Virus record (IMG/VR): IMGVR_UViG_3300028887_000077 | Coordinates: 32,001-96,000 of that record | Origin: a virus | Lineage: Duplodnaviria; Caudoviricetes | Length of the DNA stretch: 64,000 bases | Reading direction: 5' to 3' (one strand) | In this document: positions 1 through 64,000 of the stretch, in pieces | How the letters are laid out: each line of letters begins with the position of its first letter | How positions within the stretch are numbered: the first letter of the stretch is position 1 | Program-made: the position numbers and the translations under genes | The notes under the pieces: generated by a model | Database searches by the model: none | What the model saw: only the letters and a program-made list of their open reading frames with translations | What the model was told of the DNA's origin: nothing

Positions 1-49
1 TACGACGTGGATCATGAATATTATATGATTGTCTTTGATTAAAGGGTGA

Positions 50-319
50 TTGTGTATGAAAAACATTATTATGTATTCTGTGCCCGGCTGTTCAAGATGC
101 GGGGCGTTTGAAATGATATTTGCAGAGCGCGATATCGCATATCAAAAAATAGACAATCCGGAAGAGCTTTTACGTTTTGCAGACGCTCATGCGATCGCAA
201 GCATACCAGCGTTTGATGTTGATGGTGTGGCTATGGACTATTTGAGCGTCTTAAATGTTTTACATGTTTCTGAGAGTAGGCTTGATGAAATTCAAGAAGC
301 ATTATCGGTATGGTCATAA
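50..319 (+). CDS. Glutaredoxin/NrdH-like redoxin
   Basis: Thioredoxin-fold pattern IMYSVPGCSRC (CxxC) and SIPAFDVDG; 89 aa. Confidence 0.7.
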   Translation: MCMKNIIMYSVPGCSRCGAFEMIFAERDIAYQKIDNPEELLRFADAHAIASIPAFDVDGVAMDYLSVLNVLHVSESRLDEIQEALSVWS

Positions 320-348
320 GAGAGAGGGTTCGCCCTCTCTCTTTTTTT
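319..348 (+). terminator. Intrinsic terminator
   Basis: AGAGAGAGGG-TTCG-CCCTCTCTCT followed by a T-run. Confidence 0.85.
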
Positions 349-369
349 ATCGTTTTTTTTAAAAAATAC

Positions 370-398
370 TTGACAAAAATAATTTGTTATGATATAAT
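370..398 (+). promoter_or_regulatory. Sigma-A/70 promoter
   Basis: TTGACA-17-TATAAT with TG extension. Confidence 0.85.
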
Positions 399-421
399 AC
401 TAATGAATTTGGAGGTGCTAT

Positions 422-1147
422 ATGAAAGAGTTTGATGAATTGTCGTATTTAGACGAGCGCATTTCTCAAATTAAAACAGAAAAAGAGTATCTTTTAATGT
501 TATACGATCTTTGCTTGAAGGCAAAGTATGTTCACGTGGAAAACTCGGCAGACTATGCGATTGTCCGCAGAGAAAATACGCTGTATCTTTTATTCCAGTG
601 GTCAGACGGAAAAGAAGACTGGAAGAATAATTTTGATTTTGCCGCTGTCCCATATAAGGACATGGATATTGAATGGAGGTGCCATCGTGGGTTTTTAAGA
701 GTGTGGAAGTCTATTGAGCCATATGTTGCCGATAGCATTATGGATGCGTCCGTCAAGCAGATTATTCTTGTCGGCTATAGTCATGGCTCGGCCATTGCAA
801 CGCTGGCCCATGAGTATGTTTGGTTTCATCGTCCGGATCTTAGGTCGTTTTATGTTGAAAATGGCACATGCAAGATTGGCATTGAGGGATTTGGATTTGG
901 GTGTCCGCGTGTATTTTACGGTAAAATGCCCAAAGAACTAAAGAAGAGATGGCGTACGTTTTTCCCGATCAGAAACCTGAATGATATTGTAACGCACGTT
1001 CCGCCGGCGATCTTTGGGTTCCGACACGTAGAGAGCGTTCTGAAGATTGGCGAAAAGGGCAAGTTGATCAGATATCGTCATTTCGATTGTGTATCGGCGC
1101 ATTACCCGGAGAACTATCGCATCTCTCTGGGTGCAGATAAAGAATAA
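422..1147 (+). CDS. Class 3 lipase (alpha/beta hydrolase)
   Basis: HRGFL, VGYSHG (GxSxG nucleophile elbow), FGCPRV, DIVTHVPP, C-terminal His; GGAGG RBS. Confidence 0.8.
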   Translation: MKEFDELSYLDERISQIKTEKEYLLMLYDLCLKAKYVHVENSADYAIVRRENTLYLLFQWSDGKEDWKNNFDFAAVPYKDMDIEWRCHRGFLRVWKSIEPYVADSIMDASVKQIILVGYSHGSAIATLAHEYVWFHRPDLRSFYVENGTCKIGIEGFGFGCPRVFYGKMPKELKKRWRTFFPIRNLNDIVTHVPPAIFGFRHVESVLKIGEKGKLIRYRHFDCVSAHYPENYRISLGADKE

Positions 1148-1163
1148 ACGGAGGAAAGTTGAT

Positions 1164-1760
1164 TTGAAAGTTATTATTAATAAGGATGAAAACAACACGC
1201 GGTTTGTTCCTGGAAGAAAGTACAAGAGAGATTTGGCTAAGAAGCTTACCAAGTCATCCCATCAGAAGGTGACAAAGCAAGACGTTGAAAACTACATCCT
1301 ACTTCAGAGACTGAAGAGCGGAAATATCACCGATGATGAGATCAAAGATATGACACAGGGGAAGGTAGACCATTATGACAACGTTGACCTTTTCCCGGAT
1401 GGGACCGAAGCTAAGCTGAATTACGATGCCATCATTGGCCGTAAAGATCAGTTGACCGAAAAGTTCGTCGAATGGGTTGAGGCACACAAAGAAGATACAT
1501 TTCATCTCATTCGTGACGGAAGCATGGCTGGCCTGGTTTCTCTTGAGGAAGATCAGAGGTTTTACGAAGACGAGAAGACAAAGGAGATCAAGCAGGAGCC
1601 TCGGTGGTTGTTCGACTTATTTGCCGACCTCTTTGTAAAGAACGAGAACGGTGAGTTCGTTGACCCTTGGACCGTTGAAGGCGCCGAGGCAGACTTCGTA
1701 GACCTGAAAGACGGTCTGAATGGTACGCCAGAAGAGAGCGAGGTGAAAGAAGATGATTGA
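1164..1760 (+). CDS. Hypothetical protein
   Basis: Long ORF; TTG start after GGAGG chosen over the track start at 1089. Confidence 0.6.
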   Translation: MKVIINKDENNTRFVPGRKYKRDLAKKLTKSSHQKVTKQDVENYILLQRLKSGNITDDEIKDMTQGKVDHYDNVDLFPDGTEAKLNYDAIIGRKDQLTEKFVEWVEAHKEDTFHLIRDGSMAGLVSLEEDQRFYEDEKTKEIKQEPRWLFDLFADLFVKNENGEFVDPWTVEGAEADFVDLKDGLNGTPEESEVKEDD

Positions 1761-2001
1761 GCTTAAAGACACCGTTGAGATGATGCTGAGCCCCGATTAC
1801 AAGGAAAGATTTAAGGCTGAGTATTATCAGGTTGCAATTCGATATAATAAGTTGAAGTCGATGTTGGACAAGTGGAAGATGGGAGAACTCGGTTTTCAGC
1901 CGACGTGCTCTATGGCACAACTTGAATGGCAGCTTGATGCTATGGAAGATTATAAAAGCATCCTTGAAACAAGGGCTAAAATGGAAAATATTTCGATTTG
2001 A
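1753..2001 (+). CDS. Conserved small phage protein (crAss001_48-like)
   Basis: LKDTVEMMLSPDYKERFKAEYYQ...QLDAMEDY motif recognised from memory. Confidence 0.6.
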   Translation: MIELKDTVEMMLSPDYKERFKAEYYQVAIRYNKLKSMLDKWKMGELGFQPTCSMAQLEWQLDAMEDYKSILETRAKMENISI

Positions 2002-2022
2002 TAAAAATTTTTCGTAAACCTC

Positions 2023-2051
2023 TTGACAAATAAAACACAGCGTGTTATAAT
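2023..2051 (+). promoter_or_regulatory. Sigma-A/70 promoter
   Basis: TTGACA-17-TATAAT. Confidence 0.85.
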
Positions 2052-2094
2052 ACATCCAGACCGAAAAGGTCGAGATTGATTAAAGGAGAAAAAT

Positions 2095-3273
2095 ATGAGC
2101 GTAAACTTCAGATTTTGTGGCGAACTCAAGCAACTCAAGGAATCCGAAAACTTTAAGCCCTTTGAGACAAAGACATTCGGCACCGGGTGGAATATTGACA
2201 CCTTCGTTTTTCAGGGGGTGAACGGCTTTAACAAACATATGTTCCAGATCAAAGCCGGATACTGGGGTGTTTCTGGCGGTGGCGTCGACGAAGGAAAGAT
2301 GCAGATCTACACCACATTCCAGTCGAAGGAAGACGGAGAAACCAAGTACACGAACACAAAGGTTGACTTTGTCGATCGGAAGAAAGAGGAAATCCTCGAT
2401 CAGGTTCCCGAGTACAAGAAATTTGTCCTCGACCTCAACAACCCCGGCGAAGATCGTGATTCGGCAAGACGCAGAGAGTATATCTACGAAGGAGACTTTC
2501 TCCACGACGTGCGAAACGTGCTGTCAAAGCCCGCGTTTGCAAAGGCAAAGTTCAGCGTCTCCGGCGTCATCGACGTGCAGTATTCGCCGAAGAACGGTAA
2601 GTTCTACAAGAGCTACACCGTTCAGCGGATCCGTCTGGCGAAGGAAGACGACGAACCTCGGATGGTTATCTCCGGCGAGTTTATCTACGCCCCCGAGTCG
2701 TGGGACGAAGATGTCTACGAAGACGGCCGTGTGTCCTACAATGTGTGGGCTATGTATTACGACCGGCAGTTCAAAAACGCAGAGTGTAACGGGCATATTG
2801 CTGTTCCGATGGCGTTCGTGTTCTCGCCCGAATACATTACCGACGACCCCGCGAAGCAGAAAAAAGTCGCGGACACTCTGAAGAAGAGAATGTCCGTTGT
2901 TCCCGATGGCGCGCAGTACGGAACGATTAGGCTCGAAGCAAACGTCATTGATGGAGCCCAGATGGAGCAGGTTACCATCGACGATCTTCCCGATGAGATC
3001 CGTGAGGATATTGAACTCGGTATCAGAGACGAGGCGGAGGAGCTGCGCCGGGCCGGGAGACAGGGCATGGGCGAGCGTATCAGAGAGTTCCGCATCATCA
3101 AAGCGAACGATGCACAGGCTTCAAACTACGAAGACGCGGATATCGCGCTTCCTGCGGCAAACGAAGTTGAGCAGAAAGAGGGAAGAACCAAGGCGAAGAC
3201 GACCACAAAGAGCGTCGATGACGCCCCGTTTGACGCCGGCTCTGACATCGACGATATTTTCGGCGACATCTGA
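2095..3273 (+). CDS. Putative single-stranded DNA-binding protein (SPbeta YorF-like)
   Basis: Acidic C-terminal tail DDAPF...DIDDIFGDI; position upstream of a Sak4-like ATPase and helicase. Confidence 0.55.
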   Translation: MSVNFRFCGELKQLKESENFKPFETKTFGTGWNIDTFVFQGVNGFNKHMFQIKAGYWGVSGGGVDEGKMQIYTTFQSKEDGETKYTNTKVDFVDRKKEEILDQVPEYKKFVLDLNNPGEDRDSARRREYIYEGDFLHDVRNVLSKPAFAKAKFSVSGVIDVQYSPKNGKFYKSYTVQRIRLAKEDDEPRMVISGEFIYAPESWDEDVYEDGRVSYNVWAMYYDRQFKNAECNGHIAVPMAFVFSPEYITDDPAKQKKVADTLKKRMSVVPDGAQYGTIRLEANVIDGAQMEQVTIDDLPDEIREDIELGIRDEAEELRRAGRQGMGERIREFRIIKANDAQASNYEDADIALPAANEVEQKEGRTKAKTTTKSVDDAPFDAGSDIDDIFGDI

Positions 3274-3287
3274 TCGGAGGATAAAAG

Positions 3288-4472
3288 ATGGCACGTAAGT
3301 TTGGTAAAACAACAACTATGAGTCCCCACTTTTACGATTACAACTATGTGATCAACGGCGTTGGCGGCATCGGTAAAACCACTATGGCGTACGAGCTCGG
3401 GAAGATCGCGACGGGTAGTAACGAGGGAACCTTCATTATTACCTGCGGGTCTGAGCCCGAACCCAAGCACATCCCCGGCGCATTCGGGGATGTCGCGAAG
3501 AACTTCGGTGTGTTCGTGGAGATCGTAAACGATCTTTGTGAAAACCGAGAGGACTACAAGAAAACCAAGTTTGTCGCTATCGACTCGCTTGACGAATACT
3601 TCCGCATGGGTGAAGATTACGTTGTTAACGAGTGGAACTCCACGTGTAAGCGAGCAGGGGATACGAGTAAGCTTGCCAAGTCCATAGCTCAGGCATACAC
3701 CGGGTTCCAGAAGGGTGAAAACAGGGTTGTCGATCTTGTTCTGAAGAGCCTTGCAAAGCTGAGTGACAATGGGTATCAGCTTCTCTTCCTCGGTCACACC
3801 AAGACCAAGTCAAAGGAAGATTTGATCACCGGCGTTAAATACGAGCAGCTTACTTGTAACCTCGACAACAAATACTACAACGCGATCAAGGACAAGGTTA
3901 ATCTGGTTGCGATGTGCTACTTCGAGAACAAGATCGAAAACATCGTCAAAAAGACAAATCCCTTCTCGAAGAAAGACGAGAAGATTGGGGACCTCGTCAG
4001 CAAGAAACGTGTGATGGTCTTCGTCGACGATGATGCTGCAATCGATACCAAGACGCACTTTGAGTATATCAGAAACAAGACCGATTTCGGCGCTCAGAAT
4101 CTTGTCGATGCGGTCGAGGAGGCGATTCAGATGAAGCTGAACGCCCCAGCCGGTGAGCACAAGTCTCCCGAACACGTCGAGTTCAGAAACCAGACCGCAA
4201 TTGTTGAAGATGTTCAGTCTACCGCTGAGGCTTCGGCGATTGATGCAATCGAGGGCGCCGACGTATCCGGGGACATCTTCGGCGATGAAAGTTCGAGCAA
4301 AGAAGACCGCATCGAGGCTGTCCGTGCGGCGTTTAAGAACGCGGGGACAGACGTGAAGAAGTTGGTCAGGGAAATCATCATTAAATCTGGTGATGGAACA
4401 TCTACGAAGCTGTCCGCAGATATTCCCGACGACAGCCTCGCACAGATCGAAGCCCTGCTCGATTTGTCGTAA
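3288..4472 (+). CDS. AAA_24/Sak4-like ATPase (recombination/annealing; YorG-like)
   Basis: Walker A GVGGIGKTT, Walker B VAIDSLD, FLGH motif. Confidence 0.75.
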   Translation: MARKFGKTTTMSPHFYDYNYVINGVGGIGKTTMAYELGKIATGSNEGTFIITCGSEPEPKHIPGAFGDVAKNFGVFVEIVNDLCENREDYKKTKFVAIDSLDEYFRMGEDYVVNEWNSTCKRAGDTSKLAKSIAQAYTGFQKGENRVVDLVLKSLAKLSDNGYQLLFLGHTKTKSKEDLITGVKYEQLTCNLDNKYYNAIKDKVNLVAMCYFENKIENIVKKTNPFSKKDEKIGDLVSKKRVMVFVDDDAAIDTKTHFEYIRNKTDFGAQNLVDAVEEAIQMKLNAPAGEHKSPEHVEFRNQTAIVEDVQSTAEASAIDAIEGADVSGDIFGDESSSKEDRIEAVRAAFKNAGTDVKKLVREIIIKSGDGTSTKLSADIPDDSLAQIEALLDLS

Positions 4473-4499
4473 GACAAGAAAATAAATCATACAGGCCCC

Positions 4500-4529
4500 T
4501 TGACAAACTCTTGGGGCCTGTGATATAAT
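4500..4529 (+). promoter_or_regulatory. Sigma-A/70 promoter within an inverted repeat
   Basis: TTGACA-18-TATAAT; flanked by ACAGGCCCC/GGGGCCTGT. Confidence 0.75.
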
Positions 4530-4553
4530 AACAAATGAAAGGAGGCGGTCGAC

Positions 4554-5075
4554 ATGGGTTTAGTCGCCTGTAAGTGTGGGTGCGGACAAAAAATCGAAAG
4601 CAGTATTGCTTATGTTGTCCGCTTCAACGGTGTTTCGTTTAAGTTTTTGAATGAGGAACACTATTTAAAATGGAGAGAAGGGGCGAAAGCTCGCAAGTCT
4701 GATCCGGTCGACACGGATCTCGACAAGATTTACGATGCACTTATTTCCATAATGGGTAAGGACCCACACGCAAAATTGATTGTTAAGGAACAGTTAGAGG
4801 AGTGGAAAAAGATTGTTCCTGTCGATAAAATTTATGCTTATCTAAAAGAAAGCACTTCTCGTATCTCGGATATTCTGTCGAAAAGACAGTTTTCGTCCAT
4901 TAAGAACGAGATTAGGTATATCGGCGCCATTATAAAGAACAATGCGCCCTTATATAAGCCGGGCGTAACAATCGCAAGCGGCAGAAACGAACAAATCTCC
5001 AAAGAGGCGGAAGACGCCGGTGTTCAGCGCAATAAAAAGCGCATATCTTTGGCAGAGCTGGAGGACGAGGTGTGA
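4554..5075 (+). CDS. Hypothetical protein, possible helicase loader (YorH position)
   Basis: N-terminal CKCGC; coupled to the helicase gene; strong RBS. Confidence 0.55.
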   Translation: MGLVACKCGCGQKIESSIAYVVRFNGVSFKFLNEEHYLKWREGAKARKSDPVDTDLDKIYDALISIMGKDPHAKLIVKEQLEEWKKIVPVDKIYAYLKESTSRISDILSKRQFSSIKNEIRYIGAIIKNNAPLYKPGVTIASGRNEQISKEAEDAGVQRNKKRISLAELEDEV

Positions 5076-6679
5076 TTGACCAAAAATGTTTTATCGACGG
5101 AGTCGTTGATAAGTATCCGGAAGAGCTGCTTGATGGTAGAGTTACCATAGAGGGCAACCTTATCGCATGTTTATTTGAAGACCCGACGCTATACGACGAT
5201 ATTAAACAACAAATTGACATTCAGAATTTTATTACTCGGGATGGCCGGTTCTTGTTTGGGATCGTCAAGCTTCTTCGAGAGAAGAGGTTTTCGGTAATTG
5301 ACGAGGTTACCGTTCTGTCTAACTGCACCGAAGAGATGAAAGATAGGCTCGTCGGAATAGGCGGATATAAAACAATTCAGAAGATGTCGTCTGTGGTCGA
5401 CATCAAGAACTGGGATGCGATCCTTGACTCGTTTAATAAAAGTAACATTTTATTAAGACTGCATTCCAACGGATTTAACTTGTTTGACGAGGTGTCCCTC
5501 GCCAACGGGAAGCGCGTCAAGCCCATCGACTTGTTTAGTAAGGCAAACTGTGACAGTAACACGGTGCTCGCCTGGTATGAAGAATTTCTGTCAAAGTTGA
5601 GCGTTGAAAACTCGTCTGCGTCGACAAAGGTAATCGACGAGAAGTATGTGGACTTTGATGATGACTTCTTCACAAGCGTCTCTTCTGGCGACGCTGCCGG
5701 CGTTTCTTTTGCTGATGCTGGAGAAGACATTAACGGGAATACGATTAGTATGTTTCCGTTCTTATCACGAAACATTCTCGGGTTCGCCCGTGGAACAACG
5801 AGCGCACTTGCGGCGCATAGCGGATGCGGTAAAAGTACGCTTATGTTAAACATTATTCTGTGTCTTCTGTCCAAGGGGCTGAAGGGTGTGTTTATCTCAA
5901 ACGAAATGTCCCTACAAGACCTCAAGGTGATTATCATCTTGTTAATCACGACACGATATCTGGGGTACTGGGGAGTTACAAAGAAGAAACTAAAATCCGG
6001 CGACCTCACAGACGAGGACCGGAGAATGCTCAAAGAGGGTGCAAAGTATTGGAAAGAGCACTTTGCCGAAGGTCTCAAGATCGTCACTATGTCGGACGCG
6101 GATGCTATGCTGAACGAGCAAATCATAAAGAAGGAAGCACTTCGAAACGGCATCGACTTCTTTGTCGTAGACACATTTAAGCTGAACATTGGCGATGCCA
6201 CCGGCGCGGAGAACTTCTGGCTTGATCTTGTCAAAGATTCTCGTATGCTTGATTCGCTTGCCAAAAAGTACGATCTTATCGGCCTTTATACCATTCAGCT
6301 TGCATCGAACAGTATCGGCAGTCTGTTTCTCGACGCGTCCGCGTTGAGTATGTCAAAGGCGATCAAAGAGGTTCTGTCAAACTTGATAATGTTCAGAAAG
6401 GTTTATCCGGAAGAACTTGAGGCTGGCGGCCCGTATGACTTTAAGCCGTTTAGGTCTACGTTGCAGCCGGATGGATCATGGAAAGACGAGCCATACGTTC
6501 TTGAAGACCCTAGTGCGGTATATAGGGTGCTCCTGCTCGATAAGACGCGCTCTGGAATGGACGCGCTCGATTCTGGCATTGGTTATCTCGTTAAATATCG
6601 TGGAGACTTTGGAAAGTTTAGCGAAACATGCAAAGTGAGGCCGGTTCATAAGAGCATCAAGAACAGGAGCGAAAATTAA
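5072..6679 (+). CDS. dnaB: DnaB-like replicative helicase
   Basis: AAHSGCGKS Walker A, FISNEM, FVVDTFK, IQL, DKTRSG motifs. Confidence 0.85.
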   Translation: MIDQKCFIDGVVDKYPEELLDGRVTIEGNLIACLFEDPTLYDDIKQQIDIQNFITRDGRFLFGIVKLLREKRFSVIDEVTVLSNCTEEMKDRLVGIGGYKTIQKMSSVVDIKNWDAILDSFNKSNILLRLHSNGFNLFDEVSLANGKRVKPIDLFSKANCDSNTVLAWYEEFLSKLSVENSSASTKVIDEKYVDFDDDFFTSVSSGDAAGVSFADAGEDINGNTISMFPFLSRNILGFARGTTSALAAHSGCGKSTLMLNIILCLLSKGLKGVFISNEMSLQDLKVIIILLITTRYLGYWGVTKKKLKSGDLTDEDRRMLKEGAKYWKEHFAEGLKIVTMSDADAMLNEQIIKKEALRNGIDFFVVDTFKLNIGDATGAENFWLDLVKDSRMLDSLAKKYDLIGLYTIQLASNSIGSLFLDASALSMSKAIKEVLSNLIMFRKVYPEELEAGGPYDFKPFRSTLQPDGSWKDEPYVLEDPSAVYRVLLLDKTRSGMDALDSGIGYLVKYRGDFGKFSETCKVRPVHKSIKNRSEN

Positions 6680-6701
6680 AAAAGAAAATTTCCGAAACCA
6701 C

Positions 6702-6730
6702 TTGACAAACGAGTGGTTTCGGTGTATAAT
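6702..6730 (+). promoter_or_regulatory. Sigma-A/70 promoter within an inverted repeat
   Basis: TTGACA-17-TATAAT; CCGAAACCACT/AGTGGTTTCGG arms. Confidence 0.85.
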
Positions 6731-6763
6731 ATAGACGTAATAAGATTAGACAAGGAGAATGCG

Positions 6764-7780
6764 ATGCTCGCTGACATTAAAAAGATGTTGATCGAAAGTC
6801 CAGAGTCTATCGTCAAACTCCTCGAAGAATATGACTTCTGTCATATTCATCAAAAGCCGTCTGAGATCCGGTTCGCACGGAACGAAGAAGGCGGACAGAA
6901 TATAAGCATCAGGCTTGAGAATAATGACGGGCTGTATGTTAAGGATTTTGTCACAGGAGAGGGCGGAGACATAATCGCATACATTATGAACTCTCGTGAT
7001 GTTAATTTCATGAGAGTCCTTTCCTCTGTCAAAAATATACTTGGTCTTGAGGATGATTGGAGACCTAGGAAAATAAAATCGATATTCGGGGGGTTTTACG
7101 ATGGGATTGGCAAAGATGTCAAAGAAGAGCTGCCCGAGTACCCCGAGGATATTATGGACCAGTATTATGACGCCGGAAATAAGGCGTGGATTCGAGACGG
7201 AATACCGATTGACGTTCAGAAAAAGTTTGGCGTCAGGTACGATATATCCGACGATGTGATTGTATTCCCGTGGCGAAGTGCGGCGACCGGTGGCATAATT
7301 GCTGTTAAGGCGCGTCGCAATTATAAGATTGAAGACGGGGGTGGTCCGAAATATTATTTTCCATACAAAGGCGCCGTCAGTAAGTCGCTTTATGGATACA
7401 GTGAGAACTACGCAACACTTGTAAAAGACAGGATTGTCATGGTGTTTGAAAGCGAAAAGTCTGTGATGGTTTCATACGCCTTTGGGTTGCGTAACACTGT
7501 GGCCATTGGCTCTAACTCCCTGTCCGAAGAGCAGGCACGTTTGATTGCTGCGCTCGACCCAAAAGAGGTGTGGTTTATGCTTGACAAGGACCTACCTCTA
7601 AAAGAGACTCAGGCAAACATCAAAAACCTGAAAAAATATCTTGTCATGAAAGACTGTAAGATCTTATTCTGGAACTGGACAAAAAACACAAGCGTGTGTG
7701 AAAAGGGGGCGCCGGTCGATATGGGCCAATGCGTCTTCGACGATATATGTAAGAACGAAATGGAGGTTGTGCCGGCGTGA
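6764..7780 (+). CDS. DNA primase (TOPRIM)
   Basis: GDII, LYG, VFESEKSV, LDKD TOPRIM motifs; ATG after AAGGAG. Confidence 0.8.
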   Translation: MLADIKKMLIESPESIVKLLEEYDFCHIHQKPSEIRFARNEEGGQNISIRLENNDGLYVKDFVTGEGGDIIAYIMNSRDVNFMRVLSSVKNILGLEDDWRPRKIKSIFGGFYDGIGKDVKEELPEYPEDIMDQYYDAGNKAWIRDGIPIDVQKKFGVRYDISDDVIVFPWRSAATGGIIAVKARRNYKIEDGGGPKYYFPYKGAVSKSLYGYSENYATLVKDRIVMVFESEKSVMVSYAFGLRNTVAIGSNSLSEEQARLIAALDPKEVWFMLDKDLPLKETQANIKNLKKYLVMKDCKILFWNWTKNTSVCEKGAPVDMGQCVFDDICKNEMEVVPA

Positions 7781-10700
7781 GCAACTATGTAGTATACCAC
7801 TTGCATAGCGACAGAAGTCTTTTGGACTCCTGTACTGATTATAAGGCGTATGTCGATAAAGCAAAAGAGCTTGGGCAAACCGCGATTTGTTTTTCCGAAC
7901 ACGGGAACGTGTACAACTGGATCGAGAAAAAGATGTACTGCGACGCAAATGGTATTAAGTATATCCACGGGATTGAGTGCTATTTGACGAAAGCATTATT
8001 ACAGTCTACAGACGAAAACCCGCAGCCACATAAAGTACGCGACAACTATCATACTATTCTGATTGCAAGAAACTATGAGGGGTTTAAGGAGATCAACCGC
8101 CTTGTTGATGCTTCTACTAGGCCCGATCATATGTACTATAAGCCGAGGATTTCGTTTGACGAGTTTAAGGCGATTTCGTCGAATGTAATAAAAATCAGCG
8201 CGTGTCTCGCCTCTCCGCTCAACAAGCTTAGAGACGAATCTCTCATTCAATACTACGATTATCTTGAGATTCAGCCGCACGTAAACAGCCCAGAGCAAAA
8301 AGAATATAATATGTGGCTCGTCCAGATGTCTAAGAAATACGGGAAACCTCTGATCGCCGGAACAGACACGCATAGCCTTAGCCCGTATAAGTCTGAGTGC
8401 AGAAAGATCCTTTTGAAGGCGAAAAAAATAGAATATACCAGCGAGGATGAATTCGACCTTTCCTATAAGAGCTATGACGAACTTGTTGAAATGTTTGAAA
8501 TGCAGGGGGTGGTTGATAAATCCGATTATATGTCCGCGATTGAAAACACGAATGTGATGGCGGACAGCGTTGAGTCTTTTGACCTCGACAAATCGTTTAA
8601 GTACGCCAAGTGTTATGAGGACGACGAGGCAGAGTTAAAACGACGCGTCAACGAGAGATATAAAGACAAGGTTGCACGTGGCGTTATTAAAGCGAACCCT
8701 CAGTACGCAATTAACGCCAGAGAAGAGCTCCGCGTATTTAAGAAGATCGGTATGCTGGGATTCATGCTCTTCATGAGTGACCTTGTGACGTGGTGCTGGG
8801 ACAATGGTATTCCTATTGGGTATTGTCGGGGGTCTTGTGGTGGTAGCACTATTGCGTACCTTACAGATATTATCGACGTCGATCCGGTTGTGTGGAACAC
8901 GGTCTTCTCGCGGTTCGCAAACGAGGACCGTAAAGAGCTCGGTGATATTGATATTGACATTAGCCCGACTCAGCGCCATCTTGTTTATGATCATATCATC
9001 GAAAGCTTTGGCGAAGATTATACGGCATACATTCTTGCGATGGGGACGTTGGTAGACAAGGGAACTATCGACGAAATCGGTAGGGCGCTTAATTACCCTC
9101 TCGACGAGGTTGCGGCGATTAAAGATGCGTACGAGCAAGACCCGGACACGGCTAAGCAAAAGTATAAAGAGCTGTTTTACTACTTCGACGGACTCCTCGG
9201 AACCTGTGTGTCGCAGTCTATGCATCCAGCCGGAATCGTTGTTAGCCCCGTGTCTCTTCCTGATAACTATGGTACGTTCTGGGCAGATGGCAAGCGCATT
9301 CTTCAGATTAACATGGAAGAATGCCACGAGGTCAACTTAAACAAGTATGATCTGCTGGGCCTGAAGAATGTCGAGATTATTAAAGATACGTGCGCGTTTG
9401 CCGGAATACCATATCCGAAGTCGCACTTGCTGAACTGGGAAGACGAGAATGTATGGAAGGATATGTTAACTTCTCCGGCCGGTATTTTTCAGTTTGAGAG
9501 CAAGTTTGCGTTTGAGATGCTTAAGAAGTTCGGTGCCTCGAAAATCAACCATATGTCGTTGGTCAATGCGAGCTTGCGTCCATCAGGGGCGTCATATAGA
9601 GACAGATTATTGAATCACGAAATCAATCATAATCCGTCCGAGATTATTGACGACCTTCTGAAGGACAATAACGGATTCTTGATTTATCAAGAGGACACGA
9701 TCGCATTCCTTCAGAAAATATGCGGTCTAAGCGGCAGCGAGGCGGACAACATTCGTCGGGCAATTGGGCGAAAGCAAAAAGACCGTTTGGACGCTGCCCT
9801 TCCAAGCATACTTGAGGGCTATTGTTCGAAGTCCGACAAGCCAAGAGAGGTTGCAGAAGAAGAGGCGAAAACATTCCTTCAGATTATTGAAGACTCTGCT
9901 TCCTACCAGTTTGGATACAATCATTCTACCGGGTATTCGATGATCGGATATACGTGTGCTTATCTTCGTTATTACTATCCGTGTGAGTTTATCGCAGCCT
10001 ATCTGAACAACGCAAACAACGACGACGATATACGCATGGGAACAGAATTAGCGAAGGTTAAGAATATTTCGATCTTGCCGCCAAAGTTTAGGCATTCTCG
10101 TGCGCGATACGTACCGGACTCTAAAGAACACGCGGTTTATAAAGGGGTGGCGTCGATTAAGTTTCTTAATGATGATGTCGCCGAGAAGCTTTATGAAATG
10201 AGAAACATAAGGTTTTCATCATTCGTAGATGTGATCAGAGTGTTTCCGGGGAACTCTAAACAGCTCGACATCCTTATTAAGCTTGATTACTTCTCCGAGT
10301 TTGGAAAGATTGGATATCTGCTTGATATTGTAAGATGCTACGACGAGTTTAACGATAAAAGGCAGTATAATAAAGACAATATGAAATATCCTGACAAGAT
10401 CGTAGAGATTATCAAAAAGCACTCGACAGAAACCAAAAAGCAGTTTAGAGTGACAGATCCAGATTCTGTACTCACAGAAATTGTGGATATCATTCAGCCA
10501 AAAGATATTCCTCTCACTTCGCGTATTGAGTGGGACAAAGAATACCTTGGGTATATTTCGATTACTATGCCTGATAAGCGTGGAGTATGGGTTGTTGCGG
10601 AGATTGACACAAAATACTCTCCGAAGCTCACATTGTTTGAACTTTCGACAGGACGGTCGGTGATTGCAAAGATAAGCAAAAAAGCATATCAGGAAACACC

Positions 10701-10836
10701 ACTTGTGTTCGGAGATACAATTCGGCTGACAATGATCGAAAAACCTAAGGTTAGAAAGGTCGATGGTGAGTGGGTACAGAGCCCAACTGAAACCGAAACC
10801 TGGCTTAAGTATTACTCGCTGTGTAATATAGCGTAA
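7777..10836 (+). CDS. dnaE: DNA polymerase III alpha subunit
   Basis: PHP motif HLHSDRSLLD, RGSCGGS, DIDID, SMHPAG, KYDLLGL, YQED, YQFGYNHS. Confidence 0.95.
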   Translation: MSNYVVYHLHSDRSLLDSCTDYKAYVDKAKELGQTAICFSEHGNVYNWIEKKMYCDANGIKYIHGIECYLTKALLQSTDENPQPHKVRDNYHTILIARNYEGFKEINRLVDASTRPDHMYYKPRISFDEFKAISSNVIKISACLASPLNKLRDESLIQYYDYLEIQPHVNSPEQKEYNMWLVQMSKKYGKPLIAGTDTHSLSPYKSECRKILLKAKKIEYTSEDEFDLSYKSYDELVEMFEMQGVVDKSDYMSAIENTNVMADSVESFDLDKSFKYAKCYEDDEAELKRRVNERYKDKVARGVIKANPQYAINAREELRVFKKIGMLGFMLFMSDLVTWCWDNGIPIGYCRGSCGGSTIAYLTDIIDVDPVVWNTVFSRFANEDRKELGDIDIDISPTQRHLVYDHIIESFGEDYTAYILAMGTLVDKGTIDEIGRALNYPLDEVAAIKDAYEQDPDTAKQKYKELFYYFDGLLGTCVSQSMHPAGIVVSPVSLPDNYGTFWADGKRILQINMEECHEVNLNKYDLLGLKNVEIIKDTCAFAGIPYPKSHLLNWEDENVWKDMLTSPAGIFQFESKFAFEMLKKFGASKINHMSLVNASLRPSGASYRDRLLNHEINHNPSEIIDDLLKDNNGFLIYQEDTIAFLQKICGLSGSEADNIRRAIGRKQKDRLDAALPSILEGYCSKSDKPREVAEEEAKTFLQIIEDSASYQFGYNHSTGYSMIGYTCAYLRYYYPCEFIAAYLNNANNDDDIRMGTELAKVKNISILPPKFRHSRARYVPDSKEHAVYKGVASIKFLNDDVAEKLYEMRNIRFSSFVDVIRVFPGNSKQLDILIKLDYFSEFGKIGYLLDIVRCYDEFNDKRQYNKDNMKYPDKIVEIIKKHSTETKKQFRVTDPDSVLTEIVDIIQPKDIPLTSRIEWDKEYLGYISITMPDKRGVWVVAEIDTKYSPKLTLFELSTGRSVIAKISKKAYQETPLVFGDTIRLTMIEKPKVRKVDGEWVQSPTETETWLKYYSLCNIA

Positions 10837-10851
10837 TTATAGGAGGACAAC

Positions 10852-11400
10852 ATGAAAAGATTTGAGAAAGAACTGAACTACATCGTCGATCCCGAGATCC
10901 GTAAGGCTGGTGAAATGTGCGTGTTGCACATTCCAGAATATTTCTATGAGATTCCGGCGTCGAGTACCGGAAAATATCATCCGGAGTACGCCCTTGGAGA
11001 GGGCGGTCTGTATCGGCACACAAAGGCCGCCGTCCGGATCGCAAAGGACCTGCTTGAACTTGAGCAGTATGGGTTTACGCAGTACGAAAAAGACTGCGCG
11101 ATTCTCGCCCTGATCTTGCACGACAGTCGCAAGTCCGGAGACGATCACGGCATGTTCACGAAGTTTGAACATCCGCTTCTGGCTTCGAACGCTGTTCGCA
11201 AAGACCTTCCTCCGGCTGTTGCTGAAACCGTATGTGCTCTTATTGAGTCGCACATGGGCCAGTGGAACACGTCGAATAGAAGCAGTTATGTTCTGCCGAA
11301 GCCCGTGACCGCGCTCCAGATGGTCGTCCATCTCGCTGATTACTTGGCGAGCAGAAAATATTTGCTCCTCAAGTTTGATGAAAACAACGAGGTGGTCTGA
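10852..11400 (+). CDS. HD-domain phosphohydrolase (YhaM-like HD)
   Basis: PASSTGKYH, GGLYRHT, LHD, SHMG, HLADY. Confidence 0.8.
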   Translation: MKRFEKELNYIVDPEIRKAGEMCVLHIPEYFYEIPASSTGKYHPEYALGEGGLYRHTKAAVRIAKDLLELEQYGFTQYEKDCAILALILHDSRKSGDDHGMFTKFEHPLLASNAVRKDLPPAVAETVCALIESHMGQWNTSNRSSYVLPKPVTALQMVVHLADYLASRKYLLLKFDENNEVV

Positions 11401-12393
11401 ATGGCGGAGACAAAAGCAGAGAAGTTAAGCTTTTCGAAGATCGACACATATAATCAGTGCCCCTACAAATTCCATTTAAAGTACGACCTTAAGAACTTTG
11501 TTTCGACCGACAACGCGGCGACGGCATTTGGTTCTCTGGTCCATAAAATTTTTGAGATACAGACAAACTGGATCGTCGGTGGTAAACCGGTTGACTATGA
11601 CTTCCTTAAGAAATATTTTGTGGAAGCTGATGGCGCCGGGGGCACTCCCTGTGGGACAGACATTCTTTCGCGTAAATACAAGTCGGAGTGGTTTACAGTC
11701 GACAAGACGGGTAGGAGCTATGCGCAAAAGGCGCAGAGGTTTCTTGAGGATGGAATCTATCGCCTTGAACGGTATATTAAAGAAAACCCAGATCTTGAAC
11801 TTTATGCGGCCGAGCTTCCGTTTGAGTATAAGTATTCTCGCAACAATAAGAAGTATCTCTTTCATGGATTTATCGACCGGGTTTTTGTCCACAAAAGCGA
11901 CAGAAGCCATCTTGAAATTCATGACATCAAGACGAGTGCAAAGGCGTATGACGACAAGAAGTGCGTCACTCCGCTGCAGATGGTAATCTATGTACAGGCA
12001 CTTAAAGAGATCCTCCCGAAGGATGAGTTTGGGAAAGACCTTGAGATTGACTGTTATTATGAGTTCCCCATTGCCGAAGAAATGAAAAGGGGAGGGACTT
12101 CTGGATTTATTAATCGTGGTTTGAAGAAAATTGACAGCCTGATTGACGGATTTTCTTCCGGCAATTATAAACCGTCCCCCAGTCAGTTGTGCTATTGGTG
12201 CGAGTTTTCTAACACCAACCCCGCTGTCACGGAGGATGGTAAGAATAAATGTCCGTATTACAGTCTTTACACGCCATCGAATCACACATACAACACGTTT
12301 CTTCCGTGGGTTGGTATGGGGTGCGACGAAATACAGCGTAAAAAGCTGATTGCTATTAAGTCTCTGGACGACGAAGAAGATTTTGAAATCTAA
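11401..12393 (+). CDS. PD-(D/E)XK exonuclease, AddB/RecB/Cas4-like, probable Fe-S
   Basis: LSFSKIDTYNQCP, GFIDR, DIKT, QMVIY, CYWCEF...CP. Confidence 0.85.
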   Translation: MAETKAEKLSFSKIDTYNQCPYKFHLKYDLKNFVSTDNAATAFGSLVHKIFEIQTNWIVGGKPVDYDFLKKYFVEADGAGGTPCGTDILSRKYKSEWFTVDKTGRSYAQKAQRFLEDGIYRLERYIKENPDLELYAAELPFEYKYSRNNKKYLFHGFIDRVFVHKSDRSHLEIHDIKTSAKAYDDKKCVTPLQMVIYVQALKEILPKDEFGKDLEIDCYYEFPIAEEMKRGGTSGFINRGLKKIDSLIDGFSSGNYKPSPSQLCYWCEFSNTNPAVTEDGKNKCPYYSLYTPSNHTYNTFLPWVGMGCDEIQRKKLIAIKSLDDEEDFEI

Positions 12394-12407
12394 CGGAGGG
12401 TTTTGAT

Positions 12408-15400
12408 GTGTTAAAGGCCGACTTAGTTGTCGAGGGATTTTTGGATAAGCAAATTTTCCCGAAATCCCCGGTAATGGAAGGCGGGTCGTTCGCAATATTT
12501 GTTCTGTATGTGGGTAAGATTATCTCGGGCTCTGTCGACGACAGGGTGAAGAACAAATGGTATCAGGAAGGATATATTACCTTTAAGGGTAATGTCCCTG
12601 AACTTCGCGGTGGAACAAAATACAAGATTGCCGCTGATGTTGTGGAGGACCCGAAGTATGGTTGTGGCTACCAAATTAAAGCCATGAATGTTTCCGCCGA
12701 TTTAAGCGACGAGTTTGGTATGCGTAAATTCCTGTCTTATGTTCTTACCGACAAGCAGGTTGACGCTCTATTCAGTATGTACCCAGACCCAAAAGAGATT
12801 TTGGAGAACCACAGGATAGACGCCCTGTGTAAGATTAAGGGGATTAAACGCGTTACCGCGGAAAAGATTCTCAACAAGTACGACAACTCAAAGGACAACT
12901 CTGAGGCGTATGCCGTCTTGTATGATTATGGACTGACAAAATATATGATCGACAAACTAGTCGACAGATATAAGTCGGCCCAAACACTTATCGAAAGGGT
13001 TACGAGAAATCCGTACGTCCTTATTGATGAGTGCGACGGAATTGGATGGGCGAAGGCAGACTCCATGGCGTTAAGCTCCGGCATAAAAAAGGATTCCGAT
13101 TTTCGTGTGTGTGCGTATATCAAGTATTATTTGAAGAACCTCGCAGAGACAGACGGCCATACGTGGGTCCCACTGGATACTATTGTTGCCAATGCGAAGG
13201 GTCTTTCGCCCACGATTACAAACGAACAACTTAAGGTTCTCTTTAAAAAACTTCTGGAAGACAATCAGCTTTATTACGACAGAGAGAATCGTCGCATAGG
13301 CCTAATGAGATACAGGGCTCTCGAAGAGAATATCTACAAAGAGCTGCTCCGTCTCAGAGATGCAAGGTGTGTTCGTAAAATCCAATACATTGATGAGACA
13401 ATTAAAGAGTGCGAATGTTCGGTGGGGTACGAGTATACAGACGAGCAGAAAGACGCGATCAGAAAAATCTGCGAATCAAATGTGTGTCTTTTGACAGCGC
13501 TGGCAGGTTGCGTTGACCGCGATACCGAGTTTTTTAACGGAGAGACGTGGAAAAAGATTTGTGAGTATCAACCGGGCGATCTCGTCTTACAGTATAACGC
13601 AGACGGTTCGGCCTCTTTGACAGAACCACTAATGTATATTAAGAGACCCTGCGAAACGCTTTATCATTTTGAGACAAAATACGGCGTTAATCAAACGATC
13701 AGCGACGATCACAATGTCGTTTATTGGACGCCAAACGGTGTGAGGAAATCATGTACGGTTTCCGATATCATCAAAGAGCAGCAGTCCTCAACCGGTGGGT
13801 TTTGCGGAAGATTTAAGACCTCTTTCTTCTACGACGGTCCGGGCATTGATTTAACAGACGCACAGATCAAGGTTATGTGTGCTGTTATTTGCGACGGTTC
13901 TTTTTATAAGAAAGTAGAAAACAACCAGAACGCGGGCTCTTATATGAGATGCCGTTTTCATATTAAGAAAGACCGTAAGAAGGAAGAGTTGCGCCGTATC
14001 TTCAAAGAGGCGCAGATCCAGTGGAGAGAGGTCGAGTCTTCGGCGCCCGGATATACAGACTTATATATTGACGCTCCCAGAAGAGAAAAGTTTTTTACAT
14101 CATACTGGTATAGATGTAACAACCACCAGCTCAAAATTATATGTGACAACATTATGTTTTGGGATGGTAACATTAATTTATCACAATATGGTGTGAAAAG
14201 AAAGCGGTTTTCAACGGCCAACCGCGCCACGGCAGATTTTGTACAGTTTGCATATTCCGCATGTGGATATAGAGCCAAGATTATTGAAAAAGATAGATCC
14301 GGCAAAAAGTATTTTACGTGTGGAAAGATTTATACGAGGAAGTCTGCCGAGTATAGTGTCGTTGTAACAGAGCGTGATATGGTTGGTATTTGTGCAGACA
14401 TTCGTCCGGACCACCATAAGACGGAGATTCAACCAGTGCAGTCTAAAGATGGTTTTAAGTACTGCTTCATGGTCGAGTCTACTATGCTCGTTTTGCGATG
14501 CAACGATCACATCTTCGTCACCGGAAACTGCGGTAAGAGTTCCTTGATGTATCCTGTTACGCGTATTTTGCGGAAGAACGATATGACTTTTTCGCAGTGT
14601 ACACTATCCGGTAAAGCGTCCTTAAATCTGAGACAGTTGACAAACGAAGATGGAAAGACGATTCACCGTCTTCTTGCGTATGACCCTGCTCGCGAAAGAT
14701 TTATGTATGACAAAGACTGTAAACTGCCAGACGACGCAATCATTCTTGATGAGGTGTCAATGGTTGGCGGAGAACTGTTTTACAGTTTAATCCAGGCAAT
14801 CAAAACCGGTGCCAAGTTAATTATGATCGGCGATCCGGGGCAGCTTGAGTCGATTGGTTTGTGCAATCTGATTTCCGATCTTGCAAACTCTCAGGCGGTA
14901 TCGCACGCATCTCTTACGAAAATCTTTCGTCAAGCGGCGATGTCTGGTATTATTACGGATTCCGTGAGGGTGTATCACCAACAACCGATTCTGTCAAAAG
15001 GCATGTCTGGCATTGTGGTCCATGGAGAGCTAAAAGATTTTGAGATAGACATAGTAGATGATTCTGATGTATGCGCGAACGAAGTTATTAGCGCATATAA
15101 AGATCTCTGCTTTACGAAGAAGATCTCGCCGGAAGATGTGGTGGTTGTCACCGCGAAGCGATGTGCCGGCCAGCTTTCTGCCGTTGAATTAAATAAGAGA
15201 ATTCAGGCACTGTTCGACTTCGGAGACGATGGCATCACAAAGGACTATACAGACGGAAATACAAAGTACCAGATATGTTACCATGTTGGCGACCGGATTA
15301 TTGTAACAAAAAACAACTATACGTCTCTTAACGTAAACGGGACGCCAGAACCGATTTACAATGGCAACATCGGTACTGTCGTATCGGTAAACAAGAAAGA

Positions 15401-15725
15401 TGGGGAGTTGATTATTAGGTTGCCCCAGGGAGACATACCATTGACGCGTAGCGAGCTTGCCAATGTGCAGCTTGGTTATGCGATTACTTGCGCGAAGTCG
15501 CAGGGTTCTGGGTTTAAATACGTCATTGCGGTGTGCGATCCGAGCTCTGTGATTATGCTCACAAAAGAATATCTTTATACGGCAATCACCCGTGGTAAGA
15601 AATGGTGCAGGCTTATCGGAACGTGGTTCTCGGTAAATAAATGCATCCAGACAACAAGGGTTATCGCCAAACAAACCTGGCTTCTTGGTTTGCTTGCCGG
15701 GTATGATTCTGTTCAGGAGCAGTAA
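12408..15725 (+). CDS. recD2: RecD2-like SF1B helicase containing an intein
   Basis: HhH region, NPY..GIGW..AD, split Walker A (LAG|CGKS), TIHRLL, DEVSMV, GDPGQL, IFRQ, YAIT..KSQGS, YTAITRGK. Confidence 0.9.
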   Translation: MLKADLVVEGFLDKQIFPKSPVMEGGSFAIFVLYVGKIISGSVDDRVKNKWYQEGYITFKGNVPELRGGTKYKIAADVVEDPKYGCGYQIKAMNVSADLSDEFGMRKFLSYVLTDKQVDALFSMYPDPKEILENHRIDALCKIKGIKRVTAEKILNKYDNSKDNSEAYAVLYDYGLTKYMIDKLVDRYKSAQTLIERVTRNPYVLIDECDGIGWAKADSMALSSGIKKDSDFRVCAYIKYYLKNLAETDGHTWVPLDTIVANAKGLSPTITNEQLKVLFKKLLEDNQLYYDRENRRIGLMRYRALEENIYKELLRLRDARCVRKIQYIDETIKECECSVGYEYTDEQKDAIRKICESNVCLLTALAGCVDRDTEFFNGETWKKICEYQPGDLVLQYNADGSASLTEPLMYIKRPCETLYHFETKYGVNQTISDDHNVVYWTPNGVRKSCTVSDIIKEQQSSTGGFCGRFKTSFFYDGPGIDLTDAQIKVMCAVICDGSFYKKVENNQNAGSYMRCRFHIKKDRKKEELRRIFKEAQIQWREVESSAPGYTDLYIDAPRREKFFTSYWYRCNNHQLKIICDNIMFWDGNINLSQYGVKRKRFSTANRATADFVQFAYSACGYRAKIIEKDRSGKKYFTCGKIYTRKSAEYSVVVTERDMVGICADIRPDHHKTEIQPVQSKDGFKYCFMVESTMLVLRCNDHIFVTGNCGKSSLMYPVTRILRKNDMTFSQCTLSGKASLNLRQLTNEDGKTIHRLLAYDPARERFMYDKDCKLPDDAIILDEVSMVGGELFYSLIQAIKTGAKLIMIGDPGQLESIGLCNLISDLANSQAVSHASLTKIFRQAAMSGIITDSVRVYHQQPILSKGMSGIVVHGELKDFEIDIVDDSDVCANEVISAYKDLCFTKKISPEDVVVVTAKRCAGQLSAVELNKRIQALFDFGDDGITKDYTDGNTKYQICYHVGDRIIVTKNNYTSLNVNGTPEPIYNGNIGTVVSVNKKDGELIIRLPQGDIPLTRSELANVQLGYAITCAKSQGSGFKYVIAVCDPSSVIMLTKEYLYTAITRGKKWCRLIGTWFSVNKCIQTTRVIAKQTWLLGLLAGYDSVQEQ
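13509..14528 (+). mobile_element. Intein (340 aa) with LAGLIDADG-type endonuclease in the RecD2 Walker A
   Basis: Starts CVDRDTEFF, block B TISDDHNV, LAGLIDADG-like AVICDGS and IMFWDG, ends KYCFMV...FVTGN followed by Cys+1; removal restores ALAGCGKS. Confidence 0.9.
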
Positions 15726-15758
15726 TCTGCTTTGAATATATAATTAAGGAGAAATTTT

Positions 15759-16433
15759 ATGGATAACGAAAAGAAAACTGTTGTAAGCCTGCCGGATGCG
15801 TTTAAAGCATCAAACTTCGTCGACTTAGACGATTATCACATTTATGAAGACTCAAATATGGGCGTTGGTATTGACAGGCGCGTCATTTACGTTGTCGGAG
15901 AGATTAACGGAATCGATGAGGCAGGACCGTGTACGACAACGAATGAAGTCGTTAATCAAATTCAAAGATGGAATATGGCTGATGAAAAACAGAATATCCC
16001 GGTTGAGCAGCGTAAGCCAATTTGGATCAGCATCGCGTCTGAGGGAGGAGACCTGCTTGGGACGTGGGTGCTCGTTAACGCGATTAAGGGGTCTAAAACT
16101 CCTGTTTATACTGTAAACGTAAATCATGCTTTGTCGGCCGCTTGTTTGATTCTTGTTTCTGGTCATAAAAGATTTTCTTTGCGAGGCGCCGGCCATTTAA
16201 TTCATTCTGGATCTGTACGGTATAGCGGGCAGAAAGAAAATGCAGACTCCATGAAGAAATATATGGATAAGATTGACAAAAAGGCAACGGACTGGTTAAT
16301 CAGCGCAACCAAGATTGATTCCAAGACATACAAAACCAGAGCACCAAAAGATTGGTGGATGGATGAAGACGATGCGTTGAAGTACGGCCTCATCGACGAA
16401 ATCGTAGACGATCTGAATAAAATCTTCTATTGA
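15759..16433 (+). CDS. clpP: ClpP-family protease subunit
   Basis: ISIASEGG, HALSAACLILVSG, LIHSG, DWWMDEDDALKYGLIDEI. Confidence 0.8.
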   Translation: MDNEKKTVVSLPDAFKASNFVDLDDYHIYEDSNMGVGIDRRVIYVVGEINGIDEAGPCTTTNEVVNQIQRWNMADEKQNIPVEQRKPIWISIASEGGDLLGTWVLVNAIKGSKTPVYTVNVNHALSAACLILVSGHKRFSLRGAGHLIHSGSVRYSGQKENADSMKKYMDKIDKKATDWLISATKIDSKTYKTRAPKDWWMDEDDALKYGLIDEIVDDLNKIFY

Positions 16434-16450
16434 TCGGTCGGTGATGATGT

Positions 16451-17887
16451 ATGGGCCGAAAAAACAAAAACAATAAAATTCGGATTTTATTTTGCGGAGA
16501 AAACGCCCATGACGTTACCGGATCATGCACCTACATCGAAACACCGTATCATAAAATTCTGTTAGAGCTCGGAATGTGGCAGACGTGCGGGAGTAAACTC
16601 GACGCATGGAAAGTTAATTCGAGGAAGTTCGCATTCAAGGCGAAGGACGTCGAGTACATCTTTGTGCCACATTTGCATCTCGACCACGCCGGATTGATCC
16701 CTCTCGCGGTTGCGAGGGGGTTCTCCGGACAGATCGTAATGCCCCACAAATCGAAAGCGATTGCCGAGATTTTGTGGAAAGACAGCACGCACATCATTGA
16801 GTGTGACGCAGAAGAACTATCAAGAAAACTCGGAAGAGAATATCTTCCTTATTATACAGGTACAGATGTTGAAGCATCTTTGAATAAGGTGCGTGAATAT
16901 GCGCCCGGCGAAATTATCGAAGTTGACGAATATCTCAAGTTTCGTTTCGTTCCGTCTGGGCACATCGTCGGAGCGTGTCAGTTAGAGCTTTGGCTCTCTG
17001 ACGGAGTTGTTACGAAAAAGATCCTCTATACGTCGGATCTTGGCAACACACACATCCAAAAGGATTATGTTTATCCGTTTGAGCCGGTGGAGTCGGCTAA
17101 TATTGTTATTGGAGAAAGTACATACAGCGGCGAAGAACGGATCGCAACTGATAAGACGCGCAAGAAGGATATCGAAAAACTCGTATCGTCAATCACTCAA
17201 ACGTGTATCGACGAAAGGGGGCGGGTGCTAATCCCTAGTTTCGCTATCGATAGAACTCAAACGATTATGACAGTGTTATACGACTGCTTTCATAACGACA
17301 AGACATTTAATATTCCTATCTTAATTGATAGTCCGATGGCTCGGTCTGTCTGCGAGGCATATTCAAAAGTTTTGTCCGGAAACGAACTGAGAAAGTGGAA
17401 TAGGGTGAAGTCTTGGGACCGGTTCGTATATGTTGGCGACTATCTCGACAGTAAACATTTCCGCGAAGAAGTACACAGCCCGTGTGTTGTCATAGCGTCG
17501 TCGGGCTTCCTCGTTGGCGGTCGCGCGGTAGCGTGGTGTTCGGAAATGTTGCCGAATAAGAACGACCGTATCATTACGGTTGGGTATGCTCCGCCCGGAT
17601 CGATCGCGTATACGATTAAGAACGAAACGCAGAAGACGATTACGATCGCCGGCAGAAAAAGAAGTAACAAGTGTCAAATTACTAACTTGACCAGCTTTTC
17701 TTCTCATATGCAGCGAGACTCCCTTCTAGACTATTACTCTTCTATTTCTTGCGAGAAGATTTATCTCGTTCATGGAGAGATGGATAAGAAAATAGCGTTC
17801 TCTTCTGAGCTTGAAAATAAAATCTCGGAGAAGAATAAGACCACAAGAGTTGTGTGTGTAAATAAAGGAACAGAAATAATTTTATAA
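16451..17887 (+). CDS. Metallo-beta-lactamase/beta-CASP ribonuclease (YSH1-like)
   Basis: VTGSC, HLHLDH, SGHIVG, YTSDLG, GESTY, IPSFAIDRTQ, FSSH, LVHGE. Confidence 0.9.
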   Translation: MGRKNKNNKIRILFCGENAHDVTGSCTYIETPYHKILLELGMWQTCGSKLDAWKVNSRKFAFKAKDVEYIFVPHLHLDHAGLIPLAVARGFSGQIVMPHKSKAIAEILWKDSTHIIECDAEELSRKLGREYLPYYTGTDVEASLNKVREYAPGEIIEVDEYLKFRFVPSGHIVGACQLELWLSDGVVTKKILYTSDLGNTHIQKDYVYPFEPVESANIVIGESTYSGEERIATDKTRKKDIEKLVSSITQTCIDERGRVLIPSFAIDRTQTIMTVLYDCFHNDKTFNIPILIDSPMARSVCEAYSKVLSGNELRKWNRVKSWDRFVYVGDYLDSKHFREEVHSPCVVIASSGFLVGGRAVAWCSEMLPNKNDRIITVGYAPPGSIAYTIKNETQKTITIAGRKRSNKCQITNLTSFSSHMQRDSLLDYYSSISCEKIYLVHGEMDKKIAFSSELENKISEKNKTTRVVCVNKGTEIIL

Positions 17888-17902
17888 TTTTTTGAAAAAC
17901 AC

Positions 17903-17931
17903 TTGACAGGATGTGTTCCGTGTGATATAAT
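17903..17931 (+). promoter_or_regulatory. Sigma-A/70 promoter
   Basis: TTGACA-17-TATAAT. Confidence 0.85.
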
Positions 17932-17968
17932 GGTCTCGAAAATAAAGAAAGAGAGGCAAAAATATCAC

Positions 17969-18280
17969 ATGGAACACACCATTCAGAAGAACATCACTAT
18001 TACAGATCACGCTATGAAGCGCCTTAAAGAACGTGTTGGCACGTATGGCGATCATCGTTCGTGGCAAAAGCTTGTGAAAGAAGCGAGGTATAACGGAGCC
18101 ACCTACTTCACCATGACGCAGGAACAGTACGATTATATCGTTAAGCACTTCGACAGCAACAAGTTTAACGCCTCTATGATGATCCGGTTCTTTGAGGGCT
18201 TCTTTTACGTGTTTCGTGGCAACAATCGTCACGCAAGAACGCTTGTAACGGTTATTAAGTATGAGAAGGAGGGGGATTAA
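17969..18280 (+). CDS. Hypothetical protein (DUF4258/RelE-like fold possible)
   Basis: ITDHAMKRLKER...LVTVI pattern. Confidence 0.55.
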   Translation: MEHTIQKNITITDHAMKRLKERVGTYGDHRSWQKLVKEARYNGATYFTMTQEQYDYIVKHFDSNKFNASMMIRFFEGFFYVFRGNNRHARTLVTVIKYEKEGD

Positions 18281-18281
18281 T

Positions 18282-18491
18282 ATGGTAGAGTGGCATCGTG
18301 TAGGAGATTGTCTTCCTGAGAAGGATGGTTGGTACGTCGTTTGCGCGGATGGTATGGTTATGCCTATGCGTTTTGAAACGGTTCGACTGCGCTCTGGAGT
18401 AGTGAGAAGATGGTTGTATGATGACAGGGTAAACTTTCCGTGGAAGGTGACTCATTGGACGGAGCTTCCGGAGGCGCCCGTAAAATATTAA
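18282..18491 (+). CDS. DUF551-family phage protein
   Basis: WHRVGDCLPE...VTHWTELPEAP. Confidence 0.75.
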   Translation: MVEWHRVGDCLPEKDGWYVVCADGMVMPMRFETVRLRSGVVRRWLYDDRVNFPWKVTHWTELPEAPVKY

Positions 18492-18499
18492 TAATAATT

Positions 18500-18574
18500 G
18501 CTGGTGTGGCTCAACGGCAGAGCAGGGCCTTTGTAATGCTCAGGTTGTAGGTTCGATTCCTATCACCAGCTCCA
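18500..18574 (+). tRNA. tRNA-Thr(UGU)
   Basis: Cloverleaf GCTGGTG/CACCAGC, anticodon loop TTTGTAA, TTCGATT, encoded CCA. Confidence 0.9.
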
Positions 18575-18697
18575 AACAGATGGTTGCGAAGAGCAACGGA
18601 GGATGAAAACCACTCCCGTCGAAGTGTCGGCAGTCAGCAAACACAGATTCGTCTGTAAAGGCAAACACTAAAAACGCCTATATGGAGATGATAGAAT

Positions 18698-19066
18698 ATG
18701 AGTTTTAATTTTGAAGAACTTAACGGTCTGCCTGTTAAAGATAGGATTGATAAGCTGAACAAAATAAAAAATGAGGCAGAACGCGAACTCATAAAGGTAA
18801 GAAAAGACTTGCAAGAAAATTACATTTACTGTGAGAAGTGTAGCGGGTACTATCCGAAGGCAAACTTACAGACGGTTTCCGATACTGAGGTAATTATTGG
18901 TGAATGCGTATATACGGATGCTGGCTATGGGGATGACGACATGTTTGCGGATGTTACTTATCTTGTAACCTCGTATGTATGCCCCAATTGTGGCAGTAAT
19001 ATTGAGAAAGGACGAATCAGTCTATCCACCTCCAATCCTAGAGACAGGTGGGGAAATAGGTTCTAA
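18698..19066 (+). CDS. Hypothetical Zn-ribbon protein
   Basis: CEKC and CPNC pairs. Confidence 0.55.
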   Translation: MSFNFEELNGLPVKDRIDKLNKIKNEAERELIKVRKDLQENYIYCEKCSGYYPKANLQTVSDTEVIIGECVYTDAGYGDDDMFADVTYLVTSYVCPNCGSNIEKGRISLSTSNPRDRWGNRF

Positions 19067-19071
19067 TTTGT

Positions 19072-19158
19072 GGGGAGATGGCAGAGAGGCTGAATGCGAC
19101 GGTTTGCTAAACCGTTGGCCCTGTGGGCCCGAAGGTTCGAATCCTTCTCTTCCCGCCA
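19072..19158 (+). tRNA. tRNA-Ser(GCU)
   Basis: GGGGAGA/TCTTCCC acceptor, TTGCTAA loop, long variable arm, GCCA end. Confidence 0.92.
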
Positions 19159-19180
19159 AAAAAAATAAAGGAGATATAAG

Positions 19181-19693
19181 ATGAAAGAAAAAAAATATTT
19201 TGTAATTATTGACATGCAAAACGACTTTGTAACCGGCGCGTTAAAGAACGACGACGCTGTCGGCGTTGCAGAAAAGATCGTTTACTATTATCAGCACAAT
19301 CGGTTTGATCGTGTCGTATTTACAATGGACACCCACAATCAAGATTATCTCAATACTCTCGAGGGCAAAAACCTGCCGGTTCCACATTGCATCAAAGGAA
19401 CAAAGGGATGGGAGATTGTTGATGAACTGTTGTTTTTAACGAAGCAATCTACGGTTGTTGAAAAAACAACATTCGGCAGCCTTTCGTGGAAAAAAATTAT
19501 TAAAGATCCGACAGAAATCACTATCTGTGGTCTGGTGTCTGATATTTGTGTTTGTAGCAACGCTTTGATTTTGCGCGCTATGTTCCCAAACACAAAAATT
19601 AAGGTTGTTTCTAATCTGTGTGCGGGATTAACCAAAGAAAAACACAACGCCGCTATGAGCGTAATGGAATCTTGCCAGATTGAGGTAGAATAA
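19181..19693 (+). CDS. pncA: Nicotinamidase (isochorismatase-family cysteine hydrolase)
   Basis: IDMQNDF, DTH, PHC..GT.GW, EKTTFGS, GLVSDICV; NAD-gene context. Confidence 0.8.
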   Translation: MKEKKYFVIIDMQNDFVTGALKNDDAVGVAEKIVYYYQHNRFDRVVFTMDTHNQDYLNTLEGKNLPVPHCIKGTKGWEIVDELLFLTKQSTVVEKTTFGSLSWKKIIKDPTEITICGLVSDICVCSNALILRAMFPNTKIKVVSNLCAGLTKEKHNAAMSVMESCQIEVE

Positions 19694-20556
19694 TGATTAA
19701 AGTAAACGGTCATAAGGTAGAGCTTGAAACGTTCGGTGACAATACTCTGAAGTGCAAGACGATCGAGCCTGGCTGGCTCGTATCGGACAATCTCGGAATC
19801 AAAGTCGGAGACTGTGCAACGCTTACATGGGCATATGATAACGATGCCGAACTATTTGCAGTTTGCTGCCTTGCAAAAGAGCTTCACGAGGAGACTAATA
19901 CCGTATATCTCGAACTGCCCTACATTCCGCATGCAAGGCAAGACAGAAAAGTCAGTGGACGACTCTTTACTTTGAAGGTTTTTGCAGAGATCATCAATTC
20001 TCTCAATTTCAAACGAGTATATGTACTCGATCCACACTCTGATGTCAGTACTGCTCTTATCGATCGTGTTAGGGTCAGGGACTATGAGTTCTTCACTCCG
20101 TCGAAAGTCGATAATCTTGATGCGGTCATGTTTCCAGATACCGGCGCGGCAAAGAAGTACAGCACTACTATGGACGTCGGCAATTTTCCTGTTATTATCG
20201 GCAACAAACATCGTAATGCGGAAGGCCGAGTCGAGTCCTATGAGCTTATGAACTTCCCAGAAGGCGCAAAAACGGTCGCCATTATCGACGATATTTGCTC
20301 TTACGCAGGCACACATGTGGCAGCAGCAAAAGCCCTTAAAGAAAAGGGTGTTGAAAAGGTCATCCTTGTAATTTCACATTGTGAATATAATATTGCAAAA
20401 GGGGCAGCATTTGAATATATAGATGTAGTATATACTACAGATAGTATTTTGGATTTAAATAATACAGAAATTGATCCTGCCGTATTAACAAAATTGCAGG
20501 AAGCAGAAAAAACAGGTAAGCTTGTGATAACACATCATTTTAGACAGGACTACTAA
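19693..20556 (+). CDS. Prs-like pyrophosphokinase (Adps-type)
   Basis: PYIPHARQDR, FTLKVFAEIINSL, DPHSDV, FPDTGA, IIDDICSYAGT. Confidence 0.85.
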   Translation: MIKVNGHKVELETFGDNTLKCKTIEPGWLVSDNLGIKVGDCATLTWAYDNDAELFAVCCLAKELHEETNTVYLELPYIPHARQDRKVSGRLFTLKVFAEIINSLNFKRVYVLDPHSDVSTALIDRVRVRDYEFFTPSKVDNLDAVMFPDTGAAKKYSTTMDVGNFPVIIGNKHRNAEGRVESYELMNFPEGAKTVAIIDDICSYAGTHVAAAKALKEKGVEKVILVISHCEYNIAKGAAFEYIDVVYTTDSILDLNNTEIDPAVLTKLQEAEKTGKLVITHHFRQDY

Positions 20557-20649
20557 GTTATAACTATTATATCGTTTTTGATGACATTTGTAATAGTGGG
20601 ATAATATGACTGCTAAATTATATGAAAGTAAAATTGGAGGTAATTTGGC

Positions 20650-21750
20650 ATGATTAGTTGCTTACTTTGTTTAAATGAATTTAAAAATGAGCAGGTATTA
20701 ACAAAGCATTTACAAAAAGTACACAGTATTTCAAGAAAAGAATATGCAGATCAGTGGCTTAAATTGGACCATATTTGTCCATTTTGTGGACAAGACCGCG
20801 CATTTAAGCACATTAAATATGATAGAACTTGCGGATCAAACTCTTGTATAGCAGAATTAAAACGACAAGTCTATTTAGAACGCTATGGAGTGATAAATCC
20901 GGGCCAGCGACAGATCCAAAGAGAACTAAATAAACATAATTTTGATGACCCAGAGAAATTAAGGGCAAGAAACAACAAAACTAAACAAACCTCGCTAGTA
21001 AAGTATAGTACCGAGAGCCCTAATCAAGCAAAAGAAGTACAAGATAAATCTAAGCAGACATTACTGACTAAATATGGCGTAGCCTTTGCCACACAGCTAC
21101 CTCAATGTAAAACAGCCGGGCATACACAAGGGGCTCAAGCAAAGCGGGCCGAAACTCTAAAACAGAATAACTTAGAAAAATATGGGGCAGCAAATGTTTT
21201 TCAATTAGAGGCAATAAAAATAAAGTCTAAGAAAACTAAATTTAGTCGGTATGGTAACGAGTACTGGACTAATCCAGAAAAAGCTACACAGACTTGTCTA
21301 TTACACTTTGGTGTTCGCAGATTTGCTCAGTCGGAACTTGCCAAAAAACAACATCATAGAGTAATAAGATACAACAATTTAGTATTTGATAGCAAATTAG
21401 AATTGGCTTTTTATTTGTTTTGTGTTGAACATCAACTTAATGTACAGATTAAGCCTGCCAGACTGCCGTTTTTTGTAGATAATAAATTGTACTATTATTT
21501 TCCAGATTTCAGTATTAATAACATTTACTATGAGTGTAAAGGTAAACATTTATTAAAATATTCAGAAACTGGTACAATTATAGGATTATCTAATCCCTAT
21601 ACATCAAAAAAGACAGAGCAAGAGAAATTAACAATACAACATCATTTAGATGCCAAGTATGCTTGTATGCTAGAAAATAACATACAAATTATTACAGGTG
21701 AAGAAGATTTCTATAAAGTTTTAAACAATTCAGAAAATAATAAGAGGTAA
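20650..21750 (+). mobile_element. Free-standing homing endonuclease-like gene (AT-rich)
   Basis: N-terminal C2H2/Cys Zn motifs, repeated T.L.KYG units, C-terminal DS.LE..F...YFPDF...YECKG (PD-(D/E)XK); visibly AT-richer than its neighbours. Confidence 0.75.
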
Positions 21751-21754
21751 AAGT

Positions 21755-23278
21755 ATGTTTAAACTCAATCCGTTACTCGAAAGTGATTACTACAAGCAAG
21801 TCCATTGGGGCCAGTATCCGAAAAACGTGACCAAAGTCGTTTCGTACTGGGTTCCTCGCGGGACGCGTATTCCAGGCTGGAATTACGCGGTCATGTTCGG
21901 TCTTCAGGGGTTCATCAAGGAATTTTTAATCGAGGATTTCAATCAGTATTTCTTTGATCGGAATATCGACGAAGTTCTTGACGAGTACCACCACATCCTC
22001 GACAATACTCTCGGAGAAAAACTCGCCGGGATTGACCGTATCGAAGATCTCTGGCATCTCGGATATCTGCCTATCGAGATCAAGGCGCTTCCGGAGGGAA
22101 CTAAGGTACCCCTTAAGGTTCCTATGTTCGAAATCTCCAACACTCACCCGCGGTTTGCGTGGCTTACGAACGCTCTTGAAAGCGTGATTTCTTGTGAGAT
22201 GTGGCACGCAATGCTTTCCGCAAACGTCGGCGTGGCGTATCGTGAGATTGTTGACAAGTATTACGATGAAACTTGCGACGACGTGATTCCACACAGACGC
22301 GCTCTTGGCGATTTTGCGATGCGCGGGCAGGAGTCGTACAGAAGCGCAACGAAATCTTCTGCCGCATGGCTTCTCTCTTTCGTGAATACCGCAACGGTTC
22401 CGGCCATTCCGTATCTCGAGAAATACTACAACTGCGACTGCGTGAAAGAAGAGGTTGGCTTCGGCGCTCCTTCGACTGAACACAGCGTCATGTGCTCCAA
22501 CTTCGCAGTCGACGGTGACGAGATCACGATGGTTAAGCGTCTACTTACCGAGATCTATCCGCACAACACTTTCACGATGGTATCCGACAGTTACGACTAC
22601 TGGAACCTTGTCGAAAATATTATCCCGCAGTGCAAGAAGGAAATTCTCGAACACGACGGTATCTTCATGGTCCGCGGCGACTCCGGCGATCCGGTTGAGG
22701 TCGTCACTAAGACCGTTTTCAAACTCTGGGACATTTTCGGCGGGACGGTAAACTCGAAGGGCTATAAGGTCCTCGATAAGCACGTGAAAGCGATCTACGG
22801 CGACTCTATCACGATGAGGCGCGCCAAAAATATCTACGAGATTCTGAAAAACGCCGGGTTCGCAGCTTCGAACGTGAGCCTTGGCGTCGGGTCCTTCTCG
22901 ATGCAGTGCTATGAGTCTGCAAGTGAAGACGGTACGGTTAAACTGAGTCCGTTCACCCGCGACACCCTGAACTTTGCGATCAAAGCAACTTACTGCGAGA
23001 CGTCCGATGGCAAGCAGATTCCGATCTTCAAGAATCCGAAAGAAATGGCATTCAAGAAGTCGAACAAAGGTTGTATCGCTGTCTACTACGGCGAGAATAA
23101 GCTCGACGAGGCTGGAAACGTTGTCTTCGCAGATTTTCTTGCGATCGACGGTAGAACGTTCGAAGACGTCAGCAACGATCCGAACAATAAGCTTCAGCCC
23201 GTTTTCAAAGACGGCAAGATGCTCAAGGAGTACAGCCTGAAAGAGATCAGAGACAGACTGTGGGATGGTAGGTTCTGA
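21755..23278 (+). CDS. nadV: NAMPT/NadV-family phosphoribosyltransferase (Namat-like; probably nicotinate-accepting)
   Basis: DYYKQVH, FGLQ, DFAMRG, STEHSVM, VSDSYD, RGDSGDP, IYGDSIT, TRDT..FAIKAT, KKSNKG. Confidence 0.9.
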   Translation: MFKLNPLLESDYYKQVHWGQYPKNVTKVVSYWVPRGTRIPGWNYAVMFGLQGFIKEFLIEDFNQYFFDRNIDEVLDEYHHILDNTLGEKLAGIDRIEDLWHLGYLPIEIKALPEGTKVPLKVPMFEISNTHPRFAWLTNALESVISCEMWHAMLSANVGVAYREIVDKYYDETCDDVIPHRRALGDFAMRGQESYRSATKSSAAWLLSFVNTATVPAIPYLEKYYNCDCVKEEVGFGAPSTEHSVMCSNFAVDGDEITMVKRLLTEIYPHNTFTMVSDSYDYWNLVENIIPQCKKEILEHDGIFMVRGDSGDPVEVVTKTVFKLWDIFGGTVNSKGYKVLDKHVKAIYGDSITMRRAKNIYEILKNAGFAASNVSLGVGSFSMQCYESASEDGTVKLSPFTRDTLNFAIKATYCETSDGKQIPIFKNPKEMAFKKSNKGCIAVYYGENKLDEAGNVVFADFLAIDGRTFEDVSNDPNNKLQPVFKDGKMLKEYSLKEIRDRLWDGRF

Positions 23279-23760
23279 TGGTACAATATTTTAAAGGAGA
23301 TCTTCTTGAAAGCGGCTGTGACGTAATCTGTCATCAGACTAATTGCGTCGGGGCTATGGGCAGTGGAATCGCAAGACAGATTCGCGAGACTTATCCCGAA
23401 ACCTACGAAGCTCTCAGAGAGCGGTTTGAAAACGGTCTTGCAAAACTCGGCGAGTGCGATTTCGTGGAGCTCAAAAGCAAAGACCCTTACGGTCCTGCGA
23501 TCACCAACAATTACGTAGTCAACTGTTACAGCCAGTTTGACTGCTGGCCGCGCGGGGTGCGGCATACCGATTACGACGCGTTCAGAGAGTGCTGCAAGAA
23601 GATCAAAGAACGCTTCGATGGTAAAAACTTCCGGATCGGTTTTCCTTATAAAATCGGTTCCGCTCTCGGGGGCGGAGACTGGGAAGTTATGAAACAAATC
23701 ATTGAAGAAGAATTTAAAGATAACAACTGGAGGGTTGAAGTATGGCAACTAAACTGTTAA
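23278..23760 (+). CDS. Macrodomain protein (ADP-ribose binding/hydrolase)
   Basis: GDLL, HQTNCVGAMGSGIA, FPYKIGSALGGGDW. Confidence 0.88.
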   Translation: MVQYFKGDLLESGCDVICHQTNCVGAMGSGIARQIRETYPETYEALRERFENGLAKLGECDFVELKSKDPYGPAITNNYVVNCYSQFDCWPRGVRHTDYDAFRECCKKIKERFDGKNFRIGFPYKIGSALGGGDWEVMKQIIEEEFKDNNWRVEVWQLNC

Positions 23761-24533
23761 GAGAGGTTTTGGCGTGGCTTGAGGACTACAAGAAGCACGC
23801 AGGATGCAAAGGTGTGGTCCTCGGAATTTCTGGCGGAAAAGACAGCACCACGGTCGCGATGTTGGCGACGAAGGTCTGGGGCAGGGACGTTGTTGGCGTT
23901 CTTATGCCCAACGGCGTTCAGGCTGATATTGAGGATTCTCGTGCGGTTTGTGATTGTCTTGAGCTCAGGAATATTACCGTAAATATTGGTAATGCGTTCG
24001 GCAAGCTCTGCGATGACGTTAATCGCGGTCTTGAATCCTTCGGAGCGGAAGTTACCCCTAAGACCAAAACCAACATTCCGCCTCGTCTCAGGATGACTAC
24101 CCTGTACACCGTCGCGCAGTCTCTCGGCTATCGCGTGATCGGCACCGGCAACGCAAGCGAAGGCTACGTAGGCTGGACTACCAAGTTCGGCGACAGCGCG
24201 TGCGACCTGAATCCGCTCGGCAATCTGACCTGTTCTGAGGTCGTTGCTCTCGGTTCTGAGCTCGCGGAGGAGTTCGGGCTTCCTCTGAAGTACGTTCAGA
24301 AAATCCCGTCTGACGGTCTGTCCGGTCGTTCCGATGAAGATAACTTCGGCTTTACCTACCGGCAGCTTGACGCCTTTATGGTCGATGGCTGCGACGCAAA
24401 GATAGAAGGAGAACCCATCCCAGAGGAGATCAGAGAAAAGATTGGCGCTATGCACGCTATGTCTGCACACAAAAGAGCTCTCCCCAGAACATTTGAACCG
24501 ACCACAGAGTTTATGCGCCGGTTTAAACGATAA
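23742..24533 (+). CDS. nadE: NH3-dependent NAD+ synthetase
   Basis: GISGGKDST, NIPPRLRM, GTGNASE, TKFGD, PSDGL, DEDNFG, HKR. Confidence 0.92.
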   Translation: MATKLLREVLAWLEDYKKHAGCKGVVLGISGGKDSTTVAMLATKVWGRDVVGVLMPNGVQADIEDSRAVCDCLELRNITVNIGNAFGKLCDDVNRGLESFGAEVTPKTKTNIPPRLRMTTLYTVAQSLGYRVIGTGNASEGYVGWTTKFGDSACDLNPLGNLTCSEVVALGSELAEEFGLPLKYVQKIPSDGLSGRSDEDNFGFTYRQLDAFMVDGCDAKIEGEPIPEEIREKIGAMHAMSAHKRALPRTFEPTTEFMRRFKR

Positions 24534-24543
24534 GGAGTATCAT

Positions 24544-25017
24544 ATGTCGAGAGTTTGTTGGTGTCAGAGGTGTCTCGGGCTAGCCGACGTGAACGACGAT
24601 CAAATATTGACGTCTATTCCGCCGAAGTATTCGTATGACTGTCGTAAGTGCGGATATCACGGATACATCTTATGCTCACAATATATCAATTTAACGTTCG
24701 AAGAGAACAAAGAAAACAAGGAGGTTGAACCTGAAGAAATGAACAAAAACAATATAAATGGTGACACCATGAACATGTATACGCCAACAGTAACGGATAC
24801 CACCGCATATGAAAAATCGTGCCCGCACAGACTTCCGTGCGGTATCTGCCGGTTGACTGATAGGGAATGCTCGAAGATTTTCTGGAACGATCAGTTTATG
24901 TCTACGTGTAATCCGACGATTCCTAATCCGACGGTTTCCAAATGTGATGAAAATTCCACCGGCTATAGCACAGTAACAGCGCAAAACTGTGTTGACGAGA
25001 AAGAAAATAAAAACTAA
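24544..25017 (+). CDS. Hypothetical Cys-rich protein
   Basis: CQRC, LTSIPPKY..CRKC, CPHRLPCG; AAGGAG RBS. Confidence 0.55.
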   Translation: MSRVCWCQRCLGLADVNDDQILTSIPPKYSYDCRKCGYHGYILCSQYINLTFEENKENKEVEPEEMNKNNINGDTMNMYTPTVTDTTAYEKSCPHRLPCGICRLTDRECSKIFWNDQFMSTCNPTIPNPTVSKCDENSTGYSTVTAQNCVDEKENKN

Positions 25018-25053
25018 ATTTTAAAATATTTTAAAGAAGTTGTCAAAAACCAC

Positions 25054-25082
25054 TTGACAACTTCTTTTTAATGTGTTATAAT
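25054..25082 (+). promoter_or_regulatory. Sigma-A/70 promoter with -35 inside a 14-bp inverted repeat
   Basis: TTGACA-17-TATAAT; AAAGAAGTTGTCAA-7-TTGACAACTTCTTT. Confidence 0.85.
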
Positions 25083-25111
25083 GTGACCAGAAAAATATAG
25101 GAGGCCACAAA

Positions 25112-26347
25112 ATGTTTGAAATTAAAGGATCTATCGGCTCTGCGAAGTGTTACGCAAAAACTGTCGAGCAGGCAGCAATTGATCAGATCAAGAGAATGTG
25201 CGATTACAAGCTCACGGAAGGAAGCGATATCTGCATCATGCCAGACGTTCACGCTGGTGCGGGGTGTACCATCGGAACCACCATGACCATCACCGATAAG
25301 GTGTGTCCAAATATTGTTGGCGTTGATATCGGATGTGGTATGCTTACTATCCGGCTAGACAAAAGGGCAGACGAGCTTGATCTCGCAAAGATCGATGAAG
25401 CGGCCCATTATATTCCGTCCGGAATGAACGTATGGGAAGAATGCGACAACCGGTTTGATCTGAGCGAGCTTCGTTGTTTGAAGAAGCTACATGATGTAGA
25501 TAGGCTCGAAAGATCTCTTGGAACGCTTGGCGGTGGTAATCACTTTATTGAGGTTGACAAAGACAACAACGGTTTTGCCTACCTGGTTATTCATTCCGGA
25601 AGTCGCAACCTTGGTAAACAAGTCGCTGATATCTATCAGAAGATCGCCATCGGCCTCCATGATGGCAAACAAAAGATCGCTGAGGAGAAACGTGAAGCCA
25701 TCCGCTCTCTCAAAGAGGCCGGAAGAGCATCAGAGATTCAGGCGACCATCAAAGAAATCGATCGAAAATATAAAGATTGTGGCATGGATGTCCCGGAAGA
25801 TATTTGTTGGCTTTACGGTAAGGACATGGAGGACTATCTGCATGATCTGAAGATTTGTCAGGATTTTGCCGTCAAGAATAGAAAGAAAATGGCAAACATT
25901 ATTCTTGAGAAATGTGGGCTTGAAGCAAACACGTTTTTTCATACTATCCATAACTACATATCTCTTGACGAAATGATTCTTCGTAAAGGCGCTATTTCGG
26001 CGCGCGCTGGAGAGGTCGTTTTGATTCCGATCAATATGCGCGACGGATCAGTGATTGCAGTCGGAAAGGGTAACCCAGAGTGGAACTGCTCTGCTCCGCA
26101 CGGAGCCGGTCGGCTAATGTCTCGCGCTGAAGCAAAGAGAACCCTAAATATCGAAGATTATAAAAACTCTATGAATGGTATCTACACTACGTCGGTAAAC
26201 GAAGGGACTATCGACGAGGCCCCGATGGTTTATAAGCCGATTGAGGAAATCGTCGAGGCAATTAAAGACACCGTCGATATCGTCGGTATCATCAAGCCGA
26301 TTTACAACTTTAAGGCTGCGGAAGACGAGCCGATTTGGAGGAAATAA
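25112..26347 (+). CDS. rtcB: RtcB RNA 3'-phosphate/5'-OH ligase
   Basis: MPDVHAG, VGVDIGCG, GTLGGGNHF, HSGSR, HNY, RKGA, HGAGR, DEAPMVYK. Confidence 0.95.
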   Translation: MFEIKGSIGSAKCYAKTVEQAAIDQIKRMCDYKLTEGSDICIMPDVHAGAGCTIGTTMTITDKVCPNIVGVDIGCGMLTIRLDKRADELDLAKIDEAAHYIPSGMNVWEECDNRFDLSELRCLKKLHDVDRLERSLGTLGGGNHFIEVDKDNNGFAYLVIHSGSRNLGKQVADIYQKIAIGLHDGKQKIAEEKREAIRSLKEAGRASEIQATIKEIDRKYKDCGMDVPEDICWLYGKDMEDYLHDLKICQDFAVKNRKKMANIILEKCGLEANTFFHTIHNYISLDEMILRKGAISARAGEVVLIPINMRDGSVIAVGKGNPEWNCSAPHGAGRLMSRAEAKRTLNIEDYKNSMNGIYTTSVNEGTIDEAPMVYKPIEEIVEAIKDTVDIVGIIKPIYNFKAAEDEPIWRK

Positions 26348-26349
26348 TA

Positions 26350-26748
26350 ATGAAAGTTTTATTTTACGATGGCGAGGTTGAAAAACTTTATGCCGAGACT
26401 GATGATTTTGACGGCATTATGGAAGAAATTGAAAAAAGAGTTTCTCCATATCCGGACCACGTTCGGTTCATAAATGCAAAGTATGGACCGAAGAGTAACG
26501 AAGAAATGCTGGACGAGTCGCTTGACCTTGATCAGACCAGAGGCTTAAATGTTGTTGTTGTTACCAATTCGTTGGTGGCACTTTCAAATAAGTATTGCTG
26601 GGATCAAAGAACGGGAAGATGTGAATTATATATCTTCCGCCCGGACAAGAAATGGTTTGTCAATGCTCAGGAGCTTACCGAAAAAGAGATCCGCGAGGGT
26701 CATAATCTTGAAGCTCTGTATCGTAACGGGGCGTTCGAACTTGATTAA
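26350..26748 (+). CDS. Hypothetical protein
   Basis: ORF with RBS; LTEKEIREGHNLEALYRNG C-terminus. Confidence 0.55.
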   Translation: MKVLFYDGEVEKLYAETDDFDGIMEEIEKRVSPYPDHVRFINAKYGPKSNEEMLDESLDLDQTRGLNVVVVTNSLVALSNKYCWDQRTGRCELYIFRPDKKWFVNAQELTEKEIREGHNLEALYRNGAFELD

Positions 26749-26780
26749 ATAAACGATAAATATATAAATGGAGCGGAAAA

Positions 26781-27203
26781 ATGAGAAGACATATTATGCG
26801 GGCACAGGTCTGTAAGGGGACCGGATACTGGGAATACGGTCATTTCGTTTATGAAGAAGAGGAGTATACGTGGTTCCTTGAACTTGATGGGTGCTGCAGC
26901 GTCATTCTCGTCGACATGGACACGGCCGGCGCCTATACGCTTTTCCGTGACAAGAATGGCGTAAAAGTGTTTGAAAAGGATATTATCAGCTTTCCCAGAG
27001 ACAAATGGAGCGAGAGCGGGGAGTTTCTTGGAAGGGAAATCGTTTCCGGCGTTGTTGTATTCGATAAAGAGGGCGTTGGTTATAAGGTTCTTTTGGAAAA
27101 CGGTAAACTCGTTAAACTTGACTGTCTCGACGAAGACAAGGTTGAGGTTGTCGGAAACGTTTTCGATACGCCGGATCTTGTATCGTGGTATAAACAGGAG
27201 TAA
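26781..27203 (+). CDS. YopX-family protein
   Basis: DKNGVKVFEKDI...EVVGNVFDTPDL. Confidence 0.75.
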   Translation: MRRHIMRAQVCKGTGYWEYGHFVYEEEEYTWFLELDGCCSVILVDMDTAGAYTLFRDKNGVKVFEKDIISFPRDKWSESGEFLGREIVSGVVVFDKEGVGYKVLLENGKLVKLDCLDEDKVEVVGNVFDTPDLVSWYKQE

Positions 27204-27207
27204 AAAA

Positions 27208-27480
27208 ATGTGGTTCCAAAACATTGTAATCGGCACTCCGCTGTGCAATCCGGCGACTCTTATCTCGGATAATTTTAACGAGTGGGAGGCCGACGATAAA
27301 GCACAGACTCTATTTACAGAAACGAGATGGCTACCAGCCGTTTTAAAAGAAGCTGGCGTGGTCCCGTCGACAAATGAGGTTAGGAGAAACCGGCCGGATC
27401 TCTGCCGAGAGCTAAACCAGATTGAAACGTTCTTCGTCAACTGGGGAAAGAAAAGAGTCTATATCATAGTAGGCAAATAG
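27208..27480 (+). CDS. Hypothetical protein (S4-like)
   Basis: LKEAGVVPSTNEVRRN...WGKKR resembles an S4-type RNA-binding motif. Confidence 0.5.
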   Translation: MWFQNIVIGTPLCNPATLISDNFNEWEADDKAQTLFTETRWLPAVLKEAGVVPSTNEVRRNRPDLCRELNQIETFFVNWGKKRVYIIVGK

Positions 27481-27565
27481 CATGGATATCGCGCACACAT
27501 ACCGTATCTATGTTTAGTTGGGGATTCTGTCCTCGTCAAAATTTTTGTTGATGTGTGTGTGGTGT

Positions 27566-27600
27566 TGGCGGGCGCGAGCGATCGCGTCCGTCTTTTTTTT
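27566..27600 (+). terminator. Intrinsic terminator
   Basis: GGCGGGCGCGA-GCGA-TCGCGTCCGTC plus T-run. Confidence 0.8.
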
Positions 27601-27619
27601 ATTTTTTTAAAAAAAACGC

Positions 27620-27648
27620 TTGACAAGTTAGACATAAGGTGATATAAT
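27620..27648 (+). promoter_or_regulatory. Sigma-A/70 promoter
   Basis: TTGACA-17-TATAAT. Confidence 0.85.
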
Positions 27649-27707
27649 AAAGGCACAAAAATAAAAATTCTGTTTTATGACAGAGATATCTTGAAGAGGT
27701 GTGAAGA

Positions 27708-27917
27708 ATGGTTATTAAGATGAGAGAATACCGCGCAAAGGCAGACGAACTGTTACCAAAGTATATTCTGTTTTCGAGCAATGACGAGAGGTTCCACGAT
27801 GCCTATGGTAAAACCGTTCTCGTAAAGAGAATTTCTGTGTTTGAGGAAATCGAACACATTACCGAATGGGCAAAATGTCTCCTCAATGAGTCTGCCGAGT
27901 TTGTTGCGGAAGTTTAA
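27708..27917 (+). CDS. Hypothetical protein
   Basis: ORF with GAGGTG RBS. Confidence 0.5.
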   Translation: MVIKMREYRAKADELLPKYILFSSNDERFHDAYGKTVLVKRISVFEEIEHITEWAKCLLNESAEFVAEV

Positions 27918-27949
27918 TCTACGTCGTTGAAAGGAAGATAGGAGGAACA

Positions 27950-28093
27950 ATGACGATTTATATTGTGTTTTACCGCGATCCTCTGACCGGTGCATATACG
28001 GTCGGAAATGCGTATTTCGACAAGCGACAGGCCGAAGGCGAGCTTGAAAAGTACGGAGGGGACGGAGAGGTTCTGTTCCGTCAGGTGCTGTAA
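27950..28093 (+). CDS. Small hypothetical protein (47 aa, not in track)
   Basis: AGGAGG RBS; MTIYIVFYRDPLTG...RQVL*. Confidence 0.5.
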   Translation: MTIYIVFYRDPLTGAYTVGNAYFDKRQAEGELEKYGGDGEVLFRQVL

Positions 28094-28125
28094 CAAATAA
28101 AACCTATATTTTAAAATGTAAAAGG

Positions 28126-28596
28126 GTGATTACGATGAAGAAACGCAATAAACGTCTCCTGACAAGATGGAATGTTGAACACAATGCGTATGTCAAAAGA
28201 GGAGAATGGCGGATGCTCGCATTCGGTAGCGTTCTCTGTGAAGAATGTAAACACCGTGGCTGTAAGGGATGGATGCTTGGCAAGTGTTCTATGTGTGACA
28301 AGCTTGATCCCACAAACAGATGCGGGTGCGCATGCTTTTCGGAGCCAACCGATAAAGAACGAAAGTTTGGATGTATGTATTTTGAGGAAGACGACCAAAA
28401 AATTGATCTGTGTCCTCACTGTGGGTGCGAAGCAGAAGTCGTTGAAGTCAAAATGAAGGGTGAAGACAAGGTTCTCTATCGCTATATTCGGTGTACTAAC
28501 ATTTATTGCGGCTGTCGGACAGACACCTTCAGTGGAGAATATAGCAAACAAAAAGTCATTAATGTGTGGAATAGGAGAGTGAACGATGAAGGTTAA
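28126..28596 (+). CDS. Lar-family restriction alleviation-like Zn protein
   Basis: C-terminal LCPHCG...IRCT..CGC...INVWNRR. Confidence 0.65.
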   Translation: MITMKKRNKRLLTRWNVEHNAYVKRGEWRMLAFGSVLCEECKHRGCKGWMLGKCSMCDKLDPTNRCGCACFSEPTDKERKFGCMYFEEDDQKIDLCPHCGCEAEVVEVKMKGEDKVLYRYIRCTNIYCGCRTDTFSGEYSKQKVINVWNRRVNDEG

Positions 28597-28777
28597 GCTT
28601 GGTGATATAACCATAAGACAAATGAATATTCTTTGCTCAATGAATGAAAATTGTAATGCCTGTCCTCTATGTTCACAAGTAAAAGGAGGATTACATTTTG
28701 ACTGTAATCCTTACGCGTCTGTGAAAAAAGATTATGACAGAGAAATCGAACTGCCGGACGAGGAGACAGAGAAATGA
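28586..28777 (+). CDS. Hypothetical protein
   Basis: Coupled ORF with CNACPL. Confidence 0.5.
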   Translation: MKVKLGDITIRQMNILCSMNENCNACPLCSQVKGGLHFDCNPYASVKKDYDREIELPDEETEK

Positions 28778-29154
28778 ACGCGAAAAAACAAAATCACATT
28801 GCATATTTCGGTTATCAACCGAATGACGGAATAACCGAAATGCCAACGCCGCCTACATCTGGATCAAGTATCGTGTGTCACGAGCATCTGAAAACGCTAT
28901 TTGTAATAAAAGAAGAAGACGTTTCCAACGGAGAGTTCCATTTTGAAATCATTGGAAATCGCGGGTGGACAAGTAAAGAGACTGCTATTGCAGAGTTCAA
29001 AAAACGAGTTGCAGATAAGAAATCGTTGACTTGGTTGTGGTCCGATGGGCTAAATGTTATTGACAACGATAATGACACATTATTCGAATTTCATGAAGAT
29101 GGAAACTACAACGAATGTCACTACTCCTTGAGTGTGGTTGAATTGAGAGTATAA
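28774..29154 (+). CDS. Hypothetical protein
   Basis: Coupled ORF (ATGA overlap). Confidence 0.5.
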   Translation: MNAKKQNHIAYFGYQPNDGITEMPTPPTSGSSIVCHEHLKTLFVIKEEDVSNGEFHFEIIGNRGWTSKETAIAEFKKRVADKKSLTWLWSDGLNVIDNDNDTLFEFHEDGNYNECHYSLSVVELRV

Positions 29155-29176
29155 GATAAAGAGGAGGTGAGCGAAG

Positions 29177-29533
29177 ATGTGGGTTGACAGACTTTCTGTT
29201 TACAACAAATACGGCGGTCATTGTGCATATTGCGGTAGGTATATTGAGTTTAAGGATATGCAAGTTGACCACTTTATCCCGAAGAATAGGGGAGAACACG
29301 GCACAGACGATATAAGCAACCTTATGCCATCTTGCCGAACGTGCAATCATTACAAACGCGCACACTCTCTTGAGATCTTCAGAAGATATATTCAAGAAAT
29401 CCCGCGAAAACTTCGACAGAACTATATCTATAAGGTTGGTGTTGTTTATGGCAATGTCATTGAGCACGAAAAGCCGATAAAGTTTTACTTTGAGGAGGTG
29501 GAGGAAAGTGCTGAGATTGCCGAGATACATTAA
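29177..29533 (+). CDS. HNH endonuclease
   Basis: CAYCG, MQVDHFIP, NLMPSCRTCNHYK. Confidence 0.85.
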   Translation: MWVDRLSVYNKYGGHCAYCGRYIEFKDMQVDHFIPKNRGEHGTDDISNLMPSCRTCNHYKRAHSLEIFRRYIQEIPRKLRQNYIYKVGVVYGNVIEHEKPIKFYFEEVEESAEIAEIH

Positions 29534-29876
29534 AACTGGCGACCTTATGATATCTCTTTTTAATTATAAAGACTTAGACGGTAAGACTCGCAGTCTTCCC
29601 AACCGAGACTGTGACAATCGTCCTATATACATCTCGGTTGAAGAAATCAAAAAGGCAATCGTAAAAACGCCAACTGCCGATGTCGAACCCGTTGTACACG
29701 CTCGTTGGATATTCCAAAAGGGTGTATTTGCAAACAATGGTACAAAGGGCTGTTTTGAATGTTCTGCGTGTAAAGCCATCGTTGACTTGGAAACGTTTGA
29801 CCGTATGTGCGAATGTGGTCAAACGAGAAAGTGCGGAGCGTGCGGCGCCCGGATGGACAAGGAGGAGGAAAAATGA
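29508..29876 (+). CDS. Zn-ribbon phage protein (PTADV.PV.HA.W family)
   Basis: PTADVEPVVHARW...CSAC...CGACGARMD. Confidence 0.65.
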   Translation: MLRLPRYIKTGDLMISLFNYKDLDGKTRSLPNRDCDNRPIYISVEEIKKAIVKTPTADVEPVVHARWIFQKGVFANNGTKGCFECSACKAIVDLETFDRMCECGQTRKCGACGARMDKEEEK

Positions 29877-30019
29877 ACTACCTGTTGTCTACCGAGGCTA
29901 TTATGTGGCTTCGGAGCGTTAACTTCACCGACCGTTCGCACGAAGAACGGTTGGAACTTATCAAGGTGGCGAAAACCCTATTCCCCAACGACGTATTCCC
30001 CAGCGACGAGGAGGTATAA
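29873..30019 (+). CDS. Small hypothetical protein
   Basis: GGAGG RBS, coupled start. Confidence 0.45.
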   Translation: MNYLLSTEAIMWLRSVNFTDRSHEERLELIKVAKTLFPNDVFPSDEEV

Positions 30020-30024
30020 GAAAG

Positions 30025-30351
30025 ATGACAGAGAAGTATATTAGCGTCAATGCGTTTATCAGCACATTAAAAGAAATGCAAAAGGAGTTCTGCAATTGCA
30101 GCAGATCGTTTGGCAAGACGGCAAGTTGTGTCCTTGAAGAAACCATTAATAAACTTCAATCATTCCCTACCGTCGATGTTACCCCAGTTATTCATGCTCA
30201 CTGGATCCAGAAAAAGGAAATGATTCGTTCGCCCGAAGCGAAAAACTACAACTGTTCGGCGTGTGGCAAAGAGAGCTTTGCGTATCCGAACTGCCCGTAT
30301 TGCAGGGCCATTATGGATGAGGAAGCGGAAGATCACAACTATGAGGATTGA
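30025..30351 (+). CDS. Zn-ribbon phage protein (PTADV family)
   Basis: PTVDVTPVIHAHW...CSACG...CPYCRAIMD. Confidence 0.65.
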   Translation: MTEKYISVNAFISTLKEMQKEFCNCSRSFGKTASCVLEETINKLQSFPTVDVTPVIHAHWIQKKEMIRSPEAKNYNCSACGKESFAYPNCPYCRAIMDEEAEDHNYED

Positions 30352-30865
30352 AAATGGTATCCTATATGGTGTTCGCAACGAAGACCTTAATGCAGATGGG
30401 TCCTTTATCGTTCCGAACAGTGTTACGAGAATCTGGTGGTATGCGTTCTACAATTGCTCCGAGCTAAAATCTGTCAAAATTCATAACGGCATCCGGTTCA
30501 TCGGAGCAGGTGCATTTTCTGGATGCCATAATCTAAAATCAAAACCTGATAACTATAAAACGTTTTCGGTTACCGAAACTGGTAAACTTGTGTGCATGGG
30601 CAAGACCTATAAAGTAGGTAAAAAATCTAAGGTAAGAGGAAAATTAAATCTATGTAAAAACGGTCTACACTACTGCACCAATATCTTTGACATTTTTACC
30701 TACCGTTGTGGTGAATACGGCAAAGATTTTGTGATTGGAGTTTGCGAAGTATCCGATGAGAACGTCGGTGACAAGGTTAATTCTAAACGGTGCGCCCGTT
30801 GGGTAAAACCAACGAAAATTCTGACGAAAGAAGAAGTAATCGGAATTTTGAATGGAACCAAATAA
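30341..30865 (+). CDS. BspA-type LRR protein with C-terminal LC.NG.HYC domain
   Basis: VPNSVTRI..YAFYNCSELKSV.I..G...IG.GAFSGC; LCKNGLHYC. Confidence 0.75.
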   Translation: MRIENGILYGVRNEDLNADGSFIVPNSVTRIWWYAFYNCSELKSVKIHNGIRFIGAGAFSGCHNLKSKPDNYKTFSVTETGKLVCMGKTYKVGKKSKVRGKLNLCKNGLHYCTNIFDIFTYRCGEYGKDFVIGVCEVSDENVGDKVNSKRCARWVKPTKILTKEEVIGILNGTK

Positions 30866-30898
30866 AAGTTAAGTTTTATTTTGAGGTGTGATTTTATC

Positions 30899-31105
30899 AT
30901 GAAAATACCAAAGTACATAGACAAATTTCTGAAACGCAGAACGTTTCTAGCTTATCAGCTTATGATTGCATCTTCCGTAGTTGATGACTGGCTTGATAAA
31001 AACGGTATTGAACCGGACGAGGCGTGTTATCATACCGGCGTTTGCATTTATGCAGAACCAGATAACGCAGAAAGAGAAGTTAGAAGAGCGATTCTCAGGA
31101 AGTAA
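30899..31105 (+). CDS. Hypothetical protein, paralog of 32455..32661
   Basis: MKIPKYIDK...DDWL..NG..PD...EPD.AE.EVR.AI. Confidence 0.65.
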   Translation: MKIPKYIDKFLKRRTFLAYQLMIASSVVDDWLDKNGIEPDEACYHTGVCIYAEPDNAEREVRRAILRK

Positions 31106-31136
31106 TTAAAATCTCTGTTTTATAAGGAGTCTGACC

Positions 31137-31391
31137 GTGAACGAATTCTTAAAGTTCTTCGATAAAAAGACACATAGCTTTCCTATGCATCTTTTTATAA
31201 CCTACAACAAAACCTGTGACTGGGAAATATACATCTACAAAAAGGGATGTGCAGACGATTATCCCGGATGTAAACGAGACGGAGACGATGTCGTTATTGT
31301 CGACGTGCAAGACGGGGATCTTGAACTTTGCTTTGCTAGGGCTCAGGTTGCTCTCAAAGAGTGGTTGGCCGACTTCGATGGTGGCTATTAA
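31137..31391 (+). CDS. Hypothetical protein
   Basis: AAGGAG RBS; 84 aa. Confidence 0.6.
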   Translation: MNEFLKFFDKKTHSFPMHLFITYNKTCDWEIYIYKKGCADDYPGCKRDGDDVVIVDVQDGDLELCFARAQVALKEWLADFDGGY

Positions 31392-31422
31392 ATAAATAAT
31401 GATAAAATTTTTCCACAACCCC

Positions 31423-31451
31423 TTGACAACTTCAAGGGGTTGTGTTATAAT
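31423..31451 (+). promoter_or_regulatory. Sigma-A/70 promoter within a 13-bp inverted repeat
   Basis: TTGACA-17-TATAAT; CACAACCCCTTGA/TCAAGGGGTTGTG. Confidence 0.85.
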
Positions 31452-31487
31452 GATGATACTAAACAAGAATAAGGGAGAAAAAACAAG

Positions 31488-31748
31488 ATGACATTGTACG
31501 AATATCTTAGGAAAAAAACCGGAGTGCGCGAACTTTGTGTTATCACAGAAGGTGGCTGGATGGTTGCCACGGCGTATATTGACTATGAAGATCTCTTTCA
31601 ACTTCCGGCACGCCTTTGCGATATGGATGTATTGGGTACACGCTTTGACATGCTCCCGGTCAGAGACGACAAGAACAGCACCAATGAACGCGAGAGGGTT
31701 GTTTATGTCCCAGTGCGCGTTATCGAAGTCGGTAAAGGACCATTCTGA
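31488..31748 (+). CDS. Hypothetical protein
   Basis: First ORF after the promoter, with RBS. Confidence 0.55.
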   Translation: MTLYEYLRKKTGVRELCVITEGGWMVATAYIDYEDLFQLPARLCDMDVLGTRFDMLPVRDDKNSTNERERVVYVPVRVIEVGKGPF

Positions 31749-31761
31749 AAGGAGAAATAAA

Positions 31762-32022
31762 ATGGAATACGCATTTTTGATTGACGTTTGTCAAAGAGCA
31801 ATTGGTAGTCAGGACGAGAACTACACGCACCCCGAAGTATATTCGACCTTTGTAAAGGCGAAAAACTATGTGGACCGAATTGTTCAAGACATTTCGCACC
31901 GGTATCCGGATGCTAACATAACTTACAAAGAAAATGTTGTTGGATTTATGTCAGTGTCTGTTTTGTATGACGGTGGCCATCGGTTTGTTGAGTATAACAT
32001 CAAAGAAGTTGAGGTTGTTTAA
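31762..32022 (+). CDS. Hypothetical protein
   Basis: AAAGGAG RBS before ATG 31762. Confidence 0.55.
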   Translation: MEYAFLIDVCQRAIGSQDENYTHPEVYSTFVKAKNYVDRIVQDISHRYPDANITYKENVVGFMSVSVLYDGGHRFVEYNIKEVEVV

Positions 32023-32023
32023 G

Positions 32024-32458
32024 ATGAAAACATACGCAGATCTTGATTTGATTAAAATCAGAGACGAGTGTGGTCTTGATTTCGCTCGTCATACATACAG
32101 CAAAGGGCAGTGTACGTGTTGTTATGGGCCAACGGACATGGCGGCGCACTGGTGGGCGAAGGGAAAGAAGCCGAAAAAGATACCTCTTGACACCAGCGGA
32201 AGATTCTATAAGTGGGATAGAGACATTTCTAATATGACCTATATCCTTTTTAAGAACGCGTATAACTGCGGTGGGCGCATCAAATCCCTCGACGAGCCGA
32301 TAAAAGACCATACTTGTATTGGATATGTGTTCAGAGATGAAGAACAGAAACTCAAGGTTTGCCGGATGCTGCAAGATCAACTCGGCGACGAGTATAAGGT
32401 AGAGGTTCCGGAAGATGATCTGACGTGCATTATTGTTAACTACAGAGGAGAAGCATGA
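32024..32458 (+). CDS. Hypothetical protein
   Basis: ORF with CTCCYGP motif. Confidence 0.55.
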   Translation: MKTYADLDLIKIRDECGLDFARHTYSKGQCTCCYGPTDMAAHWWAKGKKPKKIPLDTSGRFYKWDRDISNMTYILFKNAYNCGGRIKSLDEPIKDHTCIGYVFRDEEQKLKVCRMLQDQLGDEYKVEVPEDDLTCIIVNYRGEA

Positions 32459-32661
32459 AAATACCGAAGTACATTGATAAACTACTCCGCCGCAGGACAA
32501 GACTCGCAAATGCGCTCATGGTCACATGCGTTGATCTTGATGATTGGCTCACCAACAATGGTGTTGATCCTGACCAGTGTTGCTGGCAGACAGGTTGTAT
32601 GATCTACACCGAGCCGGATGCGGCGGAGAACGAAGTTAGAAAAGCCATTGAGGAGGCGTAA
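32455..32661 (+). CDS. Hypothetical protein, paralog of 30899..31105
   Basis: MKIPKYIDKLLRRR. Confidence 0.65.
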   Translation: MKIPKYIDKLLRRRTRLANALMVTCVDLDDWLTNNGVDPDQCCWQTGCMIYTEPDAAENEVRKAIEEA

Positions 32662-32662
32662 T

Positions 32663-33133
32663 ATGAGGGAATATCTGTTCAGAGGAAAGCGCGAAGATAA
32701 TGGGGAGTGGGTGTTTGGCGGGATTCTGCCCGACGTTAGCAGTGTTGAGATCGTCGCAGTCGAATCCTTCCCGGGGTACTTCAATCCGTGTAGTGGATAC
32801 GGCGAGCCTCCGTCCAGCGAGCTCTGCGAGTATCTTGTTGACCCCAACACCGTTGGTCAGTATGTTGGAAGGAAAGACAAAAACGGGAAAGACATCTTTG
32901 AAGGGGATATTGTAGCGATATATGTCCCCTCTTACGATCTTTCGATTTCATCAAATCCCTACGCCGTCGAGCGTTGCTTGGGAGTGATTGAGTATGATGA
33001 GGACACTTTAACATACAAGATCGAGATGGAAGCCGTCTGTGACTTTGTGAGCGAGTTCACCTCGTGTGAGATAGAAGTTGTCGGAAACATCTTTGAGAAC
33101 CCCGAGTTGGTGAGTTGGAGGAATAAAAAATGA
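32663..33133 (+). CDS. YopX-family protein
   Basis: MREYLFRGKREDNGEWV.G, TVGQY, DKNGKDIFEGDI, EVVGNIFENPEL. Confidence 0.85.
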   Translation: MREYLFRGKREDNGEWVFGGILPDVSSVEIVAVESFPGYFNPCSGYGEPPSSELCEYLVDPNTVGQYVGRKDKNGKDIFEGDIVAIYVPSYDLSISSNPYAVERCLGVIEYDEDTLTYKIEMEAVCDFVSEFTSCEIEVVGNIFENPELVSWRNKK

Positions 33134-33561
33134 CTGAAGCAGTAAAAGAACTTATAAGGCTTGTGCAAGAAAACCCGGATGTCGAGGTAATCTGCATGAC
33201 AGACTCCGATGTGGTTGAAGACGGCTCGTTTGGAGCATACCTGTCTGAGATTCATTGTTGTCGTCTTGGCGAGTATGCGTGTTATTCGGAAAGATTTTAT
33301 GACGATCGCGAAGAGTTCAAAGAGGACTACTTCGACGCTAATTCCGATGAACTCTGTGAAAAATTTCACTACTCGCCACGCCTTGACACTTCTCGTCTTC
33401 CGGAGTTTGAAGTTGAGTATCACAAAAGAGCAGAGCAGAATCTTGAAAATTATCTTGACTCGCTTGCGGAAAAATATTTTAGAAAGGCAATAATTTGTCA
33501 TATTACAACACCCACGAATACGGATGTTGTAGAAGTTCCGAGATTTTTATTAAATCTTTAA
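33130..33561 (+). CDS. Hypothetical protein
   Basis: ELIRLVQENPD N-terminus; coupled. Confidence 0.55.
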   Translation: MTEAVKELIRLVQENPDVEVICMTDSDVVEDGSFGAYLSEIHCCRLGEYACYSERFYDDREEFKEDYFDANSDELCEKFHYSPRLDTSRLPEFEVEYHKRAEQNLENYLDSLAEKYFRKAIICHITTPTNTDVVEVPRFLLNL

Positions 33562-33569
33562 GGAGAAAT

Positions 33570-33908
33570 ATGAAGGCGAACGAATATTTCATCGAAGATA
33601 TTACAAAAATAAGTCGGTCCCCGTATTTGTGGATCTCGCCTACCGGTGAAGTTTACGGGAACGGGTCTCACTATCAAGTCGCTCAGAGTATCTGTGGAAA
33701 CAGTGGAATTTTTTCTGCCGATTGCGGAGACGCTTTGCTAAAACTTGGATGGATTAAATTGTCCGACAGTTGTATGGCTTACATCTATGAAAAAGACGGT
33801 ATGTACGACCATCTGACCGATGAACAACTTGCCATATGTAGAGACCTGGACGATTTGTACCCGGCTAAGTGGTTTTTCAGCACATCGTTTTTATATAGGG
33901 ATAAATAA
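33570..33908 (+). CDS. Hypothetical protein (WISPTG family, related to 38426)
   Basis: WISPTG...H...A...L..LGWIK. Confidence 0.55.
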   Translation: MKANEYFIEDITKISRSPYLWISPTGEVYGNGSHYQVAQSICGNSGIFSADCGDALLKLGWIKLSDSCMAYIYEKDGMYDHLTDEQLAICRDLDDLYPAKWFFSTSFLYRDK

Positions 33909-33909
33909 A

Positions 33910-34119
33910 ATGGGAAAAGAATTTTCTTACAAAGAAGAGTATGACAAAAAGACCGATTCTCTTCACGTCGTAAACTCAGACGGCTGTGATTGGTGCGACG
34001 GCGTAGGAGTTAACCCTAACGGCTGCTTTTGTGGCGAGTGCGATATGATTAGCAAAGAAGAGTGTTCGGCAAGAACAAGGCGTAGCGACGAGGATACAGA
34101 AGATGGAAGGGATGCATGA
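33910..34119 (+). CDS. Small Cys-rich hypothetical protein
   Basis: CDWCDG, FCGEC. Confidence 0.5.
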   Translation: MGKEFSYKEEYDKKTDSLHVVNSDGCDWCDGVGVNPNGCFCGECDMISKEECSARTRRSDEDTEDGRDA

Positions 34120-34303
34120 AAGAAAAGGATCGGAAAGACGTGAAGTATTCTGGAAACAATGTAAAAGTTGTATCCACAATAGGGCATATTACTTTCCTTG
34201 TAATCGCTCCCCGTTATACAAAGAAACCAGTTGTAGCAGTTATGTCAAAAGCGTGCCGTCAAAGGCTTTTGGTAGCCATTCTGGAAAGAAAAGGATATAA
34301 GTA

Positions 34304-34720
34304 ATGCCGAGATACATTGATGCAAATAAAATCGAGTATGAGCCAAGATATGGCTACGATGAATGGGATGTAACTAAGGCAGAAATCGAAAAAATCCCAA
34401 CAGCTGATGTCGCTCCTGTGATCCATGCGCACTGGCGTTACTTACCTGGCGTGTTTTCAAACGAAGGCAGAAAGGGCTGTGTGGAATGTTCGGCGTGTAA
34501 AAGCACTATCGACCAAGAAGTGTATCACCGTATGTACAAATGTGGTCAAACGAGAAGATGCGGAGCGTGTGGAGCACAGATGGTCGAGGAGGGCGAACGA
34601 TGCCAACTGACTATATCAGCCGAGAAACAGATGAACGAAATTAACGGACGCATGATAAAAATCGAAGAAAAGGAGAAATACGATGTCGAACGAAGCGAAG
34701 AAAATCATACAGACTATTAA
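34304..34720 (+). CDS. Zn-ribbon phage protein (PTADV family; close paralog of 29508)
   Basis: PTADVAPVIHAHW...KGC.ECSACK...CGQTR.CGACGA.M. Confidence 0.7.
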   Translation: MPRYIDANKIEYEPRYGYDEWDVTKAEIEKIPTADVAPVIHAHWRYLPGVFSNEGRKGCVECSACKSTIDQEVYHRMYKCGQTRRCGACGAQMVEEGERCQLTISAEKQMNEINGRMIKIEEKEKYDVERSEENHTDY

Positions 34721-35150
34721 AAGAGGGGAACTTCCCGAACTTCCTGATGTTGATAAACAGGGAACATACGGGTTGCAGACTATTGGAGAGTTTAAAAAAA
34801 TGCCGAGATACATCGTTGACGCAGAAAAGATGCAGTCTCTTTTGGAAGAAGAGATTGAAGAATGTGGCAATCCTACTGCCGACAATAATCCGATCGCCTA
34901 TGGGACAACGCTCGGATTAAAAATGTCATTGAGTTATACCAAAACGCTCTCGACCGCCGATGCCGCGCCCGTGATCCATGCGAAGTGGGTTAGTCTTGCT
35001 TATGACTTTTTCAGCGGCAAATTCGTCTATGCATGTAGCCGATGTGACAGGCGTATAAAAGTTTATCATAGAGAAGACACTAAAGATTATCCGTACTGCC
35101 ACTGTGGAGCGAAGATGGACGAAAGGATCGAAGAAAATGACTCGGTTTAA
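34683..35150 (+). CDS. Zn-ribbon phage protein (PTADV family)
   Basis: TADAAPVIHAKW...CSRC...YCHCGAKMD; internal MPRYI start at 34800 possible. Confidence 0.6.
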   Translation: MSNEAKKIIQTIKRGELPELPDVDKQGTYGLQTIGEFKKMPRYIVDAEKMQSLLEEEIEECGNPTADNNPIAYGTTLGLKMSLSYTKTLSTADAAPVIHAKWVSLAYDFFSGKFVYACSRCDRRIKVYHREDTKDYPYCHCGAKMDERIEENDSV

Positions 35151-35388
35151 CACACAAGAAGGCAACGGCGAATTTCGCTTGCAGTTTGAGACAGATGACA
35201 AGGACAAATTTCTGTATATGCAAGAGAAAGCGAGAAGATGCGTGGATAACAATATGGACGAGGAGGTTGAACAGAATCGTAATGCCGTAGACGAGACGGA
35301 ACGCGCATATAAATACATCTGTGAAAGCGAAACAAATGATTTGGAACTCATTGCCGCTGGTTTGGATCGTTTGAAAAAAAACAAATAA
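35137..35388 (+). CDS. Hypothetical protein
   Basis: Coupled ORF. Confidence 0.5.
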   Translation: MTRFNTQEGNGEFRLQFETDDKDKFLYMQEKARRCVDNNMDEEVEQNRNAVDETERAYKYICESETNDLELIAAGLDRLKKNK

Positions 35389-35456
35389 AAAAAAATTAGA
35401 AGTGCTATTTGTGAGTAGGAGTATTAACAGTGAAACAAGGCGAGCGAGGAGAACAA

Positions 35457-36128
35457 ATGATTACCTTAAAAAGGATTGAAAACGGTGTCCTATACCATGT
35501 CTACAACGAGGACATCGACGCAGATGGCTCGTTTATCGTCCCGAACGGAGTCACGAGTATAGCAGGCTGTGCATTCTGGGGATGTTTTGGTTTAACCTCA
35601 GTCACCATCCCCGATAGCGTTACATATATTGGGAGAGGGGCGTTCGGGCGGTGTTCCGAACTGACTTCTGTCACAATACCGAACAGCGTTACCAGTATCG
35701 GAGAAAGTGCGTTCTATGGCTGCACCAAACTAACATCTGTCATAATCGGCAATGGCGTTACAAGAATCGAAAAATATGCGTTCGACAACTGCATTACTCT
35801 GACATCAAAAAGAGCAAATTACAAGGCATTTGCCCTCACTAAAAGTGGCGAACTGAAATGTCGAAACGAACTTTACACTGTTGGGGAAAAATCAACTGTC
35901 GAAAATAACCTCAGACTCTGTGAAAACGGTATTCACTACTGCACAAATCTTTTCGACATTTTTAACTATTACTCTGGCGTATATGGTAAAGATTTTGTAA
36001 TTGGTATTTGCGAAGTCTCTGACAGGAACATTGGTGGTGGAGACGATTCCAAACGCTGTGCAAGATGGGTAAAACCGAAGAAAATTCTTACGAGAGAAGA
36101 AGTCATTAAAATTATGAATGGGGATTAA
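35457..36128 (+). CDS. BspA-type LRR protein, longer paralog of 30341..30865
   Basis: [21 protein letters not shown]; about four LTSVTIP.SVT.IG..AF..C repeats; LCENGIHYC. Confidence 0.8.
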
Positions 36129-36132
36129 AACA

Positions 36133-36609
36133 ATGAAACTTAAAGTAATTCGTAAAACTGAAGAGGAAGTCAATCTTAAAATTACCGGCGCAACCCTGCT
36201 GTCCATTGAAGAGGCGGAGGCGCTGCCGTACCATCTGAGCAGGTATACTAATTGGTGGTGGCTGCGTTCTCCCGGCATTAGGCATTTATATGCTTCCTAT
36301 GTCAACTGCACCGGCTATGTTAATTTCAATCATTATGGTGAATTTGTTGAAGATACCGGATCGTCGGTCCGCCCCGCTTTGAAAATTGAGAATCTCAAAT
36401 CCACCGGTCTTAAAGTAGGAGACTCTATCATCTTCAATGATAAGGAGTTCGAGGTTATCTCGGACACCCTAGCGTTCTGCAAAACAGATATCGGGGCCAA
36501 CTGGTTCCGCAAGAACAGTGAAGCGGAAGACGCAAACGACTATGAGAAGTCCGACGTGAAGAAGTTCGTTGACTGGTGGTTCGAGGACGCAATGAAAAGG
36601 AAGGAATGA
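36133..36609 (+). CDS. DUF6273-like protein
   Basis: LLSIEEA, WWWLRSPG, VRPAL, DYEKSDVK. Confidence 0.65.
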   Translation: MKLKVIRKTEEEVNLKITGATLLSIEEAEALPYHLSRYTNWWWLRSPGIRHLYASYVNCTGYVNFNHYGEFVEDTGSSVRPALKIENLKSTGLKVGDSIIFNDKEFEVISDTLAFCKTDIGANWFRKNSEAEDANDYEKSDVKKFVDWWFEDAMKRKE

Positions 36610-36625
36610 AAGGGTCTAAATAACT

Positions 36626-36802
36626 ATGATGGTTTATTATCACAAATGCGACCACTGCGGAAAAGAGTTAAACGAAATGCACGACTATGTTGATAGTGAG
36701 ATCGACATGGATATGTGCAGGGTTGAAGCGGACTTATGCGAAGAGTGTGCTGAAAAACTCAAGAATATGATTACATATTTCTTGAATAAGAAAGATAAAT
36801 AA
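36626..36802 (+). CDS. Small Zn-finger protein (58 aa, not in track)
   Basis: CDHCGK...DLCEECAEKL. Confidence 0.5.
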   Translation: MMVYYHKCDHCGKELNEMHDYVDSEIDMDMCRVEADLCEECAEKLKNMITYFLNKKDK

Positions 36803-37046
36803 TACGGAACGTGACAAATAAAATCCGTCTTTTATTAAAAAACGCCTAAAACGGTGTTTTATAACCGTTTTTCAGAAACGAAAACGGGAAATTGCCCATA
36901 TTAAACTCTCAAAAACGCTTACACAGGCAACAAAAATGATGACAAATCGTGAAATGGCCCTGTTTATTAGGGCTCGTGGGACCGGACATAATGATAACGG
37001 CGCCGGTATAGAAATGAGGCCGATGTGCATTAAAAAGGAGAATCAC

Positions 37047-37226
37047 ATGGAACATAAATGCGACCAGTGTGCGTATGCGCGTCTGGTGATTTCTGAAAAC
37101 GGGCTTCATTATTCGTGCACGCTTTCGAGTAAGTCTGTCACGAACTGTATGATTCACAACTATTCGAAGTTTGTTCAGCGTGTTCTGCGCTCTACCATGT
37201 TTGAGGAAAACAAAGATGAACAATAA
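37047..37226 (+). CDS. Small hypothetical protein
   Basis: AAGGAG RBS; CDQC. Confidence 0.5.
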   Translation: MEHKCDQCAYARLVISENGLHYSCTLSSKSVTNCMIHNYSKFVQRVLRSTMFEENKDEQ

Positions 37227-37677
37227 AGAAAACGAAACATTCCAATATGCAGGAAGAATAGGAAACAAACAGTTCTTCGAAGGAAGCGACGGAAGCTTTA
37301 AAGAAGTGCGGTTGATTGACGCAAATTCCATCCCGTTTTGCTACATTACGTATCCTGTTTTTAGCTATTACGGATCCAAGGTGGACACAGAAAGCGTTGG
37401 GCCGGTCGCTAAAAAAAAGGACATCGACAGACTCCCAACCTTTAAATTCCCGGAAGCCTGGTGGGAGCTGAGGGCGTTTTGTGAGGAACCTATTGAAGCA
37501 CACAACCCAGACGGTTCGTCGTGTACCGCGGAGCATCCTATTCGCGAAGGGTGGTTTTGCTCTAGGTGTGGGTACATTGTGTCCGAAACTGGTCATCCGG
37601 TCGAGGGCTTCTGCGGCATTTGCGGATCTAAAATGATCGGGTGGAGAGACAAGAAGGGTGAGGTGAGAAAGAGATGA
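37216..37677 (+). CDS. Zn-ribbon phage protein (RLIDA/PT family)
   Basis: RLIDAN, LPT, CSRCG, CGICGSKM. Confidence 0.55.
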   Translation: MNNKENETFQYAGRIGNKQFFEGSDGSFKEVRLIDANSIPFCYITYPVFSYYGSKVDTESVGPVAKKKDIDRLPTFKFPEAWWELRAFCEEPIEAHNPDGSSCTAEHPIREGWFCSRCGYIVSETGHPVEGFCGICGSKMIGWRDKKGEVRKR

Positions 37678-38201
37678 AAAAGGTAATCTACGGATATAAT
37701 AAGGGCAAAAAGAAACTGGCGAAATTGCCAAGATTATATATCGTTGGGTTGTGGGAGCATTATGGCGTTATGGATCGTCCTCTTTCAAACAAAACCGACG
37801 AGCGTGGAATTCCTCTTGTTTGGGATTATGTCGACTGCAACGGTTATCAGGACAAGTGGATCCTTATTCCGGTTGATTATATTACAACAGGGTGGATTTG
37901 CGCGTGGACTGTTAGCGAAGATAAGGCGAAAAACATTGCGGAAGCTATGAACGCAAGGGACGCCTCATGGTTTGCTTACCACAGGGGTTTTGATGGATAT
38001 GTCGAATATCATAAAGAATCAAACAAGCTGGCCTGTTCTATTAGTTATGACAACCGCACGATTTGTTGTTTTGATATAGATGATACGTTTAACTATGATG
38101 TCGTCAGAAAAGAGTTTGAAGATCGTGTGGACAAACTCATTAAGGATAAAAATATTACCATGGAAAAAACAATGCTAGGCGACGTTCCTAAAAGAGATTA
38201 A
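37674..38201 (+). CDS. Hypothetical protein
   Basis: GAGGTG RBS; 175 aa. Confidence 0.55.
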   Translation: MKKVIYGYNKGKKKLAKLPRLYIVGLWEHYGVMDRPLSNKTDERGIPLVWDYVDCNGYQDKWILIPVDYITTGWICAWTVSEDKAKNIAEAMNARDASWFAYHRGFDGYVEYHKESNKLACSISYDNRTICCFDIDDTFNYDVVRKEFEDRVDKLIKDKNITMEKTMLGDVPKRD

Positions 38202-38232
38202 AAAATGAAATAAACTTTTTATCCAAAACATC

Positions 38233-38261
38233 TTGACAAACACAAATGGACGTGTTATAAT
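38233..38261 (+). promoter_or_regulatory. Sigma-A/70 promoter for tRNA/ncRNA cluster
   Basis: TTGACA-17-TATAAT. Confidence 0.85.
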
Positions 38262-38329
38262 GTCATCGAAAGGTTGAGGCGGCCGATATAAGATGCCAAC
38301 TTAAATTGGCCGCTCCTGTAAAATCTAAT

Positions 38330-38407
38330 GGGCGCTTAGCTCAGATGGTTAGTAGCCCTCGTCTCATAAGCGAATTGTCGCAGGTTCGAGCCCTGCAGCG
38401 CCCACCA
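38330..38407 (+). tRNA. tRNA-CAU (probably Ile2, lysidine type; elongator Met possible)
   Basis: GGGCGCT/AGCGCCC acceptor, CTCATAA loop, ACCA. Confidence 0.88.
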
Positions 38408-38425
38408 TTTTGAAGGAGAATAGCT

Positions 38426-38788
38426 ATGATGGAAATCGGCTGGCTTGCTCCTGACGGCACCATGATCGAATGCGCACTAATGGACCATGTTGCGACAGCC
38501 GAGGAACTTGCTGAAAAAATGGGCTGGAAGGAATACGATGCAGACTTTAACAGGACTCCTCCTGACGACTTCTTGATGGAGCACGGCTTCGTGCATATCA
38601 CGAGGGGTATGTTCTTCGATCACAACTATCATATAATGCACAAGAAACATTACACGCAGGCACAGAAAGACTGGCTCAAGCCGCGCGTGGAAGACAACTG
38701 GAACGACCTCGATAGTTTTTGTCAGATGGATTGGGGTTGGGAGAACGACGAAGACTATCAAAAAGCATTTGACGAGTATAGAAAATAA
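38426..38788 (+). CDS. Hypothetical protein (GWLAPDG family)
   Basis: GWLAPDG...H...A...LMEHGFVHI...TQAQKDWL. Confidence 0.6.
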   Translation: MMEIGWLAPDGTMIECALMDHVATAEELAEKMGWKEYDADFNRTPPDDFLMEHGFVHITRGMFFDHNYHIMHKKHYTQAQKDWLKPRVEDNWNDLDSFCQMDWGWENDEDYQKAFDEYRK

Positions 38789-38801
38789 AACAAATCAATA
38801 T

Positions 38802-38892
38802 GCGGAACGTAGCTCAGCGGCAGAGCTTCGCTGTAAAAAAGGGGTAAAGCGCGAAACATCCTTGGTCGCCGGTTCGAGTCCGGCCGCTCCGC
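38802..38892 (+). ncRNA. tRNA-like RNA with non-canonical anticodon arm
   Basis: Normal D arm (GCTC/GAGC) and T arm (GCCGG TTCGAGT CCGGC), GCGGAACG/CGCTCCGC acceptor, about 40-nt central region, no CCA. Confidence 0.65.
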
Positions 38893-39396
38893 ACTAGGGC
38901 AAAGTTGTGAGCCCAGTCAGAAAATCAACGGGTGTGCACCAACGAGTTGCATGGTCTACTCGGACCCATGCGAGTACATTTCCATCGTCTAATTGGAGTA
39001 GTTAAAATGCCCGACGACAAGGGAATTAGGCAATTTGCAAGCAGATGCCATGCTGTCCCTGGCATTAGCTTGCCTTCGGCGATGGTAACCAGTCCACCAG
39101 ACCGGAGAAGTGTGACACAGACAAAGGGAACATAGAAGTGTGTCGTCCTACAGAGCGGTGATAACACTAGTCCGCTCACTATAATTAAACACGGAGGGTT
39201 CACAAAGGCAATGGAACAAATGAAGGACAAATTCGACTCAATCATTGACTGCCTGAAAAAGGGCATTCAACCGACGATATGCAATCAGCCAACAGTTGAA
39301 AAATCAGAAACTTGCCAATGTCTTGAAGGTTTAAGGTTGATCAAGTAACACAATCGAACGAAGACAAGGGTTTTGTAAAGAGACAGGATCTTTTAT

Positions 39397-39475
39397 GGGC
39401 CCGAAAGGGGTCGACGTGCGTTAAAGCCTACACGGAAGCGTACGGACGTGGGTTCAACTCCCACCGGGTCCACCA
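39397..39475 (+). ncRNA. tmRNA tRNA-like domain only (mini-tmRNA)
   Basis: GGGCCCG/CGGGTCC acceptor with G3.U70, stemless D-loop ending GGTCGAC, 7-bp P2a, GGAC linker, GTGGG TTCAACT CCCAC, ACCA. Confidence 0.8.
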
Positions 39476-39661
39476 GCAAAGGAGATTAGCGTGTTGTTGT
39501 CCAAACTCCTATCCGGCTTGATCGGAAAACAAAATGACAGGTTCAACAACGGTATGCTTAACGAACCGTTCTAGACGAAAGCAGGAACGGGCGAGATTGC
39601 AATCGGGTTGGTAAACCTCGGTCTTGTACGGCGCCGGAAGTTTCCATCAAACGGAGGAACT

Positions 39662-39976
39662 ATGGACGAAGATATTAGAGTTGGTTTCATCGATCCGACA
39701 AAGATTTGTGTCGAAGATGCACCGCTTGACATGTTTGAGGCAAAGTTCCTCGTTTTGTTGTTGTCTCAGAAATTTGATTTTGTTGACATTTCTCCGAAGG
39801 ACTTTTCTTTTAAGAGGCGTTTTGATATTTCCGGATATAAGAAGGCTGTTGACCGCTTATTTGGATCTCGCGCCGCATGGGAGCGTATGCCGTATCCACC
39901 AAATATGTTATTGCTTTCTATTGAAGCGGATGATGGGCTGATGTTTTTGTTGGTTCGCGGCGACGAACCGCAATAA
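39662..39976 (+). CDS. Hypothetical protein
   Basis: GGAGG RBS before ATG 39662. Confidence 0.5.
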   Translation: MDEDIRVGFIDPTKICVEDAPLDMFEAKFLVLLLSQKFDFVDISPKDFSFKRRFDISGYKKAVDRLFGSRAAWERMPYPPNMLLLSIEADDGLMFLLVRGDEPQ

Positions 39977-40001
39977 AACTTTAAAAAGTTTACAAAAACT
40001 C

Positions 40002-40030
40002 TTGACAAATCATATTGCATATGATATAAT
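40002..40030 (+). promoter_or_regulatory. Sigma-A/70 promoter
   Basis: TTGACA-17-TATAAT. Confidence 0.85.
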
Positions 40031-40062
40031 GTATACGAAAACAAAGAAACGGAGCGGAAATT

Positions 40063-40491
40063 ATGCAGTTTTTTGATGAAGAAATGCTTTATTGCCACGA
40101 GACCAATAAGGTGTATAATGCAGAAATCTACAACGACAGATACTGTTGTGCGTGTGGATCCAAGTGGTGCACACCAGTAGAGGTTACGCGTTCTTATCAG
40201 GCAGAGAACATGTGGTACATTAAGAGGGAAGCCGATATTATCATTAAGGCTTTCGATCGCAGATTTCCTGGATATATTAAGGACCATCTATACGATACAT
40301 ATGTGCGTCTTTACGAATCAGATGTATTTATCGACTTCACCGAAGACGCAGATATCGCGGAGATTGAGCGGTTGATCGACGATCTCAAAGGGTGCGGACT
40401 GGAACCATTTTCTATGAAAAAGGTGTACCACAACGGAAAAGCGGTTTTCTGTTTGGACCTTGTTGCTTCGATTTGTGCAGAGGAGATTTAA
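40063..40491 (+). CDS. Hypothetical protein
   Basis: First ORF after the promoter. Confidence 0.55.
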   Translation: MQFFDEEMLYCHETNKVYNAEIYNDRYCCACGSKWCTPVEVTRSYQAENMWYIKREADIIIKAFDRRFPGYIKDHLYDTYVRLYESDVFIDFTEDADIAEIERLIDDLKGCGLEPFSMKKVYHNGKAVFCLDLVASICAEEI

Positions 40492-40493
40492 GT

Positions 40494-40763
40494 ATGTACG
40501 GAGACGATTTTAAATTTGTTGAGCCGCGCGATGTGAAGGTTTTAGGGCAAACAATGAGATCCGAAAAGAAAAACGAGTATGTTGTTGATCTCATCCTTGC
40601 TCTGGCATGGGCCCAATGGACGACCGATCGCACCAATGATGTCATTCTTTGGATGCGTGCGCTGGATATAGCAGAGGTTTGTGGTGTGAAGCTTCAATGG
40701 GTTGAGATGGCGACGTTCCGGACTTTGAATAAGAAAACGAAGAATAAAAGAGGAGTTTTATGA
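40494..40763 (+). CDS. Hypothetical protein
   Basis: GAGGAG RBS. Confidence 0.5.
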   Translation: MYGDDFKFVEPRDVKVLGQTMRSEKKNEYVVDLILALAWAQWTTDRTNDVILWMRALDIAEVCGVKLQWVEMATFRTLNKKTKNKRGVL

Positions 40764-41131
40764 AGAGAAAGAACTGCGTATCAATCGGCGTAAAAGACGC
40801 CTATCAAATGCTTATTTCTGAGCTCAGATATGGATATACTCGCAACAACCATCTGATGCCGTGGGGCGCCTATGAGCACGTTAAGATTTACCTTCCCGTT
40901 ATGGAAACCATCGACCGGGATTGGGCTCTTAAAACCGCGCAGCAGGCGGCCGAAGAGTGTATCAGTGACGAGTTGAGTATCAGGCTTCGCAACGAGGATC
41001 AACACGGAAACAGAAAGATGGCCGTAGAGTTCGTCGGATATCTTGTGGACTGGATTTGCAAACAAGAAAATGGTTATAGATATATGCCGTACAATTACGA
41101 CCATTTCGTGAGCATGATCGGCGAGGACTAA
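40760..41131 (+). CDS. Hypothetical protein
   Basis: RYGYTRNNHLMP motif; coupled. Confidence 0.55.
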   Translation: MKRKNCVSIGVKDAYQMLISELRYGYTRNNHLMPWGAYEHVKIYLPVMETIDRDWALKTAQQAAEECISDELSIRLRNEDQHGNRKMAVEFVGYLVDWICKQENGYRYMPYNYDHFVSMIGED

Positions 41132-41132
41132 T

Positions 41133-41366
41133 ATGGGCAAGAACCGTTGGCCGAGCTGGATGCTAGATTGGATCGCAGCAGATCAACTCTCTCTTGCCGT
41201 TCTGGGCGCCGCTGTTCGTGCAAGACGAACAGAGCTTGGTTGGTCAAAGGAGGAGTTTGCTGATAAAGCCGGGGTCTCTGTTGATAAGATTGATGAGTGG
41301 GAAAGCGGAGAATACGACTTTCTTCTCTCCGAAATCTTTCATCTTGAAAGAGTGCTCGGCGAATAA
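41133..41366 (+). CDS. XRE-family helix-turn-helix protein
   Basis: VRARRTELGWSKEEFADKAGVS...WESG. Confidence 0.75.
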   Translation: MGKNRWPSWMLDWIAADQLSLAVLGAAVRARRTELGWSKEEFADKAGVSVDKIDEWESGEYDFLLSEIFHLERVLGE

Positions 41367-41369
41367 TAT

Positions 41370-41465
41370 TAGGGTGTAGATAATAGACAGGGGCGACGGT
41401 CGTCCCGGAAGGTAGCAAGGTTGGATTCCCCGACCTACAGGTTCGACTCCTGCTGGTGTGCTCTA
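41370..41465 (+). ncRNA. Candidate T-loop-containing structured RNA
   Basis: TAGGGTGTA/TGTGCTCTA closing stem, two internal hairpins, CAGG TTCGACT CCTG T arm. Confidence 0.45.
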
Positions 41466-41482
41466 AAACCTTACTTTTATAT

Positions 41483-41570
41483 GGAGGCATAGCATAGTTG
41501 GTATAGTGCGCCGGAAGATTGCTCGCGAACGATCTCCGGAGACATTGGTTTGAGTCCAGTTGCTTCTTCC
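41483..41570 (+). ncRNA. tRNA-like RNA with doubled-length anticodon stem
   Basis: GGAGGCA/TGCTTCT, GCAT/GTGC D arm, CCGGA-A-GATTG[CTCGCGAA]CGATC-TCCGG, ATTGG TTTGAGT CCAGT. Confidence 0.65.
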
Positions 41571-41713
41571 CGTAAGTCCACGGAAAGTCCCATGATCAAG
41601 GTAAGCGCGGTGTAAACGCGTGACTTCCGTGGCTGGCCCCAACTATCGGAAAAATAATTCGACAATCGTCGGATTATTTGCATATATACGCGTATTTAAG
41701 AAAGGAGACAAAA

Positions 41714-41971
41714 ATGAAGGTAAACGAGCTTATTTCGATCCTGCAGAAGTGCGATCCGGACCTCGACGTGCTTATGGAAGATTCTCGTACAAGCAACCCA
41801 AACAATGTGATTCCGGTTTCTATGGTGCTTATCGGTGACGACGAATTGTCTAACGCCGTTATCTTCGTGAGAGATCCGGACGAATACGACGACGAGGAAT
41901 ATATGTCCGGCACAGAAGAGCAGAAAGAATATCAGCTTTGCGAAGCCGATCTTCCCCTGGAAACAATGTGA
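41714..41971 (+). CDS. Hypothetical protein
   Basis: MKVNELISILQKCDPDLDV N-terminus; AAAGGAG RBS. Confidence 0.6.
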   Translation: MKVNELISILQKCDPDLDVLMEDSRTSNPNNVIPVSMVLIGDDELSNAVIFVRDPDEYDDEEYMSGTEEQKEYQLCEADLPLETM

Positions 41972-41978
41972 GGTACGT

Positions 41979-42680
41979 ATGAACAACACATTCCCTCCTG
42001 TCTCAAAAGAAGAACAAAAAGGATGGACGAACGAAGATCAGAGCCCTGAGCGCGTCGCGATCATGTCGTCTGCTATGTGGGCCGAGTATTACTGCGGCAA
42101 TCAACAGTATGAAGAGGCCAAGCCGTATGTCGAGAAGCTCAGACTGCTTCTGAATAAGGTGTCTCCGGTCGTTCAAAAGAAATGCGGAAATAGCGTGCGC
42201 GTGAACATGCTGGAACGCATAGAGAGCGAGATTGAGATCGTCGACGCGTTTTTGCCAGAGTATAAAGATATATTCCATTACGTCCCCGCAAGAATGTTCG
42301 ACAAATACAGCGACGCATGGACATCAACGCCGTGTTATGAAAAAGATATGGCTGTTTTATGCAGCGTAAAATCTAATGGATATATGAACAGAGCCACGAC
42401 CAACGTGATGTGTGTTCATTCATATCGTCCAATGCTTTATATACACGCGGCGCCAGAAGACGTTGGGAGTGTGTTTGAGTTTGGCAACAGGGAGTTTGAG
42501 ATTGTTTCTGAAAGCTACGCCTTCTGCACAACGGATGTCGGAAAAGGAGTGTACGCATATCCGGACAATGAAGAACCAAAACTGTTCGATTACGATAATT
42601 CTATCGCCAAAGTGGTGGTAGACATGTGGTTTAAACGAGCCGTCCAGGGTGACGATCTGTCTAATTTTAGGCTGAATTGA
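41979..42680 (+). CDS. Hypothetical protein; C-terminal half homologous to 36133..36609
   Basis: RP.L.I...VG...F...EFE..S...AFC.TD.G...DY..S..K..VD.WF shared. Confidence 0.6.
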   Translation: MNNTFPPVSKEEQKGWTNEDQSPERVAIMSSAMWAEYYCGNQQYEEAKPYVEKLRLLLNKVSPVVQKKCGNSVRVNMLERIESEIEIVDAFLPEYKDIFHYVPARMFDKYSDAWTSTPCYEKDMAVLCSVKSNGYMNRATTNVMCVHSYRPMLYIHAAPEDVGSVFEFGNREFEIVSESYAFCTTDVGKGVYAYPDNEEPKLFDYDNSIAKVVVDMWFKRAVQGDDLSNFRLN

Positions 42681-42917
42681 CTACGAAAAAACCAAATAAA
42701 AGAATCATTTTATTAAATCAGATTTCCAGTAAAATCAAGGGGTTTTCGGAGGCACGTTTTATGTGATTTTTGGCAGCCCGAAGATCCGGCGAGGTTCATA
42801 TAAGCGAAAACGATACTATTAACCAAATCCGAGAATTTTGATTGTTGCGGAGTGCTTGAAAATAAGAGTGTCAAAACATCAAAAATATCGGATTTGGTTA
42901 CTTTCATTTTAATAGGG

Positions 42918-42959
42918 GGGGGCGTGGCGAAACCGGCATACGCATCAGACTCATGATCT
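42918..42959 (+). pseudogene. 5' half of a Leu-type tRNA running into the next ORF
   Basis: GGGGGCG TG GCG AAACCGGCATA CGC A TCAGA CTCATGA TCT; no adjacent T arm. Confidence 0.5.
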
Positions 42960-43339
42960 ATACAACATATTTTGCTAACCTTAAACGACTTCATGGTATA
43001 ACACCAATCGCAATCTGTGCCAAGCCACCGGCTGGATACAACGGGCTATGTTACAGGCGTTTGGCGCCCTCATATGCGACATTAATGGCATACAAGACAA
43101 TTACCGACCAAGATGCGTACATCAAGAGTTATAACGAATCGGTTCTCTCACAACTCGATCCGGTCCGCGTCGTACGCGAATTGTCTGCTCTGTCCCAGAC
43201 AGAAGACTTTGCTTTGGTGTGTTATGAGAGGCCAGACGCTTTCTGCCATAGACATCTTGTGAGAGAGTGGCTGATTCAAAACGGATTCGAATGTGAAGAA
43301 TATCCAAATCAAACTAATAATGGAGGAAACAATGGGTAA
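42953..43339 (+). CDS. DUF488-family protein
   Basis: MIYTTYFA, LAPS, LVCYERPDAFCHRHLV..WL. Confidence 0.75.
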   Translation: MIYTTYFANLKRLHGITPIAICAKPPAGYNGLCYRRLAPSYATLMAYKTITDQDAYIKSYNESVLSQLDPVRVVRELSALSQTEDFALVCYERPDAFCHRHLVREWLIQNGFECEEYPNQTNNGGNNG

Positions 43340-43898
43340 TAAACTTCCGATTGTGGTAAACCTTTTCGCAGGCCCCGGAGCCGGTAAAAGCACCGGCGCG
43401 GCATACATCTTCGCAGAGCTAAAGATCGCGAATGTGAATGCAGAGCTCGTTACAGAGTTTGCCAAAGACCTTGTGTGGCAGCAAGACATGACGGCACTGA
43501 AGAACCAGATCTATGTTCTTGGCAACCAGAGCCTTAGGCTGTCTAGATGTATCGACAAGGTCGATGTGATTGTAACAGACAGTCCGTTGTTAATGAATTG
43601 TACATATTGTTCACAGGACGAACCCTATTATGAGAGCTTTCAGAATGTTGTTTATAGTGATTGGTCGAAGTATAATAACTACAATTTCTTTATTAAGAGG
43701 GTAAAGCCATATAAAAAGGTCGGGCGCCTTCAAGACGAAGAGGGTGCGAAGATCAAAGATGCAGAGATAGCAGGTTGCCTGAATAAGTTTAACGAAAAAT
43801 TTGAATATGTTCCCGGAGATAAAAACGGGTATGACTACATCGTAAAAAAGATTCTTTGCGCTGTTAACAACATTAAGAACGAGGAGGAAAGAAAATGA
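43332..43898 (+). CDS. NadR/Ttd14-type P-loop kinase (AAA_28)
   Basis: NLFAGPGAGKST, EFAKDLVW, VTDSPLL, GRLQ. Confidence 0.75.
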   Translation: MGNKLPIVVNLFAGPGAGKSTGAAYIFAELKIANVNAELVTEFAKDLVWQQDMTALKNQIYVLGNQSLRLSRCIDKVDVIVTDSPLLMNCTYCSQDEPYYESFQNVVYSDWSKYNNYNFFIKRVKPYKKVGRLQDEEGAKIKDAEIAGCLNKFNEKFEYVPGDKNGYDYIVKKILCAVNNIKNEEERK

Positions 43899-44464
43899 AG
43901 AAGTGCATGTACTGCCAAAAGTTCCCGGATAAAAAGTGCCACTGCCTCGCATACACGAAGGCGAAAAGAAAAGACGGAATGGGCTGGCTTCACTATCCGG
44001 AGTGCTGTAAAGAAAAGTGCCCGATCGAGAACCCGGATCTTCTTGAGGGCGCCGATTTTGTGTCCGATAATAAAAATCCGATCCGCAAAAGGATGTATCG
44101 GAAGCAACTTAAAAAGTGTCGAAAGGAGCTGAAAAGAATAGCCAAAACATATGGCGCATTCGATTTTGGCTGGTTGCTCGACATGATGGAGGTTATTTTT
44201 AAAAACTGGGCGCAGTATTATACGCTTGGTTATAACGTTGCCGCCGTCGAACGTTGCGACCTGGCCGATGATTATATTAACAGCGACGACGAAAAGCAGA
44301 GGGATCTGGCAAAGAAGTTTAAAGACATTCCTCGAAGAAGAGAAGTCGCCAAAGTCCTTCTGGAAAAGGTGCGCCTTCTTAAAAACTGGGAAACCGACAC
44401 AAGAGAAAACTTCCAGTCGTTTGGAGAATATCTCGGTAGCTGGCTCCCTTACATGTGGGATTAA
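43895..44464 (+). CDS. Hypothetical protein
   Basis: Coupled ORF, Cys-rich N-terminus, WD C-terminus. Confidence 0.55.
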   Translation: MKKCMYCQKFPDKKCHCLAYTKAKRKDGMGWLHYPECCKEKCPIENPDLLEGADFVSDNKNPIRKRMYRKQLKKCRKELKRIAKTYGAFDFGWLLDMMEVIFKNWAQYYTLGYNVAAVERCDLADDYINSDDEKQRDLAKKFKDIPRRREVAKVLLEKVRLLKNWETDTRENFQSFGEYLGSWLPYMWD

Positions 44465-44479
44465 AATTTTCGCAGGGTC

Positions 44480-44508
44480 TTGACAAACATATGCCCTTGT
44501 GGTATACT
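44480..44508 (+). promoter_or_regulatory. Sigma-A/70 promoter
   Basis: TTGACA-17-TATACT. Confidence 0.8.
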
Positions 44509-44521
44509 ATAGGAGGTAAAG

Positions 44522-44836
44522 ATGATTAATCAAAAAGTTAGAGACTATCTCAACGAAACAGTAAATGAATGTATTATCTTCGAAGACCCGTCGTTCGACA
44601 ACAGTATTATAGGTGTTTCTGACGATGGAAAACACGTCATATACGACTATGAGAAAATGGTCAAGGAATTTGTTAACGATAACAATATTTCAGACGATGA
44701 CGGTGAGGGAGTTATGGAAGCTGTAGATTTTATTGACTACAATACGATCCGGGCTCTTAATTATATGAGCGACGATAATAAGCCTATCGTGGTTATGGAT
44801 ACGCCGCAATTTGAATCTCTTGTCAAGGAGGGATAA
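44522..44836 (+). CDS. Conserved phage hypothetical protein
   Basis: FDNSIIG, YDYEKMV, EAVDFIDYNTIR. Confidence 0.6.
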   Translation: MINQKVRDYLNETVNECIIFEDPSFDNSIIGVSDDGKHVIYDYEKMVKEFVNDNNISDDDGEGVMEAVDFIDYNTIRALNYMSDDNKPIVVMDTPQFESLVKEG

Positions 44837-44859
44837 TGCCGCGGAAACGTGGCGTTTAC

Positions 44860-44948
<89 letters not shown>

Positions 44949-45120
44949 ATCAATATGTCGGTTATAGTATTGGTATTAATATGGCTCGTTCTTGCTGTTG
45001 TATATCTTATTGTGAGATATGTCAACAGAAGAAAACATATCGGAAGAGCATTAAGAAGAAGACGGTATAAGAGATGAATACTGTTTTAGAGATTATTTTT
45101 GAGGATGGTGAAAAGAATAA

Positions 45121-45363
45121 ATGAGTTATCCGAAGCCTTATAATATGGATCATTGTTACTATAAGATACGAAGACGCGGAACAGAGCAAAGGGTTTGCTT
45201 TTCCGATCTTACCTATCAAGAAAGGGAACAGGTTCTTGCCAACCACGATAAGGAGTCACTGATCCGGCTCGCTTGTCATCTTGGCGAATGTTTACATAAC
45301 GCCGGAGCATCAACGGCGATCCTTAGAGCGCTTGTGTCTAATAAAACCGATGAGGAGGAATAA
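45121..45363 (+). CDS. Hypothetical protein
   Basis: VCFSDLT motif; 80 aa. Confidence 0.5.
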   Translation: MSYPKPYNMDHCYYKIRRRGTEQRVCFSDLTYQEREQVLANHDKESLIRLACHLGECLHNAGASTAILRALVSNKTDEEE

Positions 45364-46140
45364 ATGTTTCATCAATACAAAGAACATGAAAACGGAGAGG
45401 TAAAAGACGGTAAGGGCCGTTGGATATACGCGACAAAATCTTGGGCTGCTCATTATGCAGACGAAGAGCTTTGGACAATTAAAAATAACGGTAGGGGCAT
45501 TCCGTCTGGAGGGGTTGTTGGGAGACGGGTAGACTTTTGGGACGAATATGGCGAAGATTTTAATGAATATCTTGCTTGTTCTGATCGGTGTCGTACCTGC
45601 TTTTTTACGCTTCCGGAAACATATCGCAAAAAAACCGTATTAACAATTCATAATATGAACGATCTCAATGCAGCATTTGAGAAATATCAGATTTCTTATG
45701 CAAAACTGATCGTTGAAGCGGTTAATATTATGGTCTTTGACTGGGAAAAACTTTCTCAGGACTATATCGCGCTTGAGTATATTCCGGAGAAAGAAGAAGA
45801 TCTTGAGGTTCAAAATCGAACAAAATGGTTCCCGGGTATGATTGTATCCTTTGATTGGAAATCTCTTTATCCGGTAGACCTTCCCAAGGATAAGATTTGT
45901 CGGTTTACATGCGATATTGAAATTGGCGATGTTGTTTGGTTCAGGAGTGCCGGAGAAACGAAACAGATTGAGGTTACGCGAAACAATATCTGTATCGTAA
46001 AAATTATGTGGGGAAACCAATTCTATATGTCTCCACAGATGCCTGGGTCTGAAAAAGCGCCGTATCGAGACGAGTTTGGAAGAATCGATTGGTTGTTCTT
46101 TACGCCGCACAATCTCGAGCAGCTTGAGAACGCAAACTGA
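45364..46140 (+). CDS. Hypothetical protein
   Basis: GAGGAGG RBS; 258 aa. Confidence 0.55.
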   Translation: MFHQYKEHENGEVKDGKGRWIYATKSWAAHYADEELWTIKNNGRGIPSGGVVGRRVDFWDEYGEDFNEYLACSDRCRTCFFTLPETYRKKTVLTIHNMNDLNAAFEKYQISYAKLIVEAVNIMVFDWEKLSQDYIALEYIPEKEEDLEVQNRTKWFPGMIVSFDWKSLYPVDLPKDKICRFTCDIEIGDVVWFRSAGETKQIEVTRNNICIVKIMWGNQFYMSPQMPGSEKAPYRDEFGRIDWLFFTPHNLEQLENAN

Positions 46141-46626
46141 CTTTTCAATAGAATTTTGACCCTAAAAACACAACTTTTCAAATTTTGCATAGCATAAATA
46201 CGAAAATAGTGCCAAGGTGGCACCAAAACACATATTTTTATGGTGCCAAGCGGTGATTCCGTCGCTCCCCGGCAGCGGCTAGTCATATATAGATTACATT
46301 TTTCCATGAGAAAACTGAGGTCAAAATCACATTTTTCCACGAGATAAGACTGCGGGGCGCATGCTGGGGATGTGCCTTTTATAGAACCGTAAAAAATCCA
46401 TATGGAATGTTTATAACAACCAACATATCATAAATGTTTGCGGATGGTTTAATTTATATAAAATATAAATTAAAAACTTCAGTTGGATTTGGTATTGGTT
46501 TGGGGTAGTTTTCATATGGTATATGTCGTTTTCGGGGTAAAATTGATGTCTTTTATTCTGTTTTTTATATAAAAACAGCCCATTTTGGTGGTTCTGAAAG
46601 GTTTTTGATTTTTTTCTTAAAACCAC

Positions 46627-46655
46627 TTGACAAACTAAACATCATGTGTTATAAT
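46627..46655 (+). promoter_or_regulatory. Sigma-A/70 promoter for tRNA operon
   Basis: TTGACA-17-TATAAT. Confidence 0.85.
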
Positions 46656-46711
46656 GGTCGTGCAAATGAAAGAGACGCCGGTGTGGTGGAACTGGAAGAC
46701 ACAGGGGACTT

Positions 46712-47368
46712 CAAAGGGAGGTAATTGATATCGGTGGCTGTTTATGACGGATGGGATGTTTATGGTCCGTATGTTCGGGCAGACAAAAGACAACATGTTG
46801 TACTCGTATTACACGATGAAAACGGGTCGATTGTAAAAAGGCGGACTATTAGCTATCCAAAATATCTTGTTGAAAAATATTTAGACAGATATTTAAATTC
46901 GGAAGAAACGGTTGACCACATCGATGGTGATTTTTCAAACAACTCGCTTGAAAATCTTCGTGTTGTACTAAGGAGCCTACACGCAAAAAGCCATGCTTCT
47001 AAGAGACAAACGGTGCAGGTACAATGTTTGATTTGTGGAAAAACATTTGTTACCAACAATATCAACAGGGTATGCTGCGGCGATAAGCATTGCGTTGGAA
47101 AGCTCTCTCATGTAAACGGGTATAACCTTGGATATGAGTTTGTTAAAAAATCAAACATTCTTTTACCACCAAACAGGAGCCTGATTGAAGAAATTCAATC
47201 AGTGGAGGGCGCTAATTCGGGGAAGTCGTTGGTCGATAATCCCGAGCAATAAGCAACTTGCTTAGTGTGTAGAGACTTTACACGCCCTACCTAAATCTTA
47301 AAGACAAGGTAAAGAGAAAGTCCGGACCACAAACCAAGTAATTGGGTAGCGAAAACTATAGTGGTAAG
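46712..47368 (+). mobile_element. Group I intron (IC3/trnL-type) with endonuclease ORF in L1
   Basis: 5' splice site after U; GAG IGS near 47177, P2 GATTGAA-GAAA-TTCAATC, AATTCGGGGAA, AATCCCGAGC, GTAGAGACT, AAGAGAAAGTCC, terminal G. Confidence 0.88.
46725..47252 (+). CDS. Intron-encoded HNH homing endonuclease
   Basis: L.R.L...ETVDHIDGDFSNNSLENL, C-terminal CLICGKTF...CC...C; start codon uncertain. Confidence 0.85.
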   Translation: MISVAVYDGWDVYGPYVRADKRQHVVLVLHDENGSIVKRRTISYPKYLVEKYLDRYLNSEETVDHIDGDFSNNSLENLRVVLRSLHAKSHASKRQTVQVQCLICGKTFVTNNINRVCCGDKHCVGKLSHVNGYNLGYEFVKKSNILLPPNRSLIEEIQSVEGANSGKSLVDNPEQ

Positions 47369-47448
47369 AAAATCCCTAGGCTCAAAGGCTGTACGGGTTC
47401 GAGCCCCGTCACCGGTACCATATAGCAGCGCGGAAAGGAGATACTGAG

Positions 47449-47667
47449 ATGAAGTTTTCTAAGGAGAAAATGATCGAGCGAATTACCCGCGAAGGACGCA
47501 AAGAAATGATCGATGAGAATGTCATGAAAATTATGGACAATCTTGACGGTCAGGCAGCCTCAGATCTGGCTGGCCGATGGGTGCGTCATGTGATAGGTAA
47601 ACCTGTCGTGTGGGTTATCGGAAAGGACGGAAGGGGAGAGTACGTTCTCGAGGAGGATTGCGTATAA
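47449..47667 (+). CDS. Hypothetical protein
   Basis: AAAGGAG RBS; 72 aa. Confidence 0.55.
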   Translation: MKFSKEKMIERITREGRKEMIDENVMKIMDNLDGQAASDLAGRWVRHVIGKPVVWVIGKDGRGEYVLEEDCV

Positions 47668-47688
47668 TAAGTCTAAGGACGATTTTAT

Positions 47689-47764
47689 AGCGGGGTGGAG
47701 CAGTCGGTAGCTTGTCGGGTTCATAACCCGAAGGTCGTAGGTTCGAGTCCTGCCCCCGCCACCA
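47689..47764 (+). tRNA. Initiator tRNA-fMet(CAU)
   Basis: 1:72 mismatch (A.C), three G-C pairs in the anticodon stem TCGGG/CCCGA, TTCATAA, ACCA. Confidence 0.92.
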
Positions 47765-47948
47765 ATACGGAATGCCATAGCGGGCCCCGAATGCGAGGGT
47801 TTGTTGCGTGTGTGGATGGCAAATGCGACTAAGCGTGGTTGGGGTCGCCGCAGAGAGAACTGCGTGTTCTGCAGAACTAAACAAACTCAAGTTTGGGTGT
47901 ATCGACAATCGGACGCGTACTTTTGTTGGTACACCCGGATGAAATTAT

Positions 47949-48024
47949 CGAGGTGTAGCTCAGCTGGCAGAGCACCGGTCTTGGGGTCCGGGTTGCGGGG
48001 GTTCGAGTCCCTTCACTTCGACCA
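47949..48024 (+). tRNA. tRNA-Pro(UGG)
   Basis: CGAGGTG/CACTTCG, CTTGGGG loop, TTCGAGT, ACCA. Confidence 0.92.
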
Positions 48025-48415
48025 GGGGCAACTATGCCTGTCGTCAAAAAATAGTAGGTTTCTCCCGTCTTTCCGTAATAAGATCGTTTTCTACATAGCG
48101 GCAGTACCGATGCCCGACGCTATGGTCTTAGTAGCAAGATGGTTGACACCCGCTAAATTGGGATCTCGGTTTGGAAGCGCCGGTAAAAGCGTAATAGTGA
48201 CTGCAGAGCTATTACGTGTCTTCCACTCATATGGGTAAGCAACGGCAACTCCGTTGTAAACCCACCAGGCCATCGTGGATAGTCGGTCCCGGAGATAGTT
48301 GGAAGGTCACGCTCTACAAATACCTTTGTCTATCGGAATAACTGTTGCCACGCAGGAAAACCGATGCAGGGTCCTTTTCGAAGAACCTAAAAAATAAATC
48401 CAAGGAGGCGTTGTC

Positions 48416-49615
48416 ATGAAGAAAACCACTACTCGTTATTACCTCGACAACGCTGCCGGAGAGCCGTTACGCAAAGAGGCCATTGAGGCGATGATCCTCT
48501 GCATGGAAAAGTACGGAAACGGCGAATATTCCAACCCTTCTAACATCATGGCTATCTCGGGCAATAGCGCGAGCAGGGCCATGACGGAAGCCAGAGCCTC
48601 GATTGCTTCGTGCATCGGGGCTCTTCCAGAAGAAATTACCTTTACCTCCGGTGGCACAGAATCCAACAACATCGTCATTCACTCCGCGGTTAAACAAGGC
48701 CTCGTTAAAACACACAATCCGCACGTTGTCGTTTCTGCTATCGAACACAAGTCGGTTCTTGAGGCTGTGAAAAATATTACCGCCGAGTACGAGGGGTCTT
48801 ATACGGTCGTTCCGTGCCCAGACGGAGTGGTTGACGTTGATATTCTTGCAAACGCGATCTCCGAAAACACCTGCCTTGTTGCGGTTATGATGGTAAACAA
48901 CGAGGTTGGAACTGTTCAGCCGATTAAAGAGGTCGCAAAGATTTGTTCTGCGAACAAGGTTCCGTTCCTTGTGGACGCTGTACAGGCCGTGGGGCACATG
49001 CCAATCGACGTCAAAGACCTTGGGATTACTTATCTTTCGGCATCCGGGCACAAGTTTGGTGCGCCGGCCGGTACGGGGTTCCTGTGGCACAAGAAAGGCG
49101 CCGCACTGATGCGCTTTTCATATGGCGGTGGTCAGGAGGGCGGATATCGCCCCGGCACCGAGAACCTCGTAGGTATCGTCGGTATGGAAGCCGCGCTTTG
49201 CGCATCGCTCAAAGACTATGCAGACAATTATGAGGATTTGCTTTACACAAACTCCTACATACGTGATAAGGTCAGGGCGAAAATTCCAGACTGTATCATC
49301 AACGGAGAAAACTCTCCGTGTATTCCGACGACGATCAGCTTGTCCTTCAAAGACATCGACGGACCGGGTCTTTCGCTCCGTTTAAACCTTGCCGGATTCA
49401 CCGTTTCCAACGGATCGGCGTGTAACGCGTCCTCTAAGACCGCTTCTCACGTTCTCAAGGCGATGAAGATACCGAAGGATTATATCGGAGGAACAATCAG
49501 GATCTCATTTGCCTCGCACAACATGAAAACGGCAGACCTCGCAAAGGATCTGGTAACAGAACTTACCGAATCCGTGGCTAAGCTACGGTCGTTCAAGACA
49601 AAAGGAGACAAGTAA
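48416..49615 (+). CDS. iscS: Cysteine desulfurase (IscS/NifS)
   Basis: YLDNAA, FTSGGTESNN, EHKSV, VNNEVG, DAVQ, SGHKFG, GGGQE, SNGSAC. Confidence 0.93.
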   Translation: MKKTTTRYYLDNAAGEPLRKEAIEAMILCMEKYGNGEYSNPSNIMAISGNSASRAMTEARASIASCIGALPEEITFTSGGTESNNIVIHSAVKQGLVKTHNPHVVVSAIEHKSVLEAVKNITAEYEGSYTVVPCPDGVVDVDILANAISENTCLVAVMMVNNEVGTVQPIKEVAKICSANKVPFLVDAVQAVGHMPIDVKDLGITYLSASGHKFGAPAGTGFLWHKKGAALMRFSYGGGQEGGYRPGTENLVGIVGMEAALCASLKDYADNYEDLLYTNSYIRDKVRAKIPDCIINGENSPCIPTTISLSFKDIDGPGLSLRLNLAGFTVSNGSACNASSKTASHVLKAMKIPKDYIGGTIRISFASHNMKTADLAKDLVTELTESVAKLRSFKTKGDK

Positions 49616-49854
49616 TGAAAAGCCAAAACTATTTTCTCCCCACCAGTCCCGACGACGAAGTTTACGTCATTCATTCCGGACTTGGCGGTATTCACATTCT
49701 TAAGGATCGCGTTTTGTGGGTCGTGATCGACAAACACGGCATCTTTTTCAACACCACATATATCTGCAACGGCACATGGTTTGTCGACGTATTTCCCACC
49801 GAGGACGACGCCCGTCAATACGCGGCCGAACACAACGTAGAACTTGACGATTAA
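49615..49854 (+). CDS. Hypothetical protein (P..PGD.V. family)
   Basis: LPTSPDDEVYVI...FPTEDDA. Confidence 0.55.
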   Translation: MKSQNYFLPTSPDDEVYVIHSGLGGIHILKDRVLWVVIDKHGIFFNTTYICNGTWFVDVFPTEDDARQYAAEHNVELDD

Positions 49855-49871
49855 AAGGAGGAGCTTATCTG

Positions 49872-50051
49872 ATGAAAGATCTCGAAAAGACCATTAAACA
49901 TTTCGTGTCTCAGCAAAAGAGATACATGACGCAGCACGACGGGAAGCGCTGCGAGCGGATCGACGACGCACTCGAAGCTCTGAGATATTTCAATGCGGTT
50001 GTTTACGACAAGCCGAGCTTCGTTGAAGAACGGTTGAAGAAGGACGCCTGA
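49872..50051 (+). CDS. Small hypothetical protein (59 aa, not in track)
   Basis: AAGGAGG RBS; MKDLEKTIKHF...KKDA*. Confidence 0.5.
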   Translation: MKDLEKTIKHFVSQQKRYMTQHDGKRCERIDDALEALRYFNAVVYDKPSFVEERLKKDA

Positions 50052-50069
50052 GTAATACTCGGCTAACGA

Positions 50070-50819
50070 TTGAGCGTGAAAAACGAAATTGCAATTCTGC
50101 TGGCGGCCGGCTTGGGCACCAGGATGAGTCCTTTGACTCAAAATATACCTAAACCGCTGGTTAAGGTATTCGGCAGGCCTATGATCGAGACAATGATCGA
50201 AGGACTAAGGTGTCGCGGCGTCAAACGGATCTACGTGGTCGTCGGCTACAAGGGAGAATGTTTTGAGTACCTAACAAAAAAGTACGACAACGTATCGACC
50301 ATCAAAAACGACGAGTATCAAACGGTCAACAACATTTCGTCGGTGCACGCGGCGATCCCGGTGATGGGCGACGCAGACTGCTTCATTTGCGAAGCCGACT
50401 TCTACGTATTTGATCCGTCTATTTTTGACGCCAACTTAACGCATTCCTGCTATTATGGTTTTATGGTCAATGGATATAGCGAAGAATGGGTTTTGGAACA
50501 AAACGAAAGCGGACGGGTAGTCCGGGTCGGAAAGTGCGGCGTCGATTGTTATAACATGTGTGGTATTTCGTGGTTCAAGCGAGACGACACAAAGAAACTG
50601 GCGGACGCGATCATGCGCTCTTACGAGCATACCGGCACCTACGAAAACCTGTTCTGGGACGAGGTCGTTAACAAGGAACTTGACAATATCGACATGACGG
50701 TTTACCCGGTGAAGAGGGAGCAGATCGTCGAGATCGATTCGGTCAAGGAACTGGAAAAAATAGATCCAAATTATATGGAGGAAAATTATTATGCAGAGTC
50801 TGTATCACATTTCATTTGA
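50070..50819 (+). CDS. LicC-like (phosphocholine) cytidylyltransferase
   Basis: ILLAAGLGTRMSPLT..PKPL, VVGY, NNISS, EAD, FWDEV, EIDS. Confidence 0.8.
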   Translation: MSVKNEIAILLAAGLGTRMSPLTQNIPKPLVKVFGRPMIETMIEGLRCRGVKRIYVVVGYKGECFEYLTKKYDNVSTIKNDEYQTVNNISSVHAAIPVMGDADCFICEADFYVFDPSIFDANLTHSCYYGFMVNGYSEEWVLEQNESGRVVRVGKCGVDCYNMCGISWFKRDDTKKLADAIMRSYEHTGTYENLFWDEVVNKELDNIDMTVYPVKREQIVEIDSVKELEKIDPNYMEENYYAESVSHFI

Positions 50820-51228
50820 CGTTGAAACGTCTCTCGAAGACAACGACGAGATCCGTGCGCTTGTATGGACGCTTCTGAAGATCGGCAAGCAGGCTTGCAG
50901 AGAAAATCCTATGACCGTACCGGCGCTGAAAGAGATTGACGTTGAGTCCGAGTTCTGTGGCGAGCCTTATCAACCTTTCCGGCTCTTTCTGCTGCCCTCT
51001 AATAACTCCGCTGTTAAGGAAGACACGGTTCCGGCCTGCTGTTCCGCGCGCTTTCGCGAACTGTATGCCTCGATCAGCGACTATATCGCACAGGGTAAGA
51101 TCATCGCGGTATTCTACGTGCCGGAGGGTACAAAACTACTTGACGGTGAGTGCGTTTACAGCTACTCGGCTCGGTCCGGCGTATATAAGGATTATGGTTT
51201 CTTCAGGAAACATCCGGAGCTGGAATAA
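50791..51228 (+). CDS. Hypothetical protein
   Basis: GGAGG RBS. Confidence 0.5.
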   Translation: MQSLYHISFDVETSLEDNDEIRALVWTLLKIGKQACRENPMTVPALKEIDVESEFCGEPYQPFRLFLLPSNNSAVKEDTVPACCSARFRELYASISDYIAQGKIIAVFYVPEGTKLLDGECVYSYSARSGVYKDYGFFRKHPELE

Positions 51229-51229
51229 G

Positions 51230-51466
51230 ATGCCTGAGTATTTCTGTTTTGCCGACGCCAACGGTAATCCGGTTAAAGTGCCTCTTTATGAAGAGCCAAA
51301 ACCTCTTTCAGAAGAAGAAAAGAAAGAGCTTTCCAACGCGATTCATAAGGCGGCTCAACTGTTGGAATGTAAGCTTTTAGGCTGCCGTGATCGTCGCTAC
51401 ACAAAAGAAAAACTCGAAGAGTTTGTAAGGTTCGTTTTAAGCCCGCCCGAGTTCAAACCAGAATAA
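51230..51466 (+). CDS. Hypothetical protein
   Basis: ATG directly after the previous stop. Confidence 0.45.
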   Translation: MPEYFCFADANGNPVKVPLYEEPKPLSEEEKKELSNAIHKAAQLLECKLLGCRDRRYTKEKLEEFVRFVLSPPEFKPE

Positions 51467-51545
51467 AAGGAGATTATCATGTCGAAGAAATACAACATTT
51501 CGTTTGTTCTTGAAACGGGCGATGATGCAAAAAGAAGCACGCATT

Positions 51546-51812
51546 ATGGCACATCCCATTAACGTTACCTTCCAATGTCGCCCGGGTGACACCGTACACG
51601 TTATCGACTCATACATTGTTGACGGTCATATCAAACACATCATCTTTCAAGACACAGTAGAGTGTGCCTGCATCAGCATCACAGATCCCAACGTTTATTA
51701 TGACACCATCAACTGTTCGGGCCTGACCTGGATGCAATCCATCTTCCCCGACCGTTCCCTCGCCATCGAGTACGCCACCCTCAATAAACTCGACTTTCAA
51801 GAAGCAGGTTAA
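51546..51812 (+). CDS. Hypothetical protein (P..PGD.V. family)
   Basis: FQCRPGDTVHVID...IFPDRSLA. Confidence 0.5.
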   Translation: MAHPINVTFQCRPGDTVHVIDSYIVDGHIKHIIFQDTVECACISITDPNVYYDTINCSGLTWMQSIFPDRSLAIEYATLNKLDFQEAG

Positions 51813-51829
51813 CCTCTGCTTCTTTTTTT
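51799..51829 (+). terminator. Intrinsic terminator
   Basis: AAGAAGCAG...CTGCTTCTT plus T-run. Confidence 0.75.
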
Positions 51830-52420
51830 ACCCTTTTATACCCTATTTTAATCCCTTTATATTGTACTCTAGTATTTATATCTTTTACTCTATATAGATA
51901 AGTATAGGTATATATATTTATATATTATTATTATATTATATTTATATATATTATATATATTATATATATATATATATATTATTATATATAGAATAGAGAA
52001 TAGTAAAGAGATAAGAGTATAAGGGTAATATATAAGAGAGTATATATAGAGGGTATATTAATGAGTAAAGATATATGGGTATATATTGGTAGATAAGTGA
52101 GTGAATATATAAGTGTGTGGGAATATATATGTGAGAATATATATGTGAGTAGATAGAATAGTAGATGTGAGTATAAATATGGGTAAGTAAATGTGTGGGT
52201 ATAAATGTGTGTGTGTGGAATATATATACTTCTTTTCCCACATAAGAAAAGAAAAATAATAAATCTCACACACACCATTATTAATCTATCAACTTACTCG
52301 TTTAATAAAAGGACAAAACGCGTATGTGCGAGCACACACACGTACCCACACACCCGCACACGGTAATAATAATGAAGCATCCCCACATTACATCACACAA
52401 CTCAAACCGCAACGCTTTTT
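51830..52420. repeat. AT-rich low-complexity non-coding block with (TA)n core
   Basis: Long TATATA run around 51910-51990; pyrimidine-rich left arm, purine/GT-rich right arm, then CA-rich tract. Confidence 0.8.
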
Positions 52421-52510
52421 AATTGCGTTTGGCAAATGCAACTGTTTTTCGTTGCTTTTTAAATTTAAAACTTCTGATCCGGCTCAAAATTAAAAAATTT
52501 CACAAACTAC

Positions 52511-52539
52511 TTGACAACTTTCTCTCCATATGCTATAAT
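52511..52539 (+). promoter_or_regulatory. Sigma-A/70 promoter
   Basis: TTGACA-17-TATAAT with TG extension. Confidence 0.85.
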
Positions 52540-52573
52540 ATCTTCAACAAGGATCAGGAGGATACTTATACTT

Positions 52574-52828
52574 ATGATTATGAACATGAACAACAAAATG
52601 CTTTCGATTGCGATTGTGATCCTGGGGACGTTGGCCATGTTGGCCGTGTGGATACTTGTGGCTGTGCTTTTTGTCGTCCCGCAATATAAGATCGCACGCG
52701 ATGCCGGACTTGAGTCGGTGGCAGAGACTGTTAAGCTCTTAGTGTATTTTGCGTCGTTGTGCGTTGGATATGCTTGTACCAGGTTCTGCATAAATGCAAT
52801 CGACGATATTAACAAATGGGAGGACTAA
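52574..52828 (+). CDS. Small two-TM membrane protein
   Basis: Two hydrophobic stretches; paralog of the next gene. Confidence 0.6.
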   Translation: MIMNMNNKMLSIAIVILGTLAMLAVWILVAVLFVVPQYKIARDAGLESVAETVKLLVYFASLCVGYACTRFCINAIDDINKWED

Positions 52829-52838
52829 GGAGGATTAT

Positions 52839-53084
52839 ATGAGCAGAAGACTTCAGAATGTGTTTGTTGTGTGTGCTATGATCCTTGTGTTTGTCGCGTG
52901 GATGCTGGCGGTGTTTTTTCTAATTAAGCCATGTGCAAATCAGGTTAAAGAGGCCGGATACGAAGATGCGTGTGCTATGATCTATTTACTCACACAAATC
53001 ATTAGCTGTGTCGTCGGCGCGGTCACCGGAAGGGTCGGCTACAAGCTTCTTTCACAAATCAACGGATGGGGCAATAAAGACTAA
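52839..53084 (+). CDS. Small two-TM membrane protein
   Basis: Two hydrophobic stretches; W.L...F...P...AG.E, C.VG, IN.W shared with the upstream gene. Confidence 0.6.
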   Translation: MSRRLQNVFVVCAMILVFVAWMLAVFFLIKPCANQVKEAGYEDACAMIYLLTQIISCVVGAVTGRVGYKLLSQINGWGNKD

Positions 53085-53094
53085 GGAGGATTAT

Positions 53095-53442
53095 ATGAGC
53101 AAATACATTACGCTCGCAGAACTTGAAAACGTCAGCTTTTCGGGGCTTACTCCGGAAGAAAAGGAAACGGCAATCAACTGGTACTACGGCGACAAGACCG
53201 TGGTTTTGTCTACATCGGACAATACGGTGTTGACCAAGCTGAAGAAGATCGCGAAGGCGAGTCCGAGTATGATCAAGATCCGGACGTTGAACTGCCATGA
53301 GGACGGAACGCCGTATGGGATTACGGTGGAACTAGCAAAGAAGCTCGTGAAGATCGCTACCAAAGCGTCCGGAGGGCGAGAGCTGTCTCCGGAGGAGAGG
53401 GAGAAGATCGCTGCGAGGTTGAAAGCGAGCCGGGGTAAGTGA
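53095..53442 (+). CDS. Hypothetical protein
   Basis: EKETAINW; RELSPEEREKIAARL C-terminal NUMOD-like motif. Confidence 0.6.
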   Translation: MSKYITLAELENVSFSGLTPEEKETAINWYYGDKTVVLSTSDNTVLTKLKKIAKASPSMIKIRTLNCHEDGTPYGITVELAKKLVKIATKASGGRELSPEEREKIAARLKASRGK

Positions 53443-53732
53443 GAAGGTCCTAGGGGTATTCTCTTATATAAAATTAAATAAATTCCCACCATAGAATCTC
53501 CGGAGAGGGGTGGGGTGGTATAACTACTACCCCCTGGGTGCATTTTACATTAAAATGGGCGCTCGAGTATTAAAACTGAATAGGGTGATCAAGTTGATCC
53601 CGGTTTTGGCATTGAGTGATCCATTAAATAATGTAGCGTGCAGCCCGGAGAGGGGTAGGGGATAGGTAAGAATACCCCTGGGAAATTTCAGAGCGAAATA
53701 GACTGTAATTTACATTGAGAAATGAGGGTAAT

Positions 53733-54044
53733 ATGAAAAAGCATAGTAGGATCTTTGAGTTCTATGATGAATGCTGTCAGGAATGCAAGTACGGGTGCGA
53801 CAACAACGTGTGCCACGGAAACTCGAGTGCATGTGGGGAGTGTGCGAATGGCCGGTACGATGAGAGCCAGTGTTTGAATCCGAACGAGTACTGCTGCGCA
53901 TGCTGCGATCCGGTAACCGACGAGGAGATCGAGAAGGGCCAGTGCAAGTACTTCGTGGACAAACACATCAAATACGACGAGGAGGATGATGAGGATGAAT
54001 ACGAATTCGACCCCAGAGACGCAGACTGCGAAAGACAAGGATGA
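53733..54044 (+). CDS. Cys-rich hypothetical protein
   Basis: Many Cys residues, acidic tail. Confidence 0.5.
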   Translation: MKKHSRIFEFYDECCQECKYGCDNNVCHGNSSACGECANGRYDESQCLNPNEYCCACCDPVTDEEIEKGQCKYFVDKHIKYDEEDDEDEYEFDPRDADCERQG

Positions 54045-54045
54045 C

Positions 54046-54429
54046 ATGTGTATCTTTGGAAACTATGGCGAAGACGACAAATATAACCTATTTACATTGC
54101 CAGTGGGGCATGTGGTTTACGTCATCGACAAAGAGGACGGCAACTGGACCTGGTTCGAAGAGCACATCATTATGACCGAAGTCCAAATGGACGCGGTTTA
54201 CAGCAAGATGACCATTTATACCCAAGAGGGCAATAAGTATACGTGGGAGGTCGACGCGTTCATGACCGTACAGGGCGCAATGGCAGCGGTAGAGGAGCGC
54301 GAGGCCTTCGACATGCAGCAGCGTGATATCAAACACATGAACAAGCTAATCGACGAAAAGGACCGTGAAATCAATTTGCTCAATTTTCAGATTGACCTCA
54401 ATAAACCAAAGAGATATCCAGATGATTAA
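54046..54429 (+). CDS. Hypothetical protein (P.G..V.VID family)
   Basis: LPVGHVVYVID...AFMTVQGA. Confidence 0.5.
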   Translation: MCIFGNYGEDDKYNLFTLPVGHVVYVIDKEDGNWTWFEEHIIMTEVQMDAVYSKMTIYTQEGNKYTWEVDAFMTVQGAMAAVEEREAFDMQQRDIKHMNKLIDEKDREINLLNFQIDLNKPKRYPDD

Positions 54430-54439
54430 GGATGAACAC

Positions 54440-54688
54440 ATGAACAAATCAAAACGCATTTCATTTCCAGTCGAACCCGGCGACACGATCTGGACCCTGG
54501 AGAATCCCCCCGGAAAGCGCACCGTCGTTCCCAAGATGGTCAAAGTGACCTTCGTAATGGCAACGGCCGAAGGGAAATACCTTGGTGTTGACACAGGTGC
54601 CATTCTACGCTCTGACGACCTCTGGTTCTATACGGAGGAAGAAGCGAAGATCAGCAGCAAACAGATCAACTGTATGATCGAACCCTGA
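54440..54688 (+). CDS. Hypothetical protein (P..PGD family)
   Basis: FPVEPGDTIW...FYTEEEAK. Confidence 0.55.
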   Translation: MNKSKRISFPVEPGDTIWTLENPPGKRTVVPKMVKVTFVMATAEGKYLGVDTGAILRSDDLWFYTEEEAKISSKQINCMIEP

Positions 54689-54694
54689 TTCCCA

Positions 54695-54723
54695 CCCCGG
54701 TACTAACTGTGCCGGGGATTTTT
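54695..54723 (+). terminator. Intrinsic terminator
   Basis: CCCCGGTAC...GTGCCGGGG then ATTTTTT. Confidence 0.7.
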
Positions 54724-54784
54724 AATGCCCTATCCGTGTAGGGAAAAAATATCCCCCGAAAAATAAAAAAAATCCCCAAAACTC

Positions 54785-54813
54785 TTGACAAATCAAGAAT
54801 AATGCGGTATAAT
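54785..54813 (+). promoter_or_regulatory. Sigma-A/70 promoter
   Basis: TTGACA-17-TATAAT. Confidence 0.85.
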
Positions 54814-54849
54814 TGTTATACTAAAAGAAAAGAAAAGAAAAGAAGGGAG

Positions 54850-55200
54850 ATGGCTCAAAAAATGACCAGAAAAGAGATCCTTGCACTCCCAGTGCGTAAA
54901 ATGACCGTGGAAGAGTCGAACCGTCCTATCACCGGCGTCTGCGGTTTGTGGCTGGTGCCCACACGCAAAAAGCACGCAAGTGGCTGGATGTGCATGCGGG
55001 TTATTGTGACCTTTAAGGACGGACGCGATCCGGTGACCGTGAGCGACATTGTCGATGACATCCAGTTTACTGGTGCGCACTTCCGCCTGGACTGCGATTA
55101 CCCGTCTGGTATCGTACATATCTGGAATGGCGGACGTGCCAATACGTTTAGGGTGCGCGAGGGCTGGTGTTCCAGCATCGATCTCGAGGAGGAAAAGTGA
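54850..55200 (+). CDS. Hypothetical protein
   Basis: PTRKKHASGW.CM motif; RBS. Confidence 0.55.
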   Translation: MAQKMTRKEILALPVRKMTVEESNRPITGVCGLWLVPTRKKHASGWMCMRVIVTFKDGRDPVTVSDIVDDIQFTGAHFRLDCDYPSGIVHIWNGGRANTFRVREGWCSSIDLEEEK

Positions 55201-55403
55201 TGGAAAAGAATCAGGTTCGAATTTACATTGATAAAACCCTCAGCAGGTGCGACGACTGTCCGTTTGTCGATTGGGACGGAGACTTTGGTCTGTACGTCTG
55301 CCGTCGTGAAGACGCTTGGGACCCGGATGGGCCTGTTAAGATCGATCAGGCGAACTTCGTCATTCCACACAATTGTCCGTTCAGGAAGGAGAATAAACAA
55401 TGA
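55200..55403 (+). CDS. Small Cys protein
   Basis: CDDCPF...IPHNCPF. Confidence 0.55.
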   Translation: MEKNQVRIYIDKTLSRCDDCPFVDWDGDFGLYVCRREDAWDPDGPVKIDQANFVIPHNCPFRKENKQ

Positions 55404-55750
55404 TTCCGAGAGAGGTAAATGTTCCCGAGTCCCGGATATTCAGACTCGTCGACGATGCCATCCAAAAGGCGCTTGACGGTTGGTTTGTTTTTATCGGCTT
55501 TGCGGCCAACGATGTTAGCGACGAGGCTCTCGACTCATTTACACAAAAGTTTTGTGACATCGTCGTTTCTCACACAGACCACGATACCGCCCTCAAGCTG
55601 GAGGTTGCCGTAGAGCCGCCCGTTTTTTCCATTGGCAGGCGTTTATTCCTTACCCGGAGAGAGACCTGCGATCTGTCTTATCGCGCTGGCGAGTCACCTT
55701 ATCGCATTGTTGGTGTGGGCAAGGACGGACTGGAATATGAGCGAGTATAA
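55400..55750 (+). CDS. Hypothetical protein
   Basis: Coupled ORF. Confidence 0.5.
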   Translation: MIPREVNVPESRIFRLVDDAIQKALDGWFVFIGFAANDVSDEALDSFTQKFCDIVVSHTDHDTALKLEVAVEPPVFSIGRRLFLTRRETCDLSYRAGESPYRIVGVGKDGLEYERV

Positions 55751-56036
55751 GCCTATCGGCTATGCGCTGGCGCTTTACGCCCCCAACACGCCTACGAAGT
55801 ATTTGCGGCTGCTCAGCGCCGGGAGGTTTGAGTGGGTAGAGCATATCATGACAAACGTGACCGTTCCGCCCGTCACACTCTTCAGATCCTACATATCCGC
55901 CCTCTCATACGCCGACAAGCACTTCCCCATCCTTTCGTCGTATATGGACGTGGAGCCGGTTTATGAGTTTATCGGCCGCGGCTGCTTGAAATCCTATATC
56001 CCCGACTATCACTTCTACGAGGAGGCCAATCAATGA
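55737..56036 (+). CDS. Hypothetical protein
   Basis: Overlapping start; LF.S...A..Y motif shared with the next gene. Confidence 0.5.
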   Translation: MSEYKPIGYALALYAPNTPTKYLRLLSAGRFEWVEHIMTNVTVPPVTLFRSYISALSYADKHFPILSSYMDVEPVYEFIGRGCLKSYIPDYHFYEEANQ

Positions 56037-56341
56037 AAAGCAACTCCAACCATAACCATATCCCCTGTGCCATGTGGGGCATTATCTACTACGACCAGGT
56101 CACCGGTCCCTTCAATATACTCATGTATCCATTCCCCGAAGACACCGACTATATGAAGTGGCACCGGCTTGCATCTGTCCCGTTCTTTATCGATGTCTAC
56201 AACGTCCCCGGCGCACCTATGCTGTTCTCCTCCAAGGATAAGGCCGCAGCCTATATTGCCAACGAGGGCTTGGACAAATTCCAGAACACCCCTCGCCCCG
56301 TTACGGTCTACGTTTATAAGGAGGTAAAGGTAAATCAATGA
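56033..56341 (+). CDS. Hypothetical protein
   Basis: GAGGAGG RBS, coupled. Confidence 0.5.
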   Translation: MKSNSNHNHIPCAMWGIIYYDQVTGPFNILMYPFPEDTDYMKWHRLASVPFFIDVYNVPGAPMLFSSKDKAAAYIANEGLDKFQNTPRPVTVYVYKEVKVNQ

Positions 56342-56586
56342 TCTATCCGTTCCACGTTTATCGCGCCTATACCGGGGACGATTTCTTCTGGGTCGCAGCG
56401 TCCGACGTTGTTCTCGGTTGTGTCGGCCAGGGCCGCACGGCTCGCGCAGCGATCAGGGAATTGCGTGGGAATGAGAGGGCGTGGATCAAATTCGCCAAGT
56501 CCTACAAGGACGAGATCCGCATCCCCACAGTTCCGATCGTCAGTTTGGACGACGATAGTGTCCTTCAGGCGAACCCAAAAATTTAA
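56338..56586 (+). CDS. HicB-like antitoxin N-terminal domain (orphan)
   Basis: YPF.V...WVA....LGCVGQGRT...AI.EL....AWI..A....EI.IP. Confidence 0.65.
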   Translation: MIYPFHVYRAYTGDDFFWVAASDVVLGCVGQGRTARAAIRELRGNERAWIKFAKSYKDEIRIPTVPIVSLDDDSVLQANPKI

Positions 56587-56591
56587 TAAGT

Positions 56592-56619
56592 AAGAGGGAG
56601 GGCTTCGGCCCTCTTTTTT
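56592..56619 (+). terminator. Intrinsic terminator ending the plus-strand block
   Basis: GAGGGC-TTCG-GCCCTC plus T-run. Confidence 0.8.
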
Positions 56620-57172
56620 ATGCCCTCTCCCACACACACTCGCCAGGCGCCGTCTGTTAAATGCATAATACGCATAAACATGCAAATATATTGTATGGCA
56701 TCGCAGGGTATAACGCCGCACCGTTATAAAACGCCCCTCCCTACTAAAAAAAATAGCCCCCGCTTAAAAAAATATGGCCCATTCGGATAAATATGAAATA
56801 TTCGTGAACAGATTTTTGGGTCTATTTTAAGTAGAGGACGGTGGTCCACGGTCATCCACGGTCATCCAGCGGAGTTTTACCCGGGTTTTGGGGAAATGAA
56901 AAATTCCACCGGAATTTTTAGGGTGGGTGTGTGTGGGGATGGTGGGTGGGTGTGAGTAAAAAAATGGGTGGGTTAATATAAAAAATAGTTGCCCGGTGAA
57001 TTAATGGGTGGGCTGTGCGAAATAATGGGTTGGGTGTGTGTGGTGTGGATGATTAGTCATCCATCACACAATTACCTCATTTCCTTATTCTTCCGCAGGA
57101 AATAATAAAGAAGATAAAGGCAATTATGACTGCAGCAACCATTAGAATTGCCATTTTATCGCCTCCTTTTTT

Positions 57173-57433
57173 TTATTTTGACCCCATATATAGATATATT
57201 GCAATTAAAACTGCTCCACATATAGGGCAAAACAAAACTCCGCACAGCAAATAAAACCAGAAGTCTTCTTTGCCGGCGCCCATAATTGCCCACATTCCAC
57301 CCGAACATGCGGTTGCAACCAGAGCGCTAACAATGCTTCTTTTGAGTTTGCTGCGTTTGTCCATAAGCGCATAAGCGCAAAGGAATGGAATTGCCCAAAG
57401 AAGCGATATGGCAATCAGTGGTGTTACAATCAT
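57173..57433 (-). CDS. Small membrane protein
   Basis: Three hydrophobic segments; AAAGGAGGTGA RBS. Confidence 0.6.
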   Translation of the reverse strand: MIVTPLIAISLLWAIPFLCAYALMDKRSKLKRSIVSALVATACSGGMWAIMGAGKEDFWFYLLCGVLFCPICGAVLIAIYLYMGSK

Positions 57434-58132
57434 TCACATCACCTCCTTTCCATATCTTTCGACGATCGCCTTCATCGCGTCGGGGACGTACTGGTATTCG
57501 TCCGCAGCATAAACTCCAACGAGTCGTTTGACATACTTTTCTGCCTCCTTCGGAACGCGACCGTGCTCAAATCTCTCGGTGGGTGTTCCGAGAATATACC
57601 CGAGACGCAAAGGAGCTCCGCAAACGCCGCACGTAAAGAGATGCGGATGCTCGACAGACCTGCATACGCGGAATTGTTTGTAGGTCTTTGAGCACCTCGT
57701 GCAACAAAGTGTATACGGCTGCTCGTTCGGCTTTGTCGTCAGGACTCCGCAACGCGTTACGGTAATCCCCCAGCGTTTGCCAATCTTGTCGCCAGCACGT
57801 TTCCACTTGGCGCCGTGGTGATCTCTCGGTTCGACTGCATGAGCAACCTCGTGAATGAGCGTATCGCGTATTTCCTTTGATGATCGCGAATACATGCACC
57901 TGTTGATGCAGATTGCGCTGAGAACCTTTCCACACACCACATCGTGACGACACTGGCCGAGAATGCGATGCGCGTGATTCTCGTAAAGAGTCAGGTCGAG
58001 GTTCGCCGTGGAGTTGGGATAGATATCCTCACACACACGAAGCACCTCATCCCACATCTTCAGGGTTTTTGCATCCTTGCACTTCTTCCATGTGCGCGCG
58101 ATAAGGTTGTGCTTTTTTTGTTTTGCCATCAA
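57434..58132 (-). CDS. SprT-like zinc metalloprotease with Zn ribbon
   Basis: LGQC, TLIHEVAHA, HHGAKWK, CTRC, CGVCG. Confidence 0.8.
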   Translation of the reverse strand: MMAKQKKHNLIARTWKKCKDAKTLKMWDEVLRVCEDIYPNSTANLDLTLYENHAHRILGQCRHDVVCGKVLSAICINRCMYSRSSKEIRDTLIHEVAHAVEPRDHHGAKWKRAGDKIGKRWGITVTRCGVLTTKPNEQPYTLCCTRCSKTYKQFRVCRSVEHPHLFTCGVCGAPLRLGYILGTPTERFEHGRVPKEAEKYVKRLVGVYAADEYQYVPDAMKAIVERYGKEVM

Positions 58133-58608
58133 CTTTCACCCCGATCTTCATCGGTGATATCGCCGATCCTCGTGATGTTCTCGATCTTGATGTCGAACGT
58201 GTCGACGGCGGTTTTGTTCCAGTAGCTCGGAGGTGTGACCGCCTTCACGCTTTCAACATCGACAATGTTTCCGTCGATCTTGTAGACAGTCTTTTGGTTC
58301 GGGATCTTCGACGTCTGTACATTCAGATACTTGACTCCACTGGAAAGAGCTTCTTTGATGTAGTGCTCGTATCCAGGGACCCATTTCCACCACGCCTTGT
58401 ACTCCTTGGGAGGATTCTCTTCGCGTCTCTTGATAACGTCGGCGATGTGCGAGTACTGGCAGCCAAGACGAACGGTCATCTGCACCTCTTTGGTGATATT
58501 GAGGTCTTTGTAGGCTGCAGCGGGCTTGACTTCCGTGGTGTAGTCAATCCGGACAAACCTCCCTGATGCGGTGGACTTGATTGCCTTTTGAACATACGTG
58601 TACTTCAT
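58129..58608 (-). CDS. Hypothetical protein
   Basis: AAAGGAG RBS; 159 aa. Confidence 0.6.
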   Translation of the reverse strand: MKYTYVQKAIKSTASGRFVRIDYTTEVKPAAAYKDLNITKEVQMTVRLGCQYSHIADVIKRREENPPKEYKAWWKWVPGYEHYIKEALSSGVKYLNVQTSKIPNQKTVYKIDGNIVDVESVKAVTPPSYWNKTAVDTFDIKIENITRIGDITDEDRGES

Positions 58609-58638
58609 GACTTTATCTCCTTTCTTGTTTTGTTTGTT

Positions 58639-59229
58639 TTACCAGCCGCCTTGACATTCGTTTGCGAAGCGAACGGTCTTGGTGTATTCCTTCTTGGTCA
58701 TATATGGCTTCTCGCCTTTGCGCTTAGCTTCTTTGACGAGCTTCTTTATGCGCAGAATGATGTCTTTGTCGAGCTCGTCGGGCGATTGCTGCCTTCTTCT
58801 TTGCGAGTGATAGAAATTTTCCCAGTAGACACCGCCAACACCACGGATGCGTCGTGAAATGATCGCATATTTGAACGCATAGTAAATGCGCTTGCGAACT
58901 GCGACAAACGCTCGTTTGATTCTGCTGATTGTGTCGAGTTTTGCGCACTTTTTGCATTCTTGATATGAAATAGAGTCCCATCCGTCGATGGTGTAGAAGT
59001 AATGCGTGCTAACGTAAAGCGTCTTAAACTCTTTGTGGCAGCTTTCGCAATTGCACTTGTACCCCATTTTGGTCTTGACCAGTTGTTCGTCGGCCGGGAT
59101 ATCGAGAGCATAAAAATCAAGCTCACCATAGTCGTTTTCGGGACCTTGCAGAATGGGAAGCTGTGCGATTTCCGCAGTGGTCATATCGGAGTAGTCGGTG
59201 CGCATTTTGCGCTTTTTGGTTTTTGCCAT
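58639..59229 (-). CDS. Hypothetical Zn-binding protein
   Basis: CESC, CKKC; AAGGAGGTGA RBS before 59229. Confidence 0.55.
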   Translation of the reverse strand: MAKTKKRKMRTDYSDMTTAEIAQLPILQGPENDYGELDFYALDIPADEQLVKTKMGYKCNCESCHKEFKTLYVSTHYFYTIDGWDSISYQECKKCAKLDTISRIKRAFVAVRKRIYYAFKYAIISRRIRGVGGVYWENFYHSQRRRQQSPDELDKDIILRIKKLVKEAKRKGEKPYMTKKEYTKTVRFANECQGGW

Positions 59230-59230
59230 A

Positions 59231-59518
59231 TTATTCACCTCCTTTCTCTTTTGCTTCCTTTTTAACTTCGGCAATCAACCCGATACGACCACTGTAAATG
59301 CAGTCGATGGCACGTTCGCAATCGTTCTCATTCATTTGCCAAATTCGACGAAGACCAACGTAGTGTTTGTACTCATTGGTTTCGGGGGATTCGCATAACT
59401 CAACGATCTTCTTTTCGGCCTTGTTTCGCTCGTCTTTGCAGTGTATCGAATGTGCAATGAGAATATGAAGAATATTGGTAAGATCGTCGGTTTCGTGTCT
59501 CTCTTTCTCTTCGCACAT
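59231..59518 (-). CDS. Hypothetical protein
   Basis: GGAGGTGA RBS. Confidence 0.5.
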   Translation of the reverse strand: MCEEKERHETDDLTNILHILIAHSIHCKDERNKAEKKIVELCESPETNEYKHYVGLRRIWQMNENDCERAIDCIYSGRIGLIAEVKKEAKEKGGE

Positions 59519-59519
59519 A

Positions 59520-59855
59520 TTACTTCACCTCCTTTCCATTGACAGACAACACCTCGAAGACGAAGTTGTAAACACACCATCCAAACTCGTCGGACAGCAT
59601 GTCGCACACGCGTTCGTTGGCTTCGTCCCATCCTTCCCAGGTGTCTTCGACGTTAATAGTGTATTCGCGTTCTCTGGGAAGGTCTTGCACGATTTTCGCC
59701 GCCTTGTCGTCTCCGAGCTCTTCGTCACTGGTGTCCCACCAGATTTTGCTTACTCTGACGACGGCTTCGACAGTTTTTCCGGTGTAGTTCGCATGCGTGA
59801 TTTCGTTAAACTCGTCGCACCATTCGGGGTTGTAAATGCTCTTTTTGTTGCTCAT
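59520..59855 (-). CDS. Hypothetical protein
   Basis: I.WDT...DLP...D.LSDEFGWCV motif. Confidence 0.55.
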   Translation of the reverse strand: MSNKKSIYNPEWCDEFNEITHANYTGKTVEAVVRVSKIWWDTSDEELGDDKAAKIVQDLPREREYTINVEDTWEGWDEANERVCDMLSDEFGWCVYNFVFEVLSVNGKEVK

Positions 59856-60047
59856 GATCTCGCCTCCTTTCATTCATAGTTCCATTCGGTGTTGCATCTG
59901 AGGTCGCCGTTGAGCATATTGTCAAGAAAATCGTCGATATACTCTTCTTTGTCTCTGTCTGGCGGAACGGGTATCATCATGTATGCGGACGGTTTCGTGT
60001 TGTTCCCAAAATACAAACCGATTTTGACAAACTTGAAACTATCCATA

Positions 60048-60794
60048 TCAATTGCCTCCTTTCTTGATTCTCTTTCCGGAATGATCGTACACCGCGACGA
60101 CGTGCCCGTTGTTTTTGCGCCAGCAGATTCCGCACTTGTCGCACGTCACTCCGGTCTCGCTTCCGTCTTTGGCAATGGCGGGACAGTGCGTGACCTTTTC
60201 GAGCTCGGGGTTCGTGTGGTCGTCGTAAACAAACCGATTAAGCCCATGCAGATCGTATCCGGCCGTGTTCCCGTTCCATTCGGAAATATTCACGACGAGA
60301 TTTTCGGGAAACTTCCCGTTCTCTTTGAGATATTTCTCGATGAACGAGAACCTTTTCGTGTAGAAGTAGAAGTGGACGTTCGGAAGGTTTTTTGCGAGAC
60401 CGACCATATGCTCGAGGTACGAGTAAGACTCGATCTCTCCCGAACTGTGGTATCGCAGAAGTTTGACGTCATGTTTCGTCAATTCTTCTTTGATCTGCCG
60501 GAAAGCGCCGTCGAGATCGTTGCGAACGATCAGCGTGTTATTTCCCCACGCGGGAATGTTGACGTTGTGGTGACACTGTGCAGACCGGATGGCATAGCAG
60601 TAGCGCTCGCATCCATCGCAACAGCCGGTGCAGGTGCCAACGACGTTCGTGAGGTCCCCCTTGTCCTTCGTGGAGATAGGTTTGTCTCCTGGGAGCAGGT
60701 TAAAGTTGTAGATCTTTCCGATCTTCCTGTTCCCCTTCGAGAGCTTGATGCGCATCCCATTGGTGTAATGAAGGTCATACGGTGTTTTTGACAT
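60048..60794 (-). CDS. Gp88-like Cys-cluster protein (radical-SAM-like)
   Basis: SKGNRKIG, TCTGCCDGCERYCYA, RYHSSGE, YFYTK, CPA...TCDKCGICW. Confidence 0.7.
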   Translation of the reverse strand: MSKTPYDLHYTNGMRIKLSKGNRKIGKIYNFNLLPGDKPISTKDKGDLTNVVGTCTGCCDGCERYCYAIRSAQCHHNVNIPAWGNNTLIVRNDLDGAFRQIKEELTKHDVKLLRYHSSGEIESYSYLEHMVGLAKNLPNVHFYFYTKRFSFIEKYLKENGKFPENLVVNISEWNGNTAGYDLHGLNRFVYDDHTNPELEKVTHCPAIAKDGSETGVTCDKCGICWRKNNGHVVAVYDHSGKRIKKGGN

Positions 60795-60811
60795 TGATGA
60801 CTTCTCCTTTC

Positions 60812-61009
60812 TTATTTCAAAATGCCGTAGACATCATCAACGTACCAGCCCGCGAACGGGTTGTATATCGCAGAGCATTTAACCCCGCGATACATCGCCA
60901 CATACGCGTTCTTGCCGACGTCGGGCTTTTCGAGGATGGTGGCCTCGGCGAGACCACCATTCAGCGAATGGATATGTGCTGTTACCGTCTGATTGATTAC
61001 TTGTTTCAT
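60812..61009 (-). CDS. Hypothetical protein
   Basis: GVKCSAIYNPF.G.YVDDVYG motif. Confidence 0.55.
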   Translation of the reverse strand: MKQVINQTVTAHIHSLNGGLAEATILEKPDVGKNAYVAMYRGVKCSAIYNPFAGWYVDDVYGILK

Positions 61010-61311
61010 TTGTTTACCTCCTTTCTGATAATGCAGATGTCGTAGTTCGCATCCCAGTTGTCCTGATGGTCGCGGAACATCTTCGTTGTGGATATGCCAT
61101 GTTGTTCAAGATTTTGAAAAACGTCGTCGGGCGTCCTCCAGATGTCGCCCTCATCCATGACAAATCTGTTCTTTTTGCCCTTTTCGATTCTGGAATCCGC
61201 CCACTTGATGGCCCTTTCTGCGTCATCAAATACGCACAAATCGGTAATGGCGTCGATCTCGTCGCAAAGACGTGGGCAGTTGCTTTCGAAACATACATAC
61301 ACGACTTCCAT
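61006..61311 (-). CDS. Hypothetical protein (paralog of 61326..61667)
   Basis: VYVC...D.E.A..W...QDN.D...DI.I shared. Confidence 0.55.
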   Translation of the reverse strand: MEVVYVCFESNCPRLCDEIDAITDLCVFDDAERAIKWADSRIEKGKKNRFVMDEGDIWRTPDDVFQNLEQHGISTTKMFRDHQDNWDANYDICIIRKEVNK

Positions 61312-61325
61312 TGTGTCTCCTCCTT

Positions 61326-61667
61326 TCATTCAACGTTCTTGATTTCGATGACAATATCAGAATACGAATCGTAGTTATCCTGATATTCGTCATAGACGCG
61401 AATGTAAACTCCATGATTTGTATAGAGCATCATCCTAGCTATCTCGTAATAGACAGAGCCGCCCGCCTTGACACACAGGTTGTTTTCGTCAAAAACAACG
61501 GTGTAATCATTTTCTTTTGCGATTTCGAATTCGGTCTCTACCTCTTTGGTTAGCCACGCCATCGCTTTGTCTTCGTTGTCGAGCACGACCATGTCGCCAA
61601 CATAGTCGCCGTTGATGTCTGCACGCTTGCCTTGCCACTGGCGATAGCACACATAGACTTCCTTCAT
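61326..61667 (-). CDS. Hypothetical protein
   Basis: GGAGGTGA RBS. Confidence 0.55.
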   Translation of the reverse strand: MKEVYVCYRQWQGKRADINGDYVGDMVVLDNEDKAMAWLTKEVETEFEIAKENDYTVVFDENNLCVKAGGSVYYEIARMMLYTNHGVYIRVYDEYQDNYDSYSDIVIEIKNVE

Positions 61668-61669
61668 GT

Positions 61670-61906
61670 TTACTCACCTCCTTTCTCTTCGTCGTCATCT
61701 GCGTCGGGGTAGTAGCCATATTCGTCGCTCTCGGATTCCTCCTCGATTTCTACGCGCTCCAAGCACTGCGAGGCCTGTTCTGCGCGTTCATAATCTGGGT
61801 TCTCTCCATTGAGGTCAATCACTTCAACGCTTACATACTCCGGAAAGTCGGAGTAAACCGTGATTAGACCTCCTTCGAGGGTGATAACTACTTTCGGCTT
61901 TGTCAT
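61670..61906 (-). CDS. Hypothetical protein
   Basis: VVITLEGG...VEVID motif, acidic tail. Confidence 0.55.
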   Translation of the reverse strand: MTKPKVVITLEGGLITVYSDFPEYVSVEVIDLNGENPDYERAEQASQCLERVEIEEESESDEYGYYPDADDDEEKGGE

Positions 61907-61925
61907 ATCCTTCTCCTTTCTTTCT

Positions 61926-62423
61926 TCAGTTTTGAATGCAATCTGGAGTTAAGAGTTTGCAAGCGCCATAAGCAATCGGCGGAATTACTACGGCGTTCAA
62001 CTCTTGCGCGCGGCGTTCGTTTTTGATGAGATTCTTGAATTGATTTTCGGTGATATGAGACCCACCACGAACGAAAGTCTCTGCAGTCTTTTCCAGTGTA
62101 TAAAACGTTTCCATCAACTCAAGCAACTGCCAGATTTCTTTATCGGTCAAGGGCGTTTCCTCGAAAAACTCGGTAAACATCGAATGGCAGTCTTTGGGTC
62201 CATTCAAGAATAGATAGTCAAAATGCTGATGAGAAGTAATATCGCGTGAAATCGAAGGGTTAGCGTCACAGGTATAAGTTTCGACATAACCGAACCCCCA
62301 ATACCAGTCACAGTCCCACGACGGCTCTTCCAACCAGTAATGACAACCATCCTTGCCGCGGCCAAGCAAATATACCTTTTTTTTGCCAAATGCATGCGTT
62401 ACTATTTTTTGCATGTTATTCAC
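61926..62423 (-). CDS. Conserved phage hypothetical protein
   Basis: YLLG...YWLE.PSWDCDWYWGFGY, SHQHFD. Confidence 0.65.
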   Translation of the reverse strand: MNNMQKIVTHAFGKKKVYLLGRGKDGCHYWLEEPSWDCDWYWGFGYVETYTCDANPSISRDITSHQHFDYLFLNGPKDCHSMFTEFFEETPLTDKEIWQLLELMETFYTLEKTAETFVRGGSHITENQFKNLIKNERRAQELNAVVIPPIAYGACKLLTPDCIQN

Positions 62424-62446
62424 CTCCTTTGATTTTTCTCCTTTCT

Positions 62447-62725
62447 TTAATCTTCAAAGTTGTAGTCGTCTCTTTTGCCCAGTAGATAAGCAAGAGAGTG
62501 AGGACGACGTTCCATATTAGGGCTATATTTTTGGTATATCACCCTATTTCCGCCCCCGTCGATGTTCCGCACAAGGAACCATACAGACAGACAAACGAGT
62601 CCATCGCTATCAATGTGAATTGCGTAAAACCACACTTTGTATCCGTCTAGATCGTATCTCGGAAATACGACATGACACCTGCGATTGAATTCTTCCTCCG
62701 GTAAGGAGGTCTTATTGTGTTCCAT
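62447..62725 (-). CDS. Hypothetical protein
   Basis: ORF in a co-oriented run. Confidence 0.45.
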   Translation of the reverse strand: MEHNKTSLPEEEFNRRCHVVFPRYDLDGYKVWFYAIHIDSDGLVCLSVWFLVRNIDGGGNRVIYQKYSPNMERRPHSLAYLLGKRDDYNFED

Positions 62726-62735
62726 TTTTTATTAT

Positions 62736-63038
62736 TCAACCTCCATAGTTTTTGAGTTCTTTGGTCTGCGGTTCTTCCTCGCGAGCGTAGTCCAGCCCGA
62801 ACACCCTTTTCATGACATCACATACCATCGCTCTGATCGAGTCGGCACTGACGTTGATACTCATCGACTTTTCAGGGTTGGCATTGACGATCTCGACAGT
62901 TTCCGGATACCTGCGGGCCACAGGATTCTTCTCGTCCAGATACTGAACGTCCTTGATGCCGAGCCCTGCGTTGATAAGCAGGGGTTTCAGCAGGTTGTTG
63001 ACATATGCGCGTTTTCCTTCGTGATTGTTTTCGTACAT
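62736..63038 (-). CDS. Hypothetical protein
   Basis: INVSADSI.AM..DV motif; GGAGGTGA RBS. Confidence 0.55.
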   Translation of the reverse strand: MYENNHEGKRAYVNNLLKPLLINAGLGIKDVQYLDEKNPVARRYPETVEIVNANPEKSMSINVSADSIRAMVCDVMKRVFGLDYAREEEPQTKELKNYGG

Positions 63039-63040
63039 TT

Positions 63041-63571
63041 TTATTCACCTCCTTCCGTTTTCTTTTTGATGCGATCTGCAAGAACCTCATCGACGTTTTC
63101 TTCGGGAAAGCCGTATTGCAGCAGGTCGCCCCGTCCCCATCCGCGTTCGCAGAGATCGTTGATGGTTTCGTGATAACCGAGTTTGTCGATGCGCTCGGCA
63201 ATCACTTGTTCGCAGAACTCAATTTTCTTGAGTTCCACTGCGTCGCAAACGTCCATGGTGGTTCCCTCAATTTCAACGCTGATGTGGTCATCGGCATATG
63301 ACCCGTCCCGGTACATCACAAACGACTTATCACCTTCTTCGATAACAACGCCGTCCTCGTCCGTGAGACGGTCGTTCTTTTTGATGTACCCGACATTTTC
63401 TTTGAAGATTCTCTTCGCTTCTTCTTCGTCGAAGCTGGCTCCGAGAACACAGGTTTCGGTTCTTCCTTCGTCCACGTACTCTTCTACGACGGCCAGAAGG
63501 AGCCCGTTTACCTTCTGGTGCTGCGGATATTTGTCACAACAAACGGATTTTAACGGATACATTTTTCTCAT
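63041..63571 (-). CDS. Hypothetical protein
   Basis: AAAGGAGGTGA RBS before 63571. Confidence 0.55.
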   Translation of the reverse strand: MRKMYPLKSVCCDKYPQHQKVNGLLLAVVEEYVDEGRTETCVLGASFDEEEAKRIFKENVGYIKKNDRLTDEDGVVIEEGDKSFVMYRDGSYADDHISVEIEGTTMDVCDAVELKKIEFCEQVIAERIDKLGYHETINDLCERGWGRGDLLQYGFPEENVDEVLADRIKKKTEGGE

Positions 63572-64000
63572 GGTGCTTTCACCTCCTTTCTTCAATAACA
63601 GGTTTTGGTTGCATACTCTGGATTGCCCAGCATGTCAGAGGCTTTACGCGTCGACTGCCTGTCGAGATCAATGCTTTGTGCGTCGTTTTTGGTGATGATC
63701 ACGGAATACGCCGTCAAATACCGTAGTTTTTCGTGTCCTACCTCGGTAATGATGATGGCGTCTCCGTCGACGATCAGCTTTTGAAGCTCTTGGATAAACA
63801 GATCGTACTCGGTTCCTTCAAAATCTTCGTCCTCATCGTCGTCGTTGTTGTTTTCAACGGGACAAATCCCGATAATCGAACTGTATCCTCCGAATGCGAA
63901 AACGCGATTACCGTCTTCGTCTTTGTTTTCCCACAGTTCGATGTTTCCCTCGTCCGAAACAACGCGGCCGATGAGCTTTTTGAGCCCTTCGGGATCGTTG

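Follow-up and report, generated by a model that had tools for sequence, protein, structure and literature searches.

Gene content and boundaries of the cassette

The window, that is, the whole 64,000-nt stretch analyzed here, belongs to a virus record that represents a complete genome of 150,027 bp with terminal repeats. Directly 3' of a tRNA-Ser(GCT) gene predicted by ARAGORN (19072..19158, + strand), which sets the upstream boundary, the + strand encodes a PncA-like nicotinamidase (19181..19693, 170 aa; Pfam Isochorismatase, E 6.4e-22), an Adps-like ADP-ribose diphosphokinase (19693..20556, 287 aa; PHROG 619 'ribose-phosphate pyrophosphokinase', E 8.6e-61), a Namat-like transferase of the Ala/Ser-215 ('N') type (21755..23278, 507 aa; NAPRTase and NAMPT_N; PHROG 448, E 2.5e-159), a probable Adpp-like macrodomain protein (23278..23760, 160 aa; PHROG 335 'phosphatase', E 3.4e-44), and an NH3-type NAD+ synthetase, NadE (23742..24533, 263 aa; Pfam NAD_synthase, E 2.3e-50; TIGR00552). 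According to these coordinates, overlaps of 1 nt join both PncA to Adps and Namat to the macrodomain gene, whereas the latter overlaps NadE by 19 nt. The first-pass annotation had named the same five genes, all of which are indeed open + strand frames, but it overlooked a free-standing homing endonuclease (20650..21750, + strand, 366 aa; DUF7487, E 5.2e-14; PHROG 3339, E 1.9e-16; PHROG 12131) that separates the Adps-like from the Namat-like gene. This ORF forms a low-GC island, coinciding with the lowest GC content of the window (0.363 at 20001-22000), and among the 39 closest loci it recurs solely in one phage locus (L001). GC content then rises to 0.50 at 22001-24000, as compared with ~0.44 in the adjoining stretches.

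Downstream of NadE lies a Cys-rich orphan ORF (24544..25017, + strand) encoding 157 aa from an ATG preceded by AAGGAG. It matched no Pfam, PHROG, or NCBIfam model and its homologues were absent from every fetched locus; it may be the unit's final gene, outside the conserved cassette. The downstream boundary was placed at a hairpin with a 15-bp stem (25033..25082, + strand; the hairpin itself was reported on the − strand), which overlaps a perfect TTGACA-17-TATAAT promoter-like site, as identified by consensus scan only, upstream of RtcB (25112-26347).

The best solved relative of the PncA-like protein is the Pyrococcus horikoshii pyrazinamidase/nicotinamidase (1ILW), and their alignment shows that the catalytic Asp and the Lys and Cys residues are preserved, as is the D-x-H...H metal site, although the NCBIfam nicotinamidase model scored 27.9 bits, far below its cut-off of 174. 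NadE, which is devoid of a glutaminase domain, reached 178 bits on TIGR00552 (cut-off 63.65). The macrodomain yielded 21.5 bits with Pfam Macro (cut-off 22). Its PDB relatives are 2AFC/2FG1, the DarG macrodomain 5M31, and, by a partial match, yeast Poa1p (6LFT), and it shares only ~27% identity with the macrodomain that a Vibrio harveyi phage encodes next to its Prs-like gene. Macrodomains occur in 15% of NARP1 operons, where they act as ADPR-1''-phosphate phosphatases (Adpp) that counter aRES defence (bioRxiv 10.64898/2026.01.28.702374). This function replaces the one advanced in the first-pass annotation, namely release of ADPR from ADP-ribosylated targets, and the window protein is most likely the counterpart of the Adpp phosphatase of NARP1-AP. 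The NARP1-AP operon (Adps-Adpp-Namat; Osterman et al. 2026, bioRxiv 10.64898/2026.01.28.702374) shares with the window a macrodomain gene directly adjoining the NARP1 core genes, but the order is Namat-macro-NadE in the window versus Adps-macro-Namat in NARP1-AP, and ADPR-1''-phosphate activity of the window protein is putative.

A NARP1-like kinase and a transferase with an altered pyridine pocket

NARP1 consists of Adps and Namat (Osterman et al., bioRxiv 10.1101/2024.02.11.579819), and structures of the latter are available (9W5X/9W5W; PMC12774641). As in NARP1, a Prs-like gene adjoins a NAMPT-like gene in the cassette, interrupted by the endonuclease ORF. The window kinase is 35% identical to the SPbetaL1 Adps of NARP1 over its full length (133 bits), while its match to B. 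subtilis PRPP synthetase scored 53 bits. On TIGR01251 it remained below the cut-off of 113 (83.9 bits), as did the validated Adps enzymes of SPbetaL1 (106) and ICP1 (98.3), which fall in a similar range. Residues F18, R87, H121, D161, K185, D212, and D213 of the ICP1 enzyme are all conserved. By these sequence comparisons, the kinase groups with validated Adps and not with PRPS.

Similarly, the transferase found its best PDB match in SPbetaL1 Namat (9W5X, 379.7 bits), NAMPT chains scoring at most 180.5 bits. Pfam detected NAMPT_N but not NAPRTase_N, so the cassette carries no PncB-family enzyme. However, two contacts to the base differ from those of Namat: Asp215 of SPbetaL1 is replaced by Ala (Ala213 in the window protein) and Ala242, the second nicotinamide contact, by Ser. 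Asp215 hydrogen-bonds the nicotinamide amide, and its substitution (D215A) lowered the nicotinamide activity of SPbetaL1 Namat 8.1-fold (PMC12774641); the equivalent Asp219 of human NAMPT also binds the amide, whereas human NAPRT has Ser at this position (PMC4442680). Asp-type and Ala/Ser-type proteins were told apart best by positions 215 and 242 of those compared along SPbetaL1 Namat, followed by 187, 240, 213, 239, and 184, which are their sequence neighbours. In contrast, both groups conserve the ribose/phosphate/AMP contacts (R192, R306, D308, G360, D361, G390, S391, F/Y392, T398, R399, D400, and R/K40), and the window protein retains R40, F189, R192, R306, D308, F392, and T-R-D. Among these, R40 and F392 belong to the Namat clamp consensus that NAMPT lacks (PMC12774641). 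A seven-sequence alignment showed an invariant catalytic core, with the His of T-E-H-S-V included.

The selectivity-clamp helix is nonetheless altered in the window's subtype, in which an insertion of 9-19 residues takes the place of the third aromatic residue, Tyr396. In the window transferase the insertion spans 14 residues, the SCH motif reading GSFSMQC + 14 aa + PFTRD, and could weaken adenine recognition. The full 11-residue adenine clamp (GS[YF]xYQYNTRD) is kept in 11 Ala/Ser-type cluster representatives, indicating that the pyridine-site change arises in proteins whose ADPR-PP clamp is intact. The one clamp-intact N-type locus for which context was recovered (G052) carries NrtR-Adps and Namat-NADAR at two contig ends; it counts against a nicotinate-based reading in that PncA and NadE were absent from this cluster, both being present elsewhere in the same genome.

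Covariation of the pocket with PncA and NadE, and distribution in Clostridia

We typed 244 related loci at position 215, which rendered 155 Asp/Glu-type and 89 Ala/Ser/Val-type (N-type) loci. A PncA-like gene accompanied 78 of the 89 N-type loci, NadE 83, and an Adps-like gene 82, whereas neither PncA-like genes nor NadE were found near any Asp/Glu-type locus (0/155 each) with HMMs that were built from N-type loci and that very divergent genes in Asp-type loci could escape. Dereplication at 90% identity, with 3-kb flanks required, sharpened this co-occurrence, which the first-pass annotation had proposed to survey: 35/36 N-type loci retained a PncA-like gene and 34/36 NadE, versus 0/84 for both in the Asp type. 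When at least 3 kb were available on both sides of Ala/Ser-type loci (n=74), PncA-like, Adps-like, and NadE genes were present in 71, 73, and 71, respectively, so the arrangement is not due to chance. The macrodomain is also more frequent in N-type (45/89) than in Asp-type loci (21/155). On the tree, a single change suffices for the Asp/non-Asp split (Fitch count 1), and the co-occurrence with PncA and NadE thus represents one evolutionary event kept over time rather than many independent ones.

The nicotinate-type cassette occurs widely among gut Clostridia and in their phages; we found no description of such a variant of NARP1 in the literature. Fifty-four N-type loci reside in IMG/VR contigs, and the identical gene order was evident in 24 MAG loci from gut and rumen Clostridia. 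NrtR, whose effector is ADPR (PMC2330246), adjoins 13 of these 24 and is also present in the L001 phage locus. NADAR-NadE fusions were recognized by length in 10 loci and confirmed by Pfam in all seven tested. Two MAG loci place the cassette beside NrtR amid chromosomal genes encoding Hsp33, an HflX-type GTPase, an ABC transporter, GH16, and SpoIID. Such chromosomal copies show that the cassette is not confined to phages and bear out the earlier caveat that the cassette may be host-derived.

A candidate nicotinate-based route to NAD+ and its alternatives

We favor, with a probability of roughly 0.58, that the cassette is a four-enzyme, nicotinate-based version of NARP1, accompanied by a macrodomain resembling Adpp and by a selfish homing endonuclease. 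The evidence is wholly comparative (what the genes encode, which residues changed, which genes occur together, and where the loci are found), and from it we infer every enzymatic step and the anti-defence role. The PncA-like enzyme would convert the nicotinamide released by NAD-cleaving enzymes into nicotinate, while the Adps-like enzyme would pyrophosphorylate ADP-ribose to ADPR-PP. The Namat-like enzyme, devoid of the amide-binding Asp, would then join both into NaAD, instead of the NAD+ produced in NARP1; this single step would make NadD dispensable. NadE would finally amidate NaAD to NAD+, and the macrodomain may supply the pathway with ADPR made from ADPR-1''-phosphate or from a different derivative of ADPR. 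The order of reactions conceived from the first inspection of the DNA (nicotinamide to nicotinate, NaAD, and NAD+) gains strong comparative support from the pocket change, the preserved donor contacts, and the covariation with PncA and NadE, although PRPP may also be the donor; the earlier idea of NaAD as a reserve that resists NADases is speculative. In gut Clostridia, the chromosomal copies of the module would recycle ADPR and nicotinamide, in many cases controlled by NrtR, a repressor that senses ADPR; for the phage, the most likely role is to rebuild NAD+ once a defence has depleted it, as NARP1 does.

Such a PRPP donor is central to the main alternative, which we consider markedly less likely, namely a Preiss-Handler-type salvage in which PncA acts first, the Prs-like enzyme supplies PRPP, the transferase yields NaMN, and host NadD and phage NadE complete the route. 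SPbetaL1 Namat indeed retains PRPP activity in vitro (PMC12774641), the best NCBIfam model for the transferase is NF006629, 'nicotinate phosphoribosyltransferase' (448.6 bits; cut-off 405), and the insertion disrupts the clamp helix in the window's subtype. Host NadD is plausible too, since all five cassette-bearing MAGs tested encode it elsewhere, and in the L001 phage a 137-aa RfaE/TagD-like cytidylyltransferase-like gene lies directly 3' of NadE, with a NadR-like gene at a distance; another phage (L030) carries a weak NMNAT-like gene. Against this, the kinase sorts with validated Adps rather than PRPS, R40 and F392 are retained, and the adenine clamp is complete in some proteins of the Ala/Ser type. 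That a macrodomain, NADAR, and NrtR are partners points to ADPR, which is useless to a PRPP route, and three of the five MAGs have a canonical PncB elsewhere, so that the transferase there is not simply the cell's NAPRT. Moreover, the absence of NadD/NMNAT first noticed in the window extends to the complete 150,027-bp genome (PF01467 and TIGR00482 without a match), and PF01467 was likewise missing in two of three other complete relatives.

Far less probable is that the operon works as standard NARP1-AP, forming NAD+ from nicotinamide and ADPR-PP, with a neutral Asp-to-Ala change and with PncA and NadE as unrelated add-ons that channel surplus nicotinamide to the host's own salvage. Adps, Namat, and a macrodomain do make up the published three-gene operon, and the catalytic core is invariant; however, the 8.1-fold effect of D215A argues against neutrality, a nicotinamidase produced alongside would use up the substrate, and a neutral change hardly explains why PncA and NadE accompany N-type loci and no Asp-type locus. 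As for the role, a host-derived ADPR/nicotinamide recycling unit acting as a metabolic booster instead of a counter-defence would fit either chemistry and is a real, if lesser, possibility. It accommodates the gene order repeated in the 24 Clostridia MAG loci, the cassettes beside NrtR amid ordinary chromosomal genes (L102, L111), and the elevated GC content at 22001-24000. Nevertheless, the closest characterized systems, NARP1 and NARP1-AP, are demonstrated counter-defences, the macrodomain would be specifically useful against aRES-type NAD cleavage, and many large phages keep the cassette, as the IMG/VR loci attest.

Compared with other known routes, the cassette shares with the NrtR-regulated nrtR-pncA-pncB-nadD-nadE operon for Preiss-Handler salvage in Clostridium acetobutylicum (PMC2330246) the initial nicotinamide deamidation, the final NadE step, and, in bacterial copies, the NrtR regulator, but carries the Adps-like kinase and Namat-like transferase instead of PncB and NadD. 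NARP2 (NAMPT + NMNAT) and NARP3 (PnuC + NadR; PMC13464706) are likewise phage routes to NAD+, yet the window phage, unlike them, encodes no NMNAT or NadR-type domain (PF01467, whole genome). In two MAG loci (L264 and L265), PnuC and a NadR-like gene directly adjoin the cassette.

Organization and genomic setting of the cassette

The cassette lies just after the replication module (DnaB-like helicase, primase, DNA polymerase, exonuclease, RecD-like helicase, Clp-like protease and a beta-CASP nuclease, 16451-17887) of a complete 150,027-bp virus genome with direct terminal repeats, of which the window covers bases 32001-96000, and is directly preceded by a tRNA-Ser gene (19072-19158). The co-oriented, overlapping NAD genes noted in the first-pass annotation were confirmed at 19181-24533 on the plus strand, where six ORFs share one orientation, with overlaps of 1, 1 and 19 nt at three junctions; the sixth ORF, coding for a homing endonuclease, had gone unlisted. 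In order, they encode a 170-aa isochorismatase-family protein (PncA-like, by family match), a 287-aa Prs-like protein (Adps-like; 19693-20556), the free-standing 366-aa homing endonuclease (20650-21750; DUF7487, PHROG 3339), a 507-aa NAMPT-family protein (Namat-like; 21755-23278), a 160-aa macrodomain protein (23278-23760) and a 263-aa NadE with an NAD_synthase domain at residues 7-248. The core of the phage NAD+-rebuilding system NARP1 is therefore present as an Adps homologue and a Namat homologue separated by the endonuclease gene alone. This intervening region has the lowest GC of the window (0.363), and only one of the 39 closest loci (L001, the closest phage relative) carries a homing endonuclease at the equivalent site (58% identity).

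Directly after NadE, a Cys-rich ORF (24544-25017, 157 aa) contains several C-x-x-C pairs; it had no family match and no homologue across the fetched loci. A consensus scan, the sole basis for this call, placed at 25033-25082 a 15-bp-stem hairpin overlapping a perfect, TG-extended TTGACA-17-TATAAT site, ahead of a gene for RtcB RNA ligase (25112-26347). RtcB and the beta-CASP nuclease seem to form a phage RNA-repair set, and in several relatives (L008-L031) RtcB is encoded between the Adps-like and Namat-like genes. ARAGORN called seven tRNA genes at 18500-48024; a tRNA-Phe call with anticodon AAA (38802-38894) is unusually long (93 nt) and may be a false call or contain an insert.

The kinase aligned with SPbetaL1 Adps over its full length (133 bits, 35% identity) vs only 53 bits with the B. 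subtilis PRPP synthetase. By model it is not a canonical PRPP synthetase, scoring 83.9 bits with TIGR01251 (cut-off 113) and far under every cut-off of the other PRPS equivalog models, PRK included. The reference Adps of SPbetaL1 (106 bits) and ICP1 (98.3 bits), whose genes were taken from GenBank records and whose products are enzymatically active according to published papers, also fall under the TIGR01251 cut-off. All seven ICP1 Adps residues described as ADPR-contacting and catalytic (F18, R87, H121, D161, K185, D212 and D213; PMC13586617) are conserved in the window kinase; since most of them are common to PRPS, this is no proof of ADPR as the substrate. A PDB sequence search with the kinase returned no chain named Adps.

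The PncA-like protein gave its best alignment with the P. horikoshii nicotinamidase 1ILW and keeps all the residues of what we take to be the catalytic triad (Asp-Lys-Cys) and the metal site (Asp-His-His), while its whole-protein score is far under the cut-off of the NCBIfam nicotinamidase equivalog. NadE scored 178 bits with TIGR00552 (cut-off 63.65) and is devoid of the glutaminase (CN_hydrolase) domain, as in the NH3-dependent type. In Francisella, an NadE-type NMN synthetase converts NaMN to NMN. Such an activity was rejected for the window NadE on parsimony, as it would require an NMNAT, which is missing from the phage, and would render deamidation pointless.

The macrodomain protein matched PHROG 335 ('phosphatase', E 3.4e-44), fell barely under the Pfam Macro cut-off (21.5 bits vs 22), and showed distant matches to DarG-type macrodomains and a partial one to yeast Poa1p (6LFT, E 1.4e-4). 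The accessible text of a January 2026 preprint (10.64898/2026.01.28.702374) states that a macrodomain gene occurs in 15% of NARP1 operons, that the macrodomain of Vibrio phage Gary acts as an ADPR-1''-phosphate phosphatase (Adpp), and that the Adps-Adpp-Namat combination ('NARP1-AP') overcomes the aRES defence. The window gene directly follows the Namat-like gene, within the distance of at most two genes from the NARP1 core by which that preprint recognizes Adpp. A DarG-type antitoxin was also considered (NCBIfam 54 bits vs cut-off 250), but the fixed place of the gene within an NAD cassette favours a predicted Adpp-like phosphatase. The proposal of the first-pass annotation that the macrodomain frees ADPR from ADP-ribosylated targets was revised in this sense.

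Pocket residues of the transferase and their genetic partners

The Namat-like transferase scored 379.7 bits against the crystal structures 9W5X/9W5W, which are SPbetaL1 Namat (PMC12774641), 301 bits against 9KE8, deposited as 'nicotinamide phosphoribosyltransferase', and at most 180.5 bits against NAMPT chains. It carries Pfam NAMPT_N (PF18127) and not NAPRTase_N (PF17767), and is hence not a PncB-type NAPRT. In SPbetaL1 Namat, whose residue numbers are used throughout, nicotinamide is held by Phe189, Tyr15', Ala242, Arg306 and Asp215, the last of which hydrogen-bonds the amide, and the D215A substitution lowers NAD+ formation 8.1-fold (PMC12774641); the accessible part of another study describes binding of the amide by the Asp215 counterpart of human NAMPT, Asp219 (PMC4442680). 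Instead of this published Asp215/Ala242 pair, the window transferase combines Ala215 with Ser242. Asp13, Tyr15, Arg40, Phe189, Arg192, Arg306 and Asp308 are kept, as are Gly360, Asp361, Gly390, Ser391, Phe392 and Thr-Arg-Asp 398-400. A position scan singled out 215 and 242 as the best separators of the Asp-type and Ala/Ser-type groups, followed by 187, 240, 213, 239 and 184, with every contact published for the ribose, phosphates and AMP moiety conserved in both.

The helix that acts as the selectivity clamp in Namat follows the consensus GS-X-phi-X-phi-X-phi-TRD with aromatic X, and Arg40 is the stacking residue of the clamp loop. SPbetaL1 Namat reads GSFTYQYNTRD here vs GSFSMQC, 14 inserted residues and PFTRD in the window protein, which thus loses Tyr396 through the insertion. 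The window protein retains Arg40, Phe392 and T-R-D, has Met as the second X, and carries a Phe directly ahead of TRD.

We then scored gene content around relatives of the window transferase and SPbetaL1 Namat in loci fetched from IMG/VR contigs, GTDB genomes and metagenomes, plus four named phage records and four genome stretches. Stop-to-stop ORFs were scanned with HMMs of the cassette proteins; those for PncA and NadE derive from Ala/Ser-type loci, so that very divergent genes could escape detection. The pooled set comprised 249 loci carrying a Namat-family gene, of which two were too truncated for typing and three were truncated at position 215, yet had a long clamp and NadE. Co-occurrence with PncA and NadE, which the first-pass annotation had marked for a survey, followed the residue at 215: PncA-like and NadE genes accompanied 78 and 83 of the 89 Ala/Ser/Val-215 loci, respectively, vs none of the 155 Asp/Glu-215 loci (Adps-like genes in 82 vs 141, macrodomain genes in 45 vs 21). 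With at least 3 kb on both sides, the figures were 71 and 71 of 74 vs 0 and 0 of 110 (Adps-like 73 vs 107, macrodomain 42 vs 15), and further dereplication at 90% left 35 and 34 of 36 vs 0 and 0 of 84 (Adps-like 35 vs 83, macrodomain 13 vs 11). Genes missing from Ala/Ser loci mostly reflect contig ends. Among those with full flanks, L003 and L005 had no NadE within 6 kb, L091, L092 and L229 had no PncA-like gene, and L115 had neither Adps nor NadE. Eight Asp-type metagenome loci (L221-L228) contain ORFs of ~420-960 aa hit by the Nudix/NrtR profile, overlapping or adjoining the Namat-family match; these may be Namat-Nudix fusions.

Phylogenetic breadth and chromosomal copies

Residues 215/242 are Asp/Ala in 91, Ala/Ser in 32 and Ser/Ser in 19 of the 150 best 50%-identity cluster representatives, the remaining 8 being of other types or truncated; the predicted nicotinate-type branch accounts for about one third (55) of these 150 nearest clusters. 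Of 270 input sequences, we removed 52 near-duplicates and 15 that had under 380 aligned residues, and used the remaining 203 for a FastTree phylogeny (LG + gamma), midpoint-rooted and with no NAMPT outgroup. This tree resolved an Asp clade (121 tips, support 0.917) and an Ala/Ser clade with the long clamp (71 tips, support 0.991), and 11 Ala/Ser proteins whose clamp has the canonical 11 residues fall between them; loss of Tyr396 is confined to the long-clamp clade. A Fitch count returned a single Asp/non-Asp change, so that the association of the pocket with PncA and NadE is one ancient event that was kept, not many independent ones. It is kept down to ~44% identity, in phages and in chromosomes, despite altered gene order (PncA, for instance, lies downstream in L041 and L080-L083). 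The cassette clade is almost absent from cultured phages: cassette DNA gave three short matches only in 50,697 phage records, and the protein search retrieved an unverified human-faecal record (MT835544) at 57% identity, the next best among the records listed reaching at most 45%.

Regarding the genomic context of the 11 clamp-intact Ala/Ser proteins, viral scans with the cluster representatives P0151 and P0190 gave no relative, a viral scan with P0144 found Asp-type loci only, and a metagenome scan with P0137 no clamp-intact Ala/Ser locus, while phage-database searches yielded at most 51% identity. One case emerged from 401 Clostridia genomes (G052), split across two contig ends: NrtR and Adps end one contig, and the second starts with Namat (Ala215, Ser242, GSYTYQYNTRD), followed by a NADAR protein. 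This case unites the changed pocket with an adenine clamp that is intact and with neighbours linked to ADPR. Neither PncA nor NadE was found in the G052 cluster, and a glutamine-type NadE and an isochorismatase-family gene are located elsewhere in the genome. G052 speaks neither for nor against the rule in phages, which have no such housekeeping copies to rely on.

The caution of the first-pass annotation that the cassette might derive from hosts proved justified, as it also occurs on Clostridia MAG contigs and, in L102 and L111, among ordinary chromosomal genes with an adjoining NrtR regulator (Nudix + NrtR_WHD). The 24 loci from genomes lie on MAG contigs of Clostridia from gut and rumen, among them Ruminococcus, Christensenella, Oscillospiraceae and Herbinix, with one bin labelled as a methanogen; the typable ones are all of the Ala/Ser type in the order PncA-Adps-Namat-NadE. 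The neighbours of L097 are phage-like (an integrase and an RNA ligase). NrtR-like genes adjoin 13 of the 24 loci, and the 214-kb complete phage record of L001 encodes an NrtR-type regulator (956-1702; Nudix + NrtR_WHD) directly upstream of PncA. ADP-ribose releases NrtR from DNA and NrtR controls prs-nadV operons, according to the accessible text of PMC2330246; this phage's own NrtR would then put its cassette under ADP-ribose control.

In 10 loci, all of them without a separate macrodomain gene, the NadE ORF has an N-terminal extension of ~150 residues (L093, L102-L105, L107-L109, L112 and L113), which Pfam identified as a NADAR domain in the seven tested (L093, L102, L104, L107, L108, L112 and L113). 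On two further Clostridia MAG contigs, PnuC and an NadR-like gene, a NARP3-type pair, adjoin PncA-Adps-Namat-NadE (L264:5079-6854 and L265:10461-11536). NadD is encoded elsewhere in all five cassette-bearing MAGs tested, and a PncB N-domain is present in three of them.

The absence of NadD/NMNAT that the first-pass annotation had noted for the window extends to the complete 150-kb phage genome, in which neither PF01467 nor TIGR00482 had a match and no NMNAT of the NadM/NadR type was found; it therefore differs from NARP2 and NARP3, where the phage encodes an NMNAT (PF01467). PF01467 is likewise absent from two complete relatives, the records that carry L014 and L029, and from the record of L026, which is 77% complete. 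The L001 phage has PF01467 in a 137-aa RfaE/TagD-like nucleotidyltransferase right after NadE, along with a distant NadR-like gene, and in the jumbo phage of L030 the match is to a weak NMNAT-like ORF ~17 kb from its cassette.

A predicted nicotinate-based route and its alternatives

The simplest account of these data, to which we assign a probability of roughly 0.58, is a NARP1 that has switched its pyridine substrate from nicotinamide to nicotinate. PncA would supply nicotinate and Adps ADPR-PP, the transferase would join both into NaAD, and NadE would convert this to NAD+, with a macrodomain or NADAR partner as the putative source of ADPR. The core of this route, as put forward in the first-pass annotation, is strengthened by the pocket residues and the gene co-occurrence; the part given there to the macrodomain is what changed. 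A rival version retains the switch to nicotinate and makes PRPP the donor, leaving adenylylation to the host NadD. Disruption of the clamp helix and the residual PRPP activity of Namat speak for it, but the kinase is of the Adps type, clamp residues are conserved and the partners are linked to ADPR, all of which argues for ADPR-PP, and we deem the PRPP version unlikely. That the pocket substitution is simply neutral fits poorly with the covariation of residues and genes and is highly improbable.

As for the nicotinate:ADPR-PP reading, we hold its wider form to be only slightly favoured over its negation: a large Namat branch would consist of nicotinate:ADPR-PP transferases, defining a NadD-independent 'deamidated NARP1' that serves NrtR/ADPR-controlled recycling in gut and rumen Clostridia and, in phages, counters NAD-depleting immunity. 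By analogy with NARP1 and NARP1-AP, we favour counter-defence over a general booster as the probable role in the phage. On the payoff of deamidation we can only speculate that nicotinate is the salvage currency of the hosts, free nicotinamide perhaps being short-lived.

The Adps, Namat and macrodomain part of the cluster is of a known kind because NARP1-AP has been published, and NARP3 (PnuC + NadR, in the accessible text describing it) is unrelated. The nicotinate-type cassette is not described in the main texts searched, in which no link of NARP1 with nicotinamidase, NadE, nicotinate or NaAD was found. Such terms do not occur in the 2024 NARP1 preprint, the Namat structure paper or the RyR-domain preprint; searches combining NARP1 with 'nicotinic acid' or ADPR-PP with 'nicotinate' returned generic mentions only, and broader ones listed no paper bringing the terms together.

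If the chemistry is right, direct formation of NaAD from nicotinate and ADPR-PP would be a new enzymatic reaction and a fourth phage way to rebuild NAD+, achieved by retuning the NARP1 scaffold through two pocket residues, and phage counter-defence would be connected to ADP-ribose-responsive chromosomal recycling in abundant gut anaerobes. The residues at SPbetaL1 positions 215/242, Asp/Ala vs Ala-or-Ser/Ser, would also offer a simple annotation rule for thousands of genes labelled 'NadV / nicotinate phosphoribosyltransferase'.

Many Namat-family genes additionally contain an in-frame insertion of ~80 to >600 aa after about residue 318 of the window protein, as in L026, L027 and L032-L037 and in P0122, P0146, P0193 and many other cluster representatives. 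Pfam found nothing in five of the six insertions tested and a weak LAGLIDADG hint in that of P0193; they may be inteins or an inserted domain.

Follow-up and report, generated by a model that had tools for sequence, protein, structure and literature searches.

A NAMPT-fold phage transferase lacking the amide-binding aspartate, linked to nicotinamidase and NAD+ synthetase: a predicted route to NAD+ from nicotinate and activated ADP-ribose

A large gut phage (complete genome 150,027 bases) encodes a NAMPT-fold transferase in which alanine occupies the position of Asp219, the residue that contacts the amide of nicotinamide in NAMPT. In the window—the whole stretch of 64,000 nucleotides that was analysed—its gene is accompanied by relatives of nicotinamidase (PncA), ADP-ribose pyrophosphokinase (Adps), a macro-domain phosphatase (Adpp) and NAD+ synthetase (NadE). 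The pocket residues, the gene set, the linkage of these genes across loci and their conservation are all seen directly. What they do together can be read from the sequences with less assurance: probably, the transferase joins nicotinate to ADPR-PP to form deamido-NAD (NaAD), and NadE amidates this to NAD+. We also lean, if narrowly, toward a wider proposal. The reaction would be new, and its catalysts would form a large, so far unrecognised part of the Namat family, marked by Ala or Ser for Asp219 plus Ser for Ala244; on it would rest a ‘deamidated NARP1’ that needs no NadD. Phages of the gut and rumen would turn this route against NAD+-depleting immunity, and gut Clostridia, under the control of the ADP-ribose sensor NrtR, would employ it for the housekeeping recycling of ADP-ribose into NAD+.

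The genes are translationally coupled and run in the order PncA, Adps-like, homing endonuclease, Namat-like, macro domain (Adpp-like), NadE. By their ORF coordinates, the ends overlap in three pairs: the stop of the PncA-like gene with the start of the Adps-like gene, the stop of the transferase with the start of the macro gene, and the macro gene with NadE, by 19 bases. The features are as follows.

19181..19693, + strand: PncA-like nicotinamidase, 170 aa (Pfam Isochorismatase, E 6.4e-22)
19693..20556, + strand: Adps-like Prs paralogue, 287 aa, predicted from its likeness to SPbetaL1 Adps to be an ADP-ribose pyrophosphokinase making ADPR-PP
20650..21750, + strand: free-standing homing-endonuclease-like gene, 366 aa (Pfam DUF7487, E 5.2e-14; PHROG homing endonuclease, E 1.9e-16)
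21755..23278, + strand: Namat-like NAMPT-fold transferase, 507 aa; its base pocket is non-acidic, and it is predicted to use nicotinate and ADPR-PP (phmmer, Foldseek)
22385..22393, + strand: codons of Asn211-Thr212-Ala213 (AAT ACC GCA)
22472..22474, + strand: codon of Ser240 (TCG), a nicotinamide-pocket residue equivalent to NAMPT Ala244 and SPbetaL1 Namat Ala242
22910..22951, + strand: 14-residue insertion, Tyr386-Pro399, in the Namat selectivity-clamp motif; predicted beta-hairpin
23278..23760, + strand: Adpp-like macro-domain protein, 160 aa, predicted to act as a phosphatase on ADP-ribose-1''-phosphate (Pfam Macro, PHROG 335)
23742..24533, + strand: NH3-dependent NAD+ synthetase NadE, 263 aa (Pfam NAD_synthase, E 2.3e-50)

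The first and last of these genes, at 19181-19693 and 23742-24533, bear out the flanking pncA and nadE of the original prediction. Among public sequencing runs, two DNA runs contain the stretch, one of them perhaps the run from which it was assembled, and no RNA run is listed with it.

In phmmer searches the transferase matches Namat of Bacillus phage SPbetaL1 (9w5x) with E 1.9e-112, HdNadV with E 1.1e-88 and mammalian NAMPT with E around 1e-51; tblastn against SPbetaL1 Namat gives 42% identity (E 1e-115). The top Foldseek matches of its AlphaFold2 model (pLDDT 93.9) are 9w5x and 9w5w, with TMq 0.88-0.90, and human NAMPT gives 0.84, the identities in these rows being ~40% to Namat versus ~29% to NAMPT. 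The enzyme is nearer Namat, the ADPR-PP user of phage NARP1, than NAMPT. Its earlier description as a NAMPT-family enzyme was correct as to the fold but not as to the closest kin, which is Namat (E 1.9e-112 versus ~1e-51; TMq 0.89 versus 0.84). The Pfam domains are NAPRTase and NAMPT_N; the domain NAPRTase_N (PF17767) of classical PncB is absent, and NAMPT_N stands in its place. Features of the NAMPT fold are present, including an equivalent of the catalytic His247 (His243) and of the base-stacking Phe193 and Tyr18 (Phe187 and Tyr13), and the residues Asp13, Tyr15, Phe189, Arg192, Arg306, Asp308, His245 and TRD of SPbetaL1 Namat are all kept. The family is labelled ‘nicotinate phosphoribosyltransferase’ in NCBIfam (NF006629) and ‘nicotinamide phosphoribosyl transferase’ in PHROGs.

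What has changed is the base pocket. The transferase ORF holds DFAMRGQESYRSATKSSAAWLLSFVNTATV, and Ala213 is encoded by GCA at 22391-22393. When compared with PDB sequences by phmmer, residues 166-246 align with residues 174-250 of mouse NAMPT (2gvl_A), without gaps from the DF to the TDT motif, and pair Phe187 with Phe193, Arg190 with Arg196, Asn211 with Gly217, Ala213 with Asp219, Ser240 with Ala244 and His243 with His247. Asn211-Thr212-Ala213 thus corresponds to Gly217-Thr218-Asp219 of NAMPT and to Gly213-Thr214-Asp215 of SPbetaL1 Namat, and Asp11 and Tyr13 (in DYYK) correspond to Asp13 and Tyr15 of the latter. The original prediction had placed alanine opposite Asp219, with the equivalents of Tyr18, Phe193, Arg196 and His247 retained, and the alignment agrees on both counts; Asp11, Tyr13, Phe187, Arg190, Glu242 and His243 do not vary in either of two family alignments, one with 15 members and one with 53. 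Five of the seven residues that form the nicotinamide pocket of Namat (Phe189, Arg192, Asp215, Ala242, Arg306, Asp13' and Tyr15') are kept, the exceptions being Asp215, replaced by Ala, and Ala242, replaced by Ser. That Ala242 belongs to this pocket is known from SPbetaL1 Namat (PMC12774641).

The motif NTAT is found in 121 of 121 sequences, comprising the transferase and the 120 best of 7978 homologues (E <= 1e-30; those 120 are 62-92% identical). Alanine in all 121, and an intact ORF, rule out a chance substitution or a pseudogene. More widely, Asp-type enzymes have GTDT at this site, most Ala-type enzymes N[TS]AT, and the Ser-type sequences examined KTST. A further search found 3304 members of the family. 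Replacement of Gly217 by Asn and of Ala244 by Ser co-varies with loss of the aspartate. In the dereplicated loci described below, the Ala244 column is Ser in 83/83 of the Ala/Ser type and Ala in 32/32 of the Asp/Glu type; among the 150 nearest representatives at 50% identity, of which 55 have Ala, Ser or Val, 93 have Asp or Glu and two lack the Asp219 column, it is Ser in 52 of the 55 and Ala in 92 of the 93. The three pocket changes occur together and are fixed even at ~40% sequence identity.

What loss of the aspartate means for the substrate is less simple than the original prediction supposed. It held that Asp219 binds the amide and excludes nicotinic acid. The contact stands: in the crystal structure of SPbetaL1 Namat, Asp215 hydrogen-bonds nicotinamide, and the D215A mutant makes 8.1-fold less NAD+ from nicotinamide, retaining about one eighth of the activity (PMC12774641). 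The exclusion does not: the PDB titles of 6ta0 and 6ta2 describe human NAMPT with nicotinic acid and PRPP, and with nicotinic acid mononucleotide, and Asp219 is therefore neither an absolute excluder of nicotinate nor a clean switch. In the part of a review table available to us, human NAMPT D219S appears under ‘switch the substrate affinity’, and D219A as a loss of activity without a switch. The natural Ser variants match D219S, and so support an association between loss of the aspartate and use of nicotinate. A non-acidic residue at this site indicates that the amide contact is lost; it does not by itself demonstrate that nicotinate use is gained.

Gene neighborhoods speak more clearly. We tallied 272 loci fetched with a transferase as query, together with the window locus, and 271 were typed; 180 had flanks of 3.5 kb or more in each direction, and dereplication at 90% left 115. 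The 83 Ala/Ser-type loci contain PncA in 83 cases, Adps in 83, NadE in 79 and the macro gene in 17, whereas the 32 Asp/Glu-type loci contain Adps in all 32, the macro gene in three, and PncA and NadE in none. Pfam models for NAD_synthase and Isochorismatase each found nothing (0/5) in five whole Asp-type phage records. In the reverse test, 80 viral loci fetched with the phage NadE yielded 67 with an Ala/Ser-type transferase, none with an Asp-type and 13 with neither. Eight of these 13 pair NadE with PncA only, and the three of the eight that are annotated (L099, L126, L130) have a classical PncB and a NadD-like gene alongside, so that PncB plus NadD, and Adps plus Ala/Ser-type transferase, look like alternatives. 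On a FastTree phylogeny of 141 representatives, the Asp and Ala/Ser labels require only two changes, and the linkage to PncA and NadE thus reflects one or two ancient events, preserved through deep divergence, rather than many independent ones. Comparative genomics strongly supports the view that loss of the amide-binding aspartate goes with nicotinate use. The correlation of Ala/Ser with pncA and nadE neighbors that had been proposed as a check is found in these dereplicated loci (PncA 83/83 and NadE 79/83, versus 0/32 for both). The suggestion that nicotinate use would explain the two genes fares well by this linkage (83/83 and 79/83 versus 0/32), and less well on two points: D219A is listed as a loss of activity, and the adjacent Adps-like gene went unmentioned.

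The remaining proteins of the cassette are recognizable to different degrees. The best solved relative of the PncA-like protein is the pyrazinamidase/nicotinamidase of Pyrococcus horikoshii (1ilw/1im5), and D11, D50-x-H52, H69 (in PHC), K95 and C133 lie opposite D10, D52-x-H54, H71, K94 and C133 of that enzyme. An Asp-Lys-Cys triad and an Asp-x-His…His metal site are thus aligned at six of six residues; we take D11, K95 and C133 to be the catalytic triad, and D50, H52 and H69 the metal site. Against the NCBIfam nicotinamidase model the protein scores 27.9 bits, below the cut-off of 174. The Adps-like protein is Prs-like, but nearer the characterized Adps than canonical Prs by bit score and tree: it shares 35% identity with SPbetaL1 Adps (133 bits, E 5e-42), versus 53 bits with the best solved canonical Prs, that of B. 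subtilis, and scores 83.9 bits against TIGR01251, under the 113-bit cut-off. A tree built from 88 Prs-like rows sets the seven canonical Prs apart from every Adps-type row with a support of 99. Its gene lies 1.2 kb upstream of the transferase, with only the homing endonuclease between them. The latter is a mobile passenger, outside the pathway, and occupies the same position only in L002 (57% identity) among 40 loci, L001-L040. The macro protein matches Pfam Macro with E 2.3e-4 (21.5 bits, just below the 22-bit cut-off), PHROG 335, ‘phosphatase’, with E 3.4e-44, and BT1257 and Appr-1-p processing proteins in the PDB with E 5e-11; its match to yeast Poa1p is weak (E 1.4e-4, residues 2-61 only). 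NadE has the SGGKDS motif and no glutaminase domain, and scores 178 bits against TIGR00552 (nadE; cut-off 63.65).

Five enzymes would then make up a phage route that restores NAD+ after its cleavage by host NAD+-cleaving defences. PncA would deamidate the released nicotinamide to nicotinate. Where needed, the Adpp-like macro protein would convert ADP-ribose-1''-phosphate to ADP-ribose, which the Adps-like enzyme would pyrophosphorylate to ADPR-PP. The Ala-type transferase, its pocket apparently rebuilt for nicotinate through Ala213 in place of Asp, Asn211 in place of Gly and Ser240 in place of Ala, would combine nicotinate and ADPR-PP into NaAD without an adenylyltransferase, and NadE would amidate NaAD to NAD+; ammonia released by PncA could, in principle, feed NadE. 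We infer every catalytic step here, and above all the union of nicotinate with ADPR-PP. Since the transferase is nearest to Namat and always lies beside an Adps-like gene, its donor is likely to be ADPR-PP and its product NaAD, not NaMN. The detour is costlier than plain NARP1, requiring two more enzymes and a further ATP. Perhaps, and this is a guess, it pays because charged nicotinate is retained in the cell, whereas nicotinamide escapes from it or is in any case deamidated by the host.

Bacteria have counterparts. The same operon occurs in chromosomes of gut Clostridia, where it lacks the macro domain and includes NrtR, a regulator that responds to ADP-ribose; in an isolate of Pseudoruminococcus massiliensis, the operon ends with NrtR. 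The NrtR effector is given as ADP-ribose in the portion of PMC2330246 that we consulted. The best 80 reference-genome matches all belong to the non-acidic type, and gut Clostridia account for the majority. Each of five bacterial genomes that carry the operon also has a canonical Prs of its own (5/5), and four of the five have PncB elsewhere; the operon therefore does not simply repeat the Preiss-Handler set. The presence of PncB in four of these five also rules out, as a general rule, that the enzyme stands in for a PncB missing from its hosts.

The clamp that selects for adenine bears on the donor. The clamp helix of Namat has an 11-residue signature, GSXΦXΦXΦTRD, with aromatics at positions 3, 5 and 7 (PMC12774641). 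In the phage transferase this signature is not intact: GSFSMQC is followed by YESASEDGTVKLSP and then FTRD, versus GSFTYQYNTRD in SPbetaL1. GS to TRD occupies 25 residues, positions 3, 5 and 7 are Phe, Met and Cys, and two of the three aromatics of the published signature have been lost in this subclade, Tyr394 having become Met and Tyr396 Cys. DSSP assigns strands to residues 385-389 and 395-399 of the AlphaFold2 model, where the block has pLDDT 92-95. The clamp-loop stacking residue Arg40 of SPbetaL1 is kept, as Arg38 in PRGTRI. Because the clamp is broken in its own subclade, ADPR-PP use is less secure here than in clamp-intact relatives. Such relatives of the Ala/Ser type turned up in a metagenome scan, in which 42 loci with an intact 11-residue clamp (GSYTYQYxTRD) include PncA in 36, Adps in 39 and NadE in 32; in the viral collection, query P0256 found none, and query P0137 found mostly Asp-type loci.

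An interrupted clamp with two aromatics lost suits a different donor. The enzyme might be a NAMPT-fold nicotinate phosphoribosyltransferase that uses PRPP from its Prs-like neighbor to make NaMN, which host NadD and then phage NadE would carry on to NAD+ in a boosted Preiss-Handler pathway. Namat keeps a PRPP-dependent activity in vitro, about half that of human NAMPT (PMC12774641); the NCBIfam name of NF006629 says as much, although that label spans Asp-type members too; and a gene of the NadD/NMNAT family (PF01467) is present in four of 11 cassette-bearing phage records searched, in L002 as a 137-aa member directly after NadE. We nevertheless consider this unlikely, if worth taking seriously. 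The Prs-like gene falls under the Prs cut-off (83.9 versus 113 bits) and groups with Adps, and the clamp-intact Ala/Ser relatives have the same neighbors. Phage loci with PncA and NadE that lack Namat and Adps carry PncB and NadD (in the three of eight that are annotated), whereas no PF01467 gene was found in the complete 150,027-base genome of this phage, by a search that matched 14/14 control genomes. And bacteria with the operon already own PncB (4/5) and canonical Prs (5/5).

Nor does the base have to be nicotinate. Loss of the aspartate might simply be tolerated in an ordinary Namat that still joins nicotinamide to ADPR-PP, with PncA and NadE co-located and feeding the host’s Preiss-Handler pathway in parallel; the one eighth of activity left in SPbetaL1 D215A (PMC12774641) and the conservation of all other catalytic residues would allow it. 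This we regard as quite improbable, for the three pocket positions change together and are fixed to ~40% identity, PncA linkage is 83/83 versus 0/32, and a phage nicotinamidase would destroy the enzyme’s own substrate. Slighter still is the chance that the pocket takes another pyridine or base analogue, or that the product is no NAD+ precursor at all, and serves as a decoy or signal nucleotide. The clade-specific hairpin predicted in the clamp might hint at something of the kind, but the constant nicotinamidase and NAD+ synthetase, and NrtR in bacteria, fit nicotinate and NaAD and no alternative that we can name.

If nicotinate and ADPR-PP are indeed the substrates, the cassette combines elements of several known systems. 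NARP1 of SPbetaL1 (9w5x/9w5w) likewise consists of adjacent genes for a Prs-like Adps and a NAMPT-fold transferase, Namat (PMC12774641 and, in the part seen, bioRxiv 10.1101/2024.02.11.579819). The phage differs from it by Asp215 to Ala, Gly213 to Asn, Ala242 to Ser and the 14-residue clamp hairpin, and by the addition of PncA and NadE; its predicted base is nicotinate and its predicted product NaAD, with two more steps. In NARP1-AP of Vibrio phage Gary (Adps, Adpp macro phosphatase and Namat), a macro gene is also found in the operon beside the transferase, and the Poa1p-like macro protein of NARP1 operons is an ADPR-1P phosphatase, according to the portion consulted of bioRxiv 10.64898/2026.01.28.702374. 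The present cassette has PncA and NadE in addition to the macro gene, which occurs in only 17 of the 83 Ala/Ser-type loci. Preiss-Handler salvage (PncA, PncB, NadD, NadE) begins with the same PncA, ends with the same NadE, and has nicotinate and NaAD as intermediates; its enzymes also occur as phage gene clusters, as far as we have seen bioRxiv 10.1101/2024.04.18.590177. In the phage, Adps-like and Namat-like enzymes replace PncB and NadD, and ADP-ribose would supply the ribosyl-adenylate part already assembled. NAMPT and NadV (human, mouse, and Haemophilus ducreyi HdNadV, 9ke8) share the fold and the equivalents of His247, Phe193 and Tyr18, but the phage enzyme lacks Asp219, is more distant from them than from Namat, and is paired with Adps. 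The prs-nadV operons of gamma-proteobacteria likewise put a Prs paralogue and a NadV-like enzyme under ADP-ribose-responsive NrtR, but are listed without pncA or nadE, in what we have seen of PMC2330246. We found no description of a nicotinate-type cassette in the searchable literature, a search that did not extend to the supplementary gene table (S1) of 10.64898/2026.01.28.702374, which may list PncA or NadE.

Unless we misinterpret these genes, they would add a new reaction to NAD+ metabolism, the direct joining of a pyridine carboxylate to activated ADP-ribose, and would place a fourth phage pathway for NAD+ reconstitution beside NARP1, NARP2 and NARP3. A two-residue rule would let annotators split a family to which each database at present gives a single label. 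The reading would also raise the question of why the costlier nicotinate detour is taken. The non-acidic type accounts for 55 of the 150 nearest sequence clusters, more than a third, and given this abundance, and the many matches in gut Clostridia, the route may matter for the turnover of niacin and NAD+ in gut communities.

The virus is complete (150,027 bases, with terminal repeats) and encodes its own PolIII alpha, DnaB, RecD2, ClpP and RtcB. The genes of its NAD cassette all lie on one strand, and their ends overlap in the PncA/Adps-like, transferase/macro and macro/NadE pairs:

19181-19693, +, PncA-like nicotinamidase; every catalytic and metal-site residue of the P. horikoshii enzyme aligned
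19693-20556, +, Prs-like (Adps-like) protein; 35% identity, E 5e-42, to SPbetaL1 Adps, and under the curated Prs cut-off
20650-21750, +, homing-endonuclease-like gene; DUF7487, PHROG homing endonuclease
21755-23278, +, transferase; Namat-like, E 1.9e-112 to 9w5x/9w5w
23278-23760, +, macro-domain protein; domain and PHROG matches, PDB relatives
23742-24533, +, NH3-dependent NadE; domain and curated-family matches

The aligned PncA residues presumably have the catalytic and metal-site roles of their P. horikoshii counterparts. The homing-endonuclease-like gene separates Adps from the transferase, and among the 40 loci L001-L040 a homologue (57% identity) occupies the same place only in L002, the closest viral relative of the window. 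Beyond NadE, a perfect sigma-70 consensus at 25033-25082 (TTGACA, 17 nt, TATAAT, TG), which overlaps a 15-bp inverted repeat, lies directly ahead of RtcB (25112-26347) and marks the end of the cassette's transcription unit. This RNA ligase is often found inside or beside the cassette (viral loci L009-L032)—between Adps and the transferase in some 20 near-identical viral loci, downstream of NadE in the window—and this placement may mean that RNA repair is linked to the handling of ADP-ribose-1''-phosphate, or may be mere synteny. Farther away, the gene for a DUF488-N3a protein (42953-43339) precedes that for an AAA_28 P-loop protein (43293-43898). The AAA_28 family includes the NadR ribosylnicotinamide kinase domain, so this second gene may also be NAD-related. 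Two other proteins in the window (30263-30865 and 35430-36128), in which BspA-type leucine-rich repeats precede DUF7666, may be host-interaction proteins of the phage.

In NARP1, a phage pathway that rebuilds NAD+, Adps converts ADP-ribose and ATP to ADPR-PP, from which Namat, with nicotinamide, makes NAD+ in one step (PMC12774641). A 2026 preprint identifies a Poa1p-like macro protein, present in 15% of phage NARP1 operons, as an ADP-ribose-1''-phosphate phosphatase, Adpp, whose addition makes NARP1-AP (bioRxiv 10.64898/2026.01.28.702374). The window cassette would therefore be NARP1-AP with PncA and NadE added, and with the transferase altered.

The transferase (507 aa) contains the stretch on which the original prediction was based. 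Its closest solved relatives are the SPbetaL1 Namat structures, followed by Haemophilus ducreyi NadV (9ke8, E 1.1e-88) and mammalian NAMPT (E about 1e-51). Foldseek ranks matches to its AlphaFold2 model (mean pLDDT 93.9, pTM 0.92, from a 53-sequence alignment) in the same order: Namat chains (TMq 0.88-0.90), HdNadV, NAMPT (TMq 0.84). Counted along the phmmer alignment to mouse NAMPT (2gvl_A, native numbering), which is gap-free between the DF and TDT motifs, Phe187, Arg190, Asn211, Ala213, Ser240 and His243 correspond to NAMPT Phe193, Arg196, Gly217, Asp219, Ala244 and His247. The Ala213 codon is GCA (22391-22393). The same column holds Asp215 in SPbetaL1 Namat. The predicted replacement of Asp219 by alanine is therefore confirmed. 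A stray mutation is ruled out: NTAT occurs in 121/121 sequences, these being the window and the best 120 (62-92% identical) of 7978 homologues with E <= 1e-30. In SPbetaL1 Namat, Asp215 hydrogen-bonds to nicotinamide, and D215A lowers NAD+ formation 8.1-fold (PMC12774641).

The pocket changes in concert. Among the viral-contig loci compared with the window and SPbetaL1, Asp-type enzymes have the motif GTDT and Ala at SPbetaL1 position 242, a residue counted in the nicotinamide pocket (PMC12774641); most Ala-type enzymes have N[TS]AT, Ser-type enzymes have KTST, and both have Ser at position 242. In the nearest 150 representatives of 50%-identity clusters, taken from a family of 3304 members at E <= 0.001, the Asp219 column is Asp in 92, Glu in 1, Ala in 35, Ser in 19 and Val in 1 (two lack the column), and position 242 is Ala in 92/93 acidic types and Ser in 52/55 non-acidic types. 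Many family representatives (P0122-P0270) run to 550-1100 aa, and their match to the query is broken into 2-5 stretches; their large insertions, often after about residue 318 of the transferase (for example, one of some 100 aa within L172 4597-6393), may be inteins or inserted domains.

The natural Ser variants carry the same substitution as human NAMPT D219S, which a review table, citing Khan et al. 2006, lists as switching substrate affinity; D219A is entered there under loss of activity. A second review credits Khan et al. with identifying Asp219 as the definer of substrate specificity. Wild-type human NAMPT, by the titles of PDB entries 6ta0 and 6ta2, nevertheless binds nicotinic acid and NaMN. 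Asp219 is therefore a determinant of preference, not the absolute gate against nicotinic acid that the original prediction took it for.

The original prediction asked whether Ala/Ser at this site goes with pncA and nadE neighbors, and it does. HMMs of the five cassette proteins, built from the first loci, were run on all ORFs within 6-7 kb of each transferase that a transferase query had fetched, in loci from MT835544.1, SPbetaL1, GH15, the viral, reference-genome and metagenome scans, and the window. Typing succeeded for 271 of the 272 loci; flanks of 3.5 kb or more were available on each side in 180, and dereplication at 90% identity left 115. The 80 NadE-fetched loci were excluded because of circularity. 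The 83 Ala/Ser-type loci have PncA in 83, Adps in 83, NadE in 79 and macro in 17, whereas the 32 Asp/Glu-type loci have PncA in 0, Adps in 32, NadE in 0 and macro in 3. The four exceptions, all Ala-type (L004, L274, L311 and L341), lack NadE within reach and nothing else. As an independent control, the Pfam models NAD_synthase and Isochorismatase each matched 0/5 whole Asp-type phage records.

The reverse test, in which the window NadE fetched 80 viral loci, gave an Ala/Ser-type transferase in 67 (54 Ala, 13 Ser), an Asp type in 0, and no transferase in 13. Eight of these 13 have PncA and NadE and lack both transferase and Adps; in the three that are annotated (L099, L126, L130), PncA and NadE are accompanied by a PncB of the classical kind and by a NadD-like gene. 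In L171, a NadD-like gene adjoins NadE. Thus, between PncA and NadE, phages seem to hold either PncB and NadD, or Adps and an Ala/Ser-type transferase. On an unrooted FastTree of 141 rows (window and representatives, trait columns removed, ten rows with <80% of match columns filled left out), the Asp and Ala/Ser labels need only two changes. The tie to PncA and NadE therefore goes back to one or two old, maintained events rather than to many independent gains. Asp types form one group (92 rows, support 96), Ala/Ser types with an insertion in the adenine clamp (see below) another (37 rows, support 99), and clamp-intact Ala/Ser types sit between them.

The best-supported mechanism, and in our view somewhat the likelier one, is a deamidated NARP1, every catalytic step of which we infer. 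PncA would convert nicotinamide to nicotinate; the macro protein, ADP-ribose-1''-phosphate to ADP-ribose; and the Adps-like protein, ADP-ribose to ADPR-PP. The Ala-type transferase would then join nicotinate and ADPR-PP to form NaAD, which NadE would convert to NAD+. The main rival, which we consider rather unlikely, has the transferase making NaMN from nicotinate and PRPP, with host NadD finishing the job.

The two differ in the ribosyl donor. ADPR-PP is favored by several observations. The Prs-like protein groups with Adps, with seven canonical Prs on one side (support 99; FastTree, 88 Prs-like rows), and PF01467, the NadD/NMNAT family, has no match in the phage's complete genome, although it was matched in 14/14 control genomes. 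The adenine 'selectivity clamp' that tells Namat from NAMPT (signature GSXΦXΦXΦTRD; PMC12774641) is intact, as the 11-residue GSYTYQYxTRD, in 42 Ala/Ser-type metagenome loci; many of these are short, and PncA is seen in 36, Adps in 39 and NadE in 32. Five bacterial genomes carrying a counterpart operon (below) all have, besides its sub-threshold Prs paralogue, a canonical Prs that passes the cut-off (5/5), and PncB is present in 4/5. Counting against ADPR-PP, the clamp of the window's own subclade has a 14-residue insertion (Tyr386-Pro399, a hairpin in the AlphaFold2 model), with Met at clamp position 5 and Cys at position 7 in place of aromatics, and a PF01467-family gene occurs in 4/11 cassette-bearing phage records. 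One of these genes, in L002, is a 137-aa cytidylyltransferase-like ORF with an HxGH motif (7171-7584), directly after NadE; its length is below that of a typical NadD, and it resembles the TagD/RfaE type instead.

Full-text literature searches listed no paper evidently on the cassette or its reaction. NadE, PncA and nicotinic/nicotinate occur nowhere in the main text of the 2024 NARP preprint (bioRxiv 10.1101/2024.02.11.579819, preprint version), in the Adps structure paper, or in the aRES preprint (bioRxiv 10.64898/2026.01.28.702374), whose Table S1 of NARP1-operon-associated genes may bear on the matter. A jumbo-phage preprint, in its available part, mentions phage pncB-nadD-nadE clusters and NAMPT genes without the present gene set (bioRxiv 10.1101/2024.04.18.590177).

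Bacteria have a counterpart. In a reference set with one genome per species, each of the best 80 matches is of the Ala type (80/80); most come from gut Lachnospiraceae, Ruminococcus and Oscillospiraceae, and 70 have the full trio of PncA, Adps and NadE. The 2008 paper that defined NrtR—which ADP-ribose frees from DNA—gives prs-nadV operons and, in the part available, no pncA-prs-nadV-nadE operon (PMC2330246). In the isolate Pseudoruminococcus massiliensis Marseille-P3876, PncA, an Adps-like protein, an Ala-type transferase, a glutamine-dependent NadE and NrtR are encoded together in that order (locus L200, 5632-11324), flanked by AgrB, Tim44-like genes and asd, and so on the chromosome rather than in a prophage. 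This operon would be a cultured source for the pathway.

What the first reader, a model, noticed from the sequence alone, without database searches (positions are those of the whole stretch)
39397..39475. A 79-nt tmRNA stripped to its tRNA-like domain (no tag reading frame)
Seen: GGGCCCG AAAGGGGTCGAC GTGCGTT AAAGCCTACACGGA AGCGTAC GGAC GTGGG TTCAACT CCCAC CGGGTCC ACCA. It has the tmRNA TLD hallmarks (G3.U70 and A73 alanine identity, stemless D-loop ending TCGAC, P2a helix, GGAC connector, T arm, encoded CCA), but P2a is capped by a 14-nt loop in place of the usual long pseudoknot/mRNA-like domain. Established: these elements form the AlaRS and SmpB binding surface; MLD-less tmRNAs are known from jakobid mitochondria, and phage tmRNAs are normally full length. 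Inference: either a SmpB decoy blocking host trans-translation, or a tag-free ribosome rescue RNA that avoids degradation of phage proteins. All stems are intact, which argues against random decay.
Basis: partly seen in the sequence, partly recalled or inferred. Interest (0 to 1): 0.82.

Follow-up and report, generated by a model that had tools for sequence, protein, structure and literature searches.

The report
Phage mini-tmRNA lacking its tag template
A 79-base phage gene encodes only the tRNA-like end of the bacterial ribosome-rescue RNA (tmRNA), without the part that templates the degradation tag; it belongs to a widespread, mostly unannotated phage family of which one member was already described, and an RNA of this kind was reported to block the host's rescue-and-tag system.

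Summary
Window 39397-39475 (+) matches the Rfam tmRNA model end to end (62.7 bits, cut-off 47), with 306 model positions replaced by a short cap. It has no tag frame and no pseudoknots. It is not a one-off deletion. Two pattern scans of viral contigs gave 82 distinct sequences of the same design. Five cultured phages carry it too: mycobacteriophage DS6A and four Streptomyces phages, where it is unannotated. The helices covary strongly. G1-C72, G2-C71, G3.U70 and A73 (alanine identity) are invariant. A purine-rich loop plus mini-hairpin cap is conserved. An independent assembly holds the same short form.

The kind is already known. DS6A is listed as 'TLD only' (Hudson et al. 2014), and a similar RNA was reported to inhibit E. 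coli tmRNA, perhaps by titrating SmpB (Mao et al. 2009, seen only as cited). So this is a new member of a known kind.

Most likely mechanism: it is made like a tRNA, charged with alanine, bound by host SmpB, and competes with host tmRNA for SmpB and stalled ribosomes, which suppresses ssrA tagging. Sponge, competitor and true tag-free rescue are not resolved. The breadth of the family, its conserved cap and its presence in tractable Streptomyces phages appear unreported in what I read.

The parts
39397..39403 (+). Acceptor stem, 5' strand (G1, G2, G3 then four variable positions)
   Evidence: Pairs 7/7 with 39465-39471. G1-C72, G2-C71 and G3.U70 are invariant in 51/51 aligned family members and 41/41 of a second set.
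39404..39415 (+). Stemless D-loop ending in TCGAC (tmRNA hallmark; the GA of TCGAC faces the GA of GGAC in the Rfam model)
   Evidence: Rfam alignment; sequence.
39415..39422 (+). P2a helix, 5' strand
   Evidence: 8 contiguous pairs with 39437-39444. Across the family, unconstrained pairs 2-6 are canonical in 209/230 cells, against 101 +/- 7 in shuffles.
39423..39436 (+). 14-nt cap replacing pseudoknots and the mRNA-like domain: purine-rich AAAG, a 2-bp CC/GG mini-hairpin with a 5-nt loop, then A
   Evidence: The motif AA[AG][GA]CC occurs in 25/51 members against 1.8 expected. It resembles the native P2a/P2b internal loop in the Rfam consensus.
39437..39444 (+). P2a helix, 3' strand
39444..39447 (+). 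GGAC connector
   Evidence: Conserved in 37/41 members of a set in which it was not required by the search.
39448..39464 (+). T arm (5-bp stem, 7-nt loop TTCAACT)
   Evidence: The T stem covaries in the second set, e.g. 5 pair types at pair 1.
39465..39471 (+). Acceptor stem, 3' strand (ends U70 C71 C72)
39472..39475 (+). Discriminator A73 and encoded CCA
   Evidence: A73 in 46/46 and CCA encoded in 20/46.
38233..38261 (+). Perfect sigma-70-type promoter (12/12, extended -10) upstream of the tRNA-Met / odd tRNA / small ORF / mini-tmRNA stretch; candidate promoter of the transcript
   Evidence: consensus match only.
39158..39185 (+). Weaker promoter-like site (10/12) 212 nt upstream of the element
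   Evidence: consensus match only.

Best explanation
This is a functional gene for a TLD-only (tag-less) tmRNA, and a member of a phage-borne family. The proposed steps follow.
(1) It is transcribed with neighbouring tRNA genes and small ORFs and is trimmed like a tRNA. The CCA is encoded in this copy.
(2) Host AlaRS charges it with alanine through G3.U70 and A73.
(3) Host SmpB binds its D-loop/T-loop elbow and the TCGAC/GGAC core. The phage encodes no SmpB.
(4) With EF-Tu it competes with the host's full-length tmRNA for SmpB and for ribosomes stalled on broken mRNAs.
(5) It has no resume codon and no tag frame, so the ssrA degradation tag is not added. The net effect during infection is suppression of host trans-translation tagging.

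Basis of each step: the sequence, the structure, the family-wide covariation and the conserved identity elements are shown here. From the literature as cited in papers I read: a TLD-only RNA inhibits tmRNA in E. coli, and a TLD fragment with SmpB works on ribosomes in vitro. Inferred: charging, SmpB binding and ribosome entry for this RNA, and the benefit to the phage.
For: Identity: RF00023 at 62.7 bits over model positions 1-374.

Family: 52 of 92 viral loci from scan 1 (45 distinct sequences) and 54 of 120 from scan 2 (39-41 distinct) have the full mini design, giving 82 distinct sequences in the union. Five cultured phages have it as well.

Covariation: 99.1% of 765 cells are paired against 77.1% in shuffles, and the covariation score is 0.537 against 0.098 (0/500 shuffles reach it; slid partners give 0.04-0.09). 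P2a pairs 2-6 are canonical in 209/230 cells against 101 +/- 7.

Selection on charging: G1-C72, G2-C71 and G3.U70 in 51/51 and 41/41, and A73 in 46/46 and 54/54 loci, while acceptor positions 4-7 vary (18 distinct strands).

SmpB core: GGAC is kept in 37/41 where the search did not require it.

tRNA-like expression context: tRNA genes lie within 300 bp on the same strand in 10/45 loci. In 4/4 Streptomyces phages examined the element sits inside a tRNA array.

Dependence on the host: no SmpB in the window's genome or in 5/5 cultured carriers. No full-length tmRNA in the window's genome, G002, DS6A or 4 Streptomyces phages.

Against: There is no expression, charging or binding data for this RNA, and the host is unknown.

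The cited experiment found inhibition regardless of chargeability. A plain SmpB sponge would therefore suffice, and the 'charged competitor on the ribosome' step rests only on the invariance of the alanine identity set.

0 of 49 scanned DNA-polymerase relatives carry a mini form, so it is dispensable for this phage lineage.

The phage encodes no ArfB/RF-1-domain protein and no peptidyl-tRNA hydrolase, so the fate of a peptidyl-mini-tmRNA on the ribosome is unexplained.

The single-sequence fold is not unusually stable.

The first scan's pattern fixed TCGAC, GGACG and most of the T arm, so conservation of those parts in set 1 is circular. Only set 2 and the cultured phages test them.

I could not read Mao et al. 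2009 itself.
Confidence: 0.5

Rival explanations
1. Pure SmpB sponge. The RNA only sequesters host SmpB, which also destabilises host tmRNA. Charging and ribosome entry are irrelevant.
For: [quoted passage not shown] No phage SmpB.
Against: G3.U70, G1-C72, G2-C71 and A73 are invariant in 51/51 and 41/41 sequences while the rest of the acceptor stem varies freely. A sponge would not need the alanine identity set or an encoded CCA (20/46).
Confidence: 0.2
2. Productive tag-free (or alanine-only) ribosome rescue. Ala-mini-tmRNA with SmpB takes over the nascent chain and frees the broken mRNA. The ribosome is then released by host back-up factors or by drop-off, so unfinished proteins escape the ssrA degron and ribosomes are recycled for phage translation.
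For: The conserved alanine identity set. TLD fragment plus SmpB is active on ribosomes without template (PMC3929946 passages). CDS-less tmRNAs persist with SmpB in mitochondria and are thought to help with incomplete mRNAs (PMC11915505 passages). Carrier phages hold tRNA arrays and RNA-repair genes (RtcB in the window; RtcB-like in DS6A; RNA ligase near the BRock element).
Against: There is no resume codon or conserved stop: GCN-to-stop frames occur in only 12/51, at scattered positions. No release factor or hydrolase is encoded. The one reported phenotype is inhibition. Reviews doubt that the equally reduced jakobid form can carry out bacterial-type trans-translation (PMC3985003 passage).
Confidence: 0.2
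3. Another tRNA-like role unrelated to trans-translation, for example an RNase P/Z processing signal within a polycistronic transcript, or a decoy for a host nuclease that attacks tRNA-like RNAs.
For: It sits between small ORFs, with a ribosome-binding site and a GTG 3-16 nt downstream, and among tRNA genes. The phage encodes RtcB and a beta-CASP RNase.
Against: A processing signal would not need the tmRNA-specific TCGAC/GGAC core, the G3.U70/A73 set or the conserved cap.
Confidence: 0.08
4. Non-functional relic: a decaying tmRNA, an attP fragment, or an assembly collapse.
For: Many non-mini hits of scan 1 are 3' tmRNA fragments of the attP kind. The genome has one tyrosine recombinase. One bacterial MAG copy (L163) looks like an internal deletion of a host-type tmRNA.
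Against: 88 distinct sequences share the design, with compensatory changes. Both the 5' and 3' halves are present. The recombinase lies about 62 kb away. An independent contig from another study carries the identical 79 nt while its flanks differ at 9 places.
Confidence: 0.02

Closest known systems
TLD-only tmRNA of mycobacteriophage DS6A (tmRNA Website tmID 11587; JN698994 28478-28560)
   Same: Phage-encoded and about 80 nt (83 vs 79). Same order of parts: 7-bp G3.U70 acceptor stem, stemless D-loop ending TCGAC, P2a, purine-rich loop plus small CCG/CGG hairpin cap, T arm, A73. It scores 59.4 bits over the full length of a model built without it. Unannotated in GenBank. The carrier encodes no SmpB and has an RtcB-like ligase.
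   Different: DS6A has GGCAC in place of GGAC and a different T stem. It lacks an encoded CCA (tail ACTA) and falls below the Rfam cut-off (43.2 bits). It is a 60-kb temperate actinophage, against a 150-kb phage of unknown host. The two are not close in sequence: blastn with the DS6A element finds only DS6A records.
Unannotated mini-tmRNAs of Streptomyces phages BRock, LuckySocke, Shaeky and pSt2308 (found here)
   Same: 81-82 nt. RF00023 57.1-64.5 bits over model 1-374. The cap AAAGCC-loop-GGA is like the window's. They lie inside tRNA arrays on the tRNA strand.
   Different: Different hosts and genomes. CCA is not encoded. BRock has TTGAC instead of TCGAC.
Standard bacterial tmRNA (Rfam RF00023)
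   Same: The tRNA-like domain: acceptor stem with G3.U70, A73, D-loop TCGAC, P2a, GGAC, T arm, CCA.
   Different: It lacks the mRNA-like domain, the resume codon, the tag frame and pseudoknots PK1-PK4. 306 model positions are replaced by a short cap.
Mitochondrial tmRNA of jakobids and oomycetes (Rfam RF02544) and CDS-less plastid tmRNAs
   Same: These are natural tmRNAs without a tag reading frame, thought to act with SmpB (PMC11915505 and PMC3985003 passages).
   Different: RF02544 gives no match in this genome even at E <= 10. They are organellar, usually permuted, and have a dedicated imported SmpB.
Engineered TLD fragments used in SmpB co-crystals and in vitro trans-translation assays
   Same: The same design: 5' and 3' ends of tmRNA joined by a small loop on P2a (T. 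thermophilus 25 + 34 nt with UUCG). They bind SmpB, and with SmpB they support template-free polyalanine synthesis (PMC3929946 passages).
   Different: They are man-made and lack the conserved purine-rich internal loop and mini-hairpin of the natural family.

Membership tests
tmRNA (Rfam RF00023, standard one-piece) | Score at or above the curated gathering threshold | tested here: met
   62.7 bits against 47; model positions 1-374.
tmRNA (Rfam RF00023, standard one-piece) | tRNA-like domain: 7-bp acceptor stem with G3.U70, A73, stemless D-loop ending UCGAC, GGAC connector, T arm | tested here: met
tmRNA (Rfam RF00023, standard one-piece) | mRNA-like domain with resume codon, tag reading frame and stop codon | tested here: not met
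   14-nt cap only; no GCN-started frame ending in a stop in the window's RNA; such frames in only 12/51 family members, at scattered positions.
tmRNA (Rfam RF00023, standard one-piece) | Pseudoknots PK1-PK4 | tested here: not met
   306 model positions replaced by 12 nt.
tmRNA (Rfam RF00023, standard one-piece) | Alanylation by AlaRS; binding of SmpB and EF-Tu | not testable with these tools
   Only the identity and binding nucleotides can be seen.
TLD-only (CDS-less) phage tmRNA, type DS6A | [quoted passage not shown] | tested here: met
   definition from PMC4131195.
TLD-only (CDS-less) phage tmRNA, type DS6A | Same architecture and homology with the DS6A element | tested here: met
   With model R1, whose 12-sequence seed includes the window's element but not DS6A, DS6A scores 59.4 bits and the window 79.4. 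Shared purine-rich loop plus CC(G)/(C)GG hairpin cap.
TLD-only (CDS-less) phage tmRNA, type DS6A | Inhibits host tmRNA function when expressed | not testable with these tools
   Reported for a similar RNA; the primary paper is not held.
Mitochondrial tmRNA (Rfam RF02544) | Match to the family model | tested here: not met
   No match at E <= 10; 30 candidates scored.
Permuted two-piece tmRNA (RF04321, RF01849-51) | Acceptor piece upstream of the coding piece; match to a permuted model | tested here: not met
   No such match in the window at gathering score, nor at E <= 1 in 38000-41000. The same models do find permuted tmRNAs in two control phages.
Ordinary tRNA (RF00005) | Cloverleaf with D stem and anticodon arm | tested here: not met
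   ARAGORN makes no call here. Within the tRNA clan the tmRNA model wins. There is no D stem or anticodon arm.

The most novel reading that the evidence does not exclude
These RNAs are not mere SmpB sponges but the smallest working rescue device: a charge-dependent 'zero-codon' tmRNA. After donating its alanine, the TLD-SmpB complex leaves a ribosome that does one of two things. It adds further template-free alanines, giving an Ala tail as seen in vitro with TLD fragments. Or it terminates on the UAA/UAG/UGA triplet found at the P2a/cap junction in 24 of 51 members (7.7 expected). On this reading, phages would rewrite the outcome of host ribosome rescue rather than simply block it.
Probability: 0.08. 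Interest if true: 0.85.

Novelty: new member of a known kind. Interest (0 to 1): 0.55.

Why it matters
What tag-less tmRNAs do is an open question in mitochondria, plastids and one phage. This work shows that the phage form is not a curiosity of DS6A. It is a conserved family with at least 88 distinct sequences, invariant alanine identity elements and a conserved cap. It is present and unannotated in cultured, genetically tractable Streptomyces phages, which makes the question testable by ordinary phage genetics and biochemistry. If the RNA blocks or redirects trans-translation, it is a small-RNA counter-measure against a host quality-control pathway, and a natural inhibitor of a pathway that is being pursued as an antibacterial target. 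On the practical side, ARAGORN misses these genes or miscalls them as tRNA, and phage annotations leave them blank.

Tried and rejected
- ARAGORN does not detect the element.
- Megablast and blastn of the locus against cultured phages found no relative of the window's own copy. The only hits were T-arm matches, which turned out to be full permuted tmRNAs.
- The neighbouring 142-aa protein gave no related loci. The 399-aa protein gave one relative, whose record has no tmRNA hit.
- RF02544 (mt-tmRNA): no match.
- Sequencing runs: no RNA holder listed, so expression could not be examined.
- Mao et al. 2009 is not held.
- MAFFT alignments mis-register the 5' ends and the P2a strands. I therefore used junction-anchored counts and a model-based alignment covering only 3 P2a pairs.
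- blastn with family members L039, L053, L010 and L054 found no further clear minis in cultured phages. Microbacterium phage Franklin22 has a 91-nt G3.U70/CCA element without the TCGAC/GGAC core (42 bits). Mycobacterium phage MrMagoo is unconvincing (31.5 bits). Both are left open.
- A hidden short tag frame: rejected.
- The junction stop triplet as a functional stop: enrichment is real against shuffles, but it is confounded with the conserved U-purine-rich / G-A-N loop motif, which from memory resembles the UAA/GAN internal-loop motif. It is kept only as the novel case.
- attP relic: the only recombinase lies about 62 kb away.

Full report
**1. The observation**

The Rfam tmRNA model RF00023 matches these coordinates at 62.7 bits (gathering score 47, E 4e-22). 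The match covers both ends of the 374-position model and bridges 306 positions with 12 nt (repeated at a permissive threshold, where nothing else related to tmRNA appears in 38000-41000).

The parts are:
- acceptor 5' strand, 39397-39403
- stemless D-loop ending TCGAC, 39404-39415
- P2a, 39415-39422 paired with 39437-39444 (8 pairs)
- a 14-nt cap, 39423-39436
- GGAC, 39444-39447
- T arm, 39448-39464
- acceptor 3' strand, 39465-39471
- ACCA, 39472-39475

ARAGORN lists 7 tRNA genes in the window but not this element. The minimum-free-energy fold reproduces the proposed structure. Its energy is unremarkable (z -1.39; 19 of 200 shuffles fold as well), so single-sequence thermodynamics proves nothing here.

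**2. The setting**

The window is bases 32001-96000 of a 150,027-bp viral record with direct terminal repeats, estimated complete. The element is the only tmRNA match above cut-off in that record.

The genome encodes:
- replication genes, an NAD-salvage cluster and RtcB
- a beta-CASP RNase and a class-V aminotransferase
- one tyrosine recombinase about 62 kb from the element

It encodes no SmpB, no RF-1/ArfB-domain protein and no peptidyl-tRNA hydrolase. Flanking ORFs have no family matches. A perfect 12/12 sigma-70-type promoter lies at 38233-38261, upstream of the tRNA-Met / odd tRNA / small-ORF / element stretch. A 10/12 site lies at 39158-39185 (consensus matches only).

**3. Not a unique deletion or an assembly artefact**

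No close relative of the phage was found:
- The cultured-phage collection has no near match.
- A neighbouring 142-aa protein has no relatives.
- A 399-aa protein has one, at 41% identity, whose record has no tmRNA hit.

The DNA polymerase finds 68 related loci at 51-66% identity. I sent 50 of them, and 49 records were searched. One has a tmRNA hit at E <= 1e-9: a full-length copy at bases 254-594 of a linear contig, probably host flank. None has a mini form. The element is therefore sporadic in this lineage, as phage tRNA genes often are, and the relatives do not carry a full-length gene in its place.

Contigs of four runs were laid on 38200-40200. Run X1 may be the source of this DNA. Run X2 comes from another study. 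It holds a 382-nt contig across 39163-39543 with 8 substitutions and 1 indel, all outside 39397-39475. The short form was thus assembled independently. Zero changes in 79 nt, against 9 in the flanks, is in the direction of constraint but is not significant by itself.

**4. A family**

*Scan 1.* This scan of viral contigs required TCGAC, an 18-48 nt gap, GGACG and a T-arm pattern. It gave 92 stretches. Of these, 52 loci (45 distinct sequences) have a 7/7 acceptor stem at the right distance. The rest are mostly 3' tmRNA fragments of the attP kind, or tRNAs.

With the window's copy added, 46 distinct sequences give these results:
- GGG/UCC and A73 in 46/46, although the scan did not require them.
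- 18 distinct acceptor strands.
- CCA encoded in 20/46.
- Lengths of 69-94 nt.
- P2a, anchored only on the invariant junctions, averages 6.0 contiguous pairs, against 1.62 in shuffles.
- P2a's unconstrained pairs 2-6 are canonical in 209 of 230 cells. Column shuffles give 101 +/- 7 (maximum 129 of 1000), and slid partners give 37-56%.

*The covariance model.* I built a covariance model (R1) from 12 of these sequences. It separates the loci into tiers:
- 58 hits at 53.9-79.4 bits
- six intermediates at 42-50 bits
- fragments at 38.7 bits or below

On the model-based alignment of 51 distinct sequences, the pair-count tool gives:
- 99.1% of 765 cells paired, against 77.1% in shuffles
- 156 cells changed on both sides, against 43.6
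- a covariation score of 0.537, against 0.098 (0 of 500 shuffles reach it; slid partners give 0.04-0.09)
- G1-C72, G2-C71 and G3.U70 in 51/51

This alignment is fitted to the model and covers only 3 P2a pairs. The anchored counts cover the rest.

*Scan 2.* This scan required only the 5' D-loop (GGTTTCGAC) and the AAAGCC cap motif, with nothing on the 3' side. Of the 120 loci, 54 (41 distinct with tail, 39 to the discriminator) have the full design. The 15 of the other 66 that I inspected look like unrelated chance matches, and 4 of the 66 have a GGG at the right distance upstream.

In this second set:
- GGAC precedes the T stem in 37/41.
- P2a pairs 2-8 are canonical in 34-41 of 41, each with five or more standard pair types.
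- The T stem shows up to 5 pair types per position.
- G1-C72, G2-C71 and G3.U70 hold in 41/41, and A73 in 54/54 loci.

The union of the two scans is 82 distinct viral-contig sequences.

*Bacterial genomes.* A comparable scan returned 120 rows at its limit, of which the script parsed 119 matches. Nearly all are 3' ends of ordinary tmRNAs. About 6 look like minis (L111, L130, L163, L169, L184, L206).

**5. The cap**

After 5-8 P2a pairs, most members have three features in order: a purine-rich 5' stretch, a 2-4-bp hairpin with a 4-6-nt loop, and one or two purines on the 3' side. The window's purine stretch is AAAG, its hairpin pairs CC with GG, and a single A follows. The motif AA[AG][GA]CC occurs in 25 of 51, against 1.8 expected (maximum 7 of 500 shuffles).

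The Rfam consensus of native tmRNA has an asymmetric internal loop between P2a and P2b: 'GAa' on the 5' side and 1 nt on the 3' side. The cap therefore looks like that loop plus a stub of P2b closed by a small loop. This is a resemblance, not a demonstrated homology.

A stop triplet sits at the P2a/cap junction in 24 of 51 (7.7 expected, maximum 15). It is confounded with the loop motif.

There is no conserved tag frame. GCN-started frames that reach a stop occur in 12 of 51, at scattered positions, and not in the window's copy.

**6. Prior art**

I read passages only of each paper named below.
- Hudson, Lau and Williams 2014 (PMC4131195) list 'Mycobacterium phage DS6A (TLD only)'. [quoted passage not shown]
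- The 2025 tmRNA database paper (PMC11915505) names CDS-less forms in mitochondria and in two plastids. [quoted passage not shown] That study searched RefSeq viruses.
- Mao et al. 2009 is not held.
- Searches for other descriptions found nothing on tag-less phage tmRNAs. The methylophage paper concerns full two-piece tmRNAs.
- I did not see the supplementary tables of the database paper, which may list more phage entries.

**7. Cultured carriers**

The DS6A element lies at JN698994 28478-28560. It is 83 nt, scores 43.2 bits with RF00023 (below cut-off) and is unannotated. It has the same design and a cap of the same type as the window's. It scores 59.4 bits with my model, which was built without it.

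blastn with family member L017 found six Streptomyces phages. Four were examined: LuckySocke, BRock, Shaeky and pSt2308. Each has an 81-82-nt RF00023 hit at 57.1-64.5 bits, in an unannotated gap inside a tRNA array on the tRNA strand. GiJojo and Alone3 were seen by blastn only.

None of the five cultured carriers encodes SmpB. The four Streptomyces phages have no full-length tmRNA, and DS6A has only the mini hit.

Among the 45 viral-contig loci of scan 1, 10 have tRNA genes within 300 bp, always on the same strand. In an eleventh, ARAGORN miscalls the mini itself as tRNA-Arg.

**8. Mechanism**

*Shown here:* a conserved, covarying RNA with the alanine identity set, the SmpB-binding core, a T arm and often an encoded CCA. 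It sits in tRNA-like genomic contexts, in phages that lack SmpB and lack a full tmRNA.

*From the literature (passages):*
- SmpB binds the TLD, protects it and enhances its charging.
- TLD plus SmpB mimics a whole tRNA.
- The crystallised TLD (25 + 34 nt joined by UUCG) has the same design as these RNAs.
- A TLD-only RNA inhibits tmRNA in vivo.

*Inference:* the RNA is charged, binds host SmpB and competes with host tmRNA for SmpB and for stalled ribosomes, so ssrA tagging falls. The invariance of G3.U70 and A73, while the rest of the acceptor stem varies, argues that charging is under selection. That favours action on the ribosome over a pure sponge, but it is the only evidence on this point.

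What happens to a peptidyl-mini-tmRNA on the ribosome is unknown. Possibilities are release by host ArfA/RF2 or ArfB, drop-off, or further alanine additions. That rescue rather than tagging is what some phages need from tmRNA is my recollection of older lambda-immP22 work. It comes from no call.

**9. Verdict**

The kind is known (DS6A), so this is a new member of a known kind.

Three things appear not to be in the literature I could search:
- the size and spread of the family
- its invariant identity set and conserved cap
- its unannotated presence in cultured Streptomyces phages

These raise the interest above that of a routine annotation.

Noticed in passing
window 38802-38894 (+): An odd 93-nt tRNA-like gene. 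ARAGORN calls it tRNA-Phe with anticodon AAA. Rfam tRNA gives only 37 bits over 90 nt. It may be a long-arm or intron-bearing tRNA.
   Followed up: no
window 38233-38261 and 40002-40030 (+): Two perfect 12/12 sigma-70 consensus promoters with extended -10 TG, which suggests strong host-RNAP-driven transcription of this small-gene/tRNA region.
   Followed up: no
window 39478-39574 (+): Directly after the CCA end there is an AAAGGAG ribosome-binding site, then a GTG at 39491 opening a 27-codon frame that ends at the TAG at 39572-39574 (read). The frame is too short for the ORF list.
   Followed up: no
window 16451-17887, 19693-24533, 25112-26347, 48416-49615 (+): An RNA and NAD toolkit: beta-CASP/RMMBL RNase; PRPP synthetase, NAMPT and NAD synthetase with a homing endonuclease between them; RtcB ligase; a class-V aminotransferase (cysteine-desulfurase-like).
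   Followed up: partly
L296 1427-1827 (ON615601, Synechococcus phage BUCT-ZZ01) and L297 1476-1777 (ON331942, Stenotrophomonas phage vB_Sm_QDWS359): Full permuted two-piece tmRNA genes (RF04321 at 111.9 and 108.7 bits) lie under features annotated as hypothetical proteins.
   Followed up: partly
L300 1496-1576, L301 1492-1572, L302 1491-1572, L303 1501-1581: Unannotated mini-tmRNAs in Streptomyces phages LuckySocke, BRock, Shaeky and pSt2308, inside tRNA arrays. GiJojo and Alone3 probably carry one too (blastn only).
   Followed up: yes
L219 3104-3421 (-), provirus record G005: A ROOL RNA (182 bits, cut off at the locus end) lies next to a 12-gene tRNA array and a full-length 421-nt tmRNA.
   Followed up: no
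L039 272-354: ARAGORN reads a 70-nt mini-tmRNA as tRNA-Arg (tcg). Such miscalls may hide members of the family in annotations.
   Followed up: no
L163 (Achromobacter MAG contig): A mini form whose 5' and 3' parts look like the host-type betaproteobacterial tmRNA (GCGAAAC after P2a). It may be an independent internal deletion or an assembly collapse, and not a member of the phage family.
   Followed up: no
L313 540-630 (NC_073427, Microbacterium phage Franklin22): A 91-nt element between tRNA-Asn and tRNA-Gln, with a 7-bp G3.U70 acceptor stem, a T arm and CCA but no TCGAC/GGAC core (42 bits with R1). It may be a divergent relative.
   Followed up: partly
family-wide; window 39421-39423: A UAA, UAG or UGA triplet sits at the P2a/cap junction in 24 of 51 members, against 7.7 expected. 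It is confounded with the conserved loop motif.
   Followed up: partly
L019 / G004 320046-320127 and L007 / G003 166622-166685: Jumbo-phage records (331 kb and 296 kb) have short sub-threshold tmRNA-model hits (33.9 and 31.8 bits; 37-38 bits with R1) that do not fit the mini design cleanly.
   Followed up: no
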